The notes under the pieces: model-generated | What the model saw: only the letters and a program-made list of their open reading frames with translations | Databases searched by the model: none | What the model was told of the DNA's origin: nothing | Made by a program: the position numbers and the translations under genes | Shown here: positions 1 to 64,000 of the stretch, piece by piece | Position numbering within the stretch: the first letter of the stretch is position 1 | How the letters are laid out: each line of letters opens with the position of its first letter | Source of the DNA: Leucoraja ocellata | Lineage: Eukaryota | Length of the DNA: 64,000 nt | Reading direction: 5' to 3' | NCBI GenBank assembly: GCA_036785375.1 | Contig: JAWMAR010000008.1 | Span: forward strand, 806,001-870,000

Positions 1-282
1 TGATTGCATCATGCTGAATGCCCTTAAATCATTTTTTGTGATATTTAGGAATTGGTCTGAATTATCATTGTTGCAACTCACTCCTTTTTCTGTTTATTGG
101 AACCACATTTGCTGGACTGGGGAACTTGCCACATTCTGTTTGTAAAGGAACTTTAAAAAAATAAAGCTAGCAATGGGGAATATCTCCTTCAATTTCTCAA
201 ATACATTATCATCTGTCCAGAAAATTTGGAACGATATAATTGCTCTGGAACATGTTATTTACTGATTGCTATATTTATTACA

Positions 283-468
283 GGTAGACAAAAATGCTGG
301 AGAAACTCAGCGGGTGAGGTAGCATCTATGGAGCGAAGGAGTCTAAAGAAGGGTCTCGATCCGAAAGGTCACCTATTCCTTCGCTCCATAGATGCTGCCT
401 CACCCGCTGAGTTTCTCCAGCATTTTGGTCTATCTTCGATTTATCCAGCATCTGCAGTTCTTTCTTAA
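283..468. repeat. Penelope-derived palindromic repeat (inverted pseudo-LTR arms)
   Basis: Arm gtagacaaaaatgctggagaaactcagcgggtgagg and its reverse complement cctcacccgctgagtttctccagcattttggtctatc. Confidence 0.75.
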
Positions 469-1520
469 ACACCGATATTTATTACATGTCTCTCTGGAAT
501 GTGCCTATACTCCTGGCCTGTGTACACTATTCTGAAGAATCCATTCAAAGTCTTTGCTGCGTCTTGAGCATCAGAGGTGTCTTGCAACTAGTCTGTAATG
601 GTGGGTTGTGATCAGTGTCATGGCTTAACCAGATCTTTCTATACTGGTGACATATTTCCTATTCTGCACTGTTCTTAGAAGTGAACTGCAATTTTCCTTT
701 TTCTTTTATTCACTCACTCTCAATCTTGTCTTTATTTTCCCCCACAGGCTTTGACGTCACTTGCAAAGTCATGAAAGATGTTAATAGGTCTGCCAGGTTT
801 TGATTTCCTTTTCATGTTTACTGTCCTGATATGACCTTGCTCATTCTATTTGGTGGCTTAACCTAAGTGAAAATATTCTTTCCCTGCTGATCTCAGCCAT
901 GCCTCACTCACCCACAGTTTCACATCGGTGAAAGATCAACTCATTGTGCAAAAGACAGGAAAAAATTCTGAAACATCAGAACTGACAAAAAAAAAATTAG
1001 AGGTCTCTGTTGCTGCCAAGTCTACTTACAATGGTGAGCAGTTACTTTCAGCAAAACCTGCATATCAACAACCAACTGTCACCGGATTAGCGACGTTAAC
1101 ATATCTGAAGGGAACAAGAGCAGTTTCAATAATAGTTGTGCAGATGAGGAACCCCAGTCGTGACAGTGCAATTTAATGAATTTAGTCTCTGTGAATAATG
1201 CAAACTACGCAGTTAACGCTGCTTTTTGTTTGAAGGGGTGTACGTTGAATTTGTTATTTCTGATATTTCTAGCTTCGGAAGGCAACTCAAGTTGGATGGT
1301 TAAAGCATGGCCTGTCAATTTATCTACCATGAACAGCAGGGGAATTTCTGTTCAATATTTGAGGTCTCTCCTGTGCTTAATCTGCTTAAATTTCAGATGG
1401 TGTTCTGACATCTATTGACTTTGTTCTCATTACAATTACTGACGGGATGTTTCCCAGTCAATAAGTTAATTAAGACTGAATATCCAAGTCATAAAGGCAA
1501 AGAAAACACCGAAGTTACAA

Positions 1521-1748
1521 AAGATAGACACAAAAGCTGGAGTAACTCAGCGGGACAGGCAGCATCTCTGGAGAGAAGAAATGGGTGATGTTTTGGGTCG
1601 AGACCCTTCTTCAGCTCGGATTTGAGAAGGATCTCAATCCAAAACGTTACCCATTCCTTCTCTCCAGAGATGCTATCTTTCCCGCGGAGTTGCTTCAGGT
1701 TTTTGTGTCTATCTTCAGTTAAACCAGCATCTCCAGTTCCTTTCTAGA
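1521..1748. repeat. Penelope-derived palindromic repeat
   Basis: About 95-bp inverted arms (gatagacacaaaagctggagtaactc ... gagttgcttcaggtttttgtgtctatc). A half copy lies at 2049-2128. Confidence 0.75.
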
Positions 1749-2941
1749 CTGAAGTTACAAATATTGGTCAAAGCTGATTTGGCAGATTAAACAGTTGAAG
1801 ACGTTTTAGACTACAGGGTAAATCAACTGGTTTGCTGATGCTCATTACTGCTCAGTGTGTCACTGGACTAATTAGGTGTCAACTGTCTTAGTCACAGTGA
1901 AAACAGTAGCAACCCTGGTACAGATCTATCTCAACATACTGCGGTAACAACTGAATTATAAGGGAAAGTACTTGCAAGTAAATATTATGGAGAAGGGGTA
2001 AAATAGGTCAATGTGGTATTAAAAGAAAGGGGGGATCTTTATTTCCATAGTAGACACAAAACGCTGGAGTAACTCAGTGGGACAGGCAGCATCTCTGGAG
2101 AGAAGGAATGGGTGATGTTTTGGATCGAGTAATTTCCATAGTAATGGTGAGTGAGAACATGGGAAACAGGTGAATGATAGTGAGTGTAACATGAATGCAA
2201 CAGAAACTGGTAGAACTGCTAACCTAAATTGGAAAATTATACCATTTGAACTGCTCATCTAAAATGGAAAATGATAACATTTGGAAAGCACATGTGAGCA
2301 ATCTGGCGATTTGATTAGTGGAATTATGACAGTGCCCTGCGTAGGAAGCCTTTTTGCATCACCACTGCTGGAATAGACAAAAAGCTGGAATTTTAAAAAT
2401 CCAGTTACATTTTTGTTAATACATAAATTGCATAAATAAAATGTTTTTCTTACTAAGACTGGAAGAAACTTGGCAACAGAACTTTCTGCACCATTTGCAG
2501 ACTGACATCACCTCAACAACCCAAGGAGCTGCCAAACCAGAGTGCAGCTTGATGAAAACTAGCAAGTCTTGACCAACTGCTCTTTAAAGCCCTTTGATAC
2601 CTAGTTACACAGGGTTACACGTCAGCTGTGCTGGCGAGGACTTGCGAGTATTCCTGGCAAAACAGCTCGAGTGAAAAAAACAGCCAGAAAAAAAGACTTC
2701 ACGTTGTAGGTAATTAAAATAAATTAGAATTCAAAAGCAGGAAAACTCATTATAGCCGAGGTACAAAATCTCCAAACACAAGCCCTTTATAGATGTTAAC
2801 ACGAGAGCCACATCTGTTTAGGACGGATGATATAAAGGAGAAGAAAGCTGTTCCTCACTGAAATACCTTTCACAATATCGGAGACTGGTGTGAAATCCAC
2901 AGTCTCTCAAGGTTTCTGGTTCAATTCAAAGGCTGGAAGAA

Positions 2942-2999
2942 TTTATTTTTGATTGGTAGAACAGTTGATGGTTCACCTGCCTAGTTCCTGATTTTTATT
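2942..2999 (-). promoter_or_regulatory. Candidate polyadenylation signals (AATAAA x2) for the exon 10b 3' UTR
   Basis: TTTATT on + at 2942-2947 and 2994-2999, about 0.9-1 kb after the stop. More distal copies also exist (e.g. 705-736), so the true end is unresolved. Confidence 0.35.
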
Positions 3000-3915
3000 T
3001 TGTTTTGGTAATCCAAAATAAATTTAAAAAAAATGATAGCATTTGTAAAGTTCCAACCTCATTTCACTTTAAATAAAAAAGAAAAAAAAGCTGAATCCTT
3101 TAAAGATACTCTTCAGATCTTGTCAGCCTTTTCTCTACCATTGCGGGGAGTGATAGCACCACTTGAGAATCTTCATCAGCAAGTCTTCTTCACATGAAGA
3201 AATGACAGCGAATAAAAAACTGTTATCAGCAAAGGAGTAAGGCTGAGATCAAAAGAGAGACTTCAAAGACTGCCTGGCAGCTCCTCACCAACAGTAGCAA
3301 TCACGGAGTCTTATATTTAGAGCAGAACTTTCTTGGACCATATCATTTCGCCATCAATGGTAGTGTTATTGTGAAGAAATAGAATTTCCACAGAACACTT
3401 GCAGTTGGGATAATGACCGGCAGCCTAGTCCAGTGGATATCATTGTGCTGATGAGATGTCGATCACTGCATTCTTCCAACCTTGACAAGATTTGAAAGCT
3501 CTTAGGGACTAATTGAGTTTAAAAAAAAAAAAAGATATTGCCATTTTGTGATCAGTATCTTACAAAATGTCGACTCCAGCCGTTGTGTCTGTTGGTGTTT
3601 ACTGGGCTTTCTTTGGCTTTGGCAATCAAATGGGTTAAGATCAATCCCTTTAAATGTGAAGAGTTTTGTTTTTTCCCAGGGCCAAATTTTCTTGTGTTTA
3701 TGGCAAACAGAGCATCATTGAAAAAGAAAAAAAGAGGAAAAAAAAAATGTTACCATACCTTAACAGCCAGAAAGAGCAGGACCAGTAAAGGAAGTAATGC
3801 TAGATAGTCATGCAGAGGAACTTTTCTCAGTGATACCGAGTGAAAGTCACTTCATCCCACAAAGTGGCTGAAAAGCCCACATCACATTGGTAGATTCTTT
3901 CCTATTTTGTGTTTC

Positions 3916-3996
3916 TCAAAATCCAAACACTCCCCCAACTGTGGATGCAATGACGACCCCCAGCACCACACAGCATATAATGATCATGATCTTCTT
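3916..3996 (-). CDS. STX1A: Canonical terminal transmembrane exon 10b: KKIMIIICCVVLGVVIASTVGGVFGF*
   Basis: Acceptor ggctacag, phase 0, TGA at 3916-3918. Matches the STX1A tail KKIMIIICCVILGIVIASTVGGIF including the Cys-Cys pair. Confidence 0.95.
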   Translation of the reverse strand, partial: KKIMIIICCVVLGVVIASTVGGVFGF

Positions 3997-6554
3997 CTGT
4001 AGCCCCCACATCCAAGCAGCATGACAGGAAGAAGAGGAGAAAGTGTTAGTTCTGTAACTTTATTTACATTTAAATGATTCAGGGTTTTTACAGAATGGAA
4101 GATGAAGCAATTCCAAAACAGATTATAACCTTCCCTTTACATCAGTAAATGTTCTTATTGATATCTTCTTGTTGCAGGCTCTTCATTTTAACAAACCATT
4201 AACATTTCAGAACCTACTTTGAAACATAAGTCCCTCACATTTCAAACCTCCCGCACACCACACATCTCTCGGTATAAATAGGACATCACATATTCCATCA
4301 CCACACTCCATCATATTCAGAAGCCATCCTCACATTAGACAACTGCTCACATTCGATGCAAACTACAACAACAATGCTCCCACTTCATATTTTAAATCTC
4401 TCTTCTTAACAAGTACCTGACATTAAACACTCGCTCATGACATTTTTTGTAGATTTAAGTAGCTGGAAACAGCTGGGGAGGTAGAGAGTATGATGTCTTC
4501 TTTCGACCTTTAATCTCAATGTAAAATGTTTACACATTATTGAAGTTAGTTAATAAGTTTTTGACTGGCATCTTACCCTAATCTACTTTTTGCTGTCAAA
4601 TTTGTATTTACAGTAATTGAAAAGCTTTGCAAAAGGAGCAGATTTTGGGAGAAAGAAGAGTATTCAAAATCCAATTTGGTTCAATCCTGAGTTGATAATA
4701 CAATACAATTTTAAGAGAGGGGTGTGATTCCAAGTGTGTGCACAAAGAGGTGTAAAGTGCATGTCCGCATGTAAGAATGTTATTTACTTTCAATTCACTT
4801 ACCATCAGCAGGCATTGAACTACATGAGGCTCGAAGGGCCGAATGGCCTACTCCTGCTAATTTCTATAGGGACACATTTTAGATTCCCTGTTGAGATGTC
4901 TGTTAAAATCTAGGCTATAATATAGACCTAAACTATCTTCTATTCCTTGTGGCCAATGGAATCATCAGCTTCTCCAACTTCTGTCAGTCTGTTATAGCAG
5001 CTCAACTATCCCATATAGTCCCTCACTCGTCACCTCACACACACCTTGTGAAAGGGTTGTAAACGTTTTAACAGTAGAGCGGCCATAAAATATACAATCA
5101 TGCAAAACAGCAAGCCACATCTTCAGAAATGGATGAGGAGAAAGTGAGAAATGTAATGCTGATACAAGAAGAACCGAGTAAAATCTAGAAAGGTACAACT
5201 CTCCTGTAGAACTATGGCACTATCCACATGTATTACATAGTGCTGTAGTTTTACAGCTGGATAATACTGTTCCAGTAACACATTCATTAGCAGTAGTGGA
5301 GACACGGGAGAGGATCCATGCTGTAACACAATACATTTCTCCCATGGCAATAAGGCTCATTTATTTTTGGGGAGAAATCGTATTACTTTTATTGCATAGT
5401 GTATTTATGTTTTTCCTTGGAGTCTATTATTATTCATTTTTTTGGGGTTAAATAACAGCACAGTTTGTATCACAGTTGATCATTTCTTTCAGATCAACGA
5501 ATTATTGTATTTTTATTATTTTGCCTTTGTCATTATTTCCTTTACAAGAATTGTTGTCAGTATTACATATGCCCATATATAATATGTGATAAAAGAAATG
5601 TTGACAATTTATAATTTTCCTTTAGTATGGTGAAAAACAAGCAGATAGAATGGAACTATAAACTGCAATGAATGATTTTATTTTGTGTTGTAAAATTATA
5701 TATTGAATATAATTTTGTGTTTGATATAAATACATTACCCTGTGCAATATTACTTAGAGAGACGGCATGATAAGCCTCAGTGTCCAGGATTGATATGGAA
5801 GGAAAAACAGTCAGGAGTATCACCTCTGATCACTACCCACAGACCTCTGCAGAAGTTCATGCAAGTACTCAGGAACTAAGGATGTAAAGCCAGACACAAT
5901 GACAAAAGGACACATATGTAGACCTATTCAAGAGATATTGAAAGGAAGTTCGCTTTCATTGTATACTTGCCTTTTTGGCAAGGGTTTATAATTTGTTGAA
6001 AAATACCAGATCTCTTAGACTTTTATTATAATCATAGCCAGAATCATTCTCAAAACCATTCAGACAACACCAATGTAAGTGTCGAGGTTAGGAGGAAAGC
6101 AAAACACTGCAGATGCAGGTTCTGATTGTTATTAAGTTATGCAGGGCTTATTGTGTTGCCATTTGTCAGTGTCGTAAATTTAGATCTATATTTTTTCCTG
6201 TAGAACTGTTCACGACTGCAAATTCATATATGGCAATATCCACACTCGTTCCTGCCTCTATACATGAACATGATCATGTTTTTATATGTTTTTCTTTACA
6301 TGTATCTGCATGTTTGATTATTTCCAAAATTCACATGGATCTGTGATGTCTTTTCCTGCTCTTTAATTTTTTTATTTTTTTTATGGGCTTAGTGGCTTGG
6401 ATTTCCCCAAGAAGATGGCAGGAATTTCTCATTGTAACTTATGATACTCATGCAAACATGAAACTTTGAAAAGGAATGCCTGTGGATTCATTCACTGTGA
6501 TGTTTGTACAGTTTCTTGGGGAGTTGATCAAGTGGGGAGGTTAGTACCTGACAA

Positions 6555-6885
6555 AGTATATTAAATTATGAAAGGCATAGATAGATTAGACAGTCAGAAC
6601 TTTTTTTTCCCATGAGGGAAATATCAAGTGCTAGAGGGCAAAGCATTAAGGTGAGTGGGGCAAAATTTAAAGATGTGTGGGGCAAGCTTTTACACAGAGG
6701 TAGGTGAGTGCCTGAAACCTCTGCTGATGGTCATGGTGGTGTCAGAAACGATAGTGGCATTTAAAAGGCTTTTGACAAGGCACATGGATATGCAGGGAGA
6801 TAGGAGTTGGCCTTGGCATCATGTTCAGTATAGACATTGTGGTCCGAAAGGGCTGTTCCTGTGCTGTACTGTTCTACGTTCTATT
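6555..6885 (+). mobile_element. CR1-type LINE 3' fragment (diverged)
   Basis: Typical 3' end: YKIMKGID-like coding remnant, tttacacagagg, tail ccgaaagggctgttcctgtgctgtactgttcta. Confidence 0.7.
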
Positions 6886-7447
6886 TTTTTAGGGCCAATT
6901 TGCTTCGATATGTGCGTCAGATAATTTGCATCTAATAAAAGCATTTTTTTTAAATTAGGACCCATGGATTGGTGTATGTGTCTGATCTGTAGATATTTGC
7001 AATGGATCATGTTTAGCAACAGTAGGCTGTAACTTCCTGGTAGTGGAAGGCTGCCCTTCTTCAGCAATAACATAGGTGCTAACCATGCATTTATATTTTG
7101 CTGATCCTTCAGTGTCAATATTTTGTATAGTCCCATCCTATTCTAAAAGGGAGAGATGCTACACAGTGACATGGTCATGTTATGCAATGGTGACATTTGA
7201 TAGACTAGAAAATGCCCAATATACAAAACAGCTGAAAGAAAAATCTGACAACCAGTAAAGCTACATCTCAAGCTTTACCAGCTGTCAAGAATTCTGAATG
7301 TCACTGGCATTATAGGAACATCCAAAAACAATTAAAAATGAACTTGCAGAAGTCCCCAGATCACCACCAGATTCCATAAGGAACAGTTGGGAAACTGCTG
7401 GCAGAACTCGCATAGCAAGTTGGAGACCTCCACAATTGCCCGGGAAT

Positions 7448-7917
7448 AGACAATAGACAATTGACAAATAGGTGCAGGAGTAGGCCATTCGGCCCTTCGA
7501 GCCAGCACCGCCATTCAATGTGATCATGGCTGATCATCCCCAATCAGTACCCCGTTCCTGCCTTCTCCCCATATCCCCTGACTCTGCTATTTTTAAGAGC
7601 CCTATCTAGCTCTCTCTTGAAAGCATCCAGAGAACCTGCCTCCACCGCCCTCTGAGGCAGAGAATTCCACAGAATTCCACCACTCTCTGTGAGAAAAAGT
7701 GTTTCCTTGTCTCCGTTCTAAATGGCTTACTCCTTATTCTTAACCTGTGGCCCGTGGTTCTGGACTCCCCCAACATCGGGAACATGTTTCCTGCCTCTAG
7801 CATGTCCAAGCCCTTAATAATCTTATATGTTTCGATGAGATCCCCTCTCATCATTCTAAACTCCAGAGTGTATAAGCCCAGCTGCTCCATTCTCTCAGCT
7901 AATGACGGTCCCGCCAT
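7448..7917 (-). mobile_element. Young 5'-truncated CR1 LINE 3' end
   Basis: ORF 7606-7917 (LGLYTLEFRMMRGDLIETYKIIKGLD...FFSQRVV) is the CR1 ORF2 C-terminus. (ctattgt)n tail. Flanked by direct repeat CCCGGGAAT at 7439-7447 and 7918-7926. Confidence 0.88.
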
Positions 7918-8837
7918 CCCGGGAATCTTCCAACCTCCAAAATTTAGGAGTAAAAGTTAGCAGTTCGGGCCTAAGCATAGTGTTTGCAACAGACCTGAGG
8001 CCAAGTTATATTCTGAAGAGATACCTAAAATAGCCAACAGGGAATGCCCAAAACCTTTATTTCTATGGACATCCAGAGATGTATTACAAAGAGACCATCA
8101 GCTAAATTGGAAGCTCGTGGAATAGAAGAAGAATTAGCGGTTTAAGATTTGACTGAGTGGCAGCAAATGGACGATTGAGTTAAGGTTGGATGTTCAAATT
8201 GGCAGCATAACTAAGATTAGCGTTGGGGTTGCAAAGAGTACTTGGATGACATGATAGAAAACAACATATTTAATTTGCCTGGCATGGCAAAACCGAAAGC
8301 ATTATAGACAAGAGCATTAATTTATAAGGAGCTAATGGATTAGGCAAATGCACAAAACAGGACTGATGTGACTGAATACCTTCCAAATGGTGTTAAACCA
8401 GAAACAATGGAGATCCAAAGGGGGGGCTGGATAAAGTATCACGGACAGATACTGAAAATAATAGGGCAAATATAATACTGGATTTTATATTGAGATTTTA
8501 TATAAAATACTGGATTTTATATCGAGAAATAAAATTAAAAGAAATTGAGAAATTCTGCTATGTCGTGATTGGACCATGCCTGGAGCACTGGGTGCAGTCT
8601 GTGTGCTACAAGTTGGGAAGGATATTTTGGCCTTAGACAGGGTAAAGCAGATTTATCGCAATAATATCTTAATTCTGAAATTCAACTGAATCTTAAGGAT
8701 TACATAATAAAGAGAAATTATGCAAAGGCCGTACTTCATGCAATTTACAAGGTTAAAGGGTTATCTGACAAGTTTTCAAGATAATAAAGGGAACAAATAC
8801 CAGATAAAGATAAACTATTTCCACTGATTTAAGAGTC

Positions 8838-9228
8838 CATCGAGGGGATTTATCGCAGTCGCTGCCTTAAAAAGGCTGGCAATATCATCAAAGACCCGCA
8901 CCATCCTGGCCACACACTCATCTCCCTGCTACCTTCAGGTAGAAGGTACAGGAGCCTGAAGACTGCAACAACCAGGTTCAGGAATAGCTACTTCCCCACA
9001 GCCATCAGGCTATTAAACCTGGCTTGGACAAAACTCTGATCATTAATAACCCATTATCTGTTATTTGCACTTTATCAGTCTATTTATTCATGTGTGCATA
9101 TGTTTATACAATGGTATATGGACACACTGATCTGTTTTGGAGTAAATGTCTACTATGTTCTGTGTGCTGAGGCAAAGCAAGAATTTCATTGTCCTATCAG
9201 GGACACATGACAATAAACTCATTTGAAC
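8838..9228 (+). mobile_element. Rex1/Babar-like LINE 3' end inserted in an older CR1 remnant
   Basis: Translates as RCLKKAGNIIKDPHHPGHTLISLLPSGRRYRSLKTATTRFRNSYFPTAIRLLN, then a 3' UTR ending gaatttcattgt...tgacaataaa. Confidence 0.8.
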
Positions 9229-9342
9229 CTGAGATGAAATGGCAGTCTAAAAATTGAAGTGAGGAATGAACACGTACTCATAAATTAGTCCGTCTGGAAC
9301 TGTTAAACTCAGATTATGAGGTTGTTAGATTTTTAATGGGAA

Positions 9343-9711
9343 CTAGACCAAGTGCAGACCCATTGGGAAGGGGGGTGGGGGGTTTGGAGCACTGGAGTGC
9401 CCCTCCCTCCCAGAGTGGCCCGACCTGCCTTGGGAGTGCATTGTGACATCACTCGGATTTTTTTTTCCAAAATGGGTGAGTTTGAAGAAATCGGGCTGTT
9501 TTAAAAAATTCAACAATTAATAACCAGAAATATAGATGGAAATGCGACAGGAAGATATTTATCGCTACCATGGGGGAAAATGTGAGTAGGATTTGTGAAA
9601 ATGGGAAGGCTGTGGCCTAGCGTTTGGAAGATGATAGGAATTAACAGGATTTACACATACAGAGACACGTCGTGGGCACAAACAAGACAAAGACTTTTAG
9701 TTATATAGAGA
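9343..9711 (-). mobile_element. Non-autonomous Helitron-like element
   Basis: On - strand begins A|TCTCTATATAACTAAAAG and ends cacttggtCTAG|T (5' TC, 3' CTAG, AT target, no TSD). Partial subterminal palindrome (cccaatggg). Confidence 0.6.
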
Positions 9712-9910
9712 TAACAATGGGAATAAGCAAACTTTGTTTTAGCCAGTCCCTTAGGATTTCGGATGAGTTGCTTTCATTCTGGTTCTGAGGTGGCTGATAA
9801 GGCCAATATAAGACCTTCCTTGGGCAAGTGTGGCTAGTGGGGTGGTCAGGTATGTGGGATGTGAAGCAATGAGCTCCTTCTGCTCATTACGTTAACCTTC
9901 TGCATGATTT

Positions 9911-10138
9911 GTTCAGTTTAGGGACACAGGATGGAAACATGCCCTTTGGCCTGCTGAGTCCATGCTGACCATTGATCACCCGTTCACACTAGTTTAATGT
10001 TTCCTTCTTTCTCATCCAAGCCCATACAGTTATAGGGAGAACGTGTAAACTCCACACTGACAGAACCCAAGGTTGGGATCGAACCCATGTCTCTGGCGCT
10101 GAGAGGCAGCAGGTCTTACTAGGTGCACCACTGTGCCG
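9911..10138 (-). mobile_element. HE1/V-SINE-like tRNA-derived SINE (internally deleted)
   Basis: Reverse strand has an A box (ggcacagtggtgcacc), B box ggttcgatccc and a CR1-derived tail. Confidence 0.75.
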
Positions 10139-10922
10139 GCCGAAATTCTCAGTGTCCTTCTGAATGCTCCTTATCTACTTTGAGCTGCCTGTATGGGCTC
10201 AGAAATCTTATGTTGCATTTTTTTTTTCTCCATAGGAGGAGGATATATTAAGTCACTGAACGGGCATAACAAGATCTGGAAATTAAATGGGTGAGTTCTA
10301 TTCCAACATTCATTTAGTAAAATTTGCTTGGCCATTTGCAGAGAGAATGACGAATAGTTTGAGAGAGACATTGACAAAGGGAAAAGAGGGAGAAGAGTGG
10401 AAAGAAAGACTGAAAGACAGGATAGAAAAAAAGGTAAAGTAGTAAGATGGGAAATAGAGAGGAAGGGAATGGAGAGTAATTGATTTTAAAATTATTTATA
10501 AAAATAGAAAAATCGCTGCAGAACTTCACCTGAATTCATCGTGAACTAATAAGTTTGTAAAATCATGGATCATATTCTGCTAAGGCAAGATGCAAATCAA
10601 TAATGCTTCTTAAGATTATACACATTGAAAGTAAACTAAAATGATAAATAAAAGAGTGTTGCTTGAATCCTGATGTTGCTCTTCAGCTTATGGAGATGCC
10701 AAAGCAAGCGAGGTCCGCACACAAGAGGAGAAGTCAGACCTGCAAGAATCATGCTCTTGGTGCCTGTAAGCAGCCCCTCCAGGAAAATCCTAGGTGTTGG
10801 CAAAATGAAATGGAGGTGTCCAGGAATGATGAGTTGTCGCCTTTCCTTTTCACACAAGCATACCATGGAACAACAGCTCAGCTTTAGTCAGGATGATTCG
10901 GTGGGTCATGCACTTTCGAGCA

Positions 10923-11000
10923 TTAACTGAGAGACACAGCCAAAGCAATGATGATAATCAACAGTACTACTGCAATGCATATTCCTATAAAGATCATTTT
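10923..11000 (-). CDS. STX1A: Alternative transmembrane exon 10a: KMIFIGICIAVVLLIIIIALAVSLS*
   Basis: Strong acceptor gttttcttcccttcccacag with branch-point-like CTCAC about 28 nt upstream. Phase 0. Lys followed by a 24-aa uncharged tail anchor and TAA. Too short for the ORF track, translated by hand. Confidence 0.82.
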   Translation of the reverse strand, partial: KMIFIGICIAVVLLIIIIALAVSLS

Positions 11001-11037
11001 CTGTGGGAAGGGAAGAAAACAGTTTGGTGAGGCTCGG

Positions 11038-11043
11038 CATGCA
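11038..11043 (-). promoter_or_regulatory. Rbfox element UGCAUG next to the exon 10a branch point
   Basis: CATGCA on + at -43..-38 from the acceptor, 6 nt upstream of the CTCAC branch candidate (11027-11031). A second copy lies at 10907-10912, just after the stop. Confidence 0.6.
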
Positions 11044-11449
11044 AATACGCACATCACACAAAGAAACTGCAGTAGCAACTAAAACATTCAAAATGTGATG
11101 CAAATTTCTGGCTGACAACTGGGCATATGTTACACACTGGAATAATACATTCAAAGTCATGACAGGAGACCAAACATGTCCCCACATATCTATGGCTCAA
11201 GGTTGGATAATGTTGGATGGCCAATTGAATAATGAGATAAAACCATGGCAGCACATGTGATGGGACTGTGGCAGTGTGTTCAGAGCACTATAGTCCCCAC
11301 AGAGCATCTCGGAATTTTTTCCAATAAAGAACCTTTAGAATGAGGTCTTATGACGTTTACTTTCAGCATGAAGATTCAGACTGCTATTAGAGTGCTTGGG
11401 TGTCAAGTTAGGGAAAGTAGCTTTTAGTTAGGATGGAGTCCCATCTTGC

Positions 11450-11827
11450 TACTTTATAGAGATGTGTAAGATCATGAGATGAATAGATCGGGTAGATGCA
11501 CAAAGTCTCTTGCCCAGAGAAGGTGAATTGAGGACCAGGGGGCATAGGTTTAAGGTGAAGGGGAAACGATTTAATACGAATCTGAGGGGTAACTTTTTCA
11601 CACAAAGGGTGGTGGATGTATGGAACTAGCTGACAGAGGAGGTAGTTGAGACAGGGTCTATCCCAACATTTAAGAAACAGTTAGACAGGGACATGGATAT
11701 GACAGGTTTAGAGGGATATGGACCAAATGCTGGCAGGTGGGACTAGTGTAGCTGGGACATGTTGGCCGGTGTGGGCAAGTTGAGCCGAAGAGCCTGTTTC
11801 CACACTGTATCACTCTATGATTCTATA
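11450..11827 (+). mobile_element. CR1 LINE 3' end
   Basis: Coding remnant tttatagagatgtgtaagatcatgag, then ttttcacacaaagggtggtg and tail gccgaagagcctgtttccacactgtatcactctatgattcta. Confidence 0.8.
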
Positions 11828-12949
11828 ACTCAGTGACCAGTTGCAGACAGGCATCGCATAAGACTTCAGGGCTTTTATTACAAGCATGAGATCTGCTTCT
11901 CACAGATCAACAGCCAGCACCAATGGTTTGCCCAGACTATACAGTGGGTGGCAGAGCCAACACAGCAGAACATGCATGCTGCCCCCATGCTTCTCTCTGC
12001 CAGGGCATTGAGGTGGCAATCAGTTTTTCCGTTCAGCACATGGTCCATCTTAAGGCTCGGTTTGTCATAAATAGGCACAGCTTCAAATCAAAAACACATC
12101 TTAACACACAGCAGCCAAGCTCTCAAGACAGCATTTGGAAGAAGCATGGAATTCAAGCAGCAATCATCATGCCTTAGAATATCTGCAATTCAACAATAGT
12201 ACGGAGATAGTGTCAAAATGGACAAAAATAAACCAGTAGTAGAGGACAATGCACCTGTAACTTGCTTTGTGTATCTGTGCACAACTGCTTAGCTGTTAAG
12301 ATTGTCAGGGTGAAATGATGCCAGCATACAAGTCCAATGCTGGCGGTCAGTGCAGAAGCCACTGGTAGGATGTAGGATTTGGAGGAAGTGGGCTGTTGAC
12401 TTGCTAACACTATGGCATCGTCTAGGTGCTCATTTAAAAGGCAAAGCTTCCTCAGACATGATCTATCAGTCAGTTGCTTCTGTTCACGTTATGTGGTGTG
12501 ACAATATTGGCAACTGGTGCTATATGCCTGTAACTATTCTCTCCCAGAGGGAAAAAGGATGCCGTGATTACATAACTGCTAAATCCAGGTTTCAACCATC
12601 ATTTTAGATGCACTAATATTTTTCTGTTTAGTTTTAATGAGCATATATTTCTCCTTTTTCTGAATTTTGTTGCATTTCTTTTCAGCAACTATTATAAAAC
12701 TTTATAATTACTTACTTTTCCTGGAATAAATAGGAATTGAAGATGCTCAAACATCTCCTGGACTATTTGTCCATCATCACTATCCCCTTTATATATTTTA
12801 AATAATTGCAAGTCATGTTAAACATGCCTTTCTGACCTGCGTAGTATGACCGAATAATTAGGAAAATTCACTGTTTGCTGTTCTAATAAATCTTTCAACT
12901 AATTATGCTAAAAATATTAATAAATCGTCTTTAAGAATTTCATAAGAGT

Positions 12950-14082
12950 TTTGTGAGTTTCTAGAGGCGGTAACAAAGGAGAAGGATGAAGACAGGGATT
13001 TTACATGCCGTTTAAATTGACTTTTGTAAGGCATTTGATAAGGTCCCATGTGGTAGGCTATTGCAGAAGGTTAATGCACATGGGATTCATGGTGAGCTGG
13101 CTAATTGGATCCCAAATTGGGGGTGGTGGAAAGATGTTTTCCTGATTGGAACTCAGTGACCAGTGGTGTACCGCATGGGTCGATGCTGGGACCTTTGCTG
13201 TTTGTGATATATATTAATGACTAGTGTGTTTGTGTGGGAGGTATGATTAGTAGGATTGCGGAGACACAAAAATCGGTGGTGTTACGAATAGCAAGGAAGC
13301 TTGTCTAAGACTACACCAGGATTTAAATCAGATGAAAAGTTGGGAAGAGGATGAACGGTTGGAATTTAACCCCAACAAGTTTGAGGTAATGAATTTTGGG
13401 AAGTCAAGCAGGGGCAGATTAAATGTTTGGAGACTTAAGGAATACTGATAAACAGAGGTCTAGGGGTCCAAGTCCATAGTTCCCCAAAAATGGCACGCAG
13501 ATCAATAGGGTGGTGAATAATGCATAGAACATGAGGCTTCAGTGGCAGGGCATGGAATGTAAAAGTTTGGATGTTTTGTGGGAATTTTACAAGACATTGA
13601 TTAAGCTGCGTGAAGTACAGTATTTTTGCGCAGTTCCTATTGCCACACTTGAGGAAGCATGTGATTGCACTGGTGAGTGCAGAGGAGATTCATCAGGATT
13701 GGAGGACATTAGTTATGGGGAGAGAGTGAATAGACCAGGCTTGTTTTCCCTGAGCAAAGGAGACCAAAGGGTGACCTGATAGAAGCATATAAGATTCTGA
13801 GGGATACAGAGAGATTATGAGGATAGATAGTCCACAACCTTTTCTCATGGTAGGGCGTGAATTTTAAGGCGAGAAGATGGAGCTTTGAGATTGATATCTC
13901 AAACATGCTGCCATAGGAGGTGGTTGGATCAGATTAAATGACTACATTTAAGAGGCATTTAGACATAATTTAAATAAGCAAGCACAGAGTGATACAGTCC
14001 TAAAGTCAGATTAGTGTAAATCGCAAAAAGGTTGGCATGGATGTTTTGGCAGAAGGGCCTACGTTTATGCTGTGCAACTCTA
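12950..14082 (+). mobile_element. Degraded CR1 LINE ORF2 (RT and 3' end)
   Basis: Frameshifted RT motifs DFCKAFDKVP, SGVPHGSMLGPLLFVIYIND, (F)ADTKIGG, then a CR1 3' UTR. Confidence 0.85.
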
Positions 14083-16540
14083 AGAGTCTTTATATTCACA
14101 CCCTATACCATCAAGGCTGCAATGATGGGAAATAATAAATTCTCCGTGTCCTACTACCTGTATAACCTAGAGACTAATTCTGACATAGTTGTAAAAATTA
14201 ACCAGAAGTTTCTCTGCTTATTTTCATCAGCCCAATTAGGTGAATTTCTCCAAACCAACTAAAAAATAGATTTAATTTGAGAGGACTCCTAATCACCAAT
14301 TTCCACCCACAAAACCACATCTTATCCCTACACACATACATGCAAGCAGAGCTGATTAGCAGTGATTATGTTAGTTAAGGATGGCACTTCAATTTATGCT
14401 CATAGAAATCTTTTTTTTTCATTTTTAATAGATCACATTTTTAATTAAACTAACTACGAAGCTATTGGCCGCACACTGATGAAATTATTCAGTCAAGGCT
14501 ATAAAAGATATGTTTATTGACTGTATCAGATTCCCAGAGATGGAAGAGTGGACCCATATTAAAAATTTCTATTCTGATGAAAAATCCATTTTAAATGGTA
14601 TTAATAAAAATGCCCTAAAGTTATTTCTTGGTGTAGTTGATGAAAAAGAGATAAACGTTCTGTTCTACTGCCCAACTGCCCTTCATTGAAGATTTTAATT
14701 TAAACAGGCTTGCACAATGAACCACCAAAATTAAACCTTGGGCATGGTTGCCTGATTGCCTAACCCAAACTGATCAGTAATTTATGTTCTAACATATGTA
14801 ACAAACAATAGAATTTGGTTTTTAATCTAAAACAGGCTGCAGCTTATTAATTGTATTTGCTTATTTTGAATTGTTAATTAACAAGCTAGCATGTTTTTAG
14901 TAACAGAAGGCAGAACACTGGAAGAACTCAGTGGGTCATGCAACGTCCGTGGATGCAAGAGGGTAAGTAAATATCTCGGGTTGGGATTCTACATCAAATC
15001 CAGACCTGCCGGACTCTTTGAGCTGTTTATCGATCCAGATTCCAGCATCTGCCGTCTCCTTTGTCCTCTAACATTTCTTTATGTTTCAAACCCATTCCCC
15101 ATACAACAATTTTTTAATCAATTAATTAATGAATGATCAGGCTCAGCAGCATTCTTACCATTCAGTGACATTTGGTGAACTCACACCTATCAACAGAGTT
15201 TTATTTCGATTTGAAGTACATGTATCCTTGATTGCTTGCATTAGAATAAATGGCAATAATGCTACTGTAATAGATGTATGCGAATCAGAATGATTAAATT
15301 ATAATAAATACACTATGGATATACGGATTGTTGGAATAGATGAAAATATGATAAATTAGTGGCATTAATTGGATTGTATGAAAGCCAATTAAGTGAGGAC
15401 AAAACTGAGGTAGATTTTGCTAAGTGTAATCTTTAGCTTGATTGGCTCCAGATAGGTTGGGCTGGAATTAATATCAAGTAGCAGAATAAATGAGTTGAGA
15501 TTGATTTGAGGTAGATTATAGTGGACAGATTTTAATAGAAATGATTCAATTATACTGACTGCTTCTGCCCACATCTGCAGAATGAATATTTCTTATCTGT
15601 TGATTGTAAAACTTAAAAAATAGCCCAGACTAAGTGACCTAGTCCAAAACCAAACATAATTGAGCAGATTTTAAAATAAACCAGTCAGCTCTTGCCCAGG
15701 GCTAATGCAGGAAGTAAAACAATAATAATGCTGGTACAACAAGGAAGCTTAATCGAGGCACAAGTGAGATATGTGGGTTTTTTTGTTGTTGGATGGAGAC
15801 CTTGCCTTACACGAGGCCTTGACAACTGGTGAAAATGGGTGATACATACAGTGGCCAAGAAAATGGAAAATAAAACAGAAGTTGACAGCTGTATTGTGCT
15901 GACCTGTTATATACAGTTGGGCAAATAACATTGGATTGATTTTATTCAAAATGATTAAATTTAGATAGATTATAACAGAGTGAATTATATCAGGATAGGT
16001 TTATTTATAAGACACTGCAGCGGTATTGATTTGACAAGGACATATTAAATTCCCCGATGGGAGGGATGCAATAAATAAATACTACTGGACAAATTGCACC
16101 ATCTGAGATTAGATCCTACTCATTGATTTATATTGGAGATAGATTTAAACAGGCAATGCATCATTTAGGCATGATGGGTGTCAGGGGTTATGAGGAAAAG
16201 GCAGGAGAATGGGGTTAGGAGGGAGAGATACATAAGGAATATGTACAGGGAATAAATTGCACTGAATTAGATGCTGTTAATATTAGCAAAGTCTCAAGAT
16301 AGATGGCAAGAGGAAAATAATGGTTGATTGGTTTCTCCTCTGTTCTCCACCATGTCATTGTATGATTGTTAAGTCACTGTGTGCAAGTCCTGCCTCACAA
16401 TTCTTCCAATCCCTCTGTAAATGGAGCTGGCAAAATGTCACATTACATTAACTTGTATAAATGACAGATGGTGTATTGGCTGCTTTTGGGATCAGAGGAA
16501 TGAATGAAAATGGCCTTTCCAGACAATGGGCATGAAAGAC

Positions 16541-16756
16541 TGTGTCGGAAAGAACTGCAGATGTTGGTTTAAATCGAAGGTAGCCACAAAATGCTGGAGT
16601 ACCTCAGCGGGACAGGCAGCATCTCTGGAGAGAAGGAATGGGTGACGTTTCGGGTTGAGATCAGTCTGAAGAAGGGTCTTGACCCGAAACGTCACCCATT
16701 CCTTCTCTCCAGAGACGTTCCCTGTCCCGCTGAGCAACTCCAGCATTTTGTGTCTC
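16541..16756. repeat. Penelope-derived palindrome with intact hammerhead-like core (16666-16693, +)
   Basis: Near-perfect inverted arms around CTGAAGA-AGGGTCTTGACCC-GAAA-CGTC. Confidence 0.8.
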
Positions 16757-17697
16757 GGCATGAAAGACCCACTGAATGTCGTAAATGTCAATACTAAGAA
16801 GTGTACGCATCTCTCCCAGGGTCCCACACCAAAAATGTTGCTTGACCTCATATTATTCTTAACCGACACTCTTTAACATACATCACAGAATCGGCTGATG
16901 CATGTGTTCTCTGCATCACACACCACTCATCACGAACTATACCTCGCAGTGTGTTACTGTGCAATGTTGTGAATAGATTAACATATTCACAAAGGTAAGC
17001 TTACATCATCACCCAATTTTCATGTATCTATTTGAGATGTCAGATCACTTTCTTCACTTAGTTTTTACTTCTACTTTCATCAAAAAGATGTTCTGATTTT
17101 TACAATGTGGGACAAATAATCATTGCTGAAACATAGTTTCACCCTGGCAAACAACAGCAATGAGATGGGGAAAGTGATTGCAAGATTTATAGTGTACATT
17201 ATGATCTAAGTTTACATCTAAGTTATAGAGAGTTATATGCAGCACAGGATCGCATGCTCCTGGACGCTATTTTTAACGTGCCTCTAGAATATCTTGTTTC
17301 TGATTTATAAATGTTTGAGTTACACCTTTTAAATACGTGAAAAACTGTGCAGCAACATAATGCAATGTGTGCACTTCTGAACTGTCGAAATTTCCTGAGG
17401 TGAAGAAAGCAGTTACATTTCTGTGAAAGACTCACAGTCCCAGAGCCAATTATAATATGTGAAGAGTATAATTGTTATCACTGACAGTCATAAAGCCAGT
17501 CGTGTGTGCAGAATATATAACCCTCATAAATCTTATTACAGCATGGGCCCCCCTCGGTGGGAGGGAAGTCGACCAACTGATGGAGTAACAATTATAGACA
17601 CACACGTGCACAATGAGATGAATACAGGGTTGCAAAACTTTTTTTTTTTGTACGGTCTCTTGTGATGGAATTGGGGACGCACAGTGAGGTCATCACG

Positions 17698-17703
17698 CAT
17701 GCA
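17698..17703 (-). promoter_or_regulatory. Rbfox element UGCAUG just downstream of the exon 9b donor
   Basis: CATGCA on +, 25-30 nt into the intron after exon 9b. Downstream position is the enhancer position in the Rbfox RNA map. Confidence 0.6.
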
Positions 17704-17727
17704 GGGTTGTTGACGTGCACTACTCAC

Positions 17728-17838
17728 CCGGCGCGCTTTACTCTGGTACTTAACCGCCTTTTTTGTGTCAGACACTGCCCTCTCTACGTAGTCAACTGAG
17801 TGCTCGACGTTGTATTCGATCCTGTCTATCATCTCTCC
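17728..17838 (-). CDS. STX1A: Exon 9b, canonical syntaxin-1 C-terminal SNARE half: [37 protein letters not shown]
   Basis: Acceptor ctctttcctcgatgcccag, donor CGG|gtgagt. 111 bp, phase 0/0. Essentially identical to vertebrate syntaxin-1 residues 227-263. Confidence 0.96.
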
Positions 17839-17914
17839 CTGGGCATCGAGGAAAGAGCAGACACGCATGAAAGTAACAGAGGTGCTTCAGCGGCCATTGT
17901 CCCCAGTCACTTAC

Positions 17915-18025
17915 CCGCCGGCTGGTACTCTTAAAATTAACTGCTTTTTTTGTGTTCTCCTTCGCGTCGCCTATGTAATCCGTTGCATTAACAACGTTCC
18001 TCTCAATGCTGTTGACCACATCACC
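17915..18025 (-). CDS. STX1A: Alternative exon 9a, syntaxin-2-like C-terminal SNARE half: [37 protein letters not shown]
   Basis: Acceptor tctttctccttctgtttcag, donor CGG|gtaagt. 111 bp, phase 0/0, open frame. 16/37 aa identical to exon 9b, with heptad-layer positions identical or conservatively changed. Confidence 0.88.
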
Positions 18026-20982
18026 CTGAAACAGAAGGAGAAAGATTCACTCTTCCCGAAAAGCCTCTGGTATCCCACGGAATTATATCACAAGCATCAA
18101 ACTGAACTGAACATATCTGACAGCATTGTCCTTGAAGGGTGGGGGGCAATGTGAAGTGAAGCCTCAAAGAGGCCCCACACTGCCACCCTGCATGCTTTTC
18201 TGTTGCAAAGAGCCATTCCTCTATTCATGTGGGCACCACTAATGGTTTATTTGAATAGCAACACAGCATAAAAGCCTTACCCCACAATAACATAATGAGG
18301 CACTTATTCTCCCAAGGACTTACTCATCAGAACATCCAATAACTCCCACATAGAAACCTGATGAAATCAACCAAGGTATGGGTTGGTTTTGAGTCTCCAG
18401 ATAATCTTCTTGTTTACCAAATGGAGCATTTTCAGATTGTCATCTTTGCTGTTCAGGGATTTTAAACTGGAATGAATTTCCTCAGGGAATTTCACTGGAG
18501 AAGCAGGGGTCTCTGTAAATATTTCTTGTCCCTCTCCCCCCCCCCCCCCCCCAAATTTCCTCAGGTGCAAAGTTCATGGATAAAAAGCAAAGAGCTGTTT
18601 TGTTCAGCCTCCGTGAATCATCCTGAATACTTTGGGAATAATAGAGTTGCTTCCTGACATTCCACCTTCCCATCTGTCTCCCAGTGTCCCAAAACCCTTC
18701 TTGAATGCAGCCGACATATTTAAAATACCAATTTTGCCCTGACCACCAACACCAATGAAGCTTTTAGCTGCTGTTATCTGTTACTATGGGTGTCAGAGGT
18801 TACGGGGCGAAGGCAGGAGAGAGATAGATCAGTCAAGATCGAATGGCGGAGTAGACTTGATGGGCCAAATGGCCTAATTCTAAAGGTTCCTAACATGAGT
18901 CTATCTGCTTGAATAATCTACCCCTTTAGTCGACACCAGGCTTCCATAAGATCTCAGCACGCAGTGGGCGTGGATCCTGTCCAATGTTTGGCATTGGAGA
19001 TCATGGTGGGTTGATGTGAACTGAGGACAGGGTGGAATGGCAGGCTAAATTACCCTTGCTGATGTTGGCTATTTCTTATTCATGCACCAACTAAGATTCT
19101 GACTCCTGGTAGCTTGAGAATGAGCGCAGCAGTGAGATTGCTTCCTCAGCCTTGTCCCTGGACTCATCATATTCCAATAGTGAGTGATTATCTTTACCCA
19201 GCGGCTCTGGTGTGTCACAACAGGTGAGAGAGCAGTGGGGGGGGGGGGGGGTTCGTGTTCAGATAGGCCAAGAAGCCAAGCACATCTTACATTGCTGCAT
19301 CTTTGATTTTCTTTACACGCTTTACCACGTTTCAAGAGTCCAATATCATGCGTGTGGTTGGAAGTACATGCAATCATGCAAAGCTGCACTGTTACTGCAT
19401 GCTACAGAATGCGTTACCTGCAGGACTCCACCGTCCAGTCCAGGGTATTAGCAGCAGGAGAAAACAGAGGCTGTTACCAGCAATAGGAAGAATAGACTCG
19501 CAGTCAGAGCCTCACGGTGAATTGTGAATTAATGCAACAGAGCTCTTTGCAACTCTTATTAGATCTTTGCTCTTCTTGACTTTGATATAATTTCCCATAC
19601 GTCACAGTCCCTTCAGTCCACACATCAGATACCTCGTTTCTAACCTTTGGACAGAAGGTTGCTGAGATGGGGGCAGAAAGCGAGGGAAGGGAAGGAAGGG
19701 GGCAGACACTTGGAGTGAGAAGTCTTTGCAAGTGGTTAGATGGTGTGATCAACAAAAAGAAGTGGGATGGTGGGGGTCTGGCAGTGCAAGGACAGAGGCA
19801 GCTCCAGGAATGTCTTGGGGGCACTTTACGAAGCAAAGATTCTGCCGGGGAATCAGCTGACCTGCCCTTGGCTCTGTGGTAGCACGTTTGGTTCTACGTG
19901 AGGCATTATAGAGCTTCACCTATCCTCCGCCAAGGATCGTCTCAAACAATAAGCAGGAAGTTGATTGGCAACTTTCACAAAAAGGACAGTGCCTCAAATC
20001 AGAGACAAGGGGATGTGAAAGAAGAGGAGGGCTGGGAATGGGAAGAGGCACAGCTACATGGTACTGATCATTTTAAATAGCAGAATAAGGTGCATCCTTC
20101 CATTGTCCTTATTTTAGGAGACAGGGAGATTACTGCACCACTGAGAAGCAGGTGATATCTCTTGTTTGCAGGATTGATGGTGAGACCATGATGGAAGAAC
20201 TAATTCACTTCCCAGTCTAGTGTGGTGGATCAGTGGTTAGCTGGGTTGGATCAGTGAAAATCAAGTGTACAATGCCTCACATGACCAACGAGGCAAACTC
20301 CAGTGCATATAAAGTCATGCAGTCCAGGTTCCCTCAAGCCTTGTCATCTTGGGGTACTGGTAAAAGGAGACTACTTAGACTTGCCATTGGCAACTTTGGA
20401 GGGCATTAATGGTTATCAGAGAAACCTAGAAGGAAGGTGCAGCGTAGTCTAAAAACTAAACATATGGTCAATGGGTTACACGCCAGTAAATTACATTTTA
20501 GGTTGGCTTTCTGTGTATTTTTGAATGTTAAGTGTGTCAAGGAATATAGGCTTGGATAGGAGAGTGAACAGTCTTGGATAGGAGAGTGGACAGTCATATC
20601 CTATTGACAATTGGCACAGACTCACAGTGCTCTACGACCTACTCTTGCTTTAAGGGATTGCTCTTGGTCTTATGCTCTTGTTTTATAGGTTATGCTCTTA
20701 AACAGAGATTATTTTTTTCCGTGCAACACGCAGAATGCTTGAACACTAGTCAATGAGCAGAGACTTCAAAAAACTGAAGTGATAATTCTTCAACGCACAA
20801 TTCTTGTCGAATCAAAGTTGTTAAGGCAGTTAAAATCAGCAATAACAAGGAATCATAAAGTTTTGTTTTACACTCAATCCACGATGACAGAGTAAGATGG
20901 ACCTTTTCTCGGTTTAGATAACTGGTAATTCCTGCCACACAGATTCAAAATGAGACCTTTCTCTGTTTGATCCACATCTTAC

Positions 20983-21120
20983 CTGGCTTTCCACCAGCAT
21001 TGCCATGTCCATGAACATATCGTGCAGCTCGCGAATACAGTTCTCCAGTTTGATGATCTCATGATGTCGCGTTTCAATCTCATTTAGAGCCTGCTTCGTG
21101 ATGTTGGAATCCATTATGAT
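20983..21120 (-). CDS. STX1A: Syntaxin-1A-like coding exon (exon 8 equivalent, N-terminal half of Qa-SNARE to the zero-layer Gln): [46 protein letters not shown]
   Basis: Acceptor ctcttctcttag, donor CAG|gtaaga. 138 bp, phase 0/0. SGIIMDS and MFMDMAML fit STX1A better than STX1B (DIKMDS, MFVDMAML) as recalled. Confidence 0.95.
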
Positions 21121-21889
21121 CTAAGAGAAGAGAAGAGAAAACCATGCAGAATCAGCTGACCAGCCAGGCATCACAGAACATATATGGGTGTGAACAAATA
21201 CTACAAATCCTCGAAGTTACTTTCAATCTGTAGTCTGAACGGTTTAGAGGCAGACGGTGACAAAATCAGGGAAGGGAAAAAAAAACCCATAAACAGATTT
21301 TTGCCATTCCATCTGGACTTCCACATGTGGCATCGTCCTGGTACAGGGCATGGCATTTTTAAATCATTTGGCATCGGTTTCATTTTACATTGTTTTAGCT
21401 ACGTCTACATTCCAGGGTTAGACACTTTGTATTTTGCTCTGCAGTTCCTTGTATCTTCATTCCTAGAGTTAAAGGACTCGAAATTCTCCTTAAACTAGCA
21501 GTCTTGATGGGGTTAAAAAAGAAAAATGCTGGAGGAACTCGACAAGTCAGGCGGCACCTATGGAGGGAATGGACAGATGACATGTGGGTTCGGGACCCTT
21601 CTGATGATGTGTTTACTCTTGCTTTATCTTTAGGACTGTATATCTTTTCTCCTTACAAAGACTGCATCTCCATTCACATGTTTAAGAAAGAACTGCAGAT
21701 GCTGGAAAAATCGAAGGTAGACAAAAATGCTGGAGAAATCTCCATTCTCATTATCTATACTACTGGGTTTTCTGATTCTGCCAGAAATACCCTGCAACAC
21801 ATTCCATCAAACGACAAGGCAAAAGGTGAATCCTGTCAAATCCACTCATTACAGACAGTCTGGTTGGCGTAGGAACATCGTGGAAGGAT

Positions 21890-22178
21890 AGGCATTAAAA
21901 TTTCACTGGCCAACCTGTAGCTCCTTGTTCCACAGCCCACCAGACATTTGCTCGTACCCTTGAGCAGCCAAAACTGTTACTGCAATAATTTGTGTCTGGT
22001 TCAGATAATGGTGCCCCCAAGGATGTTGAAGCTGAGAGATTCGGCAATAATAAAGCACTTGAATATCAAGGAGTCGTGGCTTCATTGGAAACGACAGTTC
22101 CTCAACACCTGTGTGATATGAATATTATTTGCCACCGAACAGCCCAAGCCTGAATATTGTTACGGTCCAGTTGCAAGT
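21890..22178 (-). mobile_element. Old CR1 RT fragment interrupted by a DNA transposon; remnants probably continue to about 24400
   Basis: LQLDRNNIQAWAVRWQIIFISHRC matches the CR1 LQxDLxxxxxWAxxWQMxF motif. Confidence 0.6.
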
Positions 22179-23065
22179 AGGGCCTGTCCCACTTAGGCGA
22201 CTTTTTAGGCGAGTGCAGGAGACTCTGCACTCGCCTCATGATCACCACATGTTCGCTGGTGGTCTCTGGTGAGTCTCCTTCATGGTCGGGAGGAGTTCCC
22301 GCATTCTGGGAACTATTCATGGCCTCAGTATGGTTGCTGAATATTTCAACATGTTGAAAATTTTTCTGCTACCAAAAATTGGTCGCCGTGGAGAAAATCG
22401 ATAATCCTGTAGTCGTCGGTGCAGTTGTAGTGGGGTCGCCATGTAGTTATACGTAGTCAAGGTAGTCGTAGGTAGTTTTAGTTAATTGCCTTTGCTGACC
22501 GGTCATTTTCATTGGCTCATTGGACGAAAAAAACGTAAGCACGAATTTTCAGAACCAAGGATAACCGACCGGTAATGTTAAATGCCTGCCAAACTTCACA
22601 GCTGCGTATCTCTGGCTTATTAAAAGTTGTCTGGCTTCTTAAAAGTGTCTCCATTCCTTCTCCCCCCTCTTTTAAAGGACTTACCGTACACTGTGCTAAC
22701 AGTCTTAACCTTCCTGTTCATCGCGGTGTGCGTCTGTATCACCTTGGCTTTGCACCGTGTGAATTTCAGACAGCGCTCCCCCGCTNNNNNNNNNNNNNNN
22801 NNNNNNNNNNNNNNNNNNNNNNNNNNNNNNNNNNNNNNNNNNNNNNNNNNNNNNNNNNNNNNNNNNNNNNNNNNNNNNNNNNNNNNNNNNNNNNNNNNNN
22901 NNNNNNNNNNNNNNNNNNNNNNNNNNNNNNNNNNNNNNNNNNNNNNNNNNNNNNNNNNNNNNNNNNNNNNAGTCGCCTTTCCAGTTCCCGGTTTCTCAGG
23001 CGAGTGCCGTGAACTTGACAGTCGCTGGCAGTCCGCTGAAAAATTGCCTAAGTGGGACAGGCCCT
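22179..23065. mobile_element. Non-autonomous TIR DNA transposon (PIF/Harbinger-like termini)
   Basis: Perfect 20-bp TIR AGGGCCTGTCCCACTTAGGC at 22179-22198 and inverse at 23046-23065. CpG-rich interior. No clean TSD. Confidence 0.8.
22786..22970. other. Assembly gap (185 N)
   Basis: Run of N inside the TIR element. Confidence 1.
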
Positions 23066-23140
23066 TGTGGCTATTGAGTGATCCATTATCTATGAAACTG
23101 AGAAATCAACAGTAAACCTGTCCATTTCTGATAAAGCATC

Positions 23141-23428
23141 CGTACAGTGGCACAGCAGACGAGTTGTTGTCTTTCAGCTCCAGAGGCCTGGGTTTAAATC
23201 TGACTACGGGTGCTGTCTGTATGGAGTTTGGCCTGTGACCGTGTGTGCTTTTTCCCAGGTGCTCTGGTTTCCTCCCACATTTCAGACATGCAACTTGGCA
23301 GGTTAATTGGCTTCTGTAAATTGTCCCCAGTGCGTAGGATAGAGCTGGTGTACAGGTGACCGTCGGTTGCCGTGGACCCAGTGGGCTGAAGGGCCTGTTG
23401 CCAAACTGTATCCCTAAACCAAACTAAA
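23141..23428 (+). mobile_element. HE1/V-SINE-like SINE
   Basis: tRNA-like head, V-domain-like gggtgctgtctgtatggagtttg...ctcccaca, tail gaagggcctg...(aaact)n. Confidence 0.8.
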
Positions 23429-24461
23429 CGTGTGGGTGCAGGTCACTTCCTTCGGGATCTGTTGCAATGATCACCTGGTGGATCATTGATCTCTTGTTTG
23501 ACCTCCAGTAACAACTATATTTCTTTACACTAATAATGATTCCAATTGGTGAAGATTTTCATCTCGGTTCCTACAGATTTAATTTTTCCTGTCTCATTCA
23601 TGTCAATGACAGACACTCTCACCCAGTTTCTAGAAGTCATATTTTTTGACTGCTTGGAAAAAGGCTGTAATGAGATAAAACCAGATGAATGGTGACAAAT
23701 GTCATGTGGAGGCGCCTATGATGATTAATTTCAGCACTATGATGTTTGGTTTGACAGGATGATAATTGCCCACATTGGATTCATCCTGCTTTGATGGACA
23801 GGCCACACTGGGCAATTTTTCACTTTATCAAGTAAATTTGAGTGTTCCAGCTTGATTTGTGCCTGGTTCAAGGCCACAAGCCTTCAGCACTACGATGATG
23901 TAGGTCCGATGGCTTTTGCCAGGTAGAGAGCACGCAGCATTTTATTAATGTCATGTGAGGTGAATGATATGGATTCACACTGTAGTGTAGGTTTAAGAAG
24001 GATAATTTACTTGGCACATTGGCCTGGTTTCAAATGCTTCCGTCTGATCTTGTGCAAAAACAACTGGACTTCAATGTCAGGGAGGACAGGGATGTTTTGC
24101 AGTCTTAGTCGTTTAATGTTCCACTACTCTTTATCACCACATGACAGTGGATGGACCATTTTGACTTAATATGCTGGTCATGGGATCACTTACCTCTGTC
24201 TGCAAAACGCAGCTTCAACATGTCGACATCTTGTCTGCTTGATACTCACTCAGCGTACTCTCCTACATTTCTATTTGAACTAGAGATTTGTCCCCAGTCT
24301 AAATTGTAATGGCAGGATGAGATGGAAATTGGAGAGGACATTTAGTACTGTTGCAGATGGCTACTAGTGCCTCACCCACCCAACTGATAATTGGGGAGCC
24401 ATTTGATCTTAGGCCAGACTACTAAGCATGTTAGGCAAGGTGGAGACTGCCTTCAATGTGA

Positions 24462-25075
24462 AGTGTGTAGAAAGGAACTGCAGATGCTGGTTTAAACCAA
24501 AGATAGACACAAAAAGCTGGAGCAACTCAGTGGGATAGATAGCATCTCTGGAGAGAAGGAATGGGTGACTTTTCGGGTCGAGACCCTTCTTCAGACTGGT
24601 TAGGGATAAGGGAAACGAGAGATATAGATGATGATGTGGAGAGATAAAGAACAATGAATAAAATATATGCAAAAAACTAACAATGATAAAGGAAACTGGC
24701 CATTGTTAGCTGTTTGTTGGGTGAAAACGAGAAGCTGGTGTGACTTGGGTGGGGGAGGGATAGAGAGAGAGGGAATGCTGGGTCTACCTGAAGTGAGAGA
24801 AATCAATATTCATACCATAAGCTGCCCAAGCGAAATATGAGATGCTGTTCCTCCAATTTGCTTTGGCTGTACGTTCAGAGGGGGTGAGGTTAGAATAGGT
24901 AACGGGAGTGGAGAAATTGAGATGTTTGATTTAATGGCGGCAGTTAGAAATAAAGAGGTCTAGAGAGGGTAGAAGGCCATTCTGGGGAGTCCAAGAGGAG
25001 GGGGACTGGTGGAGATGGGAGAAGATGTCATCACTGGGTGCTGAAGACTCCTTACCATAGAAAAAGGCTATTGAA
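24462..25075 (-). mobile_element. Internally deleted Penelope-like element with pseudo-LTR
   Basis: Reverse strand encodes AFFYGKE...SSWTPQNGLLPSLDLFISNCR (PLE N-terminal motif) and KLEEQHLIFRLGSL/GMNIDFSHFR* (GIY-YIG C-terminus). The 3' UTR has a hammerhead-like core at 24567-24594 and the arm sequence of the palindromic repeats. Confidence 0.8.
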
Positions 25076-26687
25076 GACAGACTTGAAAAGAACTGTGTGG
25101 TCAATCCTACCAATGCTCACAGGCCAGTGTATCTGCGGCTGATATATTAGTGACAAAATGTTTGTGAGACTTGGTGGAGGCTAGGTTGAACTTTGAGGGC
25201 TCCTGGATCTGGCCTTAACTGTGTCCTCATAATGGTGATTCAGCCTCGTAGCTGGGCTGGAGTTACCCACAAACCAAATGCAGGAGCCTGGAACTTTGGC
25301 TGAATTGAATGATTCTGCACATCTGACCATGGCAGGCTGTCGTTCCACCAGTTTGTGGGATAGCTTTTTTGATTTAGATAAGATGCCCAAATGTTTCTGG
25401 GAGTTTCCATGGGTTGAGTTTGCCTTAGTGCCCAAAATCAGTGTCTAGGCTGATGACGAGTGGTACAATCTGTTTTTTTCCCCTGATATTTGTGACCATG
25501 AGATTTAAACAGCGGAGTAGTTTGCTTGCCCATTTTCAGAGGGCTGTCACATTACTGGAATCACATTTAGGTCATAGCAGTTGCGGATAGATATATTTTC
25601 CTACAAATACGTTAGTGACTCATAAGTTTAAAAAAAAATTACAAACCAATAGCTGCTTTGACACTATTAATGATATGAACTTTTTAAATCCAGGTTACAG
25701 GATTGTATTTTTCAAGATTTCATCCAGGCTTGGAGCAGTGCGGGCAGTTTAGGTGCCTGAAATGCAGCTTAGATTCATTCCTGGGGTGACTTGATTATCC
25801 TATAAGGGATTAACATTGGCCTGTACTAATTGGAGTTTAGAAGAATAAGAGATATGTCATGGAACCGGGATTGCTGCAGGATTCTGGCAGGATGAATGTT
25901 GAGAGGCTCCCTCTTGTTGGAGATTTCAGTGTTGACACATGAGAAGGGATTGACAATTGGTGTTGATAAGCAGTGGCTTTGAGATTCTTGCCCAGAGAGC
26001 TGTAATTGCTCTTTGAGATCAAAAGATTTGCCCACACCAAGGGATCAAGAGGATATGGAGATTGAACAGAAAACCGGACAACAAAAGGTCAGTCATGATC
26101 GTATCGAGTGACAGAACAGGCTCAGATCTCTAAGTGGGTTATTTCAACTACATATTTAGGTTCTGGGTTACTGGACTATTAACATAAACCCCATGCCTCC
26201 ATTTATCTTTGTACTCTCCCTACATCTCTTAACGCTCCAGGCTGGCAAGGTCAAATATGCATGTGTTTAATTTACAGTAGTCCAATGTCCATGGAGTGAA
26301 TTTACCAGAGGTATAATATTATATGTAGAAAAATGAATGAAGCTAATACTCGCTCAATTTACTCGCATGGGACCAAGTAAAATAATAAATAAAATGAATC
26401 AAATTAAAGCCAAAATGTAAAAAAAATGTTTCAGTCCCATCAGCCCTAAACACTAACTCGCATTGAGTCTATTCACTGTTTATTACTGGCCTGTTGGACT
26501 TGAGTGGTTTTTGCTGATTTCACTTTGAAGCAACCTTGTGGCTGGAGAATATCAGATTCATTACTGAGTCTGGAAATAGACTCAAATGATTGAACGCGGC
26601 TTTGAAAACTTCTCACACAAAAAAAAATGCTTGCTTTCAAAGCCGAGTGGGAGAAAGTATGGATTATTTACAGTAATGATTTTTACT

Positions 26688-27390
26688 GAGTGCTAAACAC
26701 CTGTGCGGGCAAATTGGCTGGAGAATTCAAGGTCATCCTCAGCCTATTGCCTCTGCCTTCCGAGGTTCCCACCTGCTTCAAAAGGGCGTCTATCAAATCG
26801 TTGCCGAACAAGAGCATGGTGTCCTGCCTCGTTGACTACTGTCCGGTAGGAATTACATCCACCATAATGAAGAGGTTGGTTACAGCGCAAATTAACTCTT
26901 GCCTAAGACACCACAAGTCAACAGCAGATGCTATTTCACTGTCTCTCTACGATGCTCTGGACCATCTGGAAAACTGAAACACAATCGTTGGGTTGTTGTT
27001 CAGTGACCAGTTTGGAGTTCAACATCAACATCATTCCCTCCAAATACATCATTAAGCTCCAAGACCTAAGTTTCTGTACCTCCTTTGCAACTGGATCCGT
27101 GACTTCCTCATTGGCAAACCTCAATCAGTGCAGATCAGTAACAACATCTCCTACTCACTAACCATCAATACAGATGCACCTCAAGGCTGCTTGCTTAGTC
27201 CCCTGTTCTACTCTCTTTCTTGGCTAAGAACTGCAGCCAAAGCCATCTATAAATTCACTGATGACACCACTGTTGATGGCCGTATCACAGGTGGAGATAA
27301 GTTAACATAAAGGAGAACCACAAAACACCTGATTAAACAAGAACCTCTTGCTCAATACCAACAAAACCAAGGAACTGATCATTGACTCAT
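26688..27390 (+). mobile_element. Degraded Rex1/Babar-like LINE RT fragment
   Basis: ORFs show EVPTCFKRASI...DYCPVGITSTIMK, STADAIS, APQGCLLSPLFYSL, YKFTDDTTVDG. Confidence 0.85.
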
Positions 27391-27416
27391 TAAATGGCCA
27401 ACCACTTTGTCACAAC

Positions 27417-27580
27417 TTAGTTTAGTTTAGTTTGGAGATAGAGCATGGAGCACCCAGGGAAAACCCACACAGGTCACAGGGAGAACTTTCAAACTCCTTA
27501 GAGACAGCATCCGTAGTCAGGCCCGAACCCGGATCTCTGGCGCAGTAAGGCAGCAACTTCACTGCTGCACCTCTGTGCTG
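27417..27580 (-). mobile_element. HE1-like SINE (deleted)
   Basis: (ttagt)n tail on +, B box gggttcgggcctgactacgg on -. Confidence 0.7.
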
Positions 27581-27798
27581 GCCGTGTGAGATGGTTAAAT
27601 GGTAGAATTCCTTGCTTTAGCCCAGCATGCTGCTTTTTCTCCCCTTTGTTCATCACTTATTATCTTTTTATTTTGCAAAACATTCCACAACGCAATGATT
27701 TTGCTGGAAAGTAATGGAATGAATTTCAGCCTGCTCAGTAGAAATAGTATCAGAGTTACAGAGAGCTACAGAGAAAACACACCACATACTGTACTTAC

Positions 27799-27872
27799 CC
27801 CTGATGTGAAGATAGCAGGATTCCCACTCTCCAGCATGTCTTCCAGCTCCTCATTTGTGGTCGTTCTTCCAG
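27799..27872 (-). CDS. STX1A: Syntaxin-1A-like coding exon (exon 7 equivalent, linker): (T)[24 protein letters not shown]
   Basis: Acceptor ttattctag, donor GGG|gtaagt. 74 bp, phase 1 to 0. Contains the linker [15 protein letters not shown] with the L165/E166 equivalent. Confidence 0.95.
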
Positions 27873-28880
27873 CTAGAATAAATAAATTTAAAAAAACAAC
27901 CTTAAGTTATGTTTATAGGATGAAATAGTATGTTTACTATTCAACACTAGTACATAAATATCATAAATTCACAATGTTTGCATGTTCAGTGCATTATGCA
28001 ATCTCTTACACTGCTGAAAACCAGCTACAAGTGTTGGTCAAAATGGCTTTATCAAAATGTACTTATGATAATTGCTCATTTCTGAGCTTCCCCTCAGTCT
28101 AGTTTCAGTAAAAGTACTGAATCAAGCACTTGAAATGACTAAAGTTTATTTTACCAAAAGCGCGTCACAGATCAAACACTGTTCCTATCCCCACCGCGGG
28201 TTCAATCCTTGCTTCTGTCTGTTCAAGTCCTCTAGGCCTCACGCAGACAGTGTAGTGGCCAATTGGCTTGTTTTGCATGTCATTGATGGCATGTGCCTTT
28301 AAATTTTAGACTGCCCATTATAGTGTGGGTGGGATTTATGACATGTTTTTGGGCGTGCTTGGAGCTAAGATGCTTGCGCAGAAGTTGATGAAGTCAACTG
28401 TTGAAACATTCACCCTGATTTACAGAGCTTTCAGACAAGGCTTAACACATCATCCAATAAACATCCAGCAGAGTCAGATTCTGCAACATTATATACAACC
28501 TATTTACAAAATGTAATCTAGTTTGTAACCACCCAATCCATTCTGTGCATTTGGTATGACAAGGCTTGCAGGTTCACTGTCCTTTTGCATATGAATTATA
28601 TCTAAGCTCCAGACTCTCTGGCACCTGTCCCATCTCTGCAGAGATTCCCAATTTGACCAAATCTCCCAGGAAGCCCCGAAACGTAACCCCATTTTGAAGT
28701 CCTGACTGGTCCAATTTAGTCAGGATTAACACTTATTCATCCGGATGGCATGAGCATCATGAGAAAAATTCCTAATTGCCCATGAACTGAGCTGTCTGTT
28801 ATTTCAGTGAGCAGTTGAGACTCAAGCATATTGTTGTGTTTGGGGTGACAGATAGGGAAGACCATTTAAGGATTACTGAA

Positions 28881-29095
28881 TGTAGAAACAAGAAATTCAG
28901 ATACTGGTTAACACAAAAGGACACAAAGTGTTGGAATAATTCAGCGGGTCAGGCAGCATCTCTGGTGTACATGGATAGGTGACGTTTCAGGTTTTTTAGA
29001 CTGAATCTGAAAAAGGGTCCCGAACCGAAATGTCACCTATCCATGTTCTCCAGAGATGCTGCCTAACCCACTAAATTACTCCGGCACTTTGTCCC
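28881..29095. repeat. Penelope-derived palindromic repeat
   Basis: Inverted arms around ctgaaaaagggtcccgaaccgaaatgtc. Confidence 0.7.
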
Positions 29096-30449
29096 CTAAT
29101 GTCTGACTATTTCTCTGAAGAACAATGAATAATATGTTTTTTAAGACGATCTAAGAATTTCTTTATCTTCATTACTGATAATAGCTATTTATTGTATATT
29201 TATTTGCATGTCTGAATTTGAATTCTTCAAACCCCATGGAGGATTTAAACATGAAATTTGGATCAGTAAGGAAGCTGCCTGATTAGATTGTGTACTGGTG
29301 ATGGTTGTTTGGTGTGTATTTTACAGCTTCCGTTAGAGGATAAAGTTATTAGAGTTGTTTGAGAGCCAGCAGGGAGGTGGGTGCGTGGTTTTAATCTCTT
29401 CCATGATTAGATTCACAAAAGTGGAGCTTGTTGTTCACCTCCATATGAGTTTTATCAAACTAATATATTTGAGCTTTAAAAATGAATACAAATTGTATTT
29501 AAATGATTATTAGAGGAGTTCATAGGAGAGTTATGTTCTTAGGAGACTTATGATTCTCCAATAACACACATCTTCTATGTAAATAATGAACAATTGGTTC
29601 TGAAGTGTCTCACTCCCCCAGGTAGTAAATTCTTAGAATATTTTAAAAAGTAATATATATGGATCAAAAGTACTCTTTTTCTCCTCTATCTTAATCACTC
29701 TATTTCTCTTTCATCCTAAATCTCATTTATGAAACACACTTGGTCTTTGTATACAGTCCCAGAGGTCCCAATGCTCCATTATCAGTCTGCACTTCGAGCA
29801 AGTTAAGAACGTAAGAATATTGATAACGTAAGTGGAAAGAGAACATAGAGCCCATTGATCCTGTTCCATCATTAAAAACGGCAAGACAGATCTCATCTTT
29901 GGTTTATCCCTTTCTGATCTTCATATCTGTTGTTATCCAACAGTCCAAAAATCGAATCAGAAATACTTTGGGTAGATAAAATAACTCAGACACATCTTGG
30001 AAAAATAATTCCAGAGGTTGGCAACCTTAGAGCCATTGAGAGCTACAGCATAGAAAAAGGTCCTTCCGCCAACTGAGTCCATGACAACCATCAACTACCC
30101 ACTTACACTAATCCCACATTAATCCCTTTCTCCACACATTCCAACACTCACTTGCACATTAGAGGAAAATTCACTGTGGCCAATTAATCTCCCAACCAGC
30201 ACAACTCTGGAATGTGGGAGGAAACCTTCCAAGAAGATTCTTCCTTGCGTTGGTACAAACCGTTTCTGAGCAGTAGGGCAAGGAAACTGACCTGTTACAC
30301 AGGGCCTGCTGCAGGAGGCTCCACCCCAGCAAATATTGGGCCACAGTTAAATGCACAGCTCTGCATGAAAAGCAGGCGGTGCACAAAGCAATGTTATTCT
30401 GAGTCACAGCACCACAGCCACGTCCTTAGTGTGGTAGCTGGTGATCAGA

Positions 30450-31165
30450 TAGGTCAAGAGTCAAGTGTGTTTAAATGTCATATGTACTGACAACGGAACA
30501 ATTAAACCCTTACATGAAGCAGCTTAGCAGGCCTGTAAAAGCAATAATATGTAATAACCAACAAATTCAATAAATTAATAATCTTAATATTACATAACCA
30601 TAACAGTGCCAAAACCGAACTCTGTAGTGCAATCAAAGACACAGTCCATAGAAGGTCATGGCTTAGAAACAAGGAAGTGCAGAAGCTGGTTTATACATGA
30701 AGAGATACAGTGCTGGAGTAAGTCAGCAGGTCAGGTGGCATCCCTGGAGAACATGGATAGATGACGATGTGGGTCGAGTCCCTTCTTCACCATTCTTCTC
30801 CCTCCCCCACCCCGTACAATCAGCCTGAGGAAGGGGCTCGACCTGAAACATTACATATACATGTGCTCCAGGGATACTGCCTGATCTGCTGAGTCACTGC
30901 AGTACTATGTGTCCTGAAGGTCACAGTTGCTGAGATTAATATTGCGTAGTGTTCAAGAGCCTGATGGTTGATGGGAAGAAGCTATTCTTGAACCTGCTGG
31001 TCATGGTTATCGAGCTCCTGTATCTTCTTCCCAAAGGTAGAAGCTAAATGAGAGCATGGCGTGGGTCTTTGATGATAATGACTGCCTTTTTGAGACAGCT
31101 TTCACCATTCTTTATAATCTTCATTCCTAGCCATTCGAGTTGCCGAACCAGGCCGCGATGCTACA
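30450..31165 (-). mobile_element. Rex1-like LINE 3' end with a nested Penelope-derived palindrome (30663-30915)
   Basis: Reverse strand: CLKKAVIIIKDP...RRYRSSITMTSRFKNSFFPSTIRLLN. Palindromic arms inside. Confidence 0.7.
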
Positions 31166-33742
31166 GTGGCAAGTCTAGTCTCTGATGGTAGGGTGTCAAC
31201 ATATTTTCTATCTATGGTCTGGTCATCTTCAGTGCTGATTCAATCATGCAGCGAGGGCATTATACTGCTTGGCCTACAGTAAAATTTGAATGCACAGTTA
31301 GAGTCCGCAGAGCAGTTCATTCACCAGTTTTCAGAAATCCATTATTGGATTGAAAAGGCTGTTCGCTTGGAATGATAATTTATTTCACAAATTGAATACT
31401 CTCCTGGTGACCAAACTAACATTGGCTTTCTAATTACTAATTTAAGCTTGCTCTATTTTGAGTTAGTGTTGAAAATTCTATTTATAAAGATGTGAAAGCT
31501 ATAATTATGCTATTTCAAACCTCTCACCCATGGAAATCAATGGCTTTAGCCTTTCCACATCACCTGGAATTCTTGGCAATTTATGTTTTGCCCTTTCTCC
31601 AGGGAAATGCAACAGTTGCTGCATGTAATCAGGTTACCTGGCGCCCTTTGCTGACAATTAAGTTTAATGAATCAAAAACATCGATCCAGTATAACTTCTG
31701 GTCTCTGCCAAATGTGCGCCTATTGACACACATTGTGGAACACAGATGCTCTCCCCCACCAATCCAGTTCCTTTCCCTCATCAACTAAACTGGAAGTGCT
31801 GGATTGAATATGAAGTGGAAAAGATTTTATTATTTGGATAGGGGATCTGCCAAATTGATTGAAACAAAATATAACAGAAGTATAAGTTTCAAATCATAAT
31901 TAATGAGCAAAACATTTGTGATTGGCAGTTATGAAATGAATATGAAGCATGAAAGTTGCCCTTTTGAAAGTCGGGCACTGAAGAGAAAACTAATGCAGAT
32001 TTATATTCTCACTCCCAATAGCATCAACCATTGTGTTCCAGTATTAAAGTGGCAGTATACCAATACTAAAATGATGGTGTATGATTTTACAAAATAGGAT
32101 TTCCAGTCAGAGAGCAAGGCGTGCCAACAAATTATTTGTATAAAATTAGACCTGATCTTTGTTTGAGCTCCTGGCAGGCGTACAGAATAATAACTCCTGT
32201 CCAGCAGCGGTAAAAAGCATTTCTCTTTGTTGTGCATGACACGGCAAACAGACTATTGTGGCCAAAATAGTCCTTAGCAACCTCAGCACAGACATGGTGG
32301 GTCAAAGGGCCTTTTCCTCTGCTGAACTGTTCTAATCTTTAACAATACACAGACACAGACTTTGATCATGAATTCACGTAAACATATGCACACAAACACC
32401 AATTCACATGCACCGACTGATTCACACATTGGACCTGCAGTGGGAATACCATAAAATAAAAGCCAAATGACTCTGTTGAATAATAACACGAAAGATAGGT
32501 TTTGTCCAAGTTTCAGATTTCTTGCAGAAGCTTAACATATTTTCATACAACAGAAAACGAATCCCCAAGCAACCACACCCATCCCAATCCCTATTAATTT
32601 CCCTGCTACTAATTTCCTCTCCCACATACCCATGGATTCTCCATCCACCTACTTGAGTGTTAGTTTACAGAAGCCAATTAACGTACCAACCAGCATTGTT
32701 TTTGGTGGTGGAAGGAAAGGACTCAAGGGAAACTCATAGTCAGATAAACTCCATACAGATGGCCCCAACATTTGGGTCCACAAGAGCAACATGGCAGCAG
32801 GTCTATCCACTGCATCACTGTGGCATATTTAATATTAACTGTAAATGTATTGACATTAGGCAACTAGTCAAACCCCACCTCTCCAGCTGGAGAGCTTACT
32901 TTATCTGGTTTTGTGTAAAATTATTTGTTTCAAATCATTTCAGCTCCAATACAAATCATGTTAAACAGCAGGAAGCGCACTTATTAAAAAAATTCCTCTT
33001 CACCTCTCTTCGGGATTGGTGAAGCACAAACCATCGCTGCACATATTAAACCTGAGACATTTGCCCCAAATAAATTCCCCCTGCTTCAGTTCTAGACTAT
33101 AGAGCTGGTGCTCTCAGGCTACTTCAGAAACCAATTACAATGTTGGAGGTTTATTTATTTTTTCTCGAAGCACGATAATAACATTATGGCAGTCATGCAG
33201 CATAAACCAAATAGCTTAAAGTTTGAGAACTGAATCCACAGGGTGTTCGAATAATATCTCTCCACACTTGAACTCTTCTACTCATCTAAATACCTACCAG
33301 GCAAGTGGGTCTGGATGGAACTTCCAATCGTTTCTTCCGAAATCTTAGTCTTGTTTAATTTACTGTCATCACGCAAATCCTTTATTTCAATACCCTTCTC
33401 CACGTCTGTCTTCATTTTCTTATTGAGTTGCCACTTGCTAAGTGGAGTAAAGAACCAGGAAGATGACATTTCCAGTGGTATTTGAAGGGAGAACTACTGG
33501 TGGGATAAGTATACCCTTAAAGTGTGTTCTGTATCTCTGCCGAGGATCTGGATCATTTTTTTTTTTTAAACCACACCCTCTAACGCGAGAAATGACAATA
33601 GGGCAAGGGCAGGTCAGATTACAATATGCAGATCAACTGGAAAAATACTGGAAATATGCTGGGGTTAAAAAAAAACCCAAGGAAACACAAGAACAATCAT
33701 GCCCTTGACAATCCATTATAAGAAAGGGGGAATCCAGAGACC

Positions 33743-34040
33743 GGCGGCATGGTGGCGCAGCGATAGAGTTGCTGCCTTACTGCACTTGCAGCACCGGACA
33801 CCTGGGTTCGATCCCGACTACAGGCACTGTCTGCATGGAGTTTGAATGATCTCCCCATGACCTCGTGGCTTTTCTCCCACACTCTAAAGATGTACAGGCA
33901 TGTAGGTAAATTGGCTTGGTATAAGTGCAAAATTATTCCTATGTGTGTAGGGTAGTGTTAATGTGTGGGGACCGTTGGTTGGTGTGGACTCGGTGGGCCG
34001 AAGGGCCTGTTTTCTTGCTGTATCTCTAAACTAAACTAAA
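33743..34040 (+). mobile_element. Full-length HE1/V-SINE-like tRNA-derived SINE
   Basis: A box tggcgcagcgatag, B box ggttcgatccc, central domain, CR1-like tail ggccgaagggcctgttt...tatctct(aaact)n. Confidence 0.88.
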
Positions 34041-34894
34041 GACTGAACGGAACCAAGTAGAATTATAGAGTGAACCTTAATGGTCCGTGCTGCCACGTGG
34101 GTCCATTGTACCTGTGGTGGATTTCTTTCAGCCTGTCACAGTACCAGTTAAACCAACAGGTTTATCTAGAAATCGACAAGACCTGGGGACTTAAGCAGAC
34201 ATTAAGATAAAAACAAATTATTAATCACCTCACCCAAAATTTCCCATTCAAATACTCTCATGGACTTGCAAGAAAATACAGCCGGAGGTCACATTTGTGC
34301 AGAGGAATTGGAACAAGACTTCTTGAAAGCAGATCAAAAATAATTAAACTGTTGTCACTTCAGACAGCTTGGTCTGGGCAGAGGAGCAATCTGCTCTGTC
34401 TCATTTTACCCGACTGAAGTTTGCTGATGCTTGGTTTTGCTTCTTATTACTGCACGGCTCCAAGAGGGAAACAAATTAAAGTTATCACCCAAATGGATTA
34501 GTTCCCAGTGCATCTCAGACTTTGGCACGCTGATGTTAGGTGTTGTGGGCAGTGCAAGCTGGCGGCACAAAATCGCCACTGACCTGGTCGCTGAAGCCCA
34601 GTTGTGGTCCTGCCAGGATCACTCAGCTCCAGTCCAAACATGGACCAAAGAGCTGAATTCCAGAAGGAATTGAGTGCGACTCCAAAGGAACTTTTGACTG
34701 AACGTGGTATCAAATGTGGAAATTAATGCACATCGTAGGGAAAATACGTAGATGGCTGGAATTCATACATCATGCAAAGGCTGTGGTTTCAAGCTCAATC
34801 ATCTCAGCTTCAGAGCATTATTCCAGGTAGTCACAAATGCAAATTCTTGCTGATGACTGCATAAATGTGGGAAATATGGGAAAGATGTGATTAA

Positions 34895-35480
34895 GCTATT
34901 TAAAATTATAAGAGGCATGTAGACAGGGTAGTCGGCCAGTGGCTACTTCCCATGACAAGGGTGTCTAAAACTCGAGGGAATAGTTTTAAGGTAAGAGGGA
35001 GGGGATATATAGGGAGCTGAAGGGTGGGTTTTTCACATGGAGGAGTTGGTATCTGGAATGAGTTGGTGACAGAGGCAGCAACAACATTGAAGAGGTATCC
35101 TGACAGGTACTTGTGTAGGAAGGAACTGTAGATGCTGGTTTATGCCGAAGGAAGACACAATATGCTGGAGTAACTCAGCGGGTCAGCAGCATCTCTAGAG
35201 TCAAGGAATAGGTAACGTTTCGGATTGGTTCGCAGTCTGAAGAAGTGTTTCGACTTGAAACGCACCTAATCATTTTCTCTAGAAATGCTGCCTGACCTGC
35301 TGAGTTACTCCAGCATTTTGTGTCCATCCTGACAGGTACTTGACCGAGCAAGCCATAGAGGGATATTGAATGAATGCACACCAGTGGTATTGGCGTTGAA
35401 AAGCACAATGGTTGGTATAGACACAGTGGCTATTTCTGAAGAGACTAATTCTGTGCTGAACAAATCTATGACTGTATGAA
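34895..35480 (+). mobile_element. CR1 3' remnant with nested Penelope palindrome (35112-35325)
   Basis: The palindrome is flanked by a direct repeat (atcctgacaggtacttg at about 35097-35113 and 35326-35342) consistent with a TSD. Confidence 0.7.
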
Positions 35481-36469
35481 ACCATCGCAAGAAGACCTTT
35501 AGTCTGCCAAACGAGAACATAATTAAGTCTAGCAACCCAAACTGGCTCTGAAGGACCTGACTATGTGTCAGAGGTACAAGAGACTGCAGATGCTGGGATC
35601 TTAAGTAAAAATCTAACTGCCAGAGGAACGGGTAGACAATGAGAAGTGTCCTGACCCAAAACATCGCCTGTCCATTTCCCTCCATAGATGCTGCTTGACC
35701 TGCTAAGATCCTCCAGCAGTTTGCTTTTAGATCTGTAGAAATTAGGTTTTTGGGTTGCATGCCCATTTTAATGTAACATTTGAATTCAGGTTAGGATCAG
35801 GCCGCACCATACCAATGTGACTCAGCACTCAGAGGGCAAGATGATTTGCCTAGTTATTACTGCATGCATCAACTGTTACTCATCAAAATTTGGTGTTTCA
35901 CCTTGAAGCAGAGCATGTTTGAGTCTGTACATTTTATGACAATGGTAGGTTGGATTTAGAAAAAATTCAGAACACAGGCTCGAATACAGCTCTGGCTGAG
36001 TATCTGTGCAGACCACTGTAACACAGTAGAATATTTCTTGAAATATAGCACAGACAAATATGAAAATCCAGAGTGAGACAGGGACACTTATTTCATCAGT
36101 CCCTTGGCATTCCGAAACAATAAAGGATTATTCCATATTTATTCTAAAATCAATTTAATGAGCAATGACCTATCTAAAATAATGTAACTATTGCATTGGG
36201 ACCTTGCTGTCATGGTAGTGTGCAAATTAGTTGCCATATTTCACATATAGCAAAGAACTTATTTTGGCTTAAACACTGTAAGCAAGTTGGAAAATCTTAA
36301 AATGATGAAAGTTGCTACATAAGTTAAGCTCTATTTTTGTTTGAGTAGAGGAACTGAATTGCAGGGAAAATAATATTTTGAATTATCCATTAAAACCTCT
36401 GTAGAGGCTCAGCCACTGGGTATATTCAAGAAAGAGGTTAATAAATGTTTGGTTATTAAGGGAAGGATT

Positions 36470-36874
36470 TCCCGAGGTGCTAAGCGACCGTGGTTCACGC
36501 CCAAAAACTCGTTGGTCGGCGGGACTTCGCCCGAAGGCTCGGTGGCTGATGTGACTGGGAACGTGACCAAAGGCTCTTTGTAACCAGGAGGGAGCTGGAG
36601 ACGTCGGGCACTAGGAGTGGGCCGGTAGGAGGTTAAACCGGGTATTACTTCCAGCGTCTTCAAGGTCAGCTGCAGGAGGTGCCCCAGGGACACAAAGATG
36701 GCCAGGCGAGGACAGGAGAAGGATGTCGGTTTGCGGGGACTTTTCCAGTACATCGAGTGCGTGGGCTGACCGGATTGTGGATTTTGAATAACGGCGCCAA
36801 AAATGGCGGCGCCTGCAAGCGTAATAGATGCAAAACGAATTTCGCTGTGCAGTTGCATCTGAGACAAATAAAGC
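36470..36874 (+). mobile_element. CpG-rich retroposon insertion with LINE-like 3' tail
   Basis: Flanked by AGGATT direct repeats (36464-36469, 36875-36880) inside a CR1 3' remnant. Ends gaatttcgctgtg...gacaaataaag. Confidence 0.55.
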
Positions 36875-38089
36875 AGGATTGGCGCAGAAAAGTGGTGCTG
36901 AGGTTAAAGTTCAGCCATGATCCACTGAAATGGCACAGCATGCACAAAATGCCGAATGGCCTACTGCTTTGTTTTATACTGTTATGTTTAACTGACACAA
37001 CATTATCATAGATAATTCTAGCTTGCCATCCAACACACTCTGATTTAATACAATGCAACTTGATTGGTGACATTTTTGTTTGAGTTGTTCACTTCCAATG
37101 TTCGTGAAGTCTCATAATGGAACCCTTTTATTTTTCAAATAGCCTCTGATAGATTCTTCTCTACATGAAAGCAAAGCTATCTGTTTATGAATATAATCAA
37201 TTTCAAAGTTCACAAAAACTTTGCATCAAACTTAAAAATACAAAATACTGCAGACATCCTGCTTTGTATCATTCCCAAAAATTGTAAACAAGAGGGATTC
37301 TAGTGCAATCCCCGTGGAGCTTCACTGCAGGCATTTCTTCCTGAAGCAAAATGCTTCACACTGATCATCCTCCGCTGACTATGGTAACAAAGCCAATTCT
37401 GAATTAAATCAGACAACCTGTCTACTATGCCACGAGCCATAAGCTTCCTTACTAGTCTTGCATGAAGAGCTTTGTCAAATGTCTTTTGAAAACCCAAACA
37501 AACTACATCTATTAGATTTCACTAGCTGGCTAGTATAGTGGCTTCAACATAGATGCCAGCAGGCTTGTGAGGCATCACCTATTGCTTCAAAACATGTTGA
37601 CAGCTGCCTAAGAATCTATGCTGTTAAAAAATACATTTATTGCATGCTGCAGAAGTCCTTTGAGCAATTTTACTACCACATTTATTTATTTTATTTAGCG
37701 GATGCAAAGTCCTTTAGCCAAGCAGTTGCCTCTTGATTTGCTGTATGAAGGGTGACAAGTCCTCCTTTGAGTCTTTGTTGACGGCATGCTTCAACAGCAC
37801 TACCACAGATGTTGACTAACTGGCCTGTAATCACCATGTCCCCACTCTACTCATTTTGAAAATGGCAGTCACAATCCATGGGGATTTCTTGCATAGCTGA
37901 ACTCTGCAAAAAATTAATTAAATCATCATTCATTTCCTCCTCCACGGAGGGTTGGAGGAGGAAATTTATGATGGAGTATTCGTCCGCGGAGGCGGTATGA
38001 GTTGGGCATAGAATAAGAAAGCTGCAAGCACTCGAAGAAAGTTGCAAGGACTCCCAATAGCAAACGGGAGGTAGAGGAACAGATCTGTA

Positions 38090-39292
38090 AACAGTTTACC
38101 GAAAGTTGCCAAAGCATCAAGTGTCTTACTGATTTGATCAGGTTTTTTGAGGAGGTGATGAAGATGATCGATGAAGATAGGGCTGTATATGTTAGCAAGG
38201 CATTTGATAAAGTCCCCTATGGTAGATCCACAAGATTGGTCGTATGGATTTCGAACTGGCTTACTGATGGAAGACAGAGGGTTGTGGTGGAAGAACAATA
38301 TTCAGGCTGGAGGTCTGCGGCCAGTGGAAAGTTATAGGTTTGCAGATGAAACCAAGATTGCTGGACTTTGAGGAAGGATGCTAAACTATACAAGCAGATA
38401 TAGATCAGGTACAGAAATGAGCAGAGAAGTAGCAGACGGCATTTAATATGTGCGTAAGGTGGTACACTTTGGGAGACCCTTAACTGCATTGATGTACAGA
38501 GGGATCTTGGAGTCCAAAAGTCCAAAACTCCCTAAAAGTGATAACACAAGTAGTGGTAGAGAAGACATATGGTATGCTTGCCTTCATTGGTCAAGGCATT
38601 GAGTATAAGAGGCAGCCAGTCATAATACAGTTTTAATGGACTTTGTTTAGGCCATATTTAGAATATTGTGAGTCGACACAAAATGCTGGAGTAACTCAGC
38701 GGGACAGGCAGCATCTCTGGAGAGAAGGAATGGGTGACGTTTCAGGTCAAGACCCGTCTTCAGAATATTCTTTAAAATATTGTGTGCAGTTCTCGTGGCC
38801 CCATTTGAGGAAGGATGTGGAGGCTTTGTAAAGGGTGCAGAGAAGGTTTACTACAATGGTGCATGGAATTGGGGTTATTAGCTACAGGGATAGGTTGGAC
38901 AGAGACCTGAAAGAAGTATACCAAATTAGTATATCAAGTATACTAAGTCTGAGTTCAAAAGCACCGAGAGGGGAGACAGTCAGAATATTTTTCCCAGGAT
39001 GGAAAAATCGAATACTAGAGGGCATCGTTTTAACGTCAGAGGGGCATAGTTTAAAGGAGATGTGCGGGGCAAGTTTTTTTTACAGAGGATGGTGATTGCC
39101 TGGAAAACGCTGACAGGGGTAGCGAATGAAGCAGATACATTGGTGGCATTTAAAAGACTTTTGGACAGGCATATGGATATGCAGGGAATGGAGCAATGTG
39201 GATTATTTGCAGGCAGAATAGTGATGTTCTTGGCATCATGTTCGGCATAGACATTGTGCGCTGAAAGACCTTTTCTTCTGCTGTATCATTCG
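38090..39292 (+). mobile_element. Degraded CR1 ORF2 and 3' UTR with nested Penelope half-palindrome (about 38670-38763)
   Basis: FFEEVMKMIDEDRAV, SKAFDKVPYGR, FADETKIAG, RPYLEYC.../YCVQFSWPH, QRRFTTMV motifs. Confidence 0.85.
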
Positions 39293-39737
39293 ATGTTAAT
39301 TTTTTGACTATTTTTGGGATGTACTTTGCTCGGTCTGGATCCTTGTGGATATCTAAGTAGCTCCGGTTTTCAAATACACATTCATTATTTTGTAATAGAT
39401 TAATTTCCTTCATTTACCAGGATGAAAAAAAAACTTGGTTTGTCTTTGCAAAAATTGATGTATGGAATCTATTCAACACATGCGCCATATTCTAATAATC
39501 TAGACTTGATTCACTTCATTCATTATACATGACCTTCTTTCTGATAACACATTCATAAAACCATTTCCTCTGGGTCTCCCTTTGCTTTGGCAGTGGCATA
39601 TTTCTTACTGCACTAGTTTTGTTAGCTAATGTTGTCTTATTCACACCACCAGTTCCAAAATTTGCATTCCCAAGAACCTGTCCTTCCATGTTACAGCCAA
39701 GTCTTTGCTTGCACAACATTTAATCCATATCTAAGTG

Positions 39738-40024
39738 TTAGGTTTAACGAAACAGCATGGAAACAGGTCCTTTGGCCCACAGAATCTACGCTGACCAACG
39801 ATCACGTGCACTAGTTCTGTCCGACACACTAGGGACAATTTTATAGAAGCCAATTAACTTACAAACCTGCACTTCTTTGGAATGTGGGAGGAAACCGGAG
39901 GACATGGAGAAACACCACAGGGTGAACGTGCAAACTCCATACAAACAGCACCCGTAGTCAGTATCAAACTTGGGGTCTCTGATGCTGTAAGGTAGCAACT
40001 CTACCACAGCACCACGGTGATGCC
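39738..40024 (-). mobile_element. HE1-like SINE
   Basis: Reverse complement of the 33743-34040 family. Confidence 0.82.
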
Positions 40025-40065
40025 CTTAAATTGGTCTTTATGTCTGTTACCTTAAGTTGAGCAAA

Positions 40066-41170
40066 CTAGACATCCACTGGAGTTTAGATGAAATTTGATA
40101 GAAACATAAAAGATTCCGAGGGCAGAGGAGAGAGAGGAGGGGGGAGAGAGGGGTGAAGGGGGAGAGAGTGGGGAGTGGGGGGAAAGGGAGGGGGAGGGAG
40201 GTGGAGTGGGAGGGGAGGGGAGAGGGGGTGGGGGTGAGAAGGGGGGAATGGGGGTGAGAGGGGAGAGGGGAGGGAGGGCTGGAGGGGGGGGAAGGGGGAG
40301 GGAGAAGTAGTGGGGGAGGGAGAGGGGGTGAGAGAAAGGGAGGGGGGTGAGAGAGCGGGAGGGGGAGGGGGAGGGGACAGGGGGAGATGGAGAGAGAGGA
40401 GGTGGTGAGAGAGGAGGGGGAGAGAGGAGGGGGAGAGAGAGGAGGAGGAGAGGGGGAAGGGGGGAGAGAGAGGAGGGGGGGAGAGGGGGAGAGAAAGGAG
40501 GGGGCAGAGAAGGGGAGGGTGGAGAGGGGGGTGGGGGGGTAGAGAGAGGGTGGGGGAAGAGAGATTAGAGGGAAGAGAGGAGTGGGGAGAGAGGAGGGAG
40601 TGAGAGGAGGAGGGGGTGGAGAGGTGGAGGGTAGCCGGGAGAGTGAGTGGGCTGCGAAAACCGGAGATAGCCCGGGGAGAGAGTGAGAGAGAAAGAGAAA
40701 GAGAGAGAGAGAGAGTACAGGGCCCGACTCTCTGGAAACCTGGAGCGGGTATCAGCGGGGGGGGAGCAGGATAGGAGCGGTTAGCAGCGGGAGGGAGGGG
40801 GCGGGGTAGGGGCGTGACTTCACTCGGAGCGAGGGGACAGGATGGTGACATAATTTGTGGTAAACAGTGTGCCTGCGCGTTGCCAGCAGCTGCTTTAATC
40901 CAGAGCCGGCGGGTGAGCTGGGCCACGAGCAAAGGCATTGTGAAGTCATCAGCTGGCCAGCGGTTAGATTTGAAAAAAAGTCAGATTTCGGAACTATTTT
41001 AGTGAAAAACCCGGGAAATAATTACCCAAATTTACAGGTGAGGGTTTTATTGAAATCATGAGGTAAATCTCTACCGGAATATGTAAAAATTTCACTGTTT
41101 CGGCATCAGGTTTTCGAGGAGATGTCAATCAAAGGTGAAATGACACACACAGTTTTAATATGATGTATAA
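40066..41170 (-). mobile_element. Helitron-like non-autonomous element carrying a long GA-rich tract
   Basis: 3' CTAG|T at 40066-40069 on -. The other end (cacacacagttttaata) resembles that of the 9343 element. The 5' TC end is degenerate. Confidence 0.45.
40118..40716 (+). repeat. Polypurine (G/A-rich) low-complexity tract
   Basis: About 600 bp of mostly G/A with many G3+ runs. Confidence 0.95.
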
Positions 41171-41947
41171 TTTGTTTCTGTGCGTTTCTCTGAGCCTGTG
41201 TGTATGACATGCTGCAAGCAACATTTTGCATTGTATCTTTACATAACTGTTTTTATGCATATGACAATAAATTCAACGATCTTGAACATGATCAATCCCG
41301 CGTGGTCAGGAATATACTATTTACTAAAGCCTTCTTTTTTTTTTTAAACCAAAATTGCTTTTAACCGACCTGCTAACCTTGTGCTGCTGATCGCTACTAG
41401 TTACTAACTAATAATAATTTTAAATTGACCATTGCGTTGGTCTACTTTACAACAGTAGCTGCATTTTTTAAGTATTTAACCATCTACAAAGTGATTTGAA
41501 AACACAAATGTAATTGTAAGCTTGCTTTCTTTTTTCCTGTTTTTCCCCACTCTGCTGGGACATATTCCCTGTGGGAGCAACCTACATCTTGCACGTAATC
41601 TGCCATCATAAATCAGGAACCCTAATCCAATACCCCCTCCCTCTATGCTGCCAACATGACTGCAATGTGTTTTTGTATCTAATCTGTTGCTCTTGTACAC
41701 ATATGGAACAAGGCACCATGGAGTTCAATGGTAGAGATAAAGTACATTGATTTGCAACGTAATTCCACAAGTACGTGCGGCCAAATTTCCACCCCGCTTT
41801 TCCAACGTTGTTGATTCCTATAGGAATAAAACGTCTGGGTTGAACCAATGTGGACGGTAAGAAGCATAGGGGCGAAGAATTATCCAACTGATTTTCATCA
41901 CTGGAGGTAGTGATGGAGTAGAATTACCAGCATGCCAATGATAGACT

Positions 41948-42340
41948 TTGATCTTATAGAAACATATACAATTCTTAAGGGATTGGACAGGCTAGATGCA
42001 GAAAACATGTTTCTGATGTTGGGGGAGTCCAGAGCCAGGGGTCACAGTTTAAGAATAAGGGGTAGGCCATTTAGGACTGTGAGGAAAAAAAATTCAGCCA
42101 GAGAGTTGTAAATCTGTGGAATTCTCTGCCACAGAAGGCAGCGGAGGCCAATTCACTGGAAGTATTCAAGAGAGAGTTAGACTTAGCTCTTAGGGCCAAT
42201 GGAATCAAGAAGTATGGAGAAAAAGCAGGAACAGGGTATTGATTCTGGATGATCAGCCATGATCATATTGAATGGCGGTGCTGGCTCGAAGGGCCGAATG
42301 GCCTACTTCCTGCACCTATTTTCTATGTTCTATGTCTCTA
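41948..42340 (+). mobile_element. Young CR1 LINE 3' end
   Basis: DLIETYTILKGLDRLDAENMF remnant and tail gaagggccgaatggcctact...(ttctatg)n. Same family as the 7448 and 49909 copies. Confidence 0.88.
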
Positions 42341-43989
42341 TAGAGGAGAGCACTTGCTTGAAGAAAATAGTGAAGCATTAAGATTAAACTTATCATTTGT
42401 GTTTCAATGCCAAGATGTCAATGAATGTCTTGTAAATGCAAAATCTGAGCCGCATCTTTAAAGTTAGGGGGATATGCTTACTTATAGTAAAAATACAGCA
42501 ATTTTCATGGTATCTATCCAGTCAGATCCCCAGTTCTTGCCACCTGGGATGCAATTAACTATTGTTTACATGCAACTAGATGACTTTAAAAAGCCAATTA
42601 CACTGAAAGTTTATTCTATTTTAATGAGTTGACTCCACAGAATGGTGGCCATCTCAGTAAGAAAGGGGTTAACTTGTGTTACGATAGCCAATTATTCCAT
42701 CACAATGTTTGCTAGACTAAACTATATCAAGAATGGTTTGTGGAAGCAGCATTTGAAATCACACTCGTTCCAAGCCAATTCAAGTGTTGTTATGCTCAAA
42801 TTGCCTGCTGAATCTAAAATGAATGTAACTCGGTGTAATTTGCCCACATGTGTTGACCCAAATTTAGAACAGAGCTAATGGCTCTTTAACATGGTAAGGT
42901 AGTAGGTTACAAAAGAGCAAGGCTTTTGTTTTCTTGAGAACGAGGTTGCCAAATACAAGTTAAGCAACCATACAGTTTTCTGGTGTAAATATTGTAAACT
43001 AATTAATTTTAATTGCTACGTAGGGTGATTCCAATTTTTAAATTCTTTCCTCTCTCTTACGGATGACTAATTTGTACGGTGATGGTTCCAAGGAAGAACG
43101 CCAAGTCTGTGCATGCTGACCTGCAGACTTCCCTGCATGAGTCAGTTTTGTTGGTCTCCAAGGTGCCTCCCCTTGGCTGTGCGAGCATGGAAGAGGTGAC
43201 GGAAGTATTAAATCTCCTATTTATAGTGAGGCAGAACAAGAAATCTCATGATGTCTTGTAGGTTAACTGGCTTGGTATAAATGTAAATTGTCCCTTGTAT
43301 GTGCAGGATAGTGTTAGTGTGCGGGGATTGCTGGTAGGCACGGACTCGGTGGGCCGAAGGGCCTGTTTTCCACGCTCTATCTCTAAACTAACCCAAACTA
43401 CAACATCAGTAAAGCAGAAAAAGGATGTTCATCCTGGATTTCTTAATTTCTTCCTCACCCAGCCAGTCCAGAACTAGCTCATCAGAAGTCTTGCAGAAAA
43501 AAACCCCTTGGAAAAATACAGACGCATGCAAGTTTCATTGAATCTTACATCCAAATAACAGAAAGCACAATGGTCCTTTATTTGTACCCTTTCAGGATAC
43601 AATGCCAGACAATCCTGAACAAAGGAACAAGGGAGATTAAAGCTTCCTGAAGAGAAGGTGACGTGCTGTTCCTCTGACATGCAACCATGAGAACATTGGA
43701 GGCCGAGGTGGGTGGCGAGAGTTCAACGCCAGAGGAGTATTTATCTGCTTTGACCTCTCTCAGTGCTCCAGCTCAGGGGTCCAATCTTCTCCAATGGGCT
43801 GTCAATAGAACGCTGCCATCCAGATCCTTTGTTCATTCTTCCCACAGGTCATTCAAGATACTCAGGAGGAAAATGGGAACCAGGACAAAAGGGAGGGGGA
43901 GAGCAACTAGCTTTTGGAGAACAGCATAGTCCCCTGTTTTACTGTTACTGTTCACATGACTATGTAACCAGACACATCTTCAATGCCAT

Positions 43990-44336
43990 TTTTAACAAAG
44001 CCAATGACACCACCATTATTCGATGAATAACAGGTAATGACAAGTCAAAGTACAGGAGGTAGATCAATAATCTGGTTGAGTGATGCCAGGACAACACTCT
44101 TGTTCTTAACAGTAACATGACCAAGAAGCTGATTGTCGACTTCAGCAAGGGACAGCTGAGGGATCTGCACCTGTCTTATTTGTAGAATAGAGTGGAGAGA
44201 GTCAACAGCTTCAAATTGGTTACATCGTGGCTTGGTTTGGTAACTCAAATGTTCAAGAACAAAGGAGGCTGCAGAAAGTGGTGGACATTGACCAGTCTAT
44301 CATGGGCACAGATCTCTCCACCATAGAAGGTATTAG
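43990..44336 (+). mobile_element. Rex1-like LINE RT fragment
   Basis: ANDTTIIRRITGND...TKKLIVDFSKG...VERVNSFK. Confidence 0.7.
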
Positions 44337-44631
44337 ACTTTAGAGATACAGCACAGAAAAAAAGGCCCTTTGCCCCACCAAGATCATGCTGATCTGCAAT
44401 CACCCCATACACCAGCATTATCCTACACACTAGGGACATTTTTACAATTTTTACCAAAGCCAATTAACCTACAAACCTGGAGTGTGGGACGTAACCGGTG
44501 CACCCAGACAAAACCCCCGTGGTCACAGGGAGAACGTACAAACTCCGTACATACAGCGCCTGAGGTCAGGATCGAACCCGTGTTTCTGGCTCAGTAAGGC
44601 AGCAACTCTATCGCTGCTCCACTGTGGCACC
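44337..44631 (-). mobile_element. HE1-like SINE
   Basis: Reverse strand has A box, B box gggttcgatcctgacc and tail. Confidence 0.82.
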
Positions 44632-46984
44632 CTTCCTCTTCTACAGTCTTTGAACGAGGTTTAGTTGCCACCCCCCCCCCCCCCCCCCCCCACACCCCAA
44701 CTTGGTAGCAATGGTGGCCAGGGGTTTGGCCAAGCCCTGTGCCTACAACAAGCCTGTATCAACAGCAATTACTACCTCAAGAAGGCAGCTAATGTCAATG
44801 ATCCAGGCCACCTTCAGAAAGAAAAAGTAAGAATTTCATTATTCTGGTTCATATTTGGTGCACATGTCAAATAAGCTCTCGCTTGATGTTACAACAGTAA
44901 TATCTACAATATGCCCTCTTGTGTGAGATGATAAACAGTGTGACATCCAAATCCAATGAGACAAGAGTGAGAGGTCAAAAGATAAATTTCGTGCTAGCAT
45001 GAATTTTCAAATCAGAACCTTTTTTCAAATGTATAACGTCCTGAAGCCTGTTTCATATAGCATTTTCACAGCATTAAGTGGAATTAAGATCCAGTCCCCG
45101 ACTCCATGGGATCAGCTCCCATTCCAGTACATTGAACAGAGAAGCTCGACTGATTCCGCTGAGTGGGAACTCGCCTGCCATCTTCCAAATGAGATATTTA
45201 AAAGGGTTGCCATCTGCTCTTTGATGTGCATATAAAACACTTACAAGAGAAGCAGGAAGTCCATCCCAGATGTCCTGCCCAATATTTATTTTTCATTAAA
45301 CATCACTTATGTGAGCAAATTAGCTGTCCGCTCTGTCACTGCTGTTGGCAGGAGTTAGCTTTGTGCAATTTGGGGGGGGCTGTCTTTCCTAACGTGACTA
45401 CTATACAGAAATACTTTTGCATTTTGAAAGGAATGGGAAGAATGCCTTCAACGGATAACGTCAGAGCACTATTGTCTCCGTGGCAGTGCCAGAGTGACGT
45501 AGAGAATCCTTCAGGAGGGAATGTCTGAGTTAAAAAGCAGTTCAAAATAACCCAAGCCTTACAATGATGCATGTCTCTGGTGCAAAATTGTTGTTGAGAA
45601 TGAGCACTGGGAAATAAAAACCACACAAGTTCTTCTCCACAGTGCTTGTGTCTAGGAAACTCAAACATTGACCTGCTCTATCAAGAACAATGGATGTATG
45701 TCCAGTATTAAATCTGTGTATGTTCTTAGCTGGAGCCTGTGGTCAGCTGACAGCGAAAGTTCCATTTATGCATTAAAATCATCAATAGCACAGATGGTTG
45801 TCAAGAAAATTTGCAACACTTTCAGCCACTACACTTCTTCATTTTAGGTAGATAACAATGCAGAGTTGTTTGCCTGAAATATTATCTTTATTTTTTTACT
45901 TCACAGAGCAGCCTGCCGCTTATTGACCAGTTCGATGAATTACCATCGCCCAACAGACACAGAGATCCCAATCCCATGTAGCTCAGGTACAGGAAGAAGG
46001 GTCTCGACACGAAACGTCACCCATTCCTTCTCTCCAGAGATGCTGCCTGTCCCGCTGAATTACTCCAGTTTTTAGTGTCTATATACAGTAAGTATAATGC
46101 CTGGAGACCTCCCATGAGTCCATAAACATAGCCACTGACGTGGACTCCAATTAAGAATGAAGGAATACGGCCTACATCCCACCTGCCTCTTTAGCATCCT
46201 CATGGCCAATGTACAGTCCCTGGAAAATAAGATTGAGGATTCAAGGGCACGACTACTTCCTAAATTCTAGGAGCAGAATTAGGCCATTCGGTCAACTCCA
46301 CCATACAATCATGGCTGATCTATCTTTTTCTCTGAACTCCAATCTCCTGCCTTCGCTCCACAGCCCCTGATACCCTTACCAACCAATTGCTTTACCAAAG
46401 GGTTTTGAGGGAATGCTGTGTTGGCTGTTTTACGATGATGTGGCTTATCCTCAGCTCTCCTGACTTGGTCTTCCAGCCTGAAGATTTCTCGAGGCATAGC
46501 ATAGATCCATGGCATCATCAGCAAAAGGAGAGGCAGTGGTGTCTGCCTCTTGGTAAACTCTTTGTGGTGCTTGGATGTGGCAGTTTTGTCCAATTCTGGA
46601 GGGGCTCTCTCTCGGCCTGGTCTGGGCTCCATGTCAGATACCCCATGAAGTTGGGCCCTTAGTTTAGCCAGGCATCAAGGTCAAGTCATGAAGTAAGCTG
46701 CTCTCACCGATCGGTGTGCATGTCCAAGTCCGGCCTTCAGAAGAACAGTAGTTTGCTGGCATCTCACACAGCTGTGTCAATATCGGTTCGAACACTCGGG
46801 TGATCTGGCAGTTTGGGACCTCTGTTGGGTTGGGTGCACTGGTCTGGTCGTGAGTCCAGTGGACTGGGCTTCACCACGTAAGCGATTTTTTTTCTGTCAG
46901 CACATGAAATCGGGTGCTTCAGGTCTTGCTAGGCCTCATTCTAGGCCTTGCTCCAGGCTCTGTTCTTGTCTTTGCTAATTGTGT

Positions 46985-47350
46985 CCGTTCAAATCAGGTT
47001 GGGATGGGTTGGTGATGAAGAGGGTCAACAGCTTCATATTTCTGGGCATATACATCTCAGATTATCTATCCTGGGCCCAGCACACTAATGCAATCGCAAA
47101 GAAAGTTCACCTCGGCCCATACATCCTCAGAGGTTTGTGGAGATTCACACCTTATATACCATTGAACATCTACAGAGGAGAGCATACTGACTGATTGCAT
47201 TAGTCATTTGAACGTTCAAGAATGAAGGAGAGTGCACTCTTGTCTATCACGGGTACTGAATGTCCCACCATAAAAGAGATCTAGAGGATGCACTGTCTGA
47301 AGAAGGCAGCTAATATTATCAAAGAACCCAGAACTACCCTGGCCTTGTTC
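46985..47350 (+). mobile_element. Rex1-like LINE fragment
   Basis: KRVNSFIFLGIYISDYLSWAQHTNAIAKK motif. Confidence 0.7.
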
Positions 47351-49907
47351 TCTTGCATCAGTGCTGAGCCCTATATTGTTTATCATCTATATCAACGATT
47401 TGGATGATAATTCACAAATTTGCAGATGAGACTAAAATAGATGTTATTGCAGACAATGAAGATGGTTATGAAAACTCCTAAAATCTTGAAACTCTCTTGC
47501 TAGATGGCCTTCTCTGAGGCATACATTTTTTATGATGCTACGTTGGATAAGTCTGCATATGGTGACCTCTATGTGGTCCTCTATGTATTACTGGTGAATG
47601 TCGTTTATTAATCTAGCAATGTGTACAGCTTTTATTGCAGTTGGTTGTATCTTGCTGTGAAAAGCTGGTTATTGCAGTTATCCATATCTCACTTTGTAAA
47701 ACTATTAAAGGCATTATGGGAATATCTTGCTGTATGAGTCTGTTCACTGCAGAATATCAATATTTAATTCATAAAATATTGGTCTCTCAATACACAAGGC
47801 GGGTTACTGCAGTTACCATATCCTGTTGTGAAACTGGTTCTTTCAATGCTCAAAATGTTGCTGTAACGAAGCCTGATTATTTTAGGATATCAATACCTTG
47901 GGCAGGTTTGATTATTTTATTGCCCCGTAATTAAAGTTATTCAAGTGTATCCACATCTCGGTGCGGAAAGCTGTTTGATGGAGCGCAGTATCTTGCTTGA
48001 TACTGTTTTGCATCAATATCTCACTGTGCAAGAGTGGTTATTATGTGTAACATGTTACAGTGCATCAGTAATCAATGTAGAAGCCTGTGTAGTGCATCAA
48101 TATCTGACGGTGTAAGGATGATTATTCTATATTTGATTATGGTAATTTTGGTGAGTCAGGTGTGCAACAATTATATTGTATATCAATACCTTACTATTTG
48201 CTCTTTTTCAGTATTTATCAGTAACTCTTGATGGCTCCGTGTTGATCTTCCTGCAGATAAAGCAGGTCTATTATTACCTGTAGAAAGGGATTGCAGATGC
48301 TGGTATATACCGAAGATAGACACAAAGTGCTGGAGTTACTCAGTGGGTCAGTCAGCATCTCTGGAGAAAACTCGGGAGACCACTTCTAGTGGTCAGTGAA
48401 TTTTCTGTGCCCTTCCTATGTAATTTCTCTCTTGCATTGTTCTGTGAAAACACCAGTTACACAGACAGACTCACACCCGGACAACAGATCACTCTTTCCA
48501 TTCAATCGCTTTGGTTTCAGATCCAACGTAACCTACCTTTTCAAAGGCTATTCACAGACACTCCATCCCACCTTTTCCAAGATTGCAAGGTAAGGAAGGC
48601 TGTACAGGGCATTCATTCAAGGCGAGGCTCAGAATTACAACAATCCACCCTTGATTTCTGTGCTTCCATTAAAAATCTTTTTTTTTGTTAACTTTGATTC
48701 TCCCAGAGCGTTGCTGATTAGTAATTGATTGGGTTAATTGACTGAAAATCAGTGTCACTTATTTTCCCTATTAACCCTATTAATGGTGAATTCTAATAGA
48801 GCCTAAAATAAATCAGAATACATCATATTTCATGTTAAATGTTTATAGCTCCGAGAGAACACCGTTTTGCAATGGACTAGAATTATGTTTCTTCCTCCTT
48901 AGGCTTATTGTGATATGATATTAATTATCACTGATATAAGCAAGTTTGAAAGCCAGCTATTAACTTCCATGTATTAAATGAGCAATATATCCAAACCACT
49001 GGTAGTTTGCGGTCAGCAGTTTACTCTTAGGGCAATGATTGATGGGATTGAGGTGAGAGGGCTCTGCAAAGGGCACTAGCTCAAATTCCACAAGAGGTTT
49101 TACAAGACCTGTTGCAATAGCAGTTGACAGACATTACAACTTCACAATCTCAGCACCACATCTCACAACCGTTTTCACCATGAAAATTAAACTCTTGATG
49201 GCTCTCTTAAATACCACTAATCAAATCAAGTCTGCAGTCATGTTACATCTGCAAAGTAGTCGCCTTTTTCCCCTTGCCATTTTTTAAAATATTGTTAGCT
49301 GCAAGGGATCTGCATTGGACTACATTCAACAATGGGAGGGGTGGAAGTGTGGTTGAACCAGATGCTGCATTTACACCAGCCATAGTAATATGTTTTCTGG
49401 TTCAGGACCCACATATATATACAGTAACCCACTCCCTCTGCCCTGATGAGACTAACCCATGCAATTATGTGGCACTTCCCAAAGGAAGAGAATATTTATC
49501 AGGTTGAACATTTCCTGTAATATCTTTTTTATTTAATTTTCATTTCGATAGGTATTGGCCAATCTCAAAATATTACGTAATTTGGAAGCTTCACCCTCTT
49601 TTGAATTTACATAAGAGATACCTCAATTTGACTAGATTGAGGATTTCGAAAGCCAAAATGGCATTACAATATGCTAATCTACAGTTCATTGACCTGCCCC
49701 ATTGTATCTGTCTCCAATGCTTCATACTACACTGGGAATTCTGCTTTCCAATCAACAGTTGTCAAAAGACAGTCTGCTCAGAGAAGCTTACCACAATTGC
49801 CACCCTTGCTATTGGCATAGAATTAGAGGACCCATGCAGAAATGACCAATAGCTCCTTTGCCAAAATATATAATCCCAACCAGCATTATCAACTCTCAAA
49901 TGTTGTG

Positions 49908-50530
49908 CATAGAAACATAGAAAATAGGTGCAGGAGTAGGCCATTCGGCCCTTCGAGCCTGCACCGCCATTCAATATGATCATGGCTGATCATCCAACTC
50001 AGTATCCTGTACCTGCCTTCTCTCCATACCCCCTGATCCCTTTAGCCACAAGGGTCACATCTAACTCCCTCTTAAATATAGCCAATGAACTGGCCTCAAC
50101 TACATTCTGTGGCAGAGAAATCCAGAGGTTCACCACTCTCTGTGTAAAAAATGTTATTCTCATCTCAGTCCTAAAAGATTTCCCCTTTATCCTTAAACTG
50201 TGACCCCTTGTTCTGGACTTCCCCAACATCGGGAACAATCTTCCTGCATCTAGCCTGTCCAACCCCTTAAGAATTTTGTAAGTTTCTATAAGATCCCCCC
50301 CTCAATCTTCTAAATTCTAGCGAGTACAAGCCGAGTCTATCCAGTCTTTCTTCATATGAAAGTCCTGACATCCCAGAAATCAGTCTGGTGAACCTTCTCT
50401 GTACTCTCTCTATGGCAAGAATGTCCTTCCTCAGATTAGGAGACCTAAAATGTACACAATACTCCAGGTGTGGTCTCACCAAGACCCTGTACAACTGCAG
50501 TAGAACCTCCCTGCTCCTATACTCAAATAC
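49908..50530 (-). mobile_element. Young CR1 LINE 3' end (about 620 bp)
   Basis: ORFs 50267-50545 and 49999-50262: LLQLYRVLVRPHLEYCVHF...RVQRRFTRLI...FFTQRVVNLWISLP. Confidence 0.92.
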
Positions 50531-52597
50531 TCCTATACTGAGCATGTTGTAAGTGGTTTAATGAAAATAGTGTGGAGGAAATAGCTGGTGGGCATAACAG
50601 AGAAAAAAGGAAATTGGAAGAAAATATAAGGTTGGAGCTTGGTCTACTGCATTTGTGTAAAAGGGAACAGTTACAGGCAACAGACAAGGAGGGAAAGGGC
50701 AGGCGAGTGTAAAGGATATTACAGCGAGTTTTGCTCACAAATTGGATCATGGAATATTTCTGAAGTGTTGAATTTAATGTAGACGAATGGGGCTTTCTAT
50801 GCAAATCTACCCTTGCAGTTATAACAGCTGTTTCGCCTTCATTCATCAAAGCCCCAAGTAAAATATTTAGCTTGGCAACAAACTACCAACCCACGTTGAT
50901 GTTACCCGTGTTGCCGGGTAACATTATTCGATATGGACACCAAAACATTAAGTAAAGAAGAAGGACAGGAGAACGAGCAAGATGCAGAGGAAGTCGGAGA
51001 TGGAGGAAAAGGAGGAGGGTATGAAGACATGAGAACGGCAAGAGGGATGAGGTGGGTGGGAGAGGATGGAAAGATGAACAGAGGGAAAGGTCAGAGTGAG
51101 GGATGAGGGCAGGGAAAGAAAGGGGGACGGAAGAGAAAATAACCTTGCATGAACCAGCATAGGCAAAAGTCTCCTGTCAGACTGTACCGGCAAGCAACTT
51201 AACTTATTTTCACCCCTTGTGGGGAGGAAGCATAGAGATTCAGAAGGCAGGTGAGGAAAAGAGATAGAGGACATCAGGAGAATCACATAAAGGCAGACAC
51301 CACGATGTAACTAGAGAGGAATTAAAGAAAGAAGCTCTATGTTAAACCCCAACTCCTGTTTGTTGTTTATCTGGTTTTTTAAAAAATTGTTTCCCAATTT
51401 TGGTCACTACATCAACCAAGACAGGGCAGTTCAGTTATGAGGAAGGATTACTAGGCCAGAATTATTTTCTTTGGGATTGAAGAGGTGAAGGAGAGATTTC
51501 ATAAACCTCAGATTTGTTGAATAGTGAGGATTCATTTCCTCCAGTAAGCAGTGTTAAGTATATTATGGAAGAAATCCTTAGCACATTTTAAAAGTATTTA
51601 AATGAGCAGTGTGTGTGTCGTAACCGACAAGACTACTCACAGTGCTGGAAATTGGTGTTAATGTTATACAAACTCTCTCAGGCTGTGCAGATATAATGGA
51701 CCAATTTGGTCTTCTTCTGCATCGGAATTTCGAGAATTCAGCACAAGAAGCTTGTTAAACAATCAATCCGTGTGTTTAATAGGGGCCTAGCAAATTGAAG
51801 GACAGAGAAGATATTTTTACTTCAGGAAATTATAAATTACTGGTACAATTGCAGTTTGAGGGCATGGGGCATGCCAGACCAACACATCCCAAGTGTAAAG
51901 GAATGAGATACGAGAGAAGCTTAAGTAAACCTCAACCCCGAGAGCCTGTAATGAACATTAGTTAAACTGACATCTCACTGAGGTGCATTAAAAAGTGCTT
52001 GAGGTAAATTCAGACCTAGTTTTCAAACTAATGAGAGAAATATAAGAGCACAAAATACAGATCAATATCAGTAAGGGTCAATTTCGATCCTTAGATCAGG
52101 GCTTCCTGAACAATATTCCATTACGATTTCACTTTAATAGTTAAAATTTCACTCCAGAAATTAATGAACTGATATAAACCATCAATAAAATAGCATTATA
52201 ACTGGTGCAACATAAATATCAATCTGATGATGATCAGATAGTGTAATAAATAATGGCCAGACTACAAAAATGAAATTCTAAATGCTCTTTGGATAGAATT
52301 ACACCCATCAGAAGGAGGACCTCTGACGGTGCAGCACCTCTTCAGTATTCCACTACAGTTTGATTTATTCTTGTTTTGCTCAAATCTCTGCAGTGCGAAT
52401 TGATAAACAGCAGTACGGGTCCAGTCACTGCGGGAATACTCAATAACATTAGATTAGCTTACTCCATGACTTGGAGGCATAAATGTTCTTGTCTGCCACA
52501 TATTACAACTTGCACATACCCGAAGCCTGCATGTAAGTGGCTCCTAATCATTTGGCAGAAGTTGGAGGCATCCCAGGGATCCTTTCTTATTGACTGG

Positions 52598-52809
52598 TGG
52601 ACAAAAATGCTGGAGAAACTCGGCGGGTGAGGCAGCATCTATGGAGCGAAGGAAATAGGCAACGTTTCGGGTCGAGACCTTTCTTCAAGAAGGGTCTCGA
52701 CCCAAAACGTTGCCAATTTCCTTCGCTCCATAGATGCTGCCTCACCCGCCGAGTTTCTCCAGCATTTTTGTCTGCCTTCGATTTTCCAGCATCTGCAGTT
52801 CCTTCTTAA
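52598..52809. repeat. Penelope-derived near-perfect palindrome
   Basis: About 88-bp inverted arms centred near 52686 (tttcttc|aagaaggg). Confidence 0.8.
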
Positions 52810-53529
52810 AAATATTCTTATTGGCTTGTCTGCTTGACTCTCTGAGGGACCTTTACTGCTGAGCACACAGGCGCATAGATCTTTACCTCCTACTCACTTT
52901 CTTTCGCATACAACTTGGACCTTCTCCCTAAACCAGCAGATCAGATAGGTCCACCTTCATCCCTTACCCCCAATTCTCCCTCATCCATCCCTCTCTCCCT
53001 CTTCATTCGCTCCAATTTCCCCACTCTCTGCTCCATAATTTTTCAATCTCTCCACCACATGCTTTTGCCACTAGATGCTTTGCATTACAGCAGGATTTAG
53101 AGGTAAGTAATGTCACTCGCGGATGCTGGATGCCAGCAGGATGGACATATGCCTTTATTCCCGCCCCATGAGATCACTGTGGGCTTTTGAGGCAGTGAGA
53201 GTGCAGCTGGGTGATCAGATTGGCGGAGTTGTGGGCATGGGGGTGGTGGTCCTGTCATTTTACAGCATAGTTGCGGTGTCCAAGGCTAATGTTGTTTTAC
53301 ATGAACCCAGCAATGGGCATCGCAACGTTGTTGGCATTGTGAAGTATAATTTGGAAGTCCTGCTTTAGAAAACCAAAATTACCTACTAGACAATAAAGTG
53401 GAAGTGAAATACTCAGCATCTTCTAAGTATAGTTGGTGCCTCAGTGAACAACTGAGGTACCAAAGTGGTTTAGGTACCAAAGTGACTTTGAATATTGCAG
53501 CAATCAGTGCTGACTGGCTAAATAGCTTT

Positions 53530-53785
53530 ATTTCGGTTCCACCAAGATGCAGGACAGAACGCCACAGGAGATCCTTCTTCCGAGTGGCTATTAAACTTCA
53601 CAACTCCTCCCCCTTCTGTCGTGGGCTAGACTGAGACTGACTCCCCTCCCCCCCCCCTCCCTCCCCAATCTTTGTACATCCCCCAAGCCTTTCCACTCGT
53701 CACTTTAATTTCATGTTTCATGTATTTTGTGTTTTTATGACTGTTGACAGATCAATTTCCCTCCTGGGATAAATAAAGTTCTATC
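53530..53785 (+). mobile_element. LINE 3' end (Rex1/L2-like)
   Basis: PRCRTERHRRSFFRVAIKLHNS, then UTR ending caatttccctcctgggataaataaagttcta. Confidence 0.65.
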
Positions 53786-54199
53786 GTTACATATTGTTCA
53801 TTTTCTTCTATATTCCAATACCCTTTGGGTTCTTCAGTGTGCCGTTCATTGAATTAGAAAAAAAAATTGCATTATTTCTACACACTATTTCTTTTCTGTT
53901 AACAATCCTCTTGAGTGGTTAAAAAGTTCACTCGACCCAGTTTTTCCAACTGAGTGCAATTACTTGGGATTGATGATCATTGTCAATGATTTGAGGACAG
54001 AAATTACGGTGGAAATTTAGGGCAGTATTTTGCGAGCACAGAACCATGGCGATACTGCCATGCAGTTGTCACTAAACTGAGGACATGCTTGATTATCAAG
54101 GAGAAAATAGAATTCCCAGATGCTTGAGCCATTCCAATGCTGTCGCCATCAATGAAAAAGAGATTAACTGATCACTACCTATTTTTCTATGTACTGCTT

Positions 54200-54464
54200 C
54201 CTCAGAACGCTAGATATCCAGCTTCGATCCTGACCTCGAGTGCTGTCTGTGTGGAGATTGTACATTCTCCCATTCCTCCGGGCTCTCCAGTTTCCTTCCA
54301 CATCCCAAAGATGTGCGGGTTTGTTGGTTATGCGCCTCTATAATTTGCCCCTAATGTGTCGGGAGTAGGTGAGAAAGTGGGACAACGTCGAATGGCTAAT
54401 TGATGATCAGCGTGGACCGAGTCGGATGCAGGGCCCGTTTCCAAGCTCCATCTCTAAACTAAAC
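54200..54464 (+). mobile_element. HE1-like SINE (diverged)
   Basis: ttcgatcctgacctcgagtgctgtctgtgtggag ... atctctaaactaaac. Confidence 0.7.
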
Positions 54465-54559
54465 GCAGTTGCCTACAGTTGTAATCACATAGCATAAATA
54501 ATCACAAAATGTTTTGGGGTAAATGTAATATAAATACAGGCTCAATCTTACTGTCAATG

Positions 54560-54623
54560 TAGAATGACTTAATGAATTAGACTCATCAGCATAGAATGAC
54601 TTAATTAATTAGACTCAACAGCA
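54560..54623. repeat. 32-bp tandem duplication
   Basis: tagaatgacttaat(g/t)aattagactca(t/a)cagca x2. Confidence 0.9.
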
Positions 54624-55169
54624 CTGAATGAGTCTCCACCTCACAAAGTCACATGTATGAAGATTAACAATGAACAATTGCCCATATCATTCATTGGCAG
54701 CAAGCACAATACCGACAATGGTACAATGCTCTTCAATCAGTTTACACATCCATCCATGCCACGCCAAATGATGCAAGTCACCAAATCTGCCTTTGAGGTG
54801 ACTCTCACCCCCAGTTATGATGAGAAGGGCAGATTTCTCATTCATGCTATGATAAACTGAAGCCAAATTATGTGCTGGTGCTAGTGGCCATGACGTGGCT
54901 TTGGAATCAAGGTGTTGCTGACCACAGGTAGATCTGAATCAGAGCGAGCCTTCACTTTCACAGTTTTGTAATGGGATTTGCGGATCAGAAAGAGCTTGGG
55001 GCACAACTCATAATGCTTTTCTGTCACAGGTTAAGGCCCAGCTGCTTTCGGATCCACATCAGCAACAAATTCAGGTTGAGTACAACACACAAAGAATGCT
55101 ACTATCTTAGTGTGGGAGCTCCGATTCCGGCCCTTACTCAAAAAATGCTGCAGAAAGCGGACTACTCAC

Positions 55170-55278
55170 TGATTTCAAGTTGGCGTTGGATTCGTCCTTT
55201 GCAACGCTCCCTGTAGTCGGTCTGTGTGCCATTGTACTCAGACATCACTTCCACAAATTTACGAGACAGTGTAGAATG
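55170..55278 (-). CDS. STX1A: Syntaxin-1A-like coding exon (exon 6 equivalent, Hc helix): [36 protein letters not shown](T)
   Basis: Manual translation. Acceptor ttttgtttgcag, donor A|gtgagt. 109 bp, ends in phase 1 and joins the next exon as A+CT = Thr. Peptide is near-identical to syntaxin-1 residues ~120-156, including the Cys145 equivalent. Confidence 0.95.
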
Positions 55279-56848
55279 CTGCAAACAAAAAGAAACAAGG
55301 TTGGAAGAAGAGTTTTGGATTGAAAACTAATTATGGCTGCTGCAGCAAGTGCTATCTACTGCCCACCAGTCAAGGGGTGCACTACGACTGATTCTACAAC
55401 TGACTTTTACAACCTTTACAACCCCATAGAAATCTTAATTTACCACATTGCTTGTGCAATTTCCAATTTTAGAATCAACAATATATAGCATTTCTCATCT
55501 TAAAAAGAATGGGCTGCTCAATTTCATTAAAAAAAATTATATTCGTAAATTAGGAATAAATTATTTTAATTCACATTTTTTATTTTCTTGAGGAGAACAT
55601 GGAGGAGTTCTTAAACTGGACATTACCTTGTCTTTTTAAATGTTGTTATCGTACCTCTTTCTGCAACTTACCTGGGTAGCATGTTCCTAAAACCCACTTG
55701 TAAAAAAGGTACCACCCAGGCTTTCTGTAAGCACGTTCATTCTCACCATAACTTATGCCCTCTTGTCTTAGGCGCCCTTTAAGATAGGATGAGATCATCC
55801 ACCTTATCTGTGCCCCTTGTGGTTTTCTGCACCTCCATAAATTCATCCCTCAGCCTCCTTGACTCCAGGAAAATAAACCCAGTCTCATCAAATGAAACAT
55901 TATTTGTCTTGTGCAGTACCAGTAGACCTATGGCTACTATTCGTAAATTAGCAATAAATTATAATGGCTAATATGTCACGATTAATGAGTGTGAGTGATT
56001 GATGGTCAGCACGGACTCAGCGGGTCGAAGGGACGGTCTCCATGCTCTATCTATGACTCAGTTAGTGGTGGGTGTGTGGAACGTGTTGCCAGGGCTGGTG
56101 GTGGAGGCAGATACGATGGTGGCATTTAAGAGGCTTTTGGAGAAACACGTGTACGTGCATAGAATGGAGGGATATCGATCATGTGCAGGCAGAGCAGATT
56201 AATTTAACTTGACATCATGTTCGGCACGGATATTGTAGGCCAAAGAGCTTATTCCTGAACTATTGTTCTATGTTCTATGCAAGAACTGATGCAATAATCT
56301 TTCATAAATCACCCATTATTCTTCTGGACTCCAAAGAATGTAGATCTAATAGAGATCTAATTGCTTTGGATGCTTATGACAGGACAACCCTCTCGTCCGA
56401 GGAAGTAACCTTGTGAATCTCTTTTTTGATTATCTCAAATTACAGTATACCCTATCTTAAATAAGGGAACCAAACCGTGCAGTTATATATATTAGATTAT
56501 TATATATAGATTTTATGCACTCTTGAAGTGACCCATGCAATTGATAAATAAGTCGACATAAAACATGACTGAAAAGTTGAGATAGGATACCACCAATAAG
56601 TTCAGGTATGGTTGTTATATCAACAACATCCATTGAGCATCTGGGGTCAATATAGGCATTATCAGCACAATTAAGAAGACCGAAGAATTGAAACGGCAAC
56701 AAAATGGTTCATTTAGTAAATTGGTAAATGTTGTTATGCCGATTTCATTCTTTCTTTCTTTTCAAGAGAGTAAAACAGTGTAGTATGTGCAAACAAATGT
56801 GACTTCACTGCATGACACATTCAATCACATGTGCATCATCATACACAT

Positions 56849-56989
56849 CGGAATGGTACCATTCGGCGCCGCCGTTTAGGCACCGCCGTTTCGCCTTTTC
56901 GAGTGTTAGGGTTAGGGTTTCGGGATGCTAGGGTTAGGGTTCTGATGAGTACAGATATTATAAACAGAGGCGCCGAAAAGTACCCGACC
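56849..56989. mobile_element. 141-bp MITE with imperfect TIRs, 9-bp TSD and internal TTAGGG repeats
   Basis: TSD CATACACAT at 56840-56848 and 56990-56998. Termini share GGTACnnTTCGGCGCC in inverted orientation. Confidence 0.75.
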
Positions 56990-57941
56990 CATACACATGA
57001 TGAAAGACTGAGAAGAACCTTGAATAAGCAATGCATATCTAATGGAGCTCTCCATGTGGCCTCCATATCACTGACTGTTCCTTGGGTTTCTTTGGAGTAG
57101 AAAAGGTACTCACAGAAGCCTATTCATTACAGTGCACTCAAGGAAGCATATAGAATGTAAAGCATTCCATAAAAAACATGAGGAGGGGAACAGTACGATG
57201 CAACCACAGAGGCTTGTGGCCTTGTGGAGAAATTTGTGGTACTGGAACATAATGGGGTAACAGTTGTGCTACTGCCTTATTGCCCCAGTCTCCGGCTTTC
57301 AATTGTGGCCTCAGGTGTTGTTCATGCTATGTTTGCAGGTTCTATCCATGACTGTGGGTTTCTTCTGAGCATTCATTCAGTTTCCTTCCACACTCCAAAT
57401 AAATGCTGGTAGATTGATTGGTGACAGTGAATTACACTATAGGGGTGGGTGTAAGGAAGGGGTTTGATGAGCATGTGTGAGACGATGGTGGTAGGGAAAT
57501 AAAGACTGGGGAAATGGGACAACTGAAATCACTCCTCTGGAAGCCAGCGTGTACCCAATGGGCATGAATGTCTCCTTATGTGTCATAGCACATGTAAGAA
57601 AGAATAGAACGATCAAAAGTACTGGAAGCCAAGTGTGAATAGACCATAAATAAGCACAGCAGAAGTAATCGATGAACTAACGTGCGGCAGAAAGAGATCC
57701 TGCTGATCAGAGCTTGTGTAGGTCCACAAGCGGGAATGAATAGTGTACCAAGAAGGAACAGCAGAACAACAGGAATCTGGCTTTGAAGAGACATGATTTT
57801 GACCTCCACTGGAATAAAAATATGAGACAATTAGGAAGTAAAATGGTGGGTTAGGACCTCACCAGAAGCAAAAGGATTGAGGACTGTGTGAAGGAGCCCA
57901 GTATTGAATTTACATATTATATAAGAGCACTATACACATAT

Positions 57942-58266
57942 GGCACATTGGCATAGCGGGTAGAGCTGCTGCCTCGCAGTGCCAGAGACCCGGGTTCGTT
58001 CCTGACCTCGGGTGCTGTCTGCGTGGAGTTTGCATGTTCTCCCTGTGGCCGTGTGGAGTTTCAATCAGGTGGTTCAATCCACCACATCTCAAAGACGTGT
58101 AGGGTTAGTAGGTTAATTGGCCTCTGTAAATTGCCTCTAATGTGTAGGGAGTGGATTAGAAAGTGATGTAACATAGAACCAGCGTGAACGGGTGATCGAC
58201 GGTTAACATGGACTCGGTGGGCCGAAGGGCTTGTTTCCATGCTGTATCTCTAAACTACACTAAACT
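57942..58266 (+). mobile_element. Full-length HE1-like SINE
   Basis: A and B boxes (gggttcgttcctgacc), central domain, tail ggccgaagggcttgtttccatgctgtatctctaaac. Confidence 0.85.
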
Positions 58267-61200
58267 ACTCAGGAGAACCAATGTTCTTTCCAAGTTTACT
58301 TTCATTCTCTGACCAGGAACAATATTTGGTGTCACCCTGCTTCACATTGGTTTGACCCTACGCACATCAGGATGCCTTAATTTCATTTGAAAGGAAGAAA
58401 TTCAGATGAGTATATAAGGAATCAGAATGAATTAATTTAACAATTAAATTGTATAACTAAATAGGACTCCTTTGGTCACCTGGATAGGGACCACTAGGGA
58501 CCTGGATAGTTCACTATTTTGATAGGGATGCATTAGTACAGTTTTGATGGGGGTCAACATCGGGTCAATGTTATAATTCTTATCAAGCTAATTAAAATAG
58601 GACGATTAAATATTACTTGCAGACCCACAACATTCTGGTAAATGTATCTATAGGAGAATTGATTGAGTCTCAACAAAACTGGTCTTACCTGACCTACATC
58701 TCCACTGGCCCACTTAAAATAAAACTACCTGGAGCAGCTGTAGAATTCTGAATGCATACCACCCAAAACCATGCCCTTTATTTTTCCGCAGCCTCCTGAT
58801 TGTTGAAATTCCTCTTTATTAGCAGACGGGCTTAATGAAGTTCAATTAAGCCTGATGAAGGATCTCGACCCGAAACATCACCTATTTCTTTTCTCGAGAG
58901 ATGCTGCCTGACCTCTCTGAGTTACACCAACATATTGTGTCTGACAATTATGTTAAACTCCTCAGTGAAAGTCAGATTAAGAGGAAAGACGGGGCCTGTA
59001 CTCACAGTCCATTCAAATCGGACAAAATCACATTGAAATGTTACATTTCATATGGTGAGTGATACTAATGCTGTGGTGAGGATGCTTCCCTGTTTGGTCT
59101 CTTGTGGTCAATCCCAGCGAGAGAGGGAGTGGAGGTGAGGGTGGGTGTCGGACACTTATGACGCATAAAAAATAATTGATTCCAGAGGATTGGGAATCTG
59201 GGGAATTCTGTACATCATTAGTTTGCACTCCTCAAGATTATAAATCTGTCCATCTTCAAAGGACTTTGGTATAGGTTACAAAGGATGAAATTCATGGGGT
59301 TTTGGAGTCGGACGCAATTAAATGTTAAGGATATCATGCAGGAAAGAGGCTAAAAACGAGATCAACCATGGTGTCACCAAACAATGGATGTGGGCGAACG
59401 GACTACTCCTGCTTTTATTTCTTATACTCCTGTATTTTAGAAACTCCAGCCTCGGTTATCAAAGGTTTAAGCTATGGGGTGAAATGGCCTCAACTAGTAT
59501 ACTACCCCAATGCTTTACAAAGAGGTAATCATCGTTCTAAACACGCATCTACTTATTTCCTCCAAATATTTTGCGCTCGATACCTGAACTGATCTTTTAG
59601 ATAAATTATCTTCAATGGTAAATCTCATTATTCAGGATCCTAATGCAAGCTAAGTTTCCCCACTTTTAATGGTTCGTGTGCAACAGATACTTTGGCAGGA
59701 TGGACACCAATATCAGTTAGTGGAAAGTTATTTTGGTGTCAAAGGCCTCCTTGTCATTGTTCTTTCACCTCCCAATTCTACACAAATACCTCAAATGTGG
59801 AACAGAAAATAACTAGCCAAGCTTTCAAACTCTGTGCTTAATTGCAGCCATTTGGAAAATTAGTATTTGGAAATGTACACAGCAGAGGTTTTAATTGCAC
59901 TAATTGTTCTTTAATAACCTTGTGATTGAGGCTCTCCCTTGGGTAAATCTCACTGAGGAGACAGTGTATTGTGGAACAGATTATTAACAAGACATTACCT
60001 GTGCTTTTGGCTCACAGCATTTATTGATGATGGATGTGCATGATTATGCTTCAATGGAGAATTCATTCCAATATCTGATAATTCAACCTAAAACTGATGA
60101 AAGTGATGTGGTTAAGATAGAAACATGTTATGTGTGTACACCAATGGTTTTTAGTGATAACTGAAGTGGCATTGGCAATCCCAGTGATCATTCCCCAATG
60201 CATTCATTGATAGCTCATTGAAGCAATTAAATTGCTTCATGAAATTCCTTCAGGCCTAGGTGAGGTACTATGCATAGGTCTGTGTAGTATAAGTGACATT
60301 GAGGGAGAAGCTGGAACAAGGGAAGCTCACAAAACCTTCAGAACAACAGGCAGGATGCAGGTGAGACCAACCCAATGGAATAGGGGAGCATTTCAAGTAG
60401 CAACACTGTGCAGGGTTGGCATTTCAAGTAGCACCAGTGCACTCCATTCTTATGCTGCACCAGGTTGGAGATTTGGATATAGTAAGAAGAGGCTACCGAT
60501 ATAAGTAAAGCGTAGAATTTTGCATATGGATGAGAGGATAAGGGGCAGGAGGCTGCCCACTGTCCTGCAAAGGTTAGGACATCCAAATAGAGAGAGACTC
60601 GTGGCTGTGGACCAGTGAATTGGACATTGATAGAGCTGGGTAAATGGAGCACATCAGAAGGAAATGTGTAAGGGTCTGAAACCAAAAGCAGGACCACAAG
60701 AGGAGAGTGTAAAAGTTGAGAAGAAGTTGAAACAAAGAGATCTGCAAGAAATAAGAACCAGGATAAAAACTGTGGAAGGTTCCCGAACCAATGTTTGTGT
60801 GGCCATTAAAACTGGTGTGGATGTAGACGAAACAGTTGCTGAGCCTGAGCTGCAATTGGCAGCTGACGGAGTTTGTAATTATAAAGCTATTTATCTCCAT
60901 CTGCCCATAACTTTAGTATCATCAATGATCACAATGAAACTGTCTCGATAGAATTTAAGAGTGAGTCATCCAAGAAATCATTGAGATGGAATGCCATATA
61001 ATCCAGAACATTACTGATACTATTTCATTATAAATATGAATTCATATGTGTGGCCTGACACTTAAAAAAAAAAACAATTATTAACTGAAAATTAATATGT
61101 CAAGAATATTGCTGTCCAGGGGCAACCATTTTGTCAGATATATTTCCGTCATTCTGGTTCTGGGTGTTGGGGGAGGCAGATTGGAGATGACTGAAAATTG

Positions 61201-61582
61201 TTTTAATTTTTCAAAACACAGTATTGACAAGTTCAAAGTCATAATCTTTAATCCTTGAAGAATGCAAAGTAAAAATACTTGCTTCCATTTCTACTGTGAA
61301 TAAAGTCTACCTTTATCCTTCTGTTTCAACTTTGTATTTTGCAGGAATTAAAATGTACAGCGTTGGAGGGTCTTTGTACAACATGAATGTCGTAGGCGTG
61401 AGAAGTAAAACTGGCCATCTCAGCATCAATAGCAGTATCTTGGTTTGGTGAGAACCAGGCATGGTTATTTCCAAAATGTTGTTGTCTTCACTTTTGGCTT
61501 TTGTCTGCTTCAGAGCAACTATGTAGTCAACGATGGAAAATAGGATCAGCAATGACCCGGCCCACTTTTAAAGGAATAGATT

Positions 61583-61987
61583 CTTTTGCTTGAGCAGTTT
61601 ACAATCCAGTGGTATGAGTATTGATTACTCTAATTTTAAGTGACCCCTGCATCTCCCCGCTCGCGGTCCCTCCCCCACCTTTGTCATCTACACTCTTCAT
61701 ATCGTTATTATCTCATGGACCATTGTGGCCTCCTTGGCTCTGGTTTATTTTGTATCTTTTCATACCTCTAGTTTCCCTCTCCCCTGGCTGTCAGTAGACC
61801 CGAAACGTCACCTATTCCTTTTCTCCAGAGATGCTGCCTGACCCGCTGAGTTACTCCAGCATTTTGTGTCTATCTTTGCTTTAAACCGAAGAATGACACA
61901 AAATACTGGAGTAACTCAGCGGGACAAGCTGCATCCCTGGAGAGAAGGCATTGGTGACGTTTCGGGTCTAGACCCTTCTTCAGACTG
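61583..61987 (+). mobile_element. Penelope-like element 3' end followed by an inverted pseudo-LTR arm
   Basis: SLQSSGMSIDYSNFK* (GIY-YIG C-terminus), pyrimidine-rich UTR, arm 61797-61885, then inverted arm with intact hammerhead-like core at 61956-61983 (-). Confidence 0.72.
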
Positions 61988-62252
61988 AAAGGGAAAATAC
62001 AATACTGAGAATATACTGGTTAGAAACAAATATAGATTATAAAAGTTCACAGAGATATGTAAAAAATAGATTGGGTTTGGTTTATTTTCACTTGTACAGA
62101 GATATAGTGAAAAACATTGCTTGCAGACTATGCATGCTATCCAGGCAAACCACTTCATATGAGTACATCGGGTAGTGCAAAAGAGAAAATAATCAGAGTA
62201 CATTATAGTGTTACAGCTGCACAGAAAATGCAAGTACAGGAGCAGCACAATA

Positions 62253-62455
62253 TCGCAATGGTAGAGTTGTTGCCTTTCTGCTCCAGAGACCCGGTTTTGA
62301 TCCTGACTAGCAGTGCTGTCTGTACAGAGTTTGTACGTTCTCCCTGTGACCATGTGGTTTTCTCCTGGTGCCCCGATTTCCTTCCACATTCCAAAGCAGG
62401 TCTGTAGGTTAATACTGTAAATTGGCCCTAATATGTAGGATGTGAAAGTGGATGG
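62253..62455 (+). mobile_element. HE1-like SINE (3' truncated)
   Basis: gcaatggtagagttgttgcc...gtgctgtctgtacagagtttgtacgttctccctgtgacc. Confidence 0.75.
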
Positions 62456-62469
62456 CATTCTACAAATTA

Positions 62470-63965
62470 TCGAGCAGATCTCACAGACTGGAAGGTAGCA
62501 AATCTATCCCCATCATTTATAAGAGGGAAGAGAAAAGAAGGAATCATAGACCAATTAGCTTAACTTCAATAGTTGAGAAAATATGTTACTTATGGAAATG
62601 GTAATATGGTACTGATTAAATATAAAAGGGTTAACTGAATCAACATGAACTCATGAAAGGGAAATTGCATTTAACAAATCTGCTGGCATTTTCTGCAGTT
62701 GTAATGAGCAAAATACATAAAGGTAAATGAGTGTGTGTGGTGTATATGGACACGGTCTTTCATGAGGTATCACATAAGAAGTGATGAAATAATATTGGAG
62801 TAGACGTGATTGGGACTAATATTGGTTCGAATTCAGGATTGGTTAATCAGAAAGAAGAAAGAATAAATAGGTTATGTTTAGTTTGGGAGACTGTGAGTAG
62901 GTTAGTGCTTCGTGGATTAGTCCTGGGGCTCCAGCTGTTCCTAATCGCTGATTTGGAAGAGATGACCAAGTGTAAAATCTCCGTGTTTGCTGATGCTGCA
63001 AAACTGGATGGCAGTTTGTGTTGTAAAAAGATAGAGCAGAGAGTTTTGAGGAGTGGAGAAGGGTAACTGAATGAATTAGGAGATGGCTGATGGGATACAA
63101 TGTGTGTACAAAAAACAGATCTATGTTATGCATGATGAGAGACAGAAAGATGAGCCACACAGGTGACGTGTCAGGACAAAAGGGTCTGAAGAAGAGTCTC
63201 AACCTGAAATCCCGTGTGTCCATTTCCTCCACAGATGTTACCTGATTTGCTGAGTTCCTCTAGCACTTTGATTTTACACAGATTTGCAGCATCTGCAGTC
63301 CATTGGTTCTCCAGAGACAGTAACATGGTGGGTTCAGAGAAAGGTGGGAGTGCACAAATCATTCAGAGTTAATGTGATGTTACAGCAAGGAATTAGCAAG
63401 GCAAATTATATATTATCCTTTACTGCAGGAGGATTTAGATACAGGACTAAAGATGTCATGCTACAATTATAAAGAGACCTGGTAGGACTGCTTCTGGAAT
63501 ATCGTGTATAAATCTGGTCCCCCTCCCCAAGACAGGATATATTGCAGTAGAAATGATGTAACAAAGGTTCACCCACTTTATTCCAGGGATGGGGTTCTGT
63601 CTAACGCAAAGAGATTGAGCAATCAGGGCTTTCGCTGTCATGAATTTAGGAGAATGGGATGTCATCTCATTGATACATTCTTTCAGGGTTTAATGTGGTA
63701 GATACAGGAATTATATGGGTGGATTACGTTGAACCAGTGGAGTAGTCTCAAATCAAATGAGCAGCCATGAACAGGAAGGATGAGGAGACATTTCTTCACC
63801 TAATAAACATCTATCCAATTTCTATCAGTTGCTCAGTATATTTAAGACAGAGATTGATAACCATATTGATACTAATGGAATCAAAGATCAATGCTGATTT
63901 TATTAAATGAGTAGCAGGCATGAGGGGCTGAGTGGTCTAGTTTGCCTTCCACTACCTCGGTACTT
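62470..63965 (+). mobile_element. Degraded CR1 ORF2 and 3' end with a nested Penelope arm (about 63160-63300)
   Basis: DWKVANL, NHRPISLTSIV, GLVLGLQLF, ISVFADAAKLDG, MLQL...LLEYRV motifs. Confidence 0.75.
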
Positions 63966-64000
63966 GCTCCTTTCTTGATATGCATATTTGTCCCACCCGC

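Follow-up and report, generated by a model that had tools for sequence, protein, structure and literature searches.

A putative paired C-terminal exon cassette in the syntaxin-1A gene of Leucoraja ocellata

The C-terminal exons and the identity of the gene

The window, a stretch of 64,000 nucleotides of the Leucoraja ocellata genome, carries on its minus strand a syntaxin-1A (STX1A) gene in which exon 8 is followed by two versions of exon 9 and two tail-anchor exons (Table 1). Every coordinate of this arrangement checked out against the preliminary description, which had announced two phase-0 exon 9s of 111 bp and two tail exons, all with canonical splice sites and open frames.

Table 1. Position of the STX1A exons and associated elements in the window
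Feature	Coordinates	Strand	Remarks
Exon 6	55170..55278	-	Common to both forms; tblastn and exon boundaries
Exon 7	27799..27872	-	Common to both forms; tblastn and exon boundaries
Exon 8	20983..21120	-	138 nt, GT donor; N-terminal half of SNARE motif, last residue the zero-layer Gln
Exon 9a	17915..18025	-	111 nt, phase 0, AG...GT, stop-free
9a-9b intron	17839..17914	-	76 nt
Exon 9b	17728..17838	-	111 nt, phase 0, AG...GT, stop-free
TGCATG	17698..17703	-	Motif search; 25 nt downstream of 9b; position unchanged on haplotype 2
TGCATG	11038..11043	-	Motif search; 43 nt upstream of 10a acceptor; position unchanged on haplotype 2
Exon 10a, coding part	10923..11000	-	25 aa + stop; alternative tail anchor, proximal last exon
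Candidate poly(A) signals for 10a	9998, 9337, 9088
Exon 10b, coding part	3916..3996	-	26 aa + stop; canonical STX1 tail anchor, distal last exon
Candidate AATAAA for 10b	2999, 2947

Downstream of exon 8, all 20,982 sense bases were also scanned blindly. Exons 9a and 9b were the sole exon-9-type matches (AG, a G-starting open frame of 111 nt, and GT), and a search for tail exons (AG, a K/R-starting hydrophobic stretch of 20–40 aa, and a stop) returned 10a and 10b only, with none on the opposite strand. All four cassette exons are open and intact on both haplotypes; haplotype 2 (contig C49) has no differences in 381 exon bases and three in the 76-nt intron. In the 20 nt before the acceptor AG, exon 10a has 17 pyrimidines and exon 10b has nine, which is weak. 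Exons 9a and 9b are identical at 64 of 111 nt and 16 of 37 aa and, having equal length, a shared frame and similar sequence, they display a combination used to recognize mutually exclusive exons (PMC5740500). Exon 9a retains the inner SNARE layers V-I-V-A-I-A-T-A, and 9b is identical at 36 of 37 residues to the syntaxin-1A chains of solved structures. The combination 9b+10b can be read, as first proposed, as canonical neuronal syntaxin-1A.

The assignment of the gene to STX1A, also made in the preliminary description, is borne out by its shared exons and its neighbours. Exons 2–8 (216 aa, stop-free) are 92–100% identical to STX1A, 84–85% to STX1B-like, 67–70% to STX2 and STX3, and 46% to STX4 proteins, and exon 8 is 100% identical to the shark and ray STX1A rows. 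In a tree of exons 2–8, the window gene joined shark STX1A (98/90, starred), with the entire STX1A set at 87/87; invertebrate Syx1A grouped with STX1A/1B, apart from STX2/3, and the tree therefore does not demonstrate a simple duplication into four vertebrate genes. About 20 kb beyond the window start there is a TBL2-like exon (atlas score 0.97; recognition below threshold), and a claudin-3/4-like cluster and a WAC-domain gene are on the same contig, a neighbourhood corresponding to human 7q11.23, the Williams-Beuren block that contains TBL2, STX1A, CLDN3, and CLDN4 (PMC6256167). The BUD23 marker PF12589 gave two weak matches, on C5 and C2095, and none on the contig of the window. The BCL_N marker PF04714 was dropped as a synteny marker; 150 of its 476 candidates were scored, spread over the whole genome.

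Distribution and age of the cassette

The cassette had been regarded as special to this lineage, which proved incorrect, as sharks, coelacanth, sturgeons, and teleosts also retain 9a/10a in their STX1A. Annotated STX1A proteins with 9a were found in seven named sharks and rays, in the coelacanth, and in more than 30 named ray-finned species (our own count of matched rows), including sturgeons and teleosts, and none was present among the stored tetrapod STX1A rows examined; this evidence of conservation is mostly gene annotation, which homology can propagate. In Stegostoma, a 9a isoform and a 9b isoform are annotated separately, and a region search that used the 9a+10a end of the coelacanth protein as query returned three proteins from eight candidates. 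From other fish, two Logan proteins, encoded by contigs 1,604 and 1,078 bp long, represent 9a+10a in full, and these lengths fit spliced mRNA. Isoforms of STX1A bearing 9a/10a are already in automatic RefSeq annotation, unremarked, and by titles and abstract openings we found no description of paired exons in STX1A in the literature. Fish 9a rows match the window at 16–31 of 37 residues and most 9b rows at 35–37 of 37, which makes 9a by far the faster-evolving exon. In three rows, from eels and mormyrids, the exon is a 9a/9b hybrid.

Consistent with the first impression that 9a+10a resembles syntaxin-2, exon 9a is closer to exon 9 of this genome's own STX2 (23 of 37 residues) than to 9b (16 of 37). 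The tail-exon tree resolved three classes in the family, with 10a in a non-B class containing the STX2 distal tail and the B tails of STX1A, STX1B, STX3, and an insect forming a clade (100/99, starred). In the exon-9 tree, the B exons of STX1A, STX1B, and STX3 lay on one side of a branch (90/95, unstarred), and no clade was recovered for the A-type exons in the alignment of 37 columns. Forcing all STX1A exon 9s together was rejected by the AU test (p-AU 0.026), and the test was nonsignificant with STX1B included (p 0.055) and for STX3 (p 0.13). The grouping of B exons across STX1A, STX1B, and STX3, together with an exon order like that of human STX3, argues that the cassette probably predates the split of STX1 and STX3. 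The idea of an ancestral A/B cassette later partitioned by exon loss therefore fits the exon trees, but two of its details had to be changed: the published age of the STX2 and STX3 splice events is Bilateria, before the vertebrates, with no event in STX1A listed (Martinez Gomez 2021), and there are three tail classes instead of two.

An alternative, which we regard as unlikely, is that the cassette, though real and in use, had separate origins in STX1A and STX3, or that conversion from STX2 shaped 9a/10a, with no shared ancestral cassette. The missing A clade and the borderline AU values would agree with it, as would arthropod models with two exon 9s in the order B then A-like, the reverse of vertebrates, whose second exons in insects look B-derived; these models imply that this exon is able to duplicate repeatedly. 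Separate origins, however, would have to account for the identical four-exon order and the short 9A-9B intron of human STX3, for B exons and B tails that cluster across genes, and for the bilaterian age of the STX2 and STX3 events. A Brachionus model has an A-like followed by a B-like exon 9, but it fuses tandem genes and was given little weight.

Pairing, exclusivity, and use of the alternative exons

Of the stored STX1A rows that contain a single exon 9 together with an anchor, 35 have 9a+10a (36 minus one false call), 109 have 9b+10b, five have 9b+10a, and none has 9a+10b, counts that come from searches biased toward each query and that reflect annotation, not expression levels. Hence, although up to four C-termini are formally possible, as had been pointed out, 9a+10b is in no stored protein and the pairing looks coupled. 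In the 76-nt intron, plausible branch adenosines were located by eye at positions 28, 41, and 47, that is, at most 47 nt from the 9a donor, and a distance from donor to branch point below 50 nt is a steric criterion for mutually exclusive exons (PMC5740500). A repeat scan of positions 1–22000 (minimum length 22) gave no inverted repeats with arms around 9a/9b, and thus nothing that would suggest docker-selector pairing. Splicing is likely to be either-or, chiefly as 9a+10a or 9b+10b.

The hexamer TGCATG, which we take to be an RBFOX-type motif, occurs at +25 of 9b and at -43 of 10a, with a chance of about 3% each per 60 nt in windows picked after viewing the sequence; it also occurs at -28 of the constitutive exon 8, at +11 of 10a, and at +102 of 10b. 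In read-through tails from other species, an in-frame Cys-Met, a proxy for TGCATG that cannot separate TGC from TGT, followed 9b in seven of 10 cases and exon 8 in none of 20. Counts of motifs that we presume to be of the NOVA, ESRP, and PTB types showed no clear pattern. The TGCATG motifs suggest a neuronal RBFOX-type switch.

It is very improbable that 9a and 10a persist in this species as relics that seldom, if ever, contribute to a protein. Exon 9a does change faster than 9b, but a relic would hardly keep splice sites, frame, and inner layers intact on both haplotypes, with strong acceptors, nor persist from sharks to coelacanth and teleosts and yield the short contigs that encode the complete 9a+10a protein in other fish. 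Slightly less credible still is the inclusion of both exon 9s, which would double the C-terminal helix of the syntaxin or lengthen its stalk. Both are in frame, and tandem 9a+9b occurs in 11 STX1A rows (one of them a RefSeq sturgeon isoform) and four STX3 rows; these rows, however, are mostly ‘hypothetical’ or submitter models, the plausible branch points lie at most 47 nt from the 9a donor, and human STX3 9A/9B are handled as an exclusive pair whose junction counts are kept separate. That the locus is STX2 or STX3, genes with known switching, can practically be dismissed: 9a and 10a do look like STX2, and searches of this genome with two exons and with STX1A, STX3-like, and STX1B-like proteins turned up neither STX3 nor STX1B nor a spliced STX4 gene among the best candidates scored (in an assembly that may be incomplete, so that no gene loss is claimed), but both phylogeny and synteny, the checks first proposed, point to STX1A, and a separate STX2 gene sits on contig C281.

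Interpretation and comparison with known systems

The reading that we favor, with considerable confidence, is that this batoid STX1A retains an old paired C-terminal cassette, probably spliced either-or, with 9a+10a and 9b+10b as the main combinations. The spliceosome would join exon 8 to 9a or 9b, and that exon to the proximal 10a or the distal 10b, the two choices presumably being coupled. Either-or use may be aided by the 76-nt intron, whose gap between donor and branch point would be too short, and the neuronal RBFOX-type switch would favor 9b and repress 10a. While 9b+10b would give the neuronal protein, 9a+10a would join the N-terminal domain of STX1A and the front half of its SNARE helix to an STX2-like second half and anchor, leaving the inner zipper layers unchanged and altering the outer surface. 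From a cassette older than the split of STX1 and STX3, STX2 would have kept A, STX1B and tetrapod STX1A would have kept B, and STX3 and fish STX1A would have kept both.

In mouse neurons, six STX1A positions have been mutated to STX2 residues, and the STX2 C-terminal half placed in STX1A lowered the primed pool and raised spontaneous release (PMC10957171). At those six positions, exon 9a has five of the substitutions exactly (D231N, Y235R, E238V, V248K, and S249E), and at the sixth it has R232S, so that 9a+10a would be a natural version of the chimera that unclamps spontaneous release. The 9a+10a form would be less clamped and probably non-neuronal in role, and fish STX1A is likely to have a neuronal as well as a non-neuronal product.

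A broader proposal, which we offer tentatively and would not yet back, is that STX1A of non-tetrapod jawed vertebrates serves two purposes, an RBFOX-type switch yielding, in neurons, a synaptic form that is clamp-competent and, elsewhere, one that is STX2-like and loosely clamped. The ancestor would have possessed a pair of exon 9s along with three tail exons, of which STX1A, STX1B, STX2, and STX3 represent differing deletions; tetrapods would have lost 9a/10a, making STX1A purely neuronal, and a cyprinid stx1a would have gone the opposite way, with 9b decaying.

If fish STX1A swaps this half by splicing, the STX1A/STX2 chimera experiment has already been run by evolution, and the plasma-membrane syntaxins of vertebrates, neuronal and non-neuronal alike, can be viewed as splice forms of a single ancestral gene that have become fixed. 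The origin of STX1 neuronal specificity would become testable in zebrafish relatives, skate, and sturgeon, and expression of fish stx1a need not equal the neuronal protein. The surprise is limited, as the STX3 switch is well known and has been published as very old, and the isoforms are already in RefSeq.

The analogy to STX3 drawn at the outset is close. Mammalian STX3A/3B likewise have common exons 1–8, two phase-0 exon 9s of 111 nt, and two tail exons (PMC8263458; PMC8373072 and PMC5740500 supplements), in human STX3 the order is 9A-9B-10A-10B, which is also that of the window, and the B form is STX1-like in both genes. The intron between the exon 9s is likewise short in both, with 119 nt in human STX3 and 76 nt here. 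The human STX3 10A, however, belongs to a different non-B tail class from the window 10a, and the B form is retina-specific in STX3, whereas it is the canonical neuronal form in STX1A. STX2 (PMC8373072 supplement, event 205) also combines an A-type exon 9 with alternative tail anchors, and its second human tail is of the same class as 10a; it differs in having a single exon 9, of A-type in all 36 stored STX2 rows, and within 28.5 kb the STX2 of this genome shows a single exon 9 and a single tail exon. SNAP25a/b share with the cassette a mutually exclusive duplicated exon (exon 5) in a neuronal SNARE, but in another protein and as an internal exon without a paired last exon (PMC2581893). The STX1A-2(Cter) chimera (PMC10957171), finally, is artificial and was made in mouse, whereas 9a+10a of the window also exchanges the anchor and carries further near-membrane changes.

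Gene identity and exon structure

The preliminary description had assigned the gene to STX1A, an identity borne out by the exon identities, a tree of exons 2–8 and the neighboring genes. Exon 8 was a 100% match to the annotated STX1A of sharks and rays. Exons 2–8, pieced together from sequence inside the window and farther upstream on contig C8 (216 amino acids, without a stop), were identical to Narcine STX1A at 197 of 197 positions and 92–99.5% identical to other STX1A rows, against 84–85% for STX1B-like proteins, 67–70% for STX2 and STX3, and 46% for STX4; in a tree of 36 rows they grouped with shark STX1A. Exon 9a matched its Narcine counterpart at only 31 of 37 residues, which suggests a batoid other than Narcine. 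Among the neighbors, an open reading frame about 20 kb past the window start had TBL2 clusters as its nearest (score 0.97, with a recognition value below threshold), the same contig carried four claudin genes at a distance of 1.8 Mb (the one tested was nearest to claudin-4 and -3), and a WAC-domain gene was found farther along. Human 7q11.23 carries TBL2, STX1A, CLDN3, and CLDN4 (PMC6256167). The BUD23 marker was on contigs other than that of STX1A, which counts against synteny. Contig C281 carries a separate STX2 gene, in which a scan over 28.5 kb showed one A-type (STX2-like) exon 9 and a single anchor exon.

The positions first proposed for the two alternative exons 9, encoding the second half of the SNARE motif, and for the two tail-anchor exons also held.

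Exons at the 3' end of STX1A in the window
Feature	Position	Strand	Characteristics
STX1A exon 8	20983–21120	minus	last codon is the zero-layer Gln
Exon 9a	17915–18025	minus	111 nt, phase 0, AG...GT, no stops
Exon 9b	17728–17838	minus	111 nt, phase 0, AG...GT, no stops
Exon 10a	10923–11000	minus	basic residue, hydrophobic anchor, stop
Exon 10b	3916–3996	minus	basic residue, hydrophobic anchor, stop

Exons 9a and 9b, 76 nt apart, share 64 of 111 nucleotides and 16 of 37 amino acids. When the 20,982 sense bases 3' of exon 8 were scanned blind, only 9a and 9b came up as exon-9-like and only 10a and 10b as anchor-like, and the same anchor scan found no such exon on the opposite strand. The second haplotype (C49) had no differences in 381 exon bases and three in the 76-nt intron. 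Short palindromic repeats and a repeat fragment, which we take to be MITE-like and LINE-like, respectively, occupy introns and the 3' region (window 267–471, 1511–1711, 16541–16755, and 7609–7957), and a presumably Tc1-like transposase fragment lies downstream (extracted region L021:8234–8680).

Searches of the 3.44-Gb assembly found no STX1B or STX3 gene, which may reflect sequence missing from the assembly, not gene loss. No spliced STX4 gene was found in the assembly either; an intronless, 5'-truncated STX4-like piece (L006:2836–3180; G000:C368, about 1470340–1470680; 78% identical to Mobula STX4 over 98 amino acids) directly adjoins a LINE-like 3' end and is probably a processed copy. Contig C125 holds two near-identical, intronless, divergent syntaxin genes 267 kb apart (L010:7548–8414 and L013:7986–8840; ~25% identical to STX1A), each with a stray partial SNARE-half copy ~6.3 kb upstream. 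The BCL7 N-terminal family (PF04714) gave at least 150 matches on many contigs genome-wide, nearly all to model positions 2–29, perhaps a repeat with a captured BCL7 exon or many retrocopies.

Exon pairing and distribution

All stored STX1A rows with a single exon 9 plus an anchor were sorted by their ends, which gave 35 with 9a+10a, 109 with 9b+10b, five with 9b+10a, and none with 9a+10b, counts that depend on the queries chosen and are not expression levels. The five 9b+10a rows are all from cyprinids and have a diverged 9b. A 36th 9a+10a candidate (P0327) was dropped as intron read-through, and in another 11 rows 9a is joined to 9b. Candidate branch adenosines, read from the sequence of the 76-nt intron, fall at intron positions 28, 41, and 47, counted from the donor of 9a, within the donor–branch distance of <50 nt that serves as the criterion for steric exclusion (PMC5740500).

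Annotated STX1A with 9a was present in Narcine, Scyliorhinus, Carcharodon, two Chiloscyllium, Stegostoma, Cetorhinus, and Latimeria; isoform X1 of Latimeria is 9a+10a, and Stegostoma has a 9a and a 9b isoform with otherwise the same end. Among the best 120 of 125 matches to a cyprinid 9a+10a query, STX1A 9a forms were found in >30 species by our count, including sturgeons, eels, tarpons, mormyrids, herrings, cyprinids, loaches, characins, a catfish, and a surfperch. Two Logan contigs of only 1,604 and 1,078 bp encode the whole 9a+10a protein, which fits spliced mRNA. The cassette is real, conserved, and very probably used.

Among 113 tetrapod-named, unnamed, and coelacanth rows (P0008–P0120), 91 had 9b, 21 lacked exon 9, and the sole 9a was that of the coelacanth; the annotation thus suggests that tetrapods lost 9a. 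Exon 9b is otherwise near-invariant, and the cyprinid one matched at 28 of 37 residues in the one row tested. In cyprinid rows P0335, P0337, P0338, P0339, and P0342 this diverged 9b is annotated with 10a, as if the gene were losing its neuronal form.

Predicted regulation and function

The effect of RBFOX proteins on an exon depends on motif placement. TGCATG occurs 25 nt 3' of 9b and 43 nt 5' of 10a in both haplotypes, an arrangement that under this rule would favor 9b in neurons and repress 10a there. At the density of the window, the chance of a TGCATG in a given 60 nt is ~3%, for stretches picked after the sequence was seen; further copies of the motif lie next to exons 8, 10a, and 10b. 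Cys-Met occurred within 30 residues of the read-through tail after STX1A 9b in seven of 10 cases from other species, kiwi to sturgeon, and in the window's own tail, compared with 0/20 after exon 8, 0/4 after 9a, and a background of one in 1,503 dipeptides. These counts are an indirect sign of motif conservation; the dipeptide does not distinguish TGC from TGT, and the constant frame has no explanation.

In 9a, the eight inner layers past the zero layer are kept hydrophobic and small, as in STX2, so that the 9a+10a form should still be able to zip into the SNARE bundle; the outer face of the helix is altered. STX1A carrying the C-terminal half of STX2 has a smaller primed pool and increased spontaneous release, and the substitutions assayed were D231N, R232N, Y235R, E238V, V248K, and S249E (PMC10957171). 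With numbering set by register from the zero-layer Gln, 9a matches five of these six exactly, position 232 being Ser, which would make 9a+10a a natural near-copy of that chimera. Its most likely role would be in constitutive or loosely clamped exocytosis outside synapses, or in a tonic mode in some neurons.

Age of the cassette and comparison with known systems

In exon-9 trees (33 rows, 37 columns), the B-type (STX1-like) exons of STX1A, STX1B, and STX3 came together (90/95, unstarred), and the A exons formed no resolved grouping. A single clade for all STX1A exons 9 was rejected (p-AU 0.026); the same constraint was not rejected once STX1B was added (p-AU 0.055), nor for STX3 (0.13). The anchor tree (30 rows) placed the B tails and one insect tail in one clade (100/99*) and split the others weakly into two classes, one with the first STX2 tail and STX3A, the other with STX1A 10a, the second STX2 tail, an extra fish STX3 tail, and STX4. 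This third STX3 tail exon, of the class of the window's 10a, is seen in fish rows P0277, P0388, P0393, P0398, P0410, and P0411. The most parsimonious interpretation is a single ancestral cassette, with two exons 9 and up to three tails, pared differently in each gene. STX1A, STX1B, STX2, and STX3 presumably arose in the vertebrate genome duplications, an origin that the exon 2–8 tree does not show.

Arthropod Syx1A models, too, have an additional exon 9 that follows the canonical one (P0190, bumblebee; P0226, woodlouse; P0228, thrips; P0281, dragonfly), in the order opposite to that of vertebrate STX1A and STX3, and these pairs may be separate duplications. The C-terminal events of STX2 and STX3 have both been dated to Bilateria via Daphnia (PMC8373072); the parts of that source available, which list human genes only, hold no STX1A row, including all 19 places for "STX" in the supplement. 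The STX3 exon pair is catalogued in PMC5740500. PMC9741552 does not mention STX in its text, and its supplement lists STXBP1 alone. A review, in its accessible part, regards STX1A and 1B as the isoforms of STX1 and describes the SNARE/anchor switch for STX3 alone (PMC11119284). A title and abstract search, with most subscription papers outside its reach, returned no description of the cassette in STX1A. The fish STX1A cassette is already in automatic annotation, yet was not found described in the literature searched.

Human STX3 has the order 9A, 9B, 10A, 10B, as does STX1A in the window, with an exon-9 gap of 119 nt (PMC8373072); STX3B is retina-specific and STX3A broadly expressed (PMC8263458). 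The STX1A cassette is one of the STX3A/3B type, carried in fishes by the classic synaptic syntaxin.

Follow-up and report, generated by a model that had tools for sequence, protein, structure and literature searches.

Several of the splicing systems described so far resemble the one analyzed here. The mammalian STX3 gene yields two forms, STX3A and STX3B, that have exons 1 to 8 in common and differ in exons 9 and 10, which encode the transmembrane (TM) anchor together with the second SNARE half-motif, the B form being the more STX1A-like of the two (PMC11476516). STX3 is also listed among the Rbfox1 splicing targets in PMC10903086, where the exon is not stated. Calcitonin/CGRP exon 4, repressed by Fox-1/Fox-2, is a proximal terminal exon with one UGCAUG beside its branch point and another inside the exon, and the same review (PMC2777236) describes alpha-actinin NM/SM, FGFR2 IIIb/IIIc, and egl-15 5A/5B as pairs in which one factor governs two exons through position-dependent UGCAUG elements. 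The duplicated OGDH exons 4a and 4b have a branch point less than ~50 nt from the upstream donor (PMC7969005), and the Caenorhabditis elegans syntaxin gene unc-64 ends in two alternative TM exons, 8a and 8b, one of neuronal and one of non-neuronal use (PMC4946901).

The window, i.e., the whole stretch of 64,000 nt analyzed here, carries on its minus strand what its sequence identifies as the STX1A orthologue of cartilaginous fish, with exons 9a and 9b and the terminal exons 10a and 10b (Table 1). Exon 9a used as a query retrieved STX1A-like proteins of Narcine and Carcharodon, both of which also match exons 6 to 8, and nearly all of the best 120 matches of Narcine STX1A P0001 are named STX1A. 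Exon 9b is the same as in many tetrapod and teleost STX1A models at 37/37 residues. Three Rbfox genes are present in this genome, with Fox-1_C matches above the cut-off on three contigs; lower-bound searches of the same genome found neither STX1B nor STX3. Our literature search found no paper on Rbfox control of the STX1A exon 9/10 choice.

Table 1. Exons and candidate regulatory elements of the STX1A locus (positions within the window).
Feature	Positions	Strand	Remark
STX1A exon 6, constitutive	55170..55278	-	Translation matches Narcine STX1A P0001
STX1A exon 7, constitutive	27799..27872	-	tblastn match; splice sites read from sequence
TGCATG at -28 of constitutive exon 8 acceptor	21143..21148	-	Internal control
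STX1A exon 8, first half of SNARE motif, constitutive	20983..21120	-	
GCATG group of 56 nt (four copies, two of them complete TGCATG), 1.3 kb before 9a	19347..19402	-	Possible distal Rbfox element
Exon 9a, 111 nt, STX2-like second half of SNARE motif	17915..18025	-	
9a-9b intron, 76 nt	17839..17914	-	Top-scoring branch-point prediction: A at +47 of 9a donor
Exon 9b, 111 nt, STX1-type	17728..17838	-	
TGCACG at +9 of 9b donor (GCACG at +10)	17714..17719	-	Secondary Rbfox motif
TGCATG at +25..+30 of 9b donor, likely Rbfox enhancer	17698..17703	-	Also +26 in two teleost loci
TGCATG at -43..-38 of 10a acceptor, candidate silencer	11038..11043	-	Placement only
Predicted 10a acceptor branch point, A at -28	11027..11031	-	Consensus match only
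Exon 10a, coding part and stop (10925-10923), proximal terminal TM exon	10923..11000	-	
TGCATG 11-16 nt past 10a stop, +89 from acceptor, candidate silencer within the exon or 3' UTR element	10907..10912	-	Placement only
Exon 10b (coding part with stop), the distal one of the two terminal TM exons, STX1-type	3916..3996	-	
TGCATG 102 nt past 10b stop	3809..3814	-	

A preliminary description of this DNA had proposed that three TGCATG hexamers, one downstream of exon 9b and two around exon 10a, could allow Rbfox to coordinate a neuronal 9b+10b choice, the word neuronal resting on the STX1-type sequence of these exons. The three placements were found as described, on the minus strand and all in unique sequence, and an origin of the hexamers from repeats was rejected. 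TGCATG is not enriched window-wide, with 63 occurrences on both strands versus 54.5 ± 8.5 in shuffles (63 being reached by 17 of 100), split into 32 sense and 31 antisense. Around the four alternative exons, the presence of the hexamer in at least three of eight 100-nt flanking zones has a p of ~0.005 at the window rate, for zones chosen after the data were seen. The sites upstream of exon 8 and past the 10b stop had not been mentioned; the former is absent from the 63 nt examined of teleost locus L060, where the intron-8 GCATG group, the densest sense-strand GCATG cluster of the window, is not seen as a cluster either. Contig C49 carries the locus once more; this copy is ~98% identical and keeps all three hexamers, and is uninformative on conservation.

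Conservation of the hexamer downstream of 9b, a check set in the preliminary description, was borne out in 2/2 teleost STX1A loci (L059 and L060), where TGCATG stands at +26 and is present four times within 150 nt after 9b. In a three-way alignment of the window with these two teleosts, the hexamer is, beyond the donor, the longest invariant block of the 9b intron flank. Taking the teleost background of 4 TGCATG in 8690 nt, a TGCATG start at most 3 nt from +25 is expected by chance at ~0.003 and four copies in 150 nt at ~1e-6. GCATG lies within +6 to +60 of the donor in 6/8 second tandem copies versus 0/38 single-copy exon 9 rows, a comparison in which the rows are not independent and the span was chosen afterwards. 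The two second copies without it are those of L073 and L075; in L074 the second tandem copy is not the 9b-like one, and the non-vertebrate-like L055 has GCATG at +18 and +49. The downstream motif is absent after the single exon 9 of the teleost STX1B-like L062 (116 nt of flank covered) and of the STX2-like gene of the same genome. L059 has a further TGCATG ahead of 9b, at a distance of 41 nt, where Rbfox would nominally repress. Chance matches as the source of all three hexamers, each strand of the window having roughly one TGCATG per 2 kb, would agree with the lack of window-wide or strand enrichment and with the uninformative retention of the 9b site in organism C (5 differences in 391 nt, 1.3% divergence); nevertheless, this reading appears very remote and is largely refuted for the 9b site by its matching position in both teleosts and by the four copies present in either of them. 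The 9b site stands beyond chance, despite the absence of enrichment in the window, because it is conserved in the teleosts, and we consider it likely, from these sequence comparisons, that the UGCAUG after 9b is a real Rbfox enhancer.

That 9a and 9b exclude each other is probably due to a distinct mechanism, of steric nature, which was absent from the preliminary description. Branch points predicted by consensus fall less than 50 nt from the 9a donor in the window (+47) as in L059 (+32/+36) and L060 (+34), a distance that would sterically exclude 9a-9b joining. Teleost 9a-9b introns run for 206 to 213 nt without AG, with CTGAC at +32/+34. No spliced 9a-9b joint occurs in 2/2 RNA-type contig sets, both of which retain the 76-nt intron, and the joining of 9a to 9b in 9 of 120 protein models speaks against strict steric exclusion. 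RNA pairing of the docking-selector type was rejected, the flanks being without unusual folding (0/6 better than shuffles, z of -0.34 to 1.50) or complementarity (0/21 flank pairs above control stretches). A scan of viral contigs gave a single 9-residue match, dismissed as spurious.

Regarding exon 10a, the upstream TGCATG (11043-11038) lies ten bases ahead of the predicted branch A. Rbfox could act at 9b only, the 10a hexamers being incidental or mRNA-stability sites and the terminal exon being set by CELF or by polyadenylation strength. This would account for conservation being seen for the 9b site alone, for the like-placed site of exon 8 and the 3' UTR site of 10b, and for the four TGTG in the 150 nt before 10a; CELF proteins bind UG-rich RNA, decide which terminal exon worm unc-64 uses, and alter Stx2 isoforms (PMC4946901). 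Moreover, the nearest consensus polyadenylation hexamer is found ~0.9 kb past the 10a stop and is of the weaker ATTAAA type. It is opposed by the chance of ~0.0024, at the window rate, for two hexamers flanking one acceptor at 100 nt or less each, by that of ~0.04 (hand calculation) for hexamers in at least two of the seven other zones, and by the STX2-like TM exon of the same genome (the only TM exon found for that gene), which has neither 10a-type site. A role of Rbfox confined to 9b seems rather unlikely to us. In the tandem loci L055 and L063, the 100 nt before and the 100 nt after the first TM exon are free of GCATG.

The coupling of the two choices by one factor, as put forward in the preliminary description, stood in part. 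Run X15 showed 10b as the sole exit from 9b, and the 9a-rich run X20 showed 10a (contigs, informative on presence only). Of the 57 fish models that have an unambiguous exon 9 as well as a TM exon, 10 are mixed (7 9b+10a and 3 9a+10b), and neither 9a nor 10a was found among tetrapod-labelled hits (0/45). The 9b-10a junction in X20 and the mixed fish models do not fit strict coupling. In these runs, the terminal exon tracked the sample and not the exon 9 of the molecule, a pattern compatible with a shared factor regulating both choices and not with physical coupling. In the ~6% of raw RNA run X22 that was covered, 0 reads fell on the stretch, too little for a test.

The proposed mechanism comprises the following steps: (i) exons 8-9a, 9b-10a, and 9b-10b are joined, as seen in contigs of relatives; (ii) the 9b branch point, less than 50 nt from the 9a donor, would with good probability block 9a-9b splicing, a failed 9a/9b choice leaving the 76-nt intron retained with an early stop; (iii) Rbfox at +25, aided by the secondary motif at +9 (GCACG; PMC11874969), would probably tip the choice to 9b, as suggested by conservation and the known RNA map; and (iv) Rbfox at -43 and +89 of 10a could, a little more plausibly than not, hinder recognition of the branch point and acceptor as for calcitonin exon 4, a step suggested by placement, and such repression would push splicing on to 10b. 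The coupling would therefore be in trans and leaky, both choices reading the same cell state and neither depending on the other within a molecule. The best explanation as a whole would be that Rbfox, at the conserved 9b site and the two candidate 10a sites, favors 9b and 10b; for this full two-site model of 9b enhancement and 10a repression, we see the balance as even. Several observations count against this explanation: the same upstream placement of TGCATG before the constitutive exon 8, the hexamer ahead of 9b in L059, the second copies of L073 and L075 without the motif and the second copy of L074 that is not 9b-like, the GCATG-free flanks of the first TM exons of L055 and L063, the mixed models and those joining 9a to 9b, the control of syntaxin isoforms by CELF (PMC4946901), and the intron-8 group not being seen as a cluster in L060.

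Alternatively, Nova, CELF, or loss of PTB might make both choices, the conserved UGCAUG merely fine-tuning 9b. There are six copies of YCAY, the Nova motif, in the 150 nt that follow 9b, and seven past the 10a stop, versus one to four in the other zones, and PTB could bind the long pyrimidine tracts that precede 9b in teleosts. The involvement of other regulators would also suit STX3B, the mammalian equivalent of the b+b form, which is restricted to the retina and made in photoreceptors (PMC11476516), cells with no Rbfox1/3 and little Rbfox2 (10.1101/247601). However, the conserved block is the hexamer and not a YCAY run, with four copies in teleosts, and we hold such regulators to be an improbable cause of both choices. 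The presence of the b+b form STX3B in Rbfox-poor photoreceptors is an observation that counts against Rbfox favoring 9b and 10b as well.

In a 37-residue tree, one group (0.89) unites 9a of the window with 9a of bony fish, exon 9 of STX2, and the first copy of L055, and another (0.93) unites 9b of the window with the second copy of L055 (36/37 identical), a locus with a 58-nt intron. We tentatively propose that a single ancestral syntaxin, predating the vertebrate STX1/STX2 split, could have given rise to a neuronal as well as a housekeeping SNARE through an exon 9 and anchor switch driven by Rbfox; fish STX1A would have kept the switch, tetrapod STX1A would have fixed the b exons, and elasmobranch STX2 the a exons. 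If true, splicing controlled by a known neuronal factor would let one fish STX1A gene supply either a synaptic SNARE of STX1 type or a plasma-membrane SNARE resembling STX2. It would be a living model of how things stood before paralogues divided these jobs, and isoform data would be needed before fish stx1a expression is taken as neuronal.

Compared with mammalian STX3, the gene here is STX1A. With calcitonin exon 4, which the preliminary description had described correctly, exon 10a shares a proximal terminal position and a UGCAUG beside the branch point plus an exonic one, the spacing being -43 and +89 (past the stop) versus -34 and +45 (PMC2777236); the likeness is one of motif placement, with a predicted branch point. 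Duplicated exons and the ~50-nt limit are shared with OGDH, whose type of long AG-free pyrimidine tract is also present in the longer teleost 9a-9b introns, whereas the branch points here are predicted and the elasmobranch meets the limit by a short intron, not by a distant branch point. As to unc-64, likewise a syntaxin with two terminal TM exons, its regulator is UNC-75/CELF and its neuronal exon is proximal, while the STX1-type exon is distal here. In contrast to the alpha-actinin, FGFR2, and egl-15 pairs, Rbfox would have as its second target not the partner exon but a terminal exon lying 6.7 kb further downstream. Altogether, the regulatory logic (Rbfox map, steric exclusion, and calcitonin-type repression) is already known, and the gene is new for such regulation.

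By sequence similarity, the minus-strand gene of the window is STX1A, represented here by its 3' part, with two alternative copies of exon 9 set 76 nt apart and two alternative terminal exons. The exon 9a query matched STX1A-like proteins of Narcine (31/37 residues) and Carcharodon (27/37), and the 9a+10a combination is present in the Narcine model; these identities point to an elasmobranch gene, probably that of a batoid.

Exons of the STX1A gene in the window
Feature	Position	Strand	Description
exon 6	55278-55170	-	STX1A
exon 7	27872-27799	-	STX1A
exon 8	21120-20983	-	STX1A, constitutive
exon 9a	18025-17915	-	111 nt, first exon 9 copy
exon 9b	17838-17728	-	111 nt, second exon 9 copy
exon 10a	from 11000, stop 10925-10923	-	terminal transmembrane (TM) exon
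exon 10b	from 3996, stop 3918-3916	-	terminal transmembrane exon

A second copy of the locus on contig C49, ~98% identical to the window, is probably the other haplotype. Many loci of the assembly are present twice (contigs C8/C49, C125, C227, C314), and sequence searches of it did not find STX1B or STX3, which suggests retained haplotypes and missing regions. On contig C368, near 1470340-1470680, a gene that we take to be STX4-like (L013/L019) has its exon 8, 9 and TM parts in one frame and intronless, and is possibly a retrocopy; broken partial copies of an intronless, presumably STX19/11-like syntaxin (L006, L007, on C125) lie ~6 kb from intact ones. The introns of the window gene presumably carry scattered SINE- and LINE-like fragments, and two short intronic 22-nt tandem duplications lie at 6636-6685 and 20551-20595. 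The 10b acceptor (3997-4050, minus strand) is unusual: its CTAAC is at -50, the sequence ahead of the AG is rich in purines, and it is possibly weak or served by a distant branch point. In the 10a 3' UTR, a frame at 10639-10887 (minus strand) matches the Stegostoma STX1A models P0008/P0006 (42% identity over 72 residues, E 1e-13) in their non-TM tail, found joined to 9a as well as to 9b; either the 10a UTR is conserved from ray to shark or it contains a third, soluble terminal exon.

The preliminary description had placed three copies of the Rbfox hexamer TGCATG so that one factor could include 9b and skip 10a, and all three lie where it put them: one follows the 9b donor at +25, one precedes the 10a acceptor at -43, and one comes 11 nt past the 10a stop. 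Others occur at -28 of exon 8 and 102 nt past the 10b stop, and the secondary motif TGCACG lies at +9 of 9b. The hexamer is not enriched in the window (63 found vs 54.5 expected, at least 63 in 17 of 100 shuffles; 32 sense, 31 antisense). At the window rate, one 100-nt zone holds a hexamer with a chance of 0.049, and its occurrence in at least three of the eight zones flanking the alternative exons has a post hoc p of ~0.005. The densest GCATG cluster of the sense strand, four in 56 nt of unique sequence in intron 8 (19347-19402, minus strand; 1.3 kb upstream of 9a), could be a distal repressor of 9a.

The 9b site is conserved in two teleost loci. When metagenome contigs were scanned with 60 residues covering 9b as the query, 80 loci were retained. 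Two of these (L059, L060), judged to be teleost STX1A from 9a peptides like those of named teleost models, both have TGCATG at +26; L059 carries it again at +74, +115 and +126, and L060 at +63, +120 and +144. When the window and these two loci are aligned, the longest invariant stretch past the donor is the hexamer. The two contigs give a background of 4 copies per 8690 nt, at which the chance of a start no more than 3 nt from +25 is 0.003 and that of four copies in 150 nt ~1e-6; the two teleosts are not independent of one another. No TGCATG occurs in the 116 nt available for L062, an STX1B-like locus with a single exon 9, or near exon 9 or the TM exon of the STX2-like gene of the same genome.

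The survey was extended to 65 of the 80 loci (L055-L119), 15 distant intronless hits being excluded; removal of 13 duplicates, 6 loci without an intron past exon 9 and 1 ending after the second acceptor left 38 single-copy rows, seven tandem loci and the window. Within +6..+60 of the donor, a GCATG begins in 6/8 second copies vs 0/38 single copies (Fisher p 3e-6), a value that overstates the contrast because many single-copy rows are close kin, the interval was picked post hoc, short contigs could miss a second exon 9 copy, the motif is missing from L073 and L075, and in L074 it is the diverged copy that comes second. First copies have no GCATG within 150 nt; that of L059 has one motif at +180, 41 nt before 9b. 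Tandem copies 44-83 nt apart are found in several non-vertebrate loci (L063, L073, L074, L075, L058); exon 9 duplication may have recurred, the two copies of L073 being near-identical. In nine related non-vertebrate loci (L065, L078, L083, L084, L093, L096, L098, L099, L106), GCATG lies 31-77 nt past the TM-exon stop, mostly behind a possible 3' UTR donor and often with another 35-98 nt before the acceptor. In the spliced non-vertebrate syntaxin sequence L064, the 3' UTR contains another stretch resembling a TM exon (976-1200), so tandem terminal exons exist outside vertebrates.

Exon 9 peptides, 26 in all, were placed in a FastTree tree, which is weak because of its 37 columns, long branches and absence of STX3 and STX4 rows. 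The window 9a falls with its coelacanth, sturgeon and teleost counterparts (0.84), next with STX2 exon 9 (0.89) and after that with the first copy of L055 (0.89), and 9b falls with the second copy of L055, L062 and L097 (0.93). Exon 8 of L055 is near-equally similar to the window (36/46) and to non-vertebrate loci (34-37). Public fish gene models already show the dual-exon layout, which has also been described for STX3; the introduction of PMC10903086 names STX3 as an Rbfox1 splicing target, the exon not being given. A full-text search, whose coverage leaves out most subscription journals, found no paper on fish STX1A dual exons or Rbfox sites therein.

Joining of 9a to 9b would probably be prevented sterically. 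The sole yUnAy match of the 76-nt intron predicts a branch A at +47 from the 9a donor, and the limit proposed, according to PMC7969005, is a donor-to-branch distance below ~50 nt. Six non-vertebrate tandem introns measure 44-83 nt. The teleost introns measure 220 and 238 nt, run AG-free for 213 and 206 nt and consist of 77-78% pyrimidine; CTGAC lies at +32 and +34, and both introns have a CTAAC at -11. In both RNA-type runs of relatives (X15, X20) the intron is retained and no contig has a 9a-9b joint; retention brings a stop 64 nt ahead of the 9b donor, and the product would lack a TM anchor or be a decay target. Shark models ending just past 9a fit such a product. Nine models joining 9a to 9b argue against strict exclusion, and may be annotation errors.

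Four runs were compared over 17660-18050, X22 giving 0 reads from ~6% of the run and X8 being DNA. In X15, a 1958-nt contig has a loose end at the 9b donor matching the 10b start, and a 241-nt contig holds exon 8, 9a, the retained intron and 9b. In X20, where 9a reaches a depth of 36.9, a contig of 243 nt (depth 9.67) runs from the 9a end through the retained intron and 9b into 27 nt of 10a. The loose ends were matched by eye to the starts of 10a and 10b, with one mismatch each. Judging by 30-nt overlaps between contig ends, X15 would use an 8-9b path and X20 a 9a-10a path. Thus 10b tracks the 8-9b sample and 10a the 9a-rich one, in which 9b too leads to 10a, in a contrast between two samples of different organisms, of guessed RNA status and without tissue label, whose contigs indicate presence only. 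For the proposed coupling of the 9b and 10a choices, the two runs fit a shared trans factor and do not fit coupling within the molecule.

Gene models were counted as cluster representatives and not as abundances. Among the best 120 of 1290 protein hits, 45 bear a tetrapod label, assigned by hand from the source name; 9b is the sole exon 9 in every one of these, and 10a is absent from them. The other 75 (one mite, the remaining 74 being fish or cartilaginous fish) comprise 24 9a+10a, 23 9b+10b, 7 9b+10a and 3 9a+10b, the nine joining 9a to 9b, 3 hybrids and a further 6 of other types. Three cyprinid STX1A models (P0112, P0113, P0120) join a diverged 9b (26-28 of 37) to 10a, a hint that this lineage may have lost the neuronal form.

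Three Rbfox genes are present in the genome. Rbfox would quite likely enhance 9b from the candidate downstream hexamer, and repression of 10a through its candidate flanking hexamers would be somewhat favoured; with steric exclusion added, the whole model stands at an even chance, all these gradings being our own judgement. According to PMC11874969, downstream GCAUG mostly enhances and upstream GCAUG represses, many GCAUG being unbound. In favour of the candidate 10a silencers, the STX2-like TM exon has neither site. Against them, constitutive exon 8 has equal placement, the first TM exons of the tandem loci L055 and L063 have no GCATG within 100 nt on either side, and, according to PMC4946901, the worm unc-64 terminal exon is under CELF proteins and mouse Stx2 isoforms are altered by CELF. 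The strongest outside caution on the Rbfox model is that STX3B, the mammalian b+b form, is made in photoreceptors (PMC11476516), cells described in 10.1101/247601 as without Rbfox1/3. Also in favour of the 10a silencers, the two candidate hexamers of 10a flank one acceptor in a pattern similar to that of calcitonin exon 4, whose two elements, one at -34 and one at +45, block SF1 and U2AF65 (PMC2777236).

Follow-up and report, generated by a model that had tools for sequence, protein, structure and literature searches.

The syntaxin-1A gene (STX1A) of Leucoraja ocellata almost certainly contains a real and used alternative last exon, exon 10a, which codes for a membrane anchor and lies upstream of the canonical last exon, 10b. 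We further consider it likely that 10a serves as a functional alternative last exon of STX1A in the setting of the isoforms and splice switch proposed below. The window, by which we mean the whole stretch of 64,000 nucleotides analysed (contig JAWMAR010000008.1, positions 806,001 to 870,000), carries only the 3' part of a minus-strand syntaxin gene, with exons 6, 7, 8, 9a, 9b, 10a and 10b in the numbering of the first-pass annotation. Its features, in window coordinates, are the following.

55170..55278, minus strand: STX1A exon 6, constitutive (AG/GT borders, translation, tblastn)
27799..27872, minus strand: STX1A exon 7, constitutive (borders, tblastn)
20983..21120, minus strand: STX1A exon 8, constitutive (borders, translation)
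17915..18025, minus strand: exon 9a (AG/GT borders; Pfam SNARE E-value = 3.6e-05, under the curated cut-off)
17839..17914, minus strand: intron of 76 nt between 9a and 9b, with its sole branch-point-like A 47 nt from the 9a donor
17728..17838, minus strand: exon 9b (borders; Pfam SNARE E-value = 8.3e-15)
17698..17703, minus strand: UGCAUG, an RBFOX-type motif, 25 nt downstream of exon 9b
11001..11043, minus strand: exon 10a acceptor region (UGCAUG at 11043-11038, branch-point-like A at 11028, pyrimidine tract, AG at 11002-11001)
10923..11000, minus strand: coding part of the alternative last exon 10a (25-residue tail anchor with one Cys, stop)
10907..10912, minus strand: second UGCAUG, 11 nt past the 10a stop
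10639..10854, minus strand: conserved part of the presumed 10a 3' UTR (tblastn to the tails of zebra-shark STX1A models)
3916..3996, minus strand: coding part of exon 10b, the canonical STX1 tail anchor with Cys-Cys, stop (translation)

The identity of the gene is given by exons 6-8, whose product is identical at 107/107 positions to STX1A of Narcine, Carcharodon and Stegostoma and at 102/107 and 97/107 positions to bird and mouse STX1A, respectively. Identity to STX1B is 90-92/107 (91-92 in five shark and ray STX1B records) and to STX2 82/107. Because these exons fully match shark and ray STX1A and match STX1B less well, we identify the gene from its sequence as the STX1A of a cartilaginous fish, not STX1B or STX2. 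The intron that separates exon 7 from exon 8 contains an assembly gap of 185 N (22786-22970). Downstream of exon 8 the window coordinates give a cassette of four exons in the order 9a-9b-10a-10b, in which 9a and 9b are each 111 nt long, have AG/GT borders and Pfam SNARE matches, and agree with each other at 16 of 37 residues.

For exon 10a, the first-pass annotation had claimed a 78-bp exon behind a very strong acceptor about 6.7 kb from exon 9b, and each of these points holds. The minus strand from 11000 to 10923 translates to the same 25 residues followed by a stop; exon 9b ends at 17728, which leaves an intron of 6,727 nt in phase 0; and at the acceptor, 15 of 17 positions are pyrimidines, no AG occurs over a 30-nt zone, and a branch-point-like A sits at -28. 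Among the 703 AGs of the intron pieces 11003-17727 and 3999-10400, only one has a tract as good. The acceptor of 10b is weaker, with 7/17 pyrimidines by its AG versus 15/17 for 10a. In that acceptor region (3997-4050) no AG occurs over 53 nt, the branch-point-like motif lies at -50, and behind the AG come two more in frame at 3-nt steps. The hexamers nearest to 10a that could serve polyadenylation are at 9998 and 9088.

The 10a peptide also stands out by its hydropathy. We scored every phase-0 peptide that begins behind an AG between 17727 and 1 and has 18-45 residues, and among these 291 candidates 10a has the top 19-residue hydropathy (3.48), ahead of 10b and its two in-frame sub-acceptors (2.83) and the best unrelated frame (2.08). 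None of 100 null introns (second-order Markov, 13.7 kb each) reached 3.48, the maximum being 2.87. With a mean hydropathy of 3.10 over positions 2-25, a phase-0 acceptor, a basic start, some 20 or more hydrophobic residues, a stop and almost no luminal tail, 10a fits a syntaxin tail-anchor exon. The 25-mer has no Pfam match, as expected of a bare tail anchor. The same hydropathy scan, from 9b to the window end, revealed no third anchor exon of the STX3A type, and only 10a and 10b scored.

Orthologs of 10a occur in other fishes. Our search with 9a returned 1 match from 4 candidates, the Narcine bancroftii syntaxin-1A-like isoform X4, where the tail after 9a is identical to 10a at 22/25 positions; isoform X1 has the same ending, and the Narcine records with 9a+10a are the RefSeq models XP_069766522.1 and XP_069766519.1. 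These records are predicted gene models; RefSeq isoform models in general usually have support from RNA-seq junctions. A catshark model contains 9a, 9b and then a tail 20/25 identical to 10a, and ray-finned fishes retain 12-17/25 among the matches listed. Altogether the matches listed include 10a orthologs from about 21 fish species with 12-22/25 identity, far above intron level, and the cross-species check proposed for this 78-bp island thus comes out positive. The exon had also been called hidden, and while the open-reading-frame track did miss it, 10a is already the last exon of public models from several fishes, among them electric ray, salmonids, pike, perch and sturgeon (for instance Narcine XP_069766522.1, Salmo XP_045560042.1, Esox XP_010868666.1 and Perca XP_028429344.1). 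In these predicted fish STX1A isoforms, all automatic models, the tails are direct orthologs of 10a and follow either 9a or 9b.

To count exon pairings we used a query spanning the catshark 9b/10a junction, which gave 235 matches from 387 candidates, 120 of them listed, and added cluster members (up to 15 listed per cluster); a search of 50%-identity clusters returned unnamed records and contributed few tails. From the matches listed we sorted by hand 136 records, each named syntaxin-1A or syntaxin-1A-like by its source, and left out hypothetical, unnamed and STX1B-named records. Among those listed, the 61 ray-finned-fish models comprise 5 with 9a+10a, 9 with 9b+10a, 37 with 9b+10b and 10 in which no anchor or no exon 9 was found; the 9 shark and ray models comprise 2 with 9a+10a, 6 with 9a and no anchor and 1 with 9b and no anchor; all 4 cyclostome models have 9b+10b; and the 62 tetrapod models comprise 57 with 9b+10b, 5 others and none with 10a. 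The pairing 9a+10b was found in 0 of the 136 STX1A-named models listed. These counts come from a biased sample, as the query contained 10a, 90%-identity clusters mask isoforms and the records are predictions, so the absence of 10a from tetrapod STX1A records (0/62 listed) is suggestive at the level of database sequences. Seven of the excluded records also end in 10a (P0004, P0026, P0163, P0165, P0176, P0313 and P0315), and some other hypothetical records were likewise left out. Four models contain both exon-9 copies in tandem and have the look of ab initio predictions, and at least three of them end in 10a (P0004, P0163 and P0176), while the named isoform records have a single exon 9 each. The STX1B-named records have the Cys-Cys tail in 19 of the 20 listed; the twentieth, a 129-residue paddlefish fragment whose tail is that of sturgeon STX1A 10a, is probably mislabeled.

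Of the shark and ray records listed that bear 9a, 6/8 lack any anchor, so that truncated models of 9a transcripts are frequent in sharks. The shark STX1A models P0005, P0006, P0010, P0011 and P0012 have 9a and then a stop after a few residues, and these may reflect intronic polyadenylation or may be incomplete models.

An alignment of 23 tails (22 records among the matches listed plus the window) shows which properties of the 10a peptide are kept. All 23 are 25 residues long and share C8, I18, L20 and L24 without exception; K1 and G6 served as the filter for choosing 10a tails and so are not counted. The first-pass annotation had set the single Cys of 10a against the Cys-Cys of 10b, and that contrast is sound, with one Cys in 10a, two in 10b and the single Cys kept in 23/23 of the tails listed. 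Two other contrasts it drew are true of the window but not conserved: 10a has 1 Gly where 10b has 4, yet position 23 is Gly in 15/23 tails, and 10a has one leading Lys where 10b has two, yet position 2 is Lys or Arg in 5/23. The neighboring exons differ in how they have been kept. Exon 9b is identical at 37/37 positions to most vertebrate STX1 records listed and 10b agrees with the lizard STX1A tail at 24/26 positions. Exon 9a is 31/37 identical to Narcine, 27-28/37 to sharks and 16-21/37 to the copies in ray-finned fishes; it diverges much faster than the near-invariant 9b. Its greater likeness to the electric ray than to sharks would suggest a ray or skate as the source.

Exon 9a resembles the C-terminal half of STX2's SNARE helix. 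Its core layers read V, I, V, A, I, A, T, A as compared with I, I, V, S, V, A, T, A, so that all 8 are kept or conservatively changed, and at the positions of D231, R232, Y235, E238, V248 and S249 it has N, S, R, V, K and E, with Thr at K260. According to the available text of PMC10957171, those six positions have been tested with the residues of STX2 (N, N, R, V, K and E); of these six STX2-type surface residues, 9a carries five. In the same text, STX1A that has the C-half of STX2, or D231N,R232N, is reported to show a smaller primed pool and a raised rate of spontaneous release. In the available text of PMC9183232, C271 and C272 are both palmitoylated, single Cys mutants appear with one palmitate, K260E abolishes palmitoylation, and both the palmitoylation of the anchor and spontaneous release are under the control of K260 and C271/C272. 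Both data sets, as far as the available texts go, concern mouse chimeras and mutants and not the window sequences.

Mutual exclusion of 9a and 9b by steric hindrance across their short 76-nt intron is a fair guess. The limit for steric exclusion in splicing lies at about 50 nt. As both copies are 111 nt long, double inclusion would keep the reading frame. RNA pairing was considered as another basis for exclusion and rejected, since inverted repeats of at least 40 nt between 2000 and 21300 consist only of repeat-like copies outside that intron. Two repeat copies lie head to head at 16582-16755, with 86-nt arms that are 87% complementary and 2 nt apart, and a further copy lies near 2038-2129; we take them to be short interspersed-repeat-like elements.

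At the level of sequence, the anatomy of the cassette, its conservation and the three forms 9b+10b, 9b+10a and 9a+10a in public models of other fishes are established, and from these we propose the following isoforms. The 9b+10b form would be the ordinary neuronal syntaxin-1A, with five basic linker residues and Cys-Cys. In the 9b+10a form the neuronal helix would be joined to an anchor that is more hydrophobic and has one Cys, with K260 and the C271 equivalent kept and one palmitate likely. The 9a+10a form would be a natural STX1A/STX2 chimera that joins the Habc domain and N-half of STX1A to an STX2-like C-half; it would lack an equivalent of K260 and have one Cys and, in the linker, three basic residues where the ordinary form has five. 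The altered palmitoylation predicted in the first-pass annotation needs restating: 10a has the equivalent of C271 only, where 10b has both C271 and C272, so palmitoylation would more probably drop by half than disappear, unless the transcript contains 9a. The idea that 10a is the partner of 9b requires a similar change, as ray-finned fish models use 9b or 9a with 10a but both ray models found join it to 9a. Forms with 10a would carry less palmitate, and those that also have 9a would be less clamped. Forms of this kind may suit exocytosis that is constitutive or under loose regulation; we infer that their likely role is a less neuron-specialized, STX2-like output of STX1A. They may also differ in clustering, trafficking and fusion-pore behavior, as first suggested. 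Because an unclamped helix and less palmitate oppose each other in spontaneous release, the net effect is not predictable.

Which form is made could depend on cell type, and a switch between neural and non-neural cells is the reading that we favor by a modest degree. Neurons would choose 9b+10b, aided by RBFOX motifs that activate from downstream of 9b and repress from upstream of the 10a acceptor, and non-neural or immature cells would take 10a by default, the 10a acceptor being stronger and nearer than that of 10b. UGCAUG occurs 25 nt after 9b, 43 nt before 10a and 11 nt past the 10a stop, whereas 2.4% of random 50-nt windows contain one; it also occurs at -28 of the constitutive exon 8 and 102 nt after 10b, and the reading of these motifs is post hoc. 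As stated in the available text of PMC11874969, RBFOX generally has an activating effect from a downstream position and a repressing one from an upstream position, a rule that fits inclusion of 9b and skipping of 10a in neurons. The nearer and stronger acceptor likewise fits 10a as the default elsewhere.

A serious competitor to this switch, though we think it the less likely account, is that neurons or neuroendocrine cells use 10a as a fine-tuning variant, mainly as 9b+10a, which differs from the ordinary form chiefly in its 3' UTR and thereby in localization or stability. Among the named fish 10a records listed, 9b+10a is indeed the commoner pairing (9 versus 7 for 9a+10a), the sequence past the stop has a conserved counterpart in zebra shark, and a UGCAUG lies directly downstream of the 10a coding part. 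Against a difference that is mainly untranslated, the four non-selected invariant positions and the constant length of 25 in 23/23 listed tails point to selection on the protein, and both ray models use 9a. It would seem improbable that 10a is a decaying relic, functional in ancestors and in other fishes but silent or neutral in L. ocellata. Exons 9a and 10a do diverge faster (31/37 and 22/25 to Narcine) than 9b (37/37) and 10b, and the tetrapod STX1A records listed lack both, but the frame, the stop, the acceptor and all invariant residues of 10a are intact and its acceptor beats that of 10b (15 versus 7 pyrimidines of 17). Among the 24 sequencing runs listed for 10150-11000, 11 contain part of its sequence words and none is recorded as RNA; small shares in five runs of doubtful RNA status were given no weight.

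A hydrophobic frame that arose by chance behind a chance intronic AG can be dismissed for practical purposes, even though the exon spans only 78 bp and has no Pfam match: the null introns fell short of its hydropathy in 100 of 100 cases, and conservation at 12-22/25 positions in about 21 fish species among the matches listed refutes such an origin. We therefore retain 10a as a functional alternative last exon, with the neural/non-neural switch as the preferred account of its use.

The sequence behind the 10a stop agrees with the earlier proposal that 10a brings its own 3' UTR, as the stretch 10639-10854 is conserved to zebra shark. Read from 10854 to 10639, it matches two zebra-shark models in their unusual tail of 97 residues (tblastn, 42% over 72 columns, E-value = 1.8e-10, 47.8 bits), while the best of 200 shuffled queries reached 28.9 bits. 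One of these models enters the tail after 9a and the other after 9b; as the match lies in the region behind 10a, both exon-9 copies are modeled there as splicing into the 10a last-exon region. We read the matched stretch as probable conserved UTR with a cryptic acceptor. An open frame of 83 codons (10887-10636, minus strand) lies behind the stop in a frame different from that of 10a, with its sole in-frame AG at 10881. Most of it belongs to the stretch matched by the zebra-shark tails, and it could encode a long-tailed form that has no anchor, or simply be conserved UTR. Read-through of the 10a stop into this frame was rejected as the frames differ, and its use as a conserved third last exon is unsupported, AG 10881 not being the point where the zebra-shark models enter.

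STX1A is usually regarded as a gene with a single neuronal C-terminus. A literature search found no title or opening of an abstract that describes this STX1A cassette; coverage of subscription journals was thin, which makes this weak evidence that the cassette is undescribed. If fish STX1A swaps the C-half of its SNARE helix together with the anchor, studies of zebrafish-type, salmonid and electric-ray syntaxin-1A may mix forms. The natural isoforms would then be ready tests of the roles of the C-half, K260 and the anchor cysteines in spontaneous release, and would help to date when syntaxin-1A turned neuron-only.

Exon 10a brings no new kind of mechanism, and the closest known systems are STX3 and STX2. 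In human STX3 the order is 9a, 9b (119 nt apart), 10a and 10b, as given in the part of the supplement to PMC8373072 available to us; in the same source STX2 has two last exons, the STX2 and STX3 events are both dated to Bilateria, and the human duplicated-exon catalog contains STX2 and STX3 and, in the part available, neither STX1A nor STX1B. The isoform patterns of STX3A/B and STX2 are reviewed in PMC11119284 (available part). The cassette in the window shares with STX3A/3B two nearby 111-nt copies of exon 9 (76 nt apart here and 119 nt in human, on the available data) followed by two last exons in the same order, with the b pair being the STX1-like, Cys-Cys neuronal form. It differs in that 10a codes for 25 residues with one Cys and a Leu-Ser end whereas the STX3A tail has 27 residues and is Cys-free (10a agrees with tails of that kind at 5-10/25 positions), in that 9a is nearer to STX2 than to STX3A, and in that the gene is STX1A and mixed 9b+10a models are common in fishes. 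Strict coupling of a with a and b with b fails in 9 of the 61 ray-finned-fish gene models listed, which have 9b+10a. A Mobula syntaxin-3-like model (P0172) combines an STX3B-type exon 9 with an STX3A-type tail, and mixed pairing may occur in ray STX3.

By sequence, 10a is closest to the distal STX2 tail, with which it shares a length of 25, a Cys at position 8 and the Leu-Ser end, and the STX2 likeness noted at first reading is upheld by 14/25 identity to a bird (blue-tit) STX2 tail and 13/25 to the human exon by eye. The alternative last exons of human STX2 are those of ENST00000261653 and ENST00000392373, which go by the labels 2A/2B. Alignment z-scores of 10a are 5.7 for the distal STX2 tail, 2.2-3.8 for STX2-proximal and STX3A-type tails and 0.6-1.8 for STX1/STX3B-type tails, and identities are 3-10/25 to STX3A-type and 6-7/25 to STX1/STX3B tails. 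In human STX2 the Leu-Ser tail is distal, and the available part of the catalog has no second exon 9 for that gene, whereas here the Leu-Ser tail is proximal and is followed by an STX1-type tail. Invertebrate syntaxin-1 genes have Leu-Ser tails as well: those of oyster and mosquito give z-scores of 5.3-7.2 against 10a, mosquito isoforms (P0166-P0169, P0175) have a 25-residue tail 12-14/25 identical to it, and oyster syntaxin-1 X1/X2 (P0238, P0334) have one Leu-Ser tail and one STX1-like tail from a single gene. In a tree of tails (25 columns, 36 rows) the STX1-type tails are set apart from the others (98/96) and the rest lack resolution, including Leu-Ser versus STX3A types, with unsettled bootstrap values and long branches that meet. 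Exon 10a takes the place of the STX3A tail by position and resembles the distal STX2 tail by sequence.

We tentatively hypothesize, with somewhat less than even confidence, that the ancestor of STX1/2/3 had two exon-9 copies and three tail exons (A, STX3A/proximal-STX2; B, Leu-Ser; C, Cys-Cys), of which each gene kept a subset, with losses in tetrapods and an RBFOX-controlled chimera in fishes. After the genome duplications, STX2 would have kept A and B, STX3 A and C, fish STX1A B and C with both copies of exon 9, and STX1B only C; tetrapod STX1A would have lost 9a and B and become a fixed neuronal fusogen. Such an ancestor would reconcile the STX3A-like position of 10a with its distal STX2-like sequence, and fishes would naturally make the laboratory-built STX1A/STX2 chimera that unclamped spontaneous release. 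No gene with all three tail types was found among the syntaxin records compared.

The worm offers a functional parallel. According to the available text of PMC4946901, C. elegans unc-64 has alternative last exons, with unc-64A neuronal and unc-64B barred from neurons by a CELF protein. As in fish STX1A, a single syntaxin-1 gene would have neural and non-neural last exons, the worm exons being likened to ours by role, and control is by CELF there whereas RBFOX is only suggested here. With STX2, STX3 and worm unc-64 as precedents, and with 10a already present in automatic annotations, the STX1A cassette belongs to a kind of system that is already known.

What the first reader, a model, noticed from the sequence alone, without database searches (positions are those of the whole stretch)
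17728..18025. Tandem mutually exclusive exon pair 9a/9b: core layers kept, surface rewired
Seen: 16/37 identity. SNARE layers +1..+8 read V,I,V,A,I,A,T,A in 9a and I,I,V,S,V,A,T,A in 9b, which points to purifying selection rather than a decayed copy. Known: the synaptotagmin-1 C2B primary interface uses syntaxin D231, E234 and E238. In 9a these are N, E and V, so two acidic contacts are lost. The PIP2-binding juxtamembrane KARRKK becomes TSRRK with 10a. The TKKAV botulinum-C cleavage motif is retained in both. Inference: 9a forms SNARE complexes but is less coupled to fast Ca2+-triggered release.
Basis: partly seen in the sequence, partly recalled or inferred. Interest (0 to 1): 0.8.

Follow-up and report, generated by a model that had tools for sequence, protein, structure and literature searches.

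The report
Fish syntaxin-1A keeps syntaxin-2-like alternative end
The nerve-cell membrane-fusion gene syntaxin-1A of this cartilaginous fish, like that of many other fishes, carries a second, ancient version of its last two exons that resembles the non-neuronal syntaxin-2, the same two-way switch already known from syntaxin-3 and a natural counterpart of a chimera that neuroscientists built by hand.

Summary
In detail: two 111-nt exons (9a 18025-17915, 9b 17838-17728, minus strand), 76 nt apart, 16/37 identical, with layers and residues as stated. The gene is STX1A; terminal exons 10a and 10b follow. 9a is neither a local novelty nor decayed: 9a is modelled in STX1A of rays, sharks, sturgeons, coelacanth and many teleosts, and in 0 of 55 tetrapod STX1A rows seen. 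It is the STX2/STX3A-type exon: 22-23/37 identical to STX2 exon 9, and an origin inside STX1A is rejected (p-AU 0.009, 37 columns). Human STX3 has the same order, 9A-9B-10A-10B. Every usable branch adenosine lies within 47 nt of the 9a donor, which fits steric exclusion; no junction reads were obtained. The functional inference is only partly supported: a published STX1A chimera with STX2's C-terminal SNARE half kept release speed, lost primed vesicles and unclamped spontaneous release. The botulinum-C motif is not conserved among 9a orthologues. Verdict: a known kind of cassette in a paralogue where my searches found no paper on it.

The parts
55170..55278 (-). STX1A exon 6 (shared, 109 nt)
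   Evidence: P0001 match
27799..27872 (-). STX1A exon 7 (shared, 74 nt)
20983..21120 (-). [quoted passage not shown]
   Evidence: same 46 residues as Narcine and shark models
17915..18025 (-). [quoted passage not shown]
   Evidence: 31/37 identical to Narcine XP_069766522.1
17839..17914 (-). 76-nt intron between 9a and 9b; the only yUnAy branch candidate is the A at 17868, 47 nt from the donor
17728..17838 (-). Exon 9b: canonical neuronal STX1/STX3B-type exon
   Evidence: identical in 73 of 80 b-type copies held
17698..17703 (-). TGCATG (Rbfox-type site, recalled) 25 nt downstream of the 9b donor; candidate neuronal enhancer of 9b
   Evidence: also in the second copy of the locus
11038..11043 (-). 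TGCATG 43 nt upstream of the 10a acceptor; candidate neuronal silencer of 10a
   Evidence: also in the second copy of the locus
10923..11000 (-). Exon 10a (coding part with stop): STX2-type membrane anchor, one cysteine (C271), M at 265
   Evidence: 16/25 to frog STX2, 14/25 to bird STX2, 7/25 to 10b
3916..3996 (-). Exon 10b (coding part with stop): canonical STX1 anchor with K265, C271, C272
   Evidence: 21/25 to bird STX1A

Best explanation
This STX1A gene has kept both halves of an alternative C-terminal cassette (9a or 9b, then 10a or 10b) that already existed before STX1A, STX2 and STX3 became separate genes. STX3 kept both, STX2 kept the a-type exon 9, and tetrapod STX1A appears to have kept only the b-type. 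Shown: exon anatomy, conservation in fishes, a-type kinship. Inferred: 9a and 9b exclude each other because the branch point of the 76-nt intron is too close to the 9a donor; Rbfox-type proteins favour 9b/10b in neurons; 8-9a-10a makes a full-length syntaxin with STX1A's N-terminal regulatory part and an STX2-like SNARE end, linker and anchor, used mainly for non-phasic or non-neuronal exocytosis. At a synapse it would still fuse vesicles at normal speed but hold a smaller, less stable primed pool.
For: 9a-bearing STX1A models in Narcine, six sharks, sturgeons, coelacanth, eels, tarpons, bonytongues, herring, cyprinids, catfishes and percomorphs. Two Logan contigs of 1199 and 1604 nt encode 8-9a-10a contiguously, which fits spliced RNA of a cyprinid-like fish. 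31 of 31 9a peptides score higher against this genome's STX2-type exon 9 than against 9b. Columns 232, 235 and 248 separate all 22 a-type from all 5 vertebrate b-type rows; the a-type is one side of a branch at 79/93, and AU tests reject a STX1A-internal origin (p 0.0086), an elasmobranch origin (p 0.0007) and a STX3-internal origin (p 0.0053). Human STX3: 111-nt 9A, 119-nt gap, 111-nt 9B, then 10A, 10B. All intron adenosines but those at -7 and the acceptor lie within 47 nt of the donor, under the roughly 50-nt steric limit. 9a has 5 of the 6 STX2-type substitutions tested in neurons (N231, R235, V238, K248, E249) and a neutral S at the sixth; chimera phenotype.
Against: No reads from this species: neither expression nor tissue nor exclusivity was observed. 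The tree has 37 columns and the a-branch is not starred; the AU hypotheses were run after the tree was seen. By raw identity 9a is no closer to STX3 9A (13, 15 of 37) than to 9B (14, 13). 12 of 121 protein models contain both 9a and 9b, two of them named isoforms (sturgeon X4, arapaima X5). T260, M265 and the missing C272 predict less palmitoylation and less spontaneous release, opposite to the SNARE-half effect, so the net synaptic phenotype is open. The Rbfox sites were noted post hoc; another lies 28 nt before constitutive exon 8. All function data are from mouse proteins.
Confidence: 0.65

Rival explanations
1. One reading: 9a is a neuronal isoform that assembles SNARE complexes but is poorly coupled to fast calcium-triggered release because synaptotagmin-1 and PIP2 contacts are lost.
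For: N231 in 31 of 31 and no E at 238 in 31 of 31 9a peptides; K260 in only 2 of 31. Chimera EPSC amplitude fell; K260A/Q resembled K260E in EPSC and pool size; whole STX2 gives slowed release, and the authors place synchrony in linker and anchor, which 9a/10a also change.
Against: D231N/E234Q/E238Q kept evoked release and raised release probability; chimera kinetics unchanged, release probability +42%. Net charge of 256-265 is +4 here against +6 for 9b/10b, but +6 in several percomorph 9a/10a models.
Confidence: 0.2
2. The main 9a product is a soluble syntaxin without anchor: exon 8 joins 9a, the blocked 9a donor stays unused, and translation runs into the intron and stops.
For: Named models of four sharks and one knifefish end this way; read-through here adds 40 residues and a stop, no anchor; soluble forms of STX1A, 1B, 2, 3 and 4 are described (10.1101/162958, passages).
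Against: 10a is open and conserved (22/25 with Narcine); 32 of 121 models and two transcript-sized contigs join 9a to 10a; the read-through tails differ in length and sequence between species.
Confidence: 0.1
3. The pair is not strictly exclusive: 9a and 9b can both be included, in frame, giving a syntaxin with a doubled C-terminal SNARE half.
For: Both exons are multiples of three; 12 of 121 models hold both; in some teleosts the intron is longer, 132 to about 350 nt by read-through frames.
Against: Branch geometry in this species; 10 of those 12 models carry no isoform label and look like automatic predictions; the longer teleost introns read as pyrimidine-rich, as in distant-branch-point exclusive pairs (inference from amino-acid make-up).
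Confidence: 0.1
4. 9a arose by a separate exon duplication inside STX1A and resembles STX2 by convergence or chance.
For: STX2 exon 9 is as identical to 9b (23-26/37) as to 9a (22-23/37); crustacean and other invertebrate syntaxins show tandem exon-9-like units that do not group with the vertebrate a-type, so this exon duplicates repeatedly.
Against: AU p 0.0086; shared diagnostic columns; same exon order and spacing as STX3; 10a independently matches the STX2 anchor exon.
Confidence: 0.05
5. 9a is a decaying, unused copy.
For: It evolves much faster than 9b (31/37 against Narcine, 11-23/37 against 9b); no RNA seen here.
Against: Open frame, canonical splice sites and five invariant columns across 31 peptides; pN 0.24 against pS 0.74 versus STX2 exon 9; 0 substitutions in 9a and 10a between the genome's two copies against 2.6 expected, P 0.08, suggestive only.
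Confidence: 0.02

Closest known systems
Syntaxin-3A/3B (STX3 exons 9A/9B and 10A/10B)
   Same: Same exon order, same 111-nt sizes, short intervening intron (119 nt human, 76 nt here), switch at the zero layer, a- and b-type diagnostic residues.
   Different: Here the host gene is STX1A, whose well-known form is the b-type; in STX3 the b-type is the retina-specific form. 10a resembles STX2's KLMF-type anchor and has C271; STX3A has no anchor cysteine.
Syntaxin-2 (exon 9 and its alternative anchor exons)
   Same: 9a 22/37 identical to human and 23/37 to this genome's STX2-type exon 9; 10a 14-16/25 to bird and frog STX2 anchors.
   Different: STX2 has a single exon 9 (one found in this genome's copy within the 24.5 kb fetched) and keeps K260, Y257, Q258, where 9a has diverged.
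Engineered STX1A-2(Cter) chimera (PMC10957171)
   Same: Swap starts at Q226, where exon 9 starts; five of six tested surface substitutions occur in 9a.
   Different: The chimera ends at residue 255 and keeps STX1A's linker and anchor; the natural form changes these too.
Mutually exclusive pairs enforced by a branch point close to the upstream donor (OGDH 4a/4b and 57 human clusters)
   Same: Homologous exons, frame-neutral, donor-to-branch distance under 50 nt.
   Different: Branch point only predicted here; the intron is short rather than long with a distant branch point.

Membership tests
STX1A orthologue | Shared exons match named STX1A proteins | tested here: met
   Exon 8 identical to Narcine and shark 'syntaxin-1A' models; 9b identical to bird and fish STX1A
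STX1A orthologue | Neighbourhood of the Williams-Beuren block (TBL2 near STX1A; recalled) | tested here: inconclusive
   A TBL2-like last exon lies about 23 kb past 10b (score 0.97, low recognition value); BUD23 family search found nothing and its controls were blank too
Mutually exclusive exon pair | Tandem homologous exons, same length and phase, canonical splice sites | tested here: met
Mutually exclusive exon pair | Each exon used alone between common flanks | tested here: met
   Models of both kinds within one species (Stegostoma X1/X2, Clarias X3-X5, sturgeon X2/X3); orthologues only, not this species
Mutually exclusive exon pair | Never both in one transcript | tested here: inconclusive
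   No reads; 12 of 121 models have both; branch geometry favours exclusion here
STX3-type a/b C-terminal cassette | Order 9a-9b-10a-10b with the switch at the zero layer | tested here: met
STX3-type a/b C-terminal cassette | a with a and b with b across paralogues | tested here: met
   Branch 79/93, AU p 0.0086, 0.0053; 37 columns only
STX3-type a/b C-terminal cassette | Tissue-specific use of the two ends | not tested
   No read data obtained
Functional Qa-SNARE | Layer residues and zero-layer Q intact, anchor present | tested here: met
   Pfam SNARE and Syntaxin on P0001
Functional Qa-SNARE | Forms a complex with SNAP-25/23 and a VAMP and drives fusion | not testable with these tools
   Needs biochemistry; no complex prediction was run

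The most novel reading that the evidence does not exclude
The neuronal versus non-neuronal division of labour among vertebrate plasma-membrane syntaxins began as a splice switch in one ancestral gene; fish STX1A still runs it, combining two SNARE ends with two anchors (all four combinations occur among gene models) to tune priming stability, clamping and palmitoylation cell by cell under Rbfox-type control, and tetrapods lost the a-side. Fish would then offer the natural in-vivo test of what the syntaxin C-terminal SNARE half does.
Probability: 0.35. Interest if true: 0.7.

Novelty: new member of a known kind. Interest (0 to 1): 0.48.

Why it matters
STX1A is usually treated as having one membrane-anchored end. 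If fishes splice an STX2-like end onto it, the residues that mouse mutagenesis ties to clamping and priming (231, 232, 235, 238, 248, 249, 260, 272) are switched naturally by splicing, which can be tested by exon-specific knockouts in fish. It also explains STX1 versus STX2 as the two halves of one ancestral cassette, and warns that fish stx1a constructs and annotations may carry the non-canonical end.

Tried and rejected
No reads were laid, so junction use is open. dN/dS across elasmobranchs could not be computed (orthologues came as proteins only); within-genome comparisons are near saturation or underpowered (0 of 111 against 1.5 expected, P 0.22). STX3 and STX1B were not found in the own genome in two protein searches that each scored 47 candidates; this is not absence. 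BUD23 synteny search uninformative. Botulinum-C motif as a selected feature rejected (K252 22/31, K253 16/31). General loss of linker charge rejected as a 9a-wide trait. Bilaterian age of the exon-9 a/b split not shown: all 7 invertebrate rows have R232 and fall on the b side. Literature: no listed title or abstract start on a fish STX1A alternative end; no supplement hit for STX1A or STX1B in the human catalogue. A paper search for Rbfox control of Stx3 gave nothing I used (listing only). No fold or complex prediction was run: a textbook SNARE bundle would pass by likeness. Earlier scan notes: none near or by sequence.

Full report
Observation. On the minus strand the window holds exons 6 to 10 of a syntaxin gene. 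After exon 8 (21120-20983) come two 111-nt, phase-0 exons with canonical splice sites: 9a (18025-17915) and 9b (17838-17728), 76 nt apart, 16/37 identical in protein and 64/111 in DNA, third codon positions most diverged. 9b matches residues 227-263 of solved syntaxin-1A, which fixes the numbering. Two terminal exons follow, 10a (11000-10923) and 10b (3996-3916). A second copy of the locus on contig C49 differs at 224 of 16558 intronic positions and 0 of 519 exonic ones (P 0.001 for all five exons, 0.22 for 9a alone).

Which gene. Named relatives are syntaxin-1A; exon 8 is identical to ray and shark models. A TBL2-like exon lies about 23 kb downstream (a lead, since recognition was low; that TBL2 neighbours STX1A is recalled). 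A separate STX2-like gene on C281 has one exon 9 and an anchor exon.

Conservation. A search with exon 8+9a+10a of the electric-ray model gave 1694 hits, of which 120 were listed. Of 121 proteins classified: STX1A 9b+10b 56, 9a+10a 32 (three of them with a 9a start and a 9b end), 9b+10a 5, 9a+10b 1, a cyprinid extra b-type exon +10a 5, both 9a and 9b 10, 9a+other 2, frog STX2 8, one unanchored, one mite. The unanchored row and one '9a+other' row also contain both exons, making 12. 9a occurs in ray, sharks, sturgeons, coelacanth and many teleost groups; cluster members add Chiloscyllium, Stegostoma and Cetorhinus (28/37 to this 9a). None of the 55 tetrapod STX1A rows (54 birds, 1 frog) has it, although the ranking favours such forms; this is annotation-level evidence from 120 of 1694 hits, and genomes were not searched. 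Zebrafish was not among the rows shown. Two Logan contigs (1199 and 1604 nt) encode 8-9a-10a contiguously, too short to hold the introns, so probably spliced RNA. Among 31 hand-picked 9a peptides (the window's plus one per taxon; hybrid-ended rows left out) G227, N231, I233, E234 and V237 are invariant, while 9b is identical in 73 of 80 b-type copies: 9a is selected, but more loosely.

Origin. All 31 9a peptides score closer to this genome's STX2 exon 9 than to 9b. With STX2, STX3 9A/9B (fur seal, skink) and seven invertebrate exons, columns 232, 235 and 248 separate 22 a-type from 5 vertebrate b-type rows; the a-type forms one side of a branch at 79/93, in 80% of 200 bootstrap trees. Forcing 9a with 9b is rejected (p-AU 0.0086; elasmobranch-only 0.0007; STX3 9A with 9B 0.0053). 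Limits: 37 columns, branch not starred, tests run after seeing the tree, and raw identity of this 9a to STX3 9A and 9B is equal (13-15). Independent support: human STX3 has 9A (111 nt), 119 nt, 9B (111 nt), 10A, 10B (PMC8373072 supplement rows), and 10a matches the STX2 anchor exon (14-16/25 against 7/25 to 10b). That paper (passages, section 17 and supplement rows seen) dates the STX2 and STX3 events to Bilateria and has no STX1A row; my invertebrate rows all fall on the b side, so I show only that the exon-9 split predates the paralogues.

Splicing. Both exons preserve frame, so decay cannot enforce exclusion. In the 76-nt intron every adenosine except the one 7 nt before the acceptor and the acceptor's own lies within 47 nt of the donor; the one yUnAy match is at 47. 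Under 50 nt is the published steric criterion (PMC5740500 and PMC7969005, passages; the latter mapped a fish branch point at 46 nt in an exclusive pair). Against strictness: the 12 double-inclusion models, two with isoform names. TGCATG lies 25 nt after 9b and 43 nt before 10a, in both genome copies (background 32 sites in 64 kb, about 5% per 100 nt); by the recalled Rbfox position rule both favour 9b/10b in neurons, but further sites flank exon 8, 10a and 10b, and this was noticed post hoc. No reads were laid.

Function. PMC10957171 (abstract, sections 7 and 16, passages) swapped STX1A residues 226-255 for STX2's in STX1-null mouse neurons: smaller EPSC, unchanged kinetics, pool 0.5 to 0.2 nC, release probability +42%, spontaneous rate eightfold. 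Of its six point mutants 9a carries five exactly and a neutral residue at 232. PMC11213007 (passages) found D231N/E234Q/E238Q keeps evoked release but unclamps and impairs priming. So losing these acids predicts a leakier, less stable primed state, not loss of fast triggering. PMC9183232 (abstract and passages) pulls the other way: palmitoylation needs a basic residue at 260, and losing C272 lowers spontaneous release; 9a has T260 (K in 2 of 31) and 10a lacks C272 and K265. The most economical view is that 9a/10a gives STX1A an STX2/STX3A-like end for non-phasic or non-neuronal exocytosis; tissue is inferred, not shown. The botulinum-C site claim is true here but incidental (K253 in 16 of 31).

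Known and new. The cassette type is known from STX3, and the fish STX1A isoforms already sit in automatic annotations. Six searches of the open library (listings) showed no paper on them; subscription papers are not covered. One earlier scan note describes a similar double end in an algal syntaxin (unchecked). Verdict: real, selected, ancient; a new member of a known kind; interest 0.48.

Noticed in passing
P0046, P0051, P0057, P0059, P0070 (cyprinid STX1A models): Cyprinids have a third exon-9 version, b-type but only 25-28/37 identical to 9b, modelled with 10a.
   Followed up: partly
P0013, P0015, P0035, P0036, P0050, P0056, P0060, P0063 and P0074 (percomorph 9a): 9a has P252, C254 and a very basic end; the last SNARE layers look degenerate in these fishes (9 of 31).
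   Followed up: no
P0016, P0041, P0055 (eel, mormyrids): Models with the start of 9a and the end of 9b in one 37-residue unit: alignment artefact or an internal splice.
   Followed up: no
window 17915 downward; P0004, P0169, P0174, P0175, P0190: Several shark models and one knifefish model read through the 9a donor to an early stop, giving an anchorless syntaxin; here the read-through adds 40 residues.
   Followed up: partly
P0122, P0132, P0124, P0012: Woodlouse, prawn and an unnamed animal have tandem exon-9-like units, and a mite model has two tandem syntaxin units; none groups with the vertebrate a-type.
   Followed up: partly
L012 (G000:C368:1470338-1470670): Intronless C-terminal syntaxin fragment with a short deletion in the SNARE motif, probably a processed copy of an STX4-like gene (label recalled).
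   Followed up: no
L003-L007, L013, L014 (G000:C125): A single-exon syntaxin-like gene ending in a cysteine-bearing tail occurs twice, 267 kb apart, each with a broken partial copy about 6.5 kb upstream.
   Followed up: no
G000 C8 versus C49: The STX1A locus is present twice at about 98% identity, probably both haplotypes; STX3 and STX1B were not found.
   Followed up: partly
window 16582-16755: Two 86-nt arms head to head, 87% complementary, 2 nt apart, about 1 kb downstream of 9b; looks like inverted copies of a short repeat element.
   Followed up: no
L044:2-400: TBL2-like last coding exon on the plus strand, about 23 kb beyond exon 10b.
   Followed up: partly
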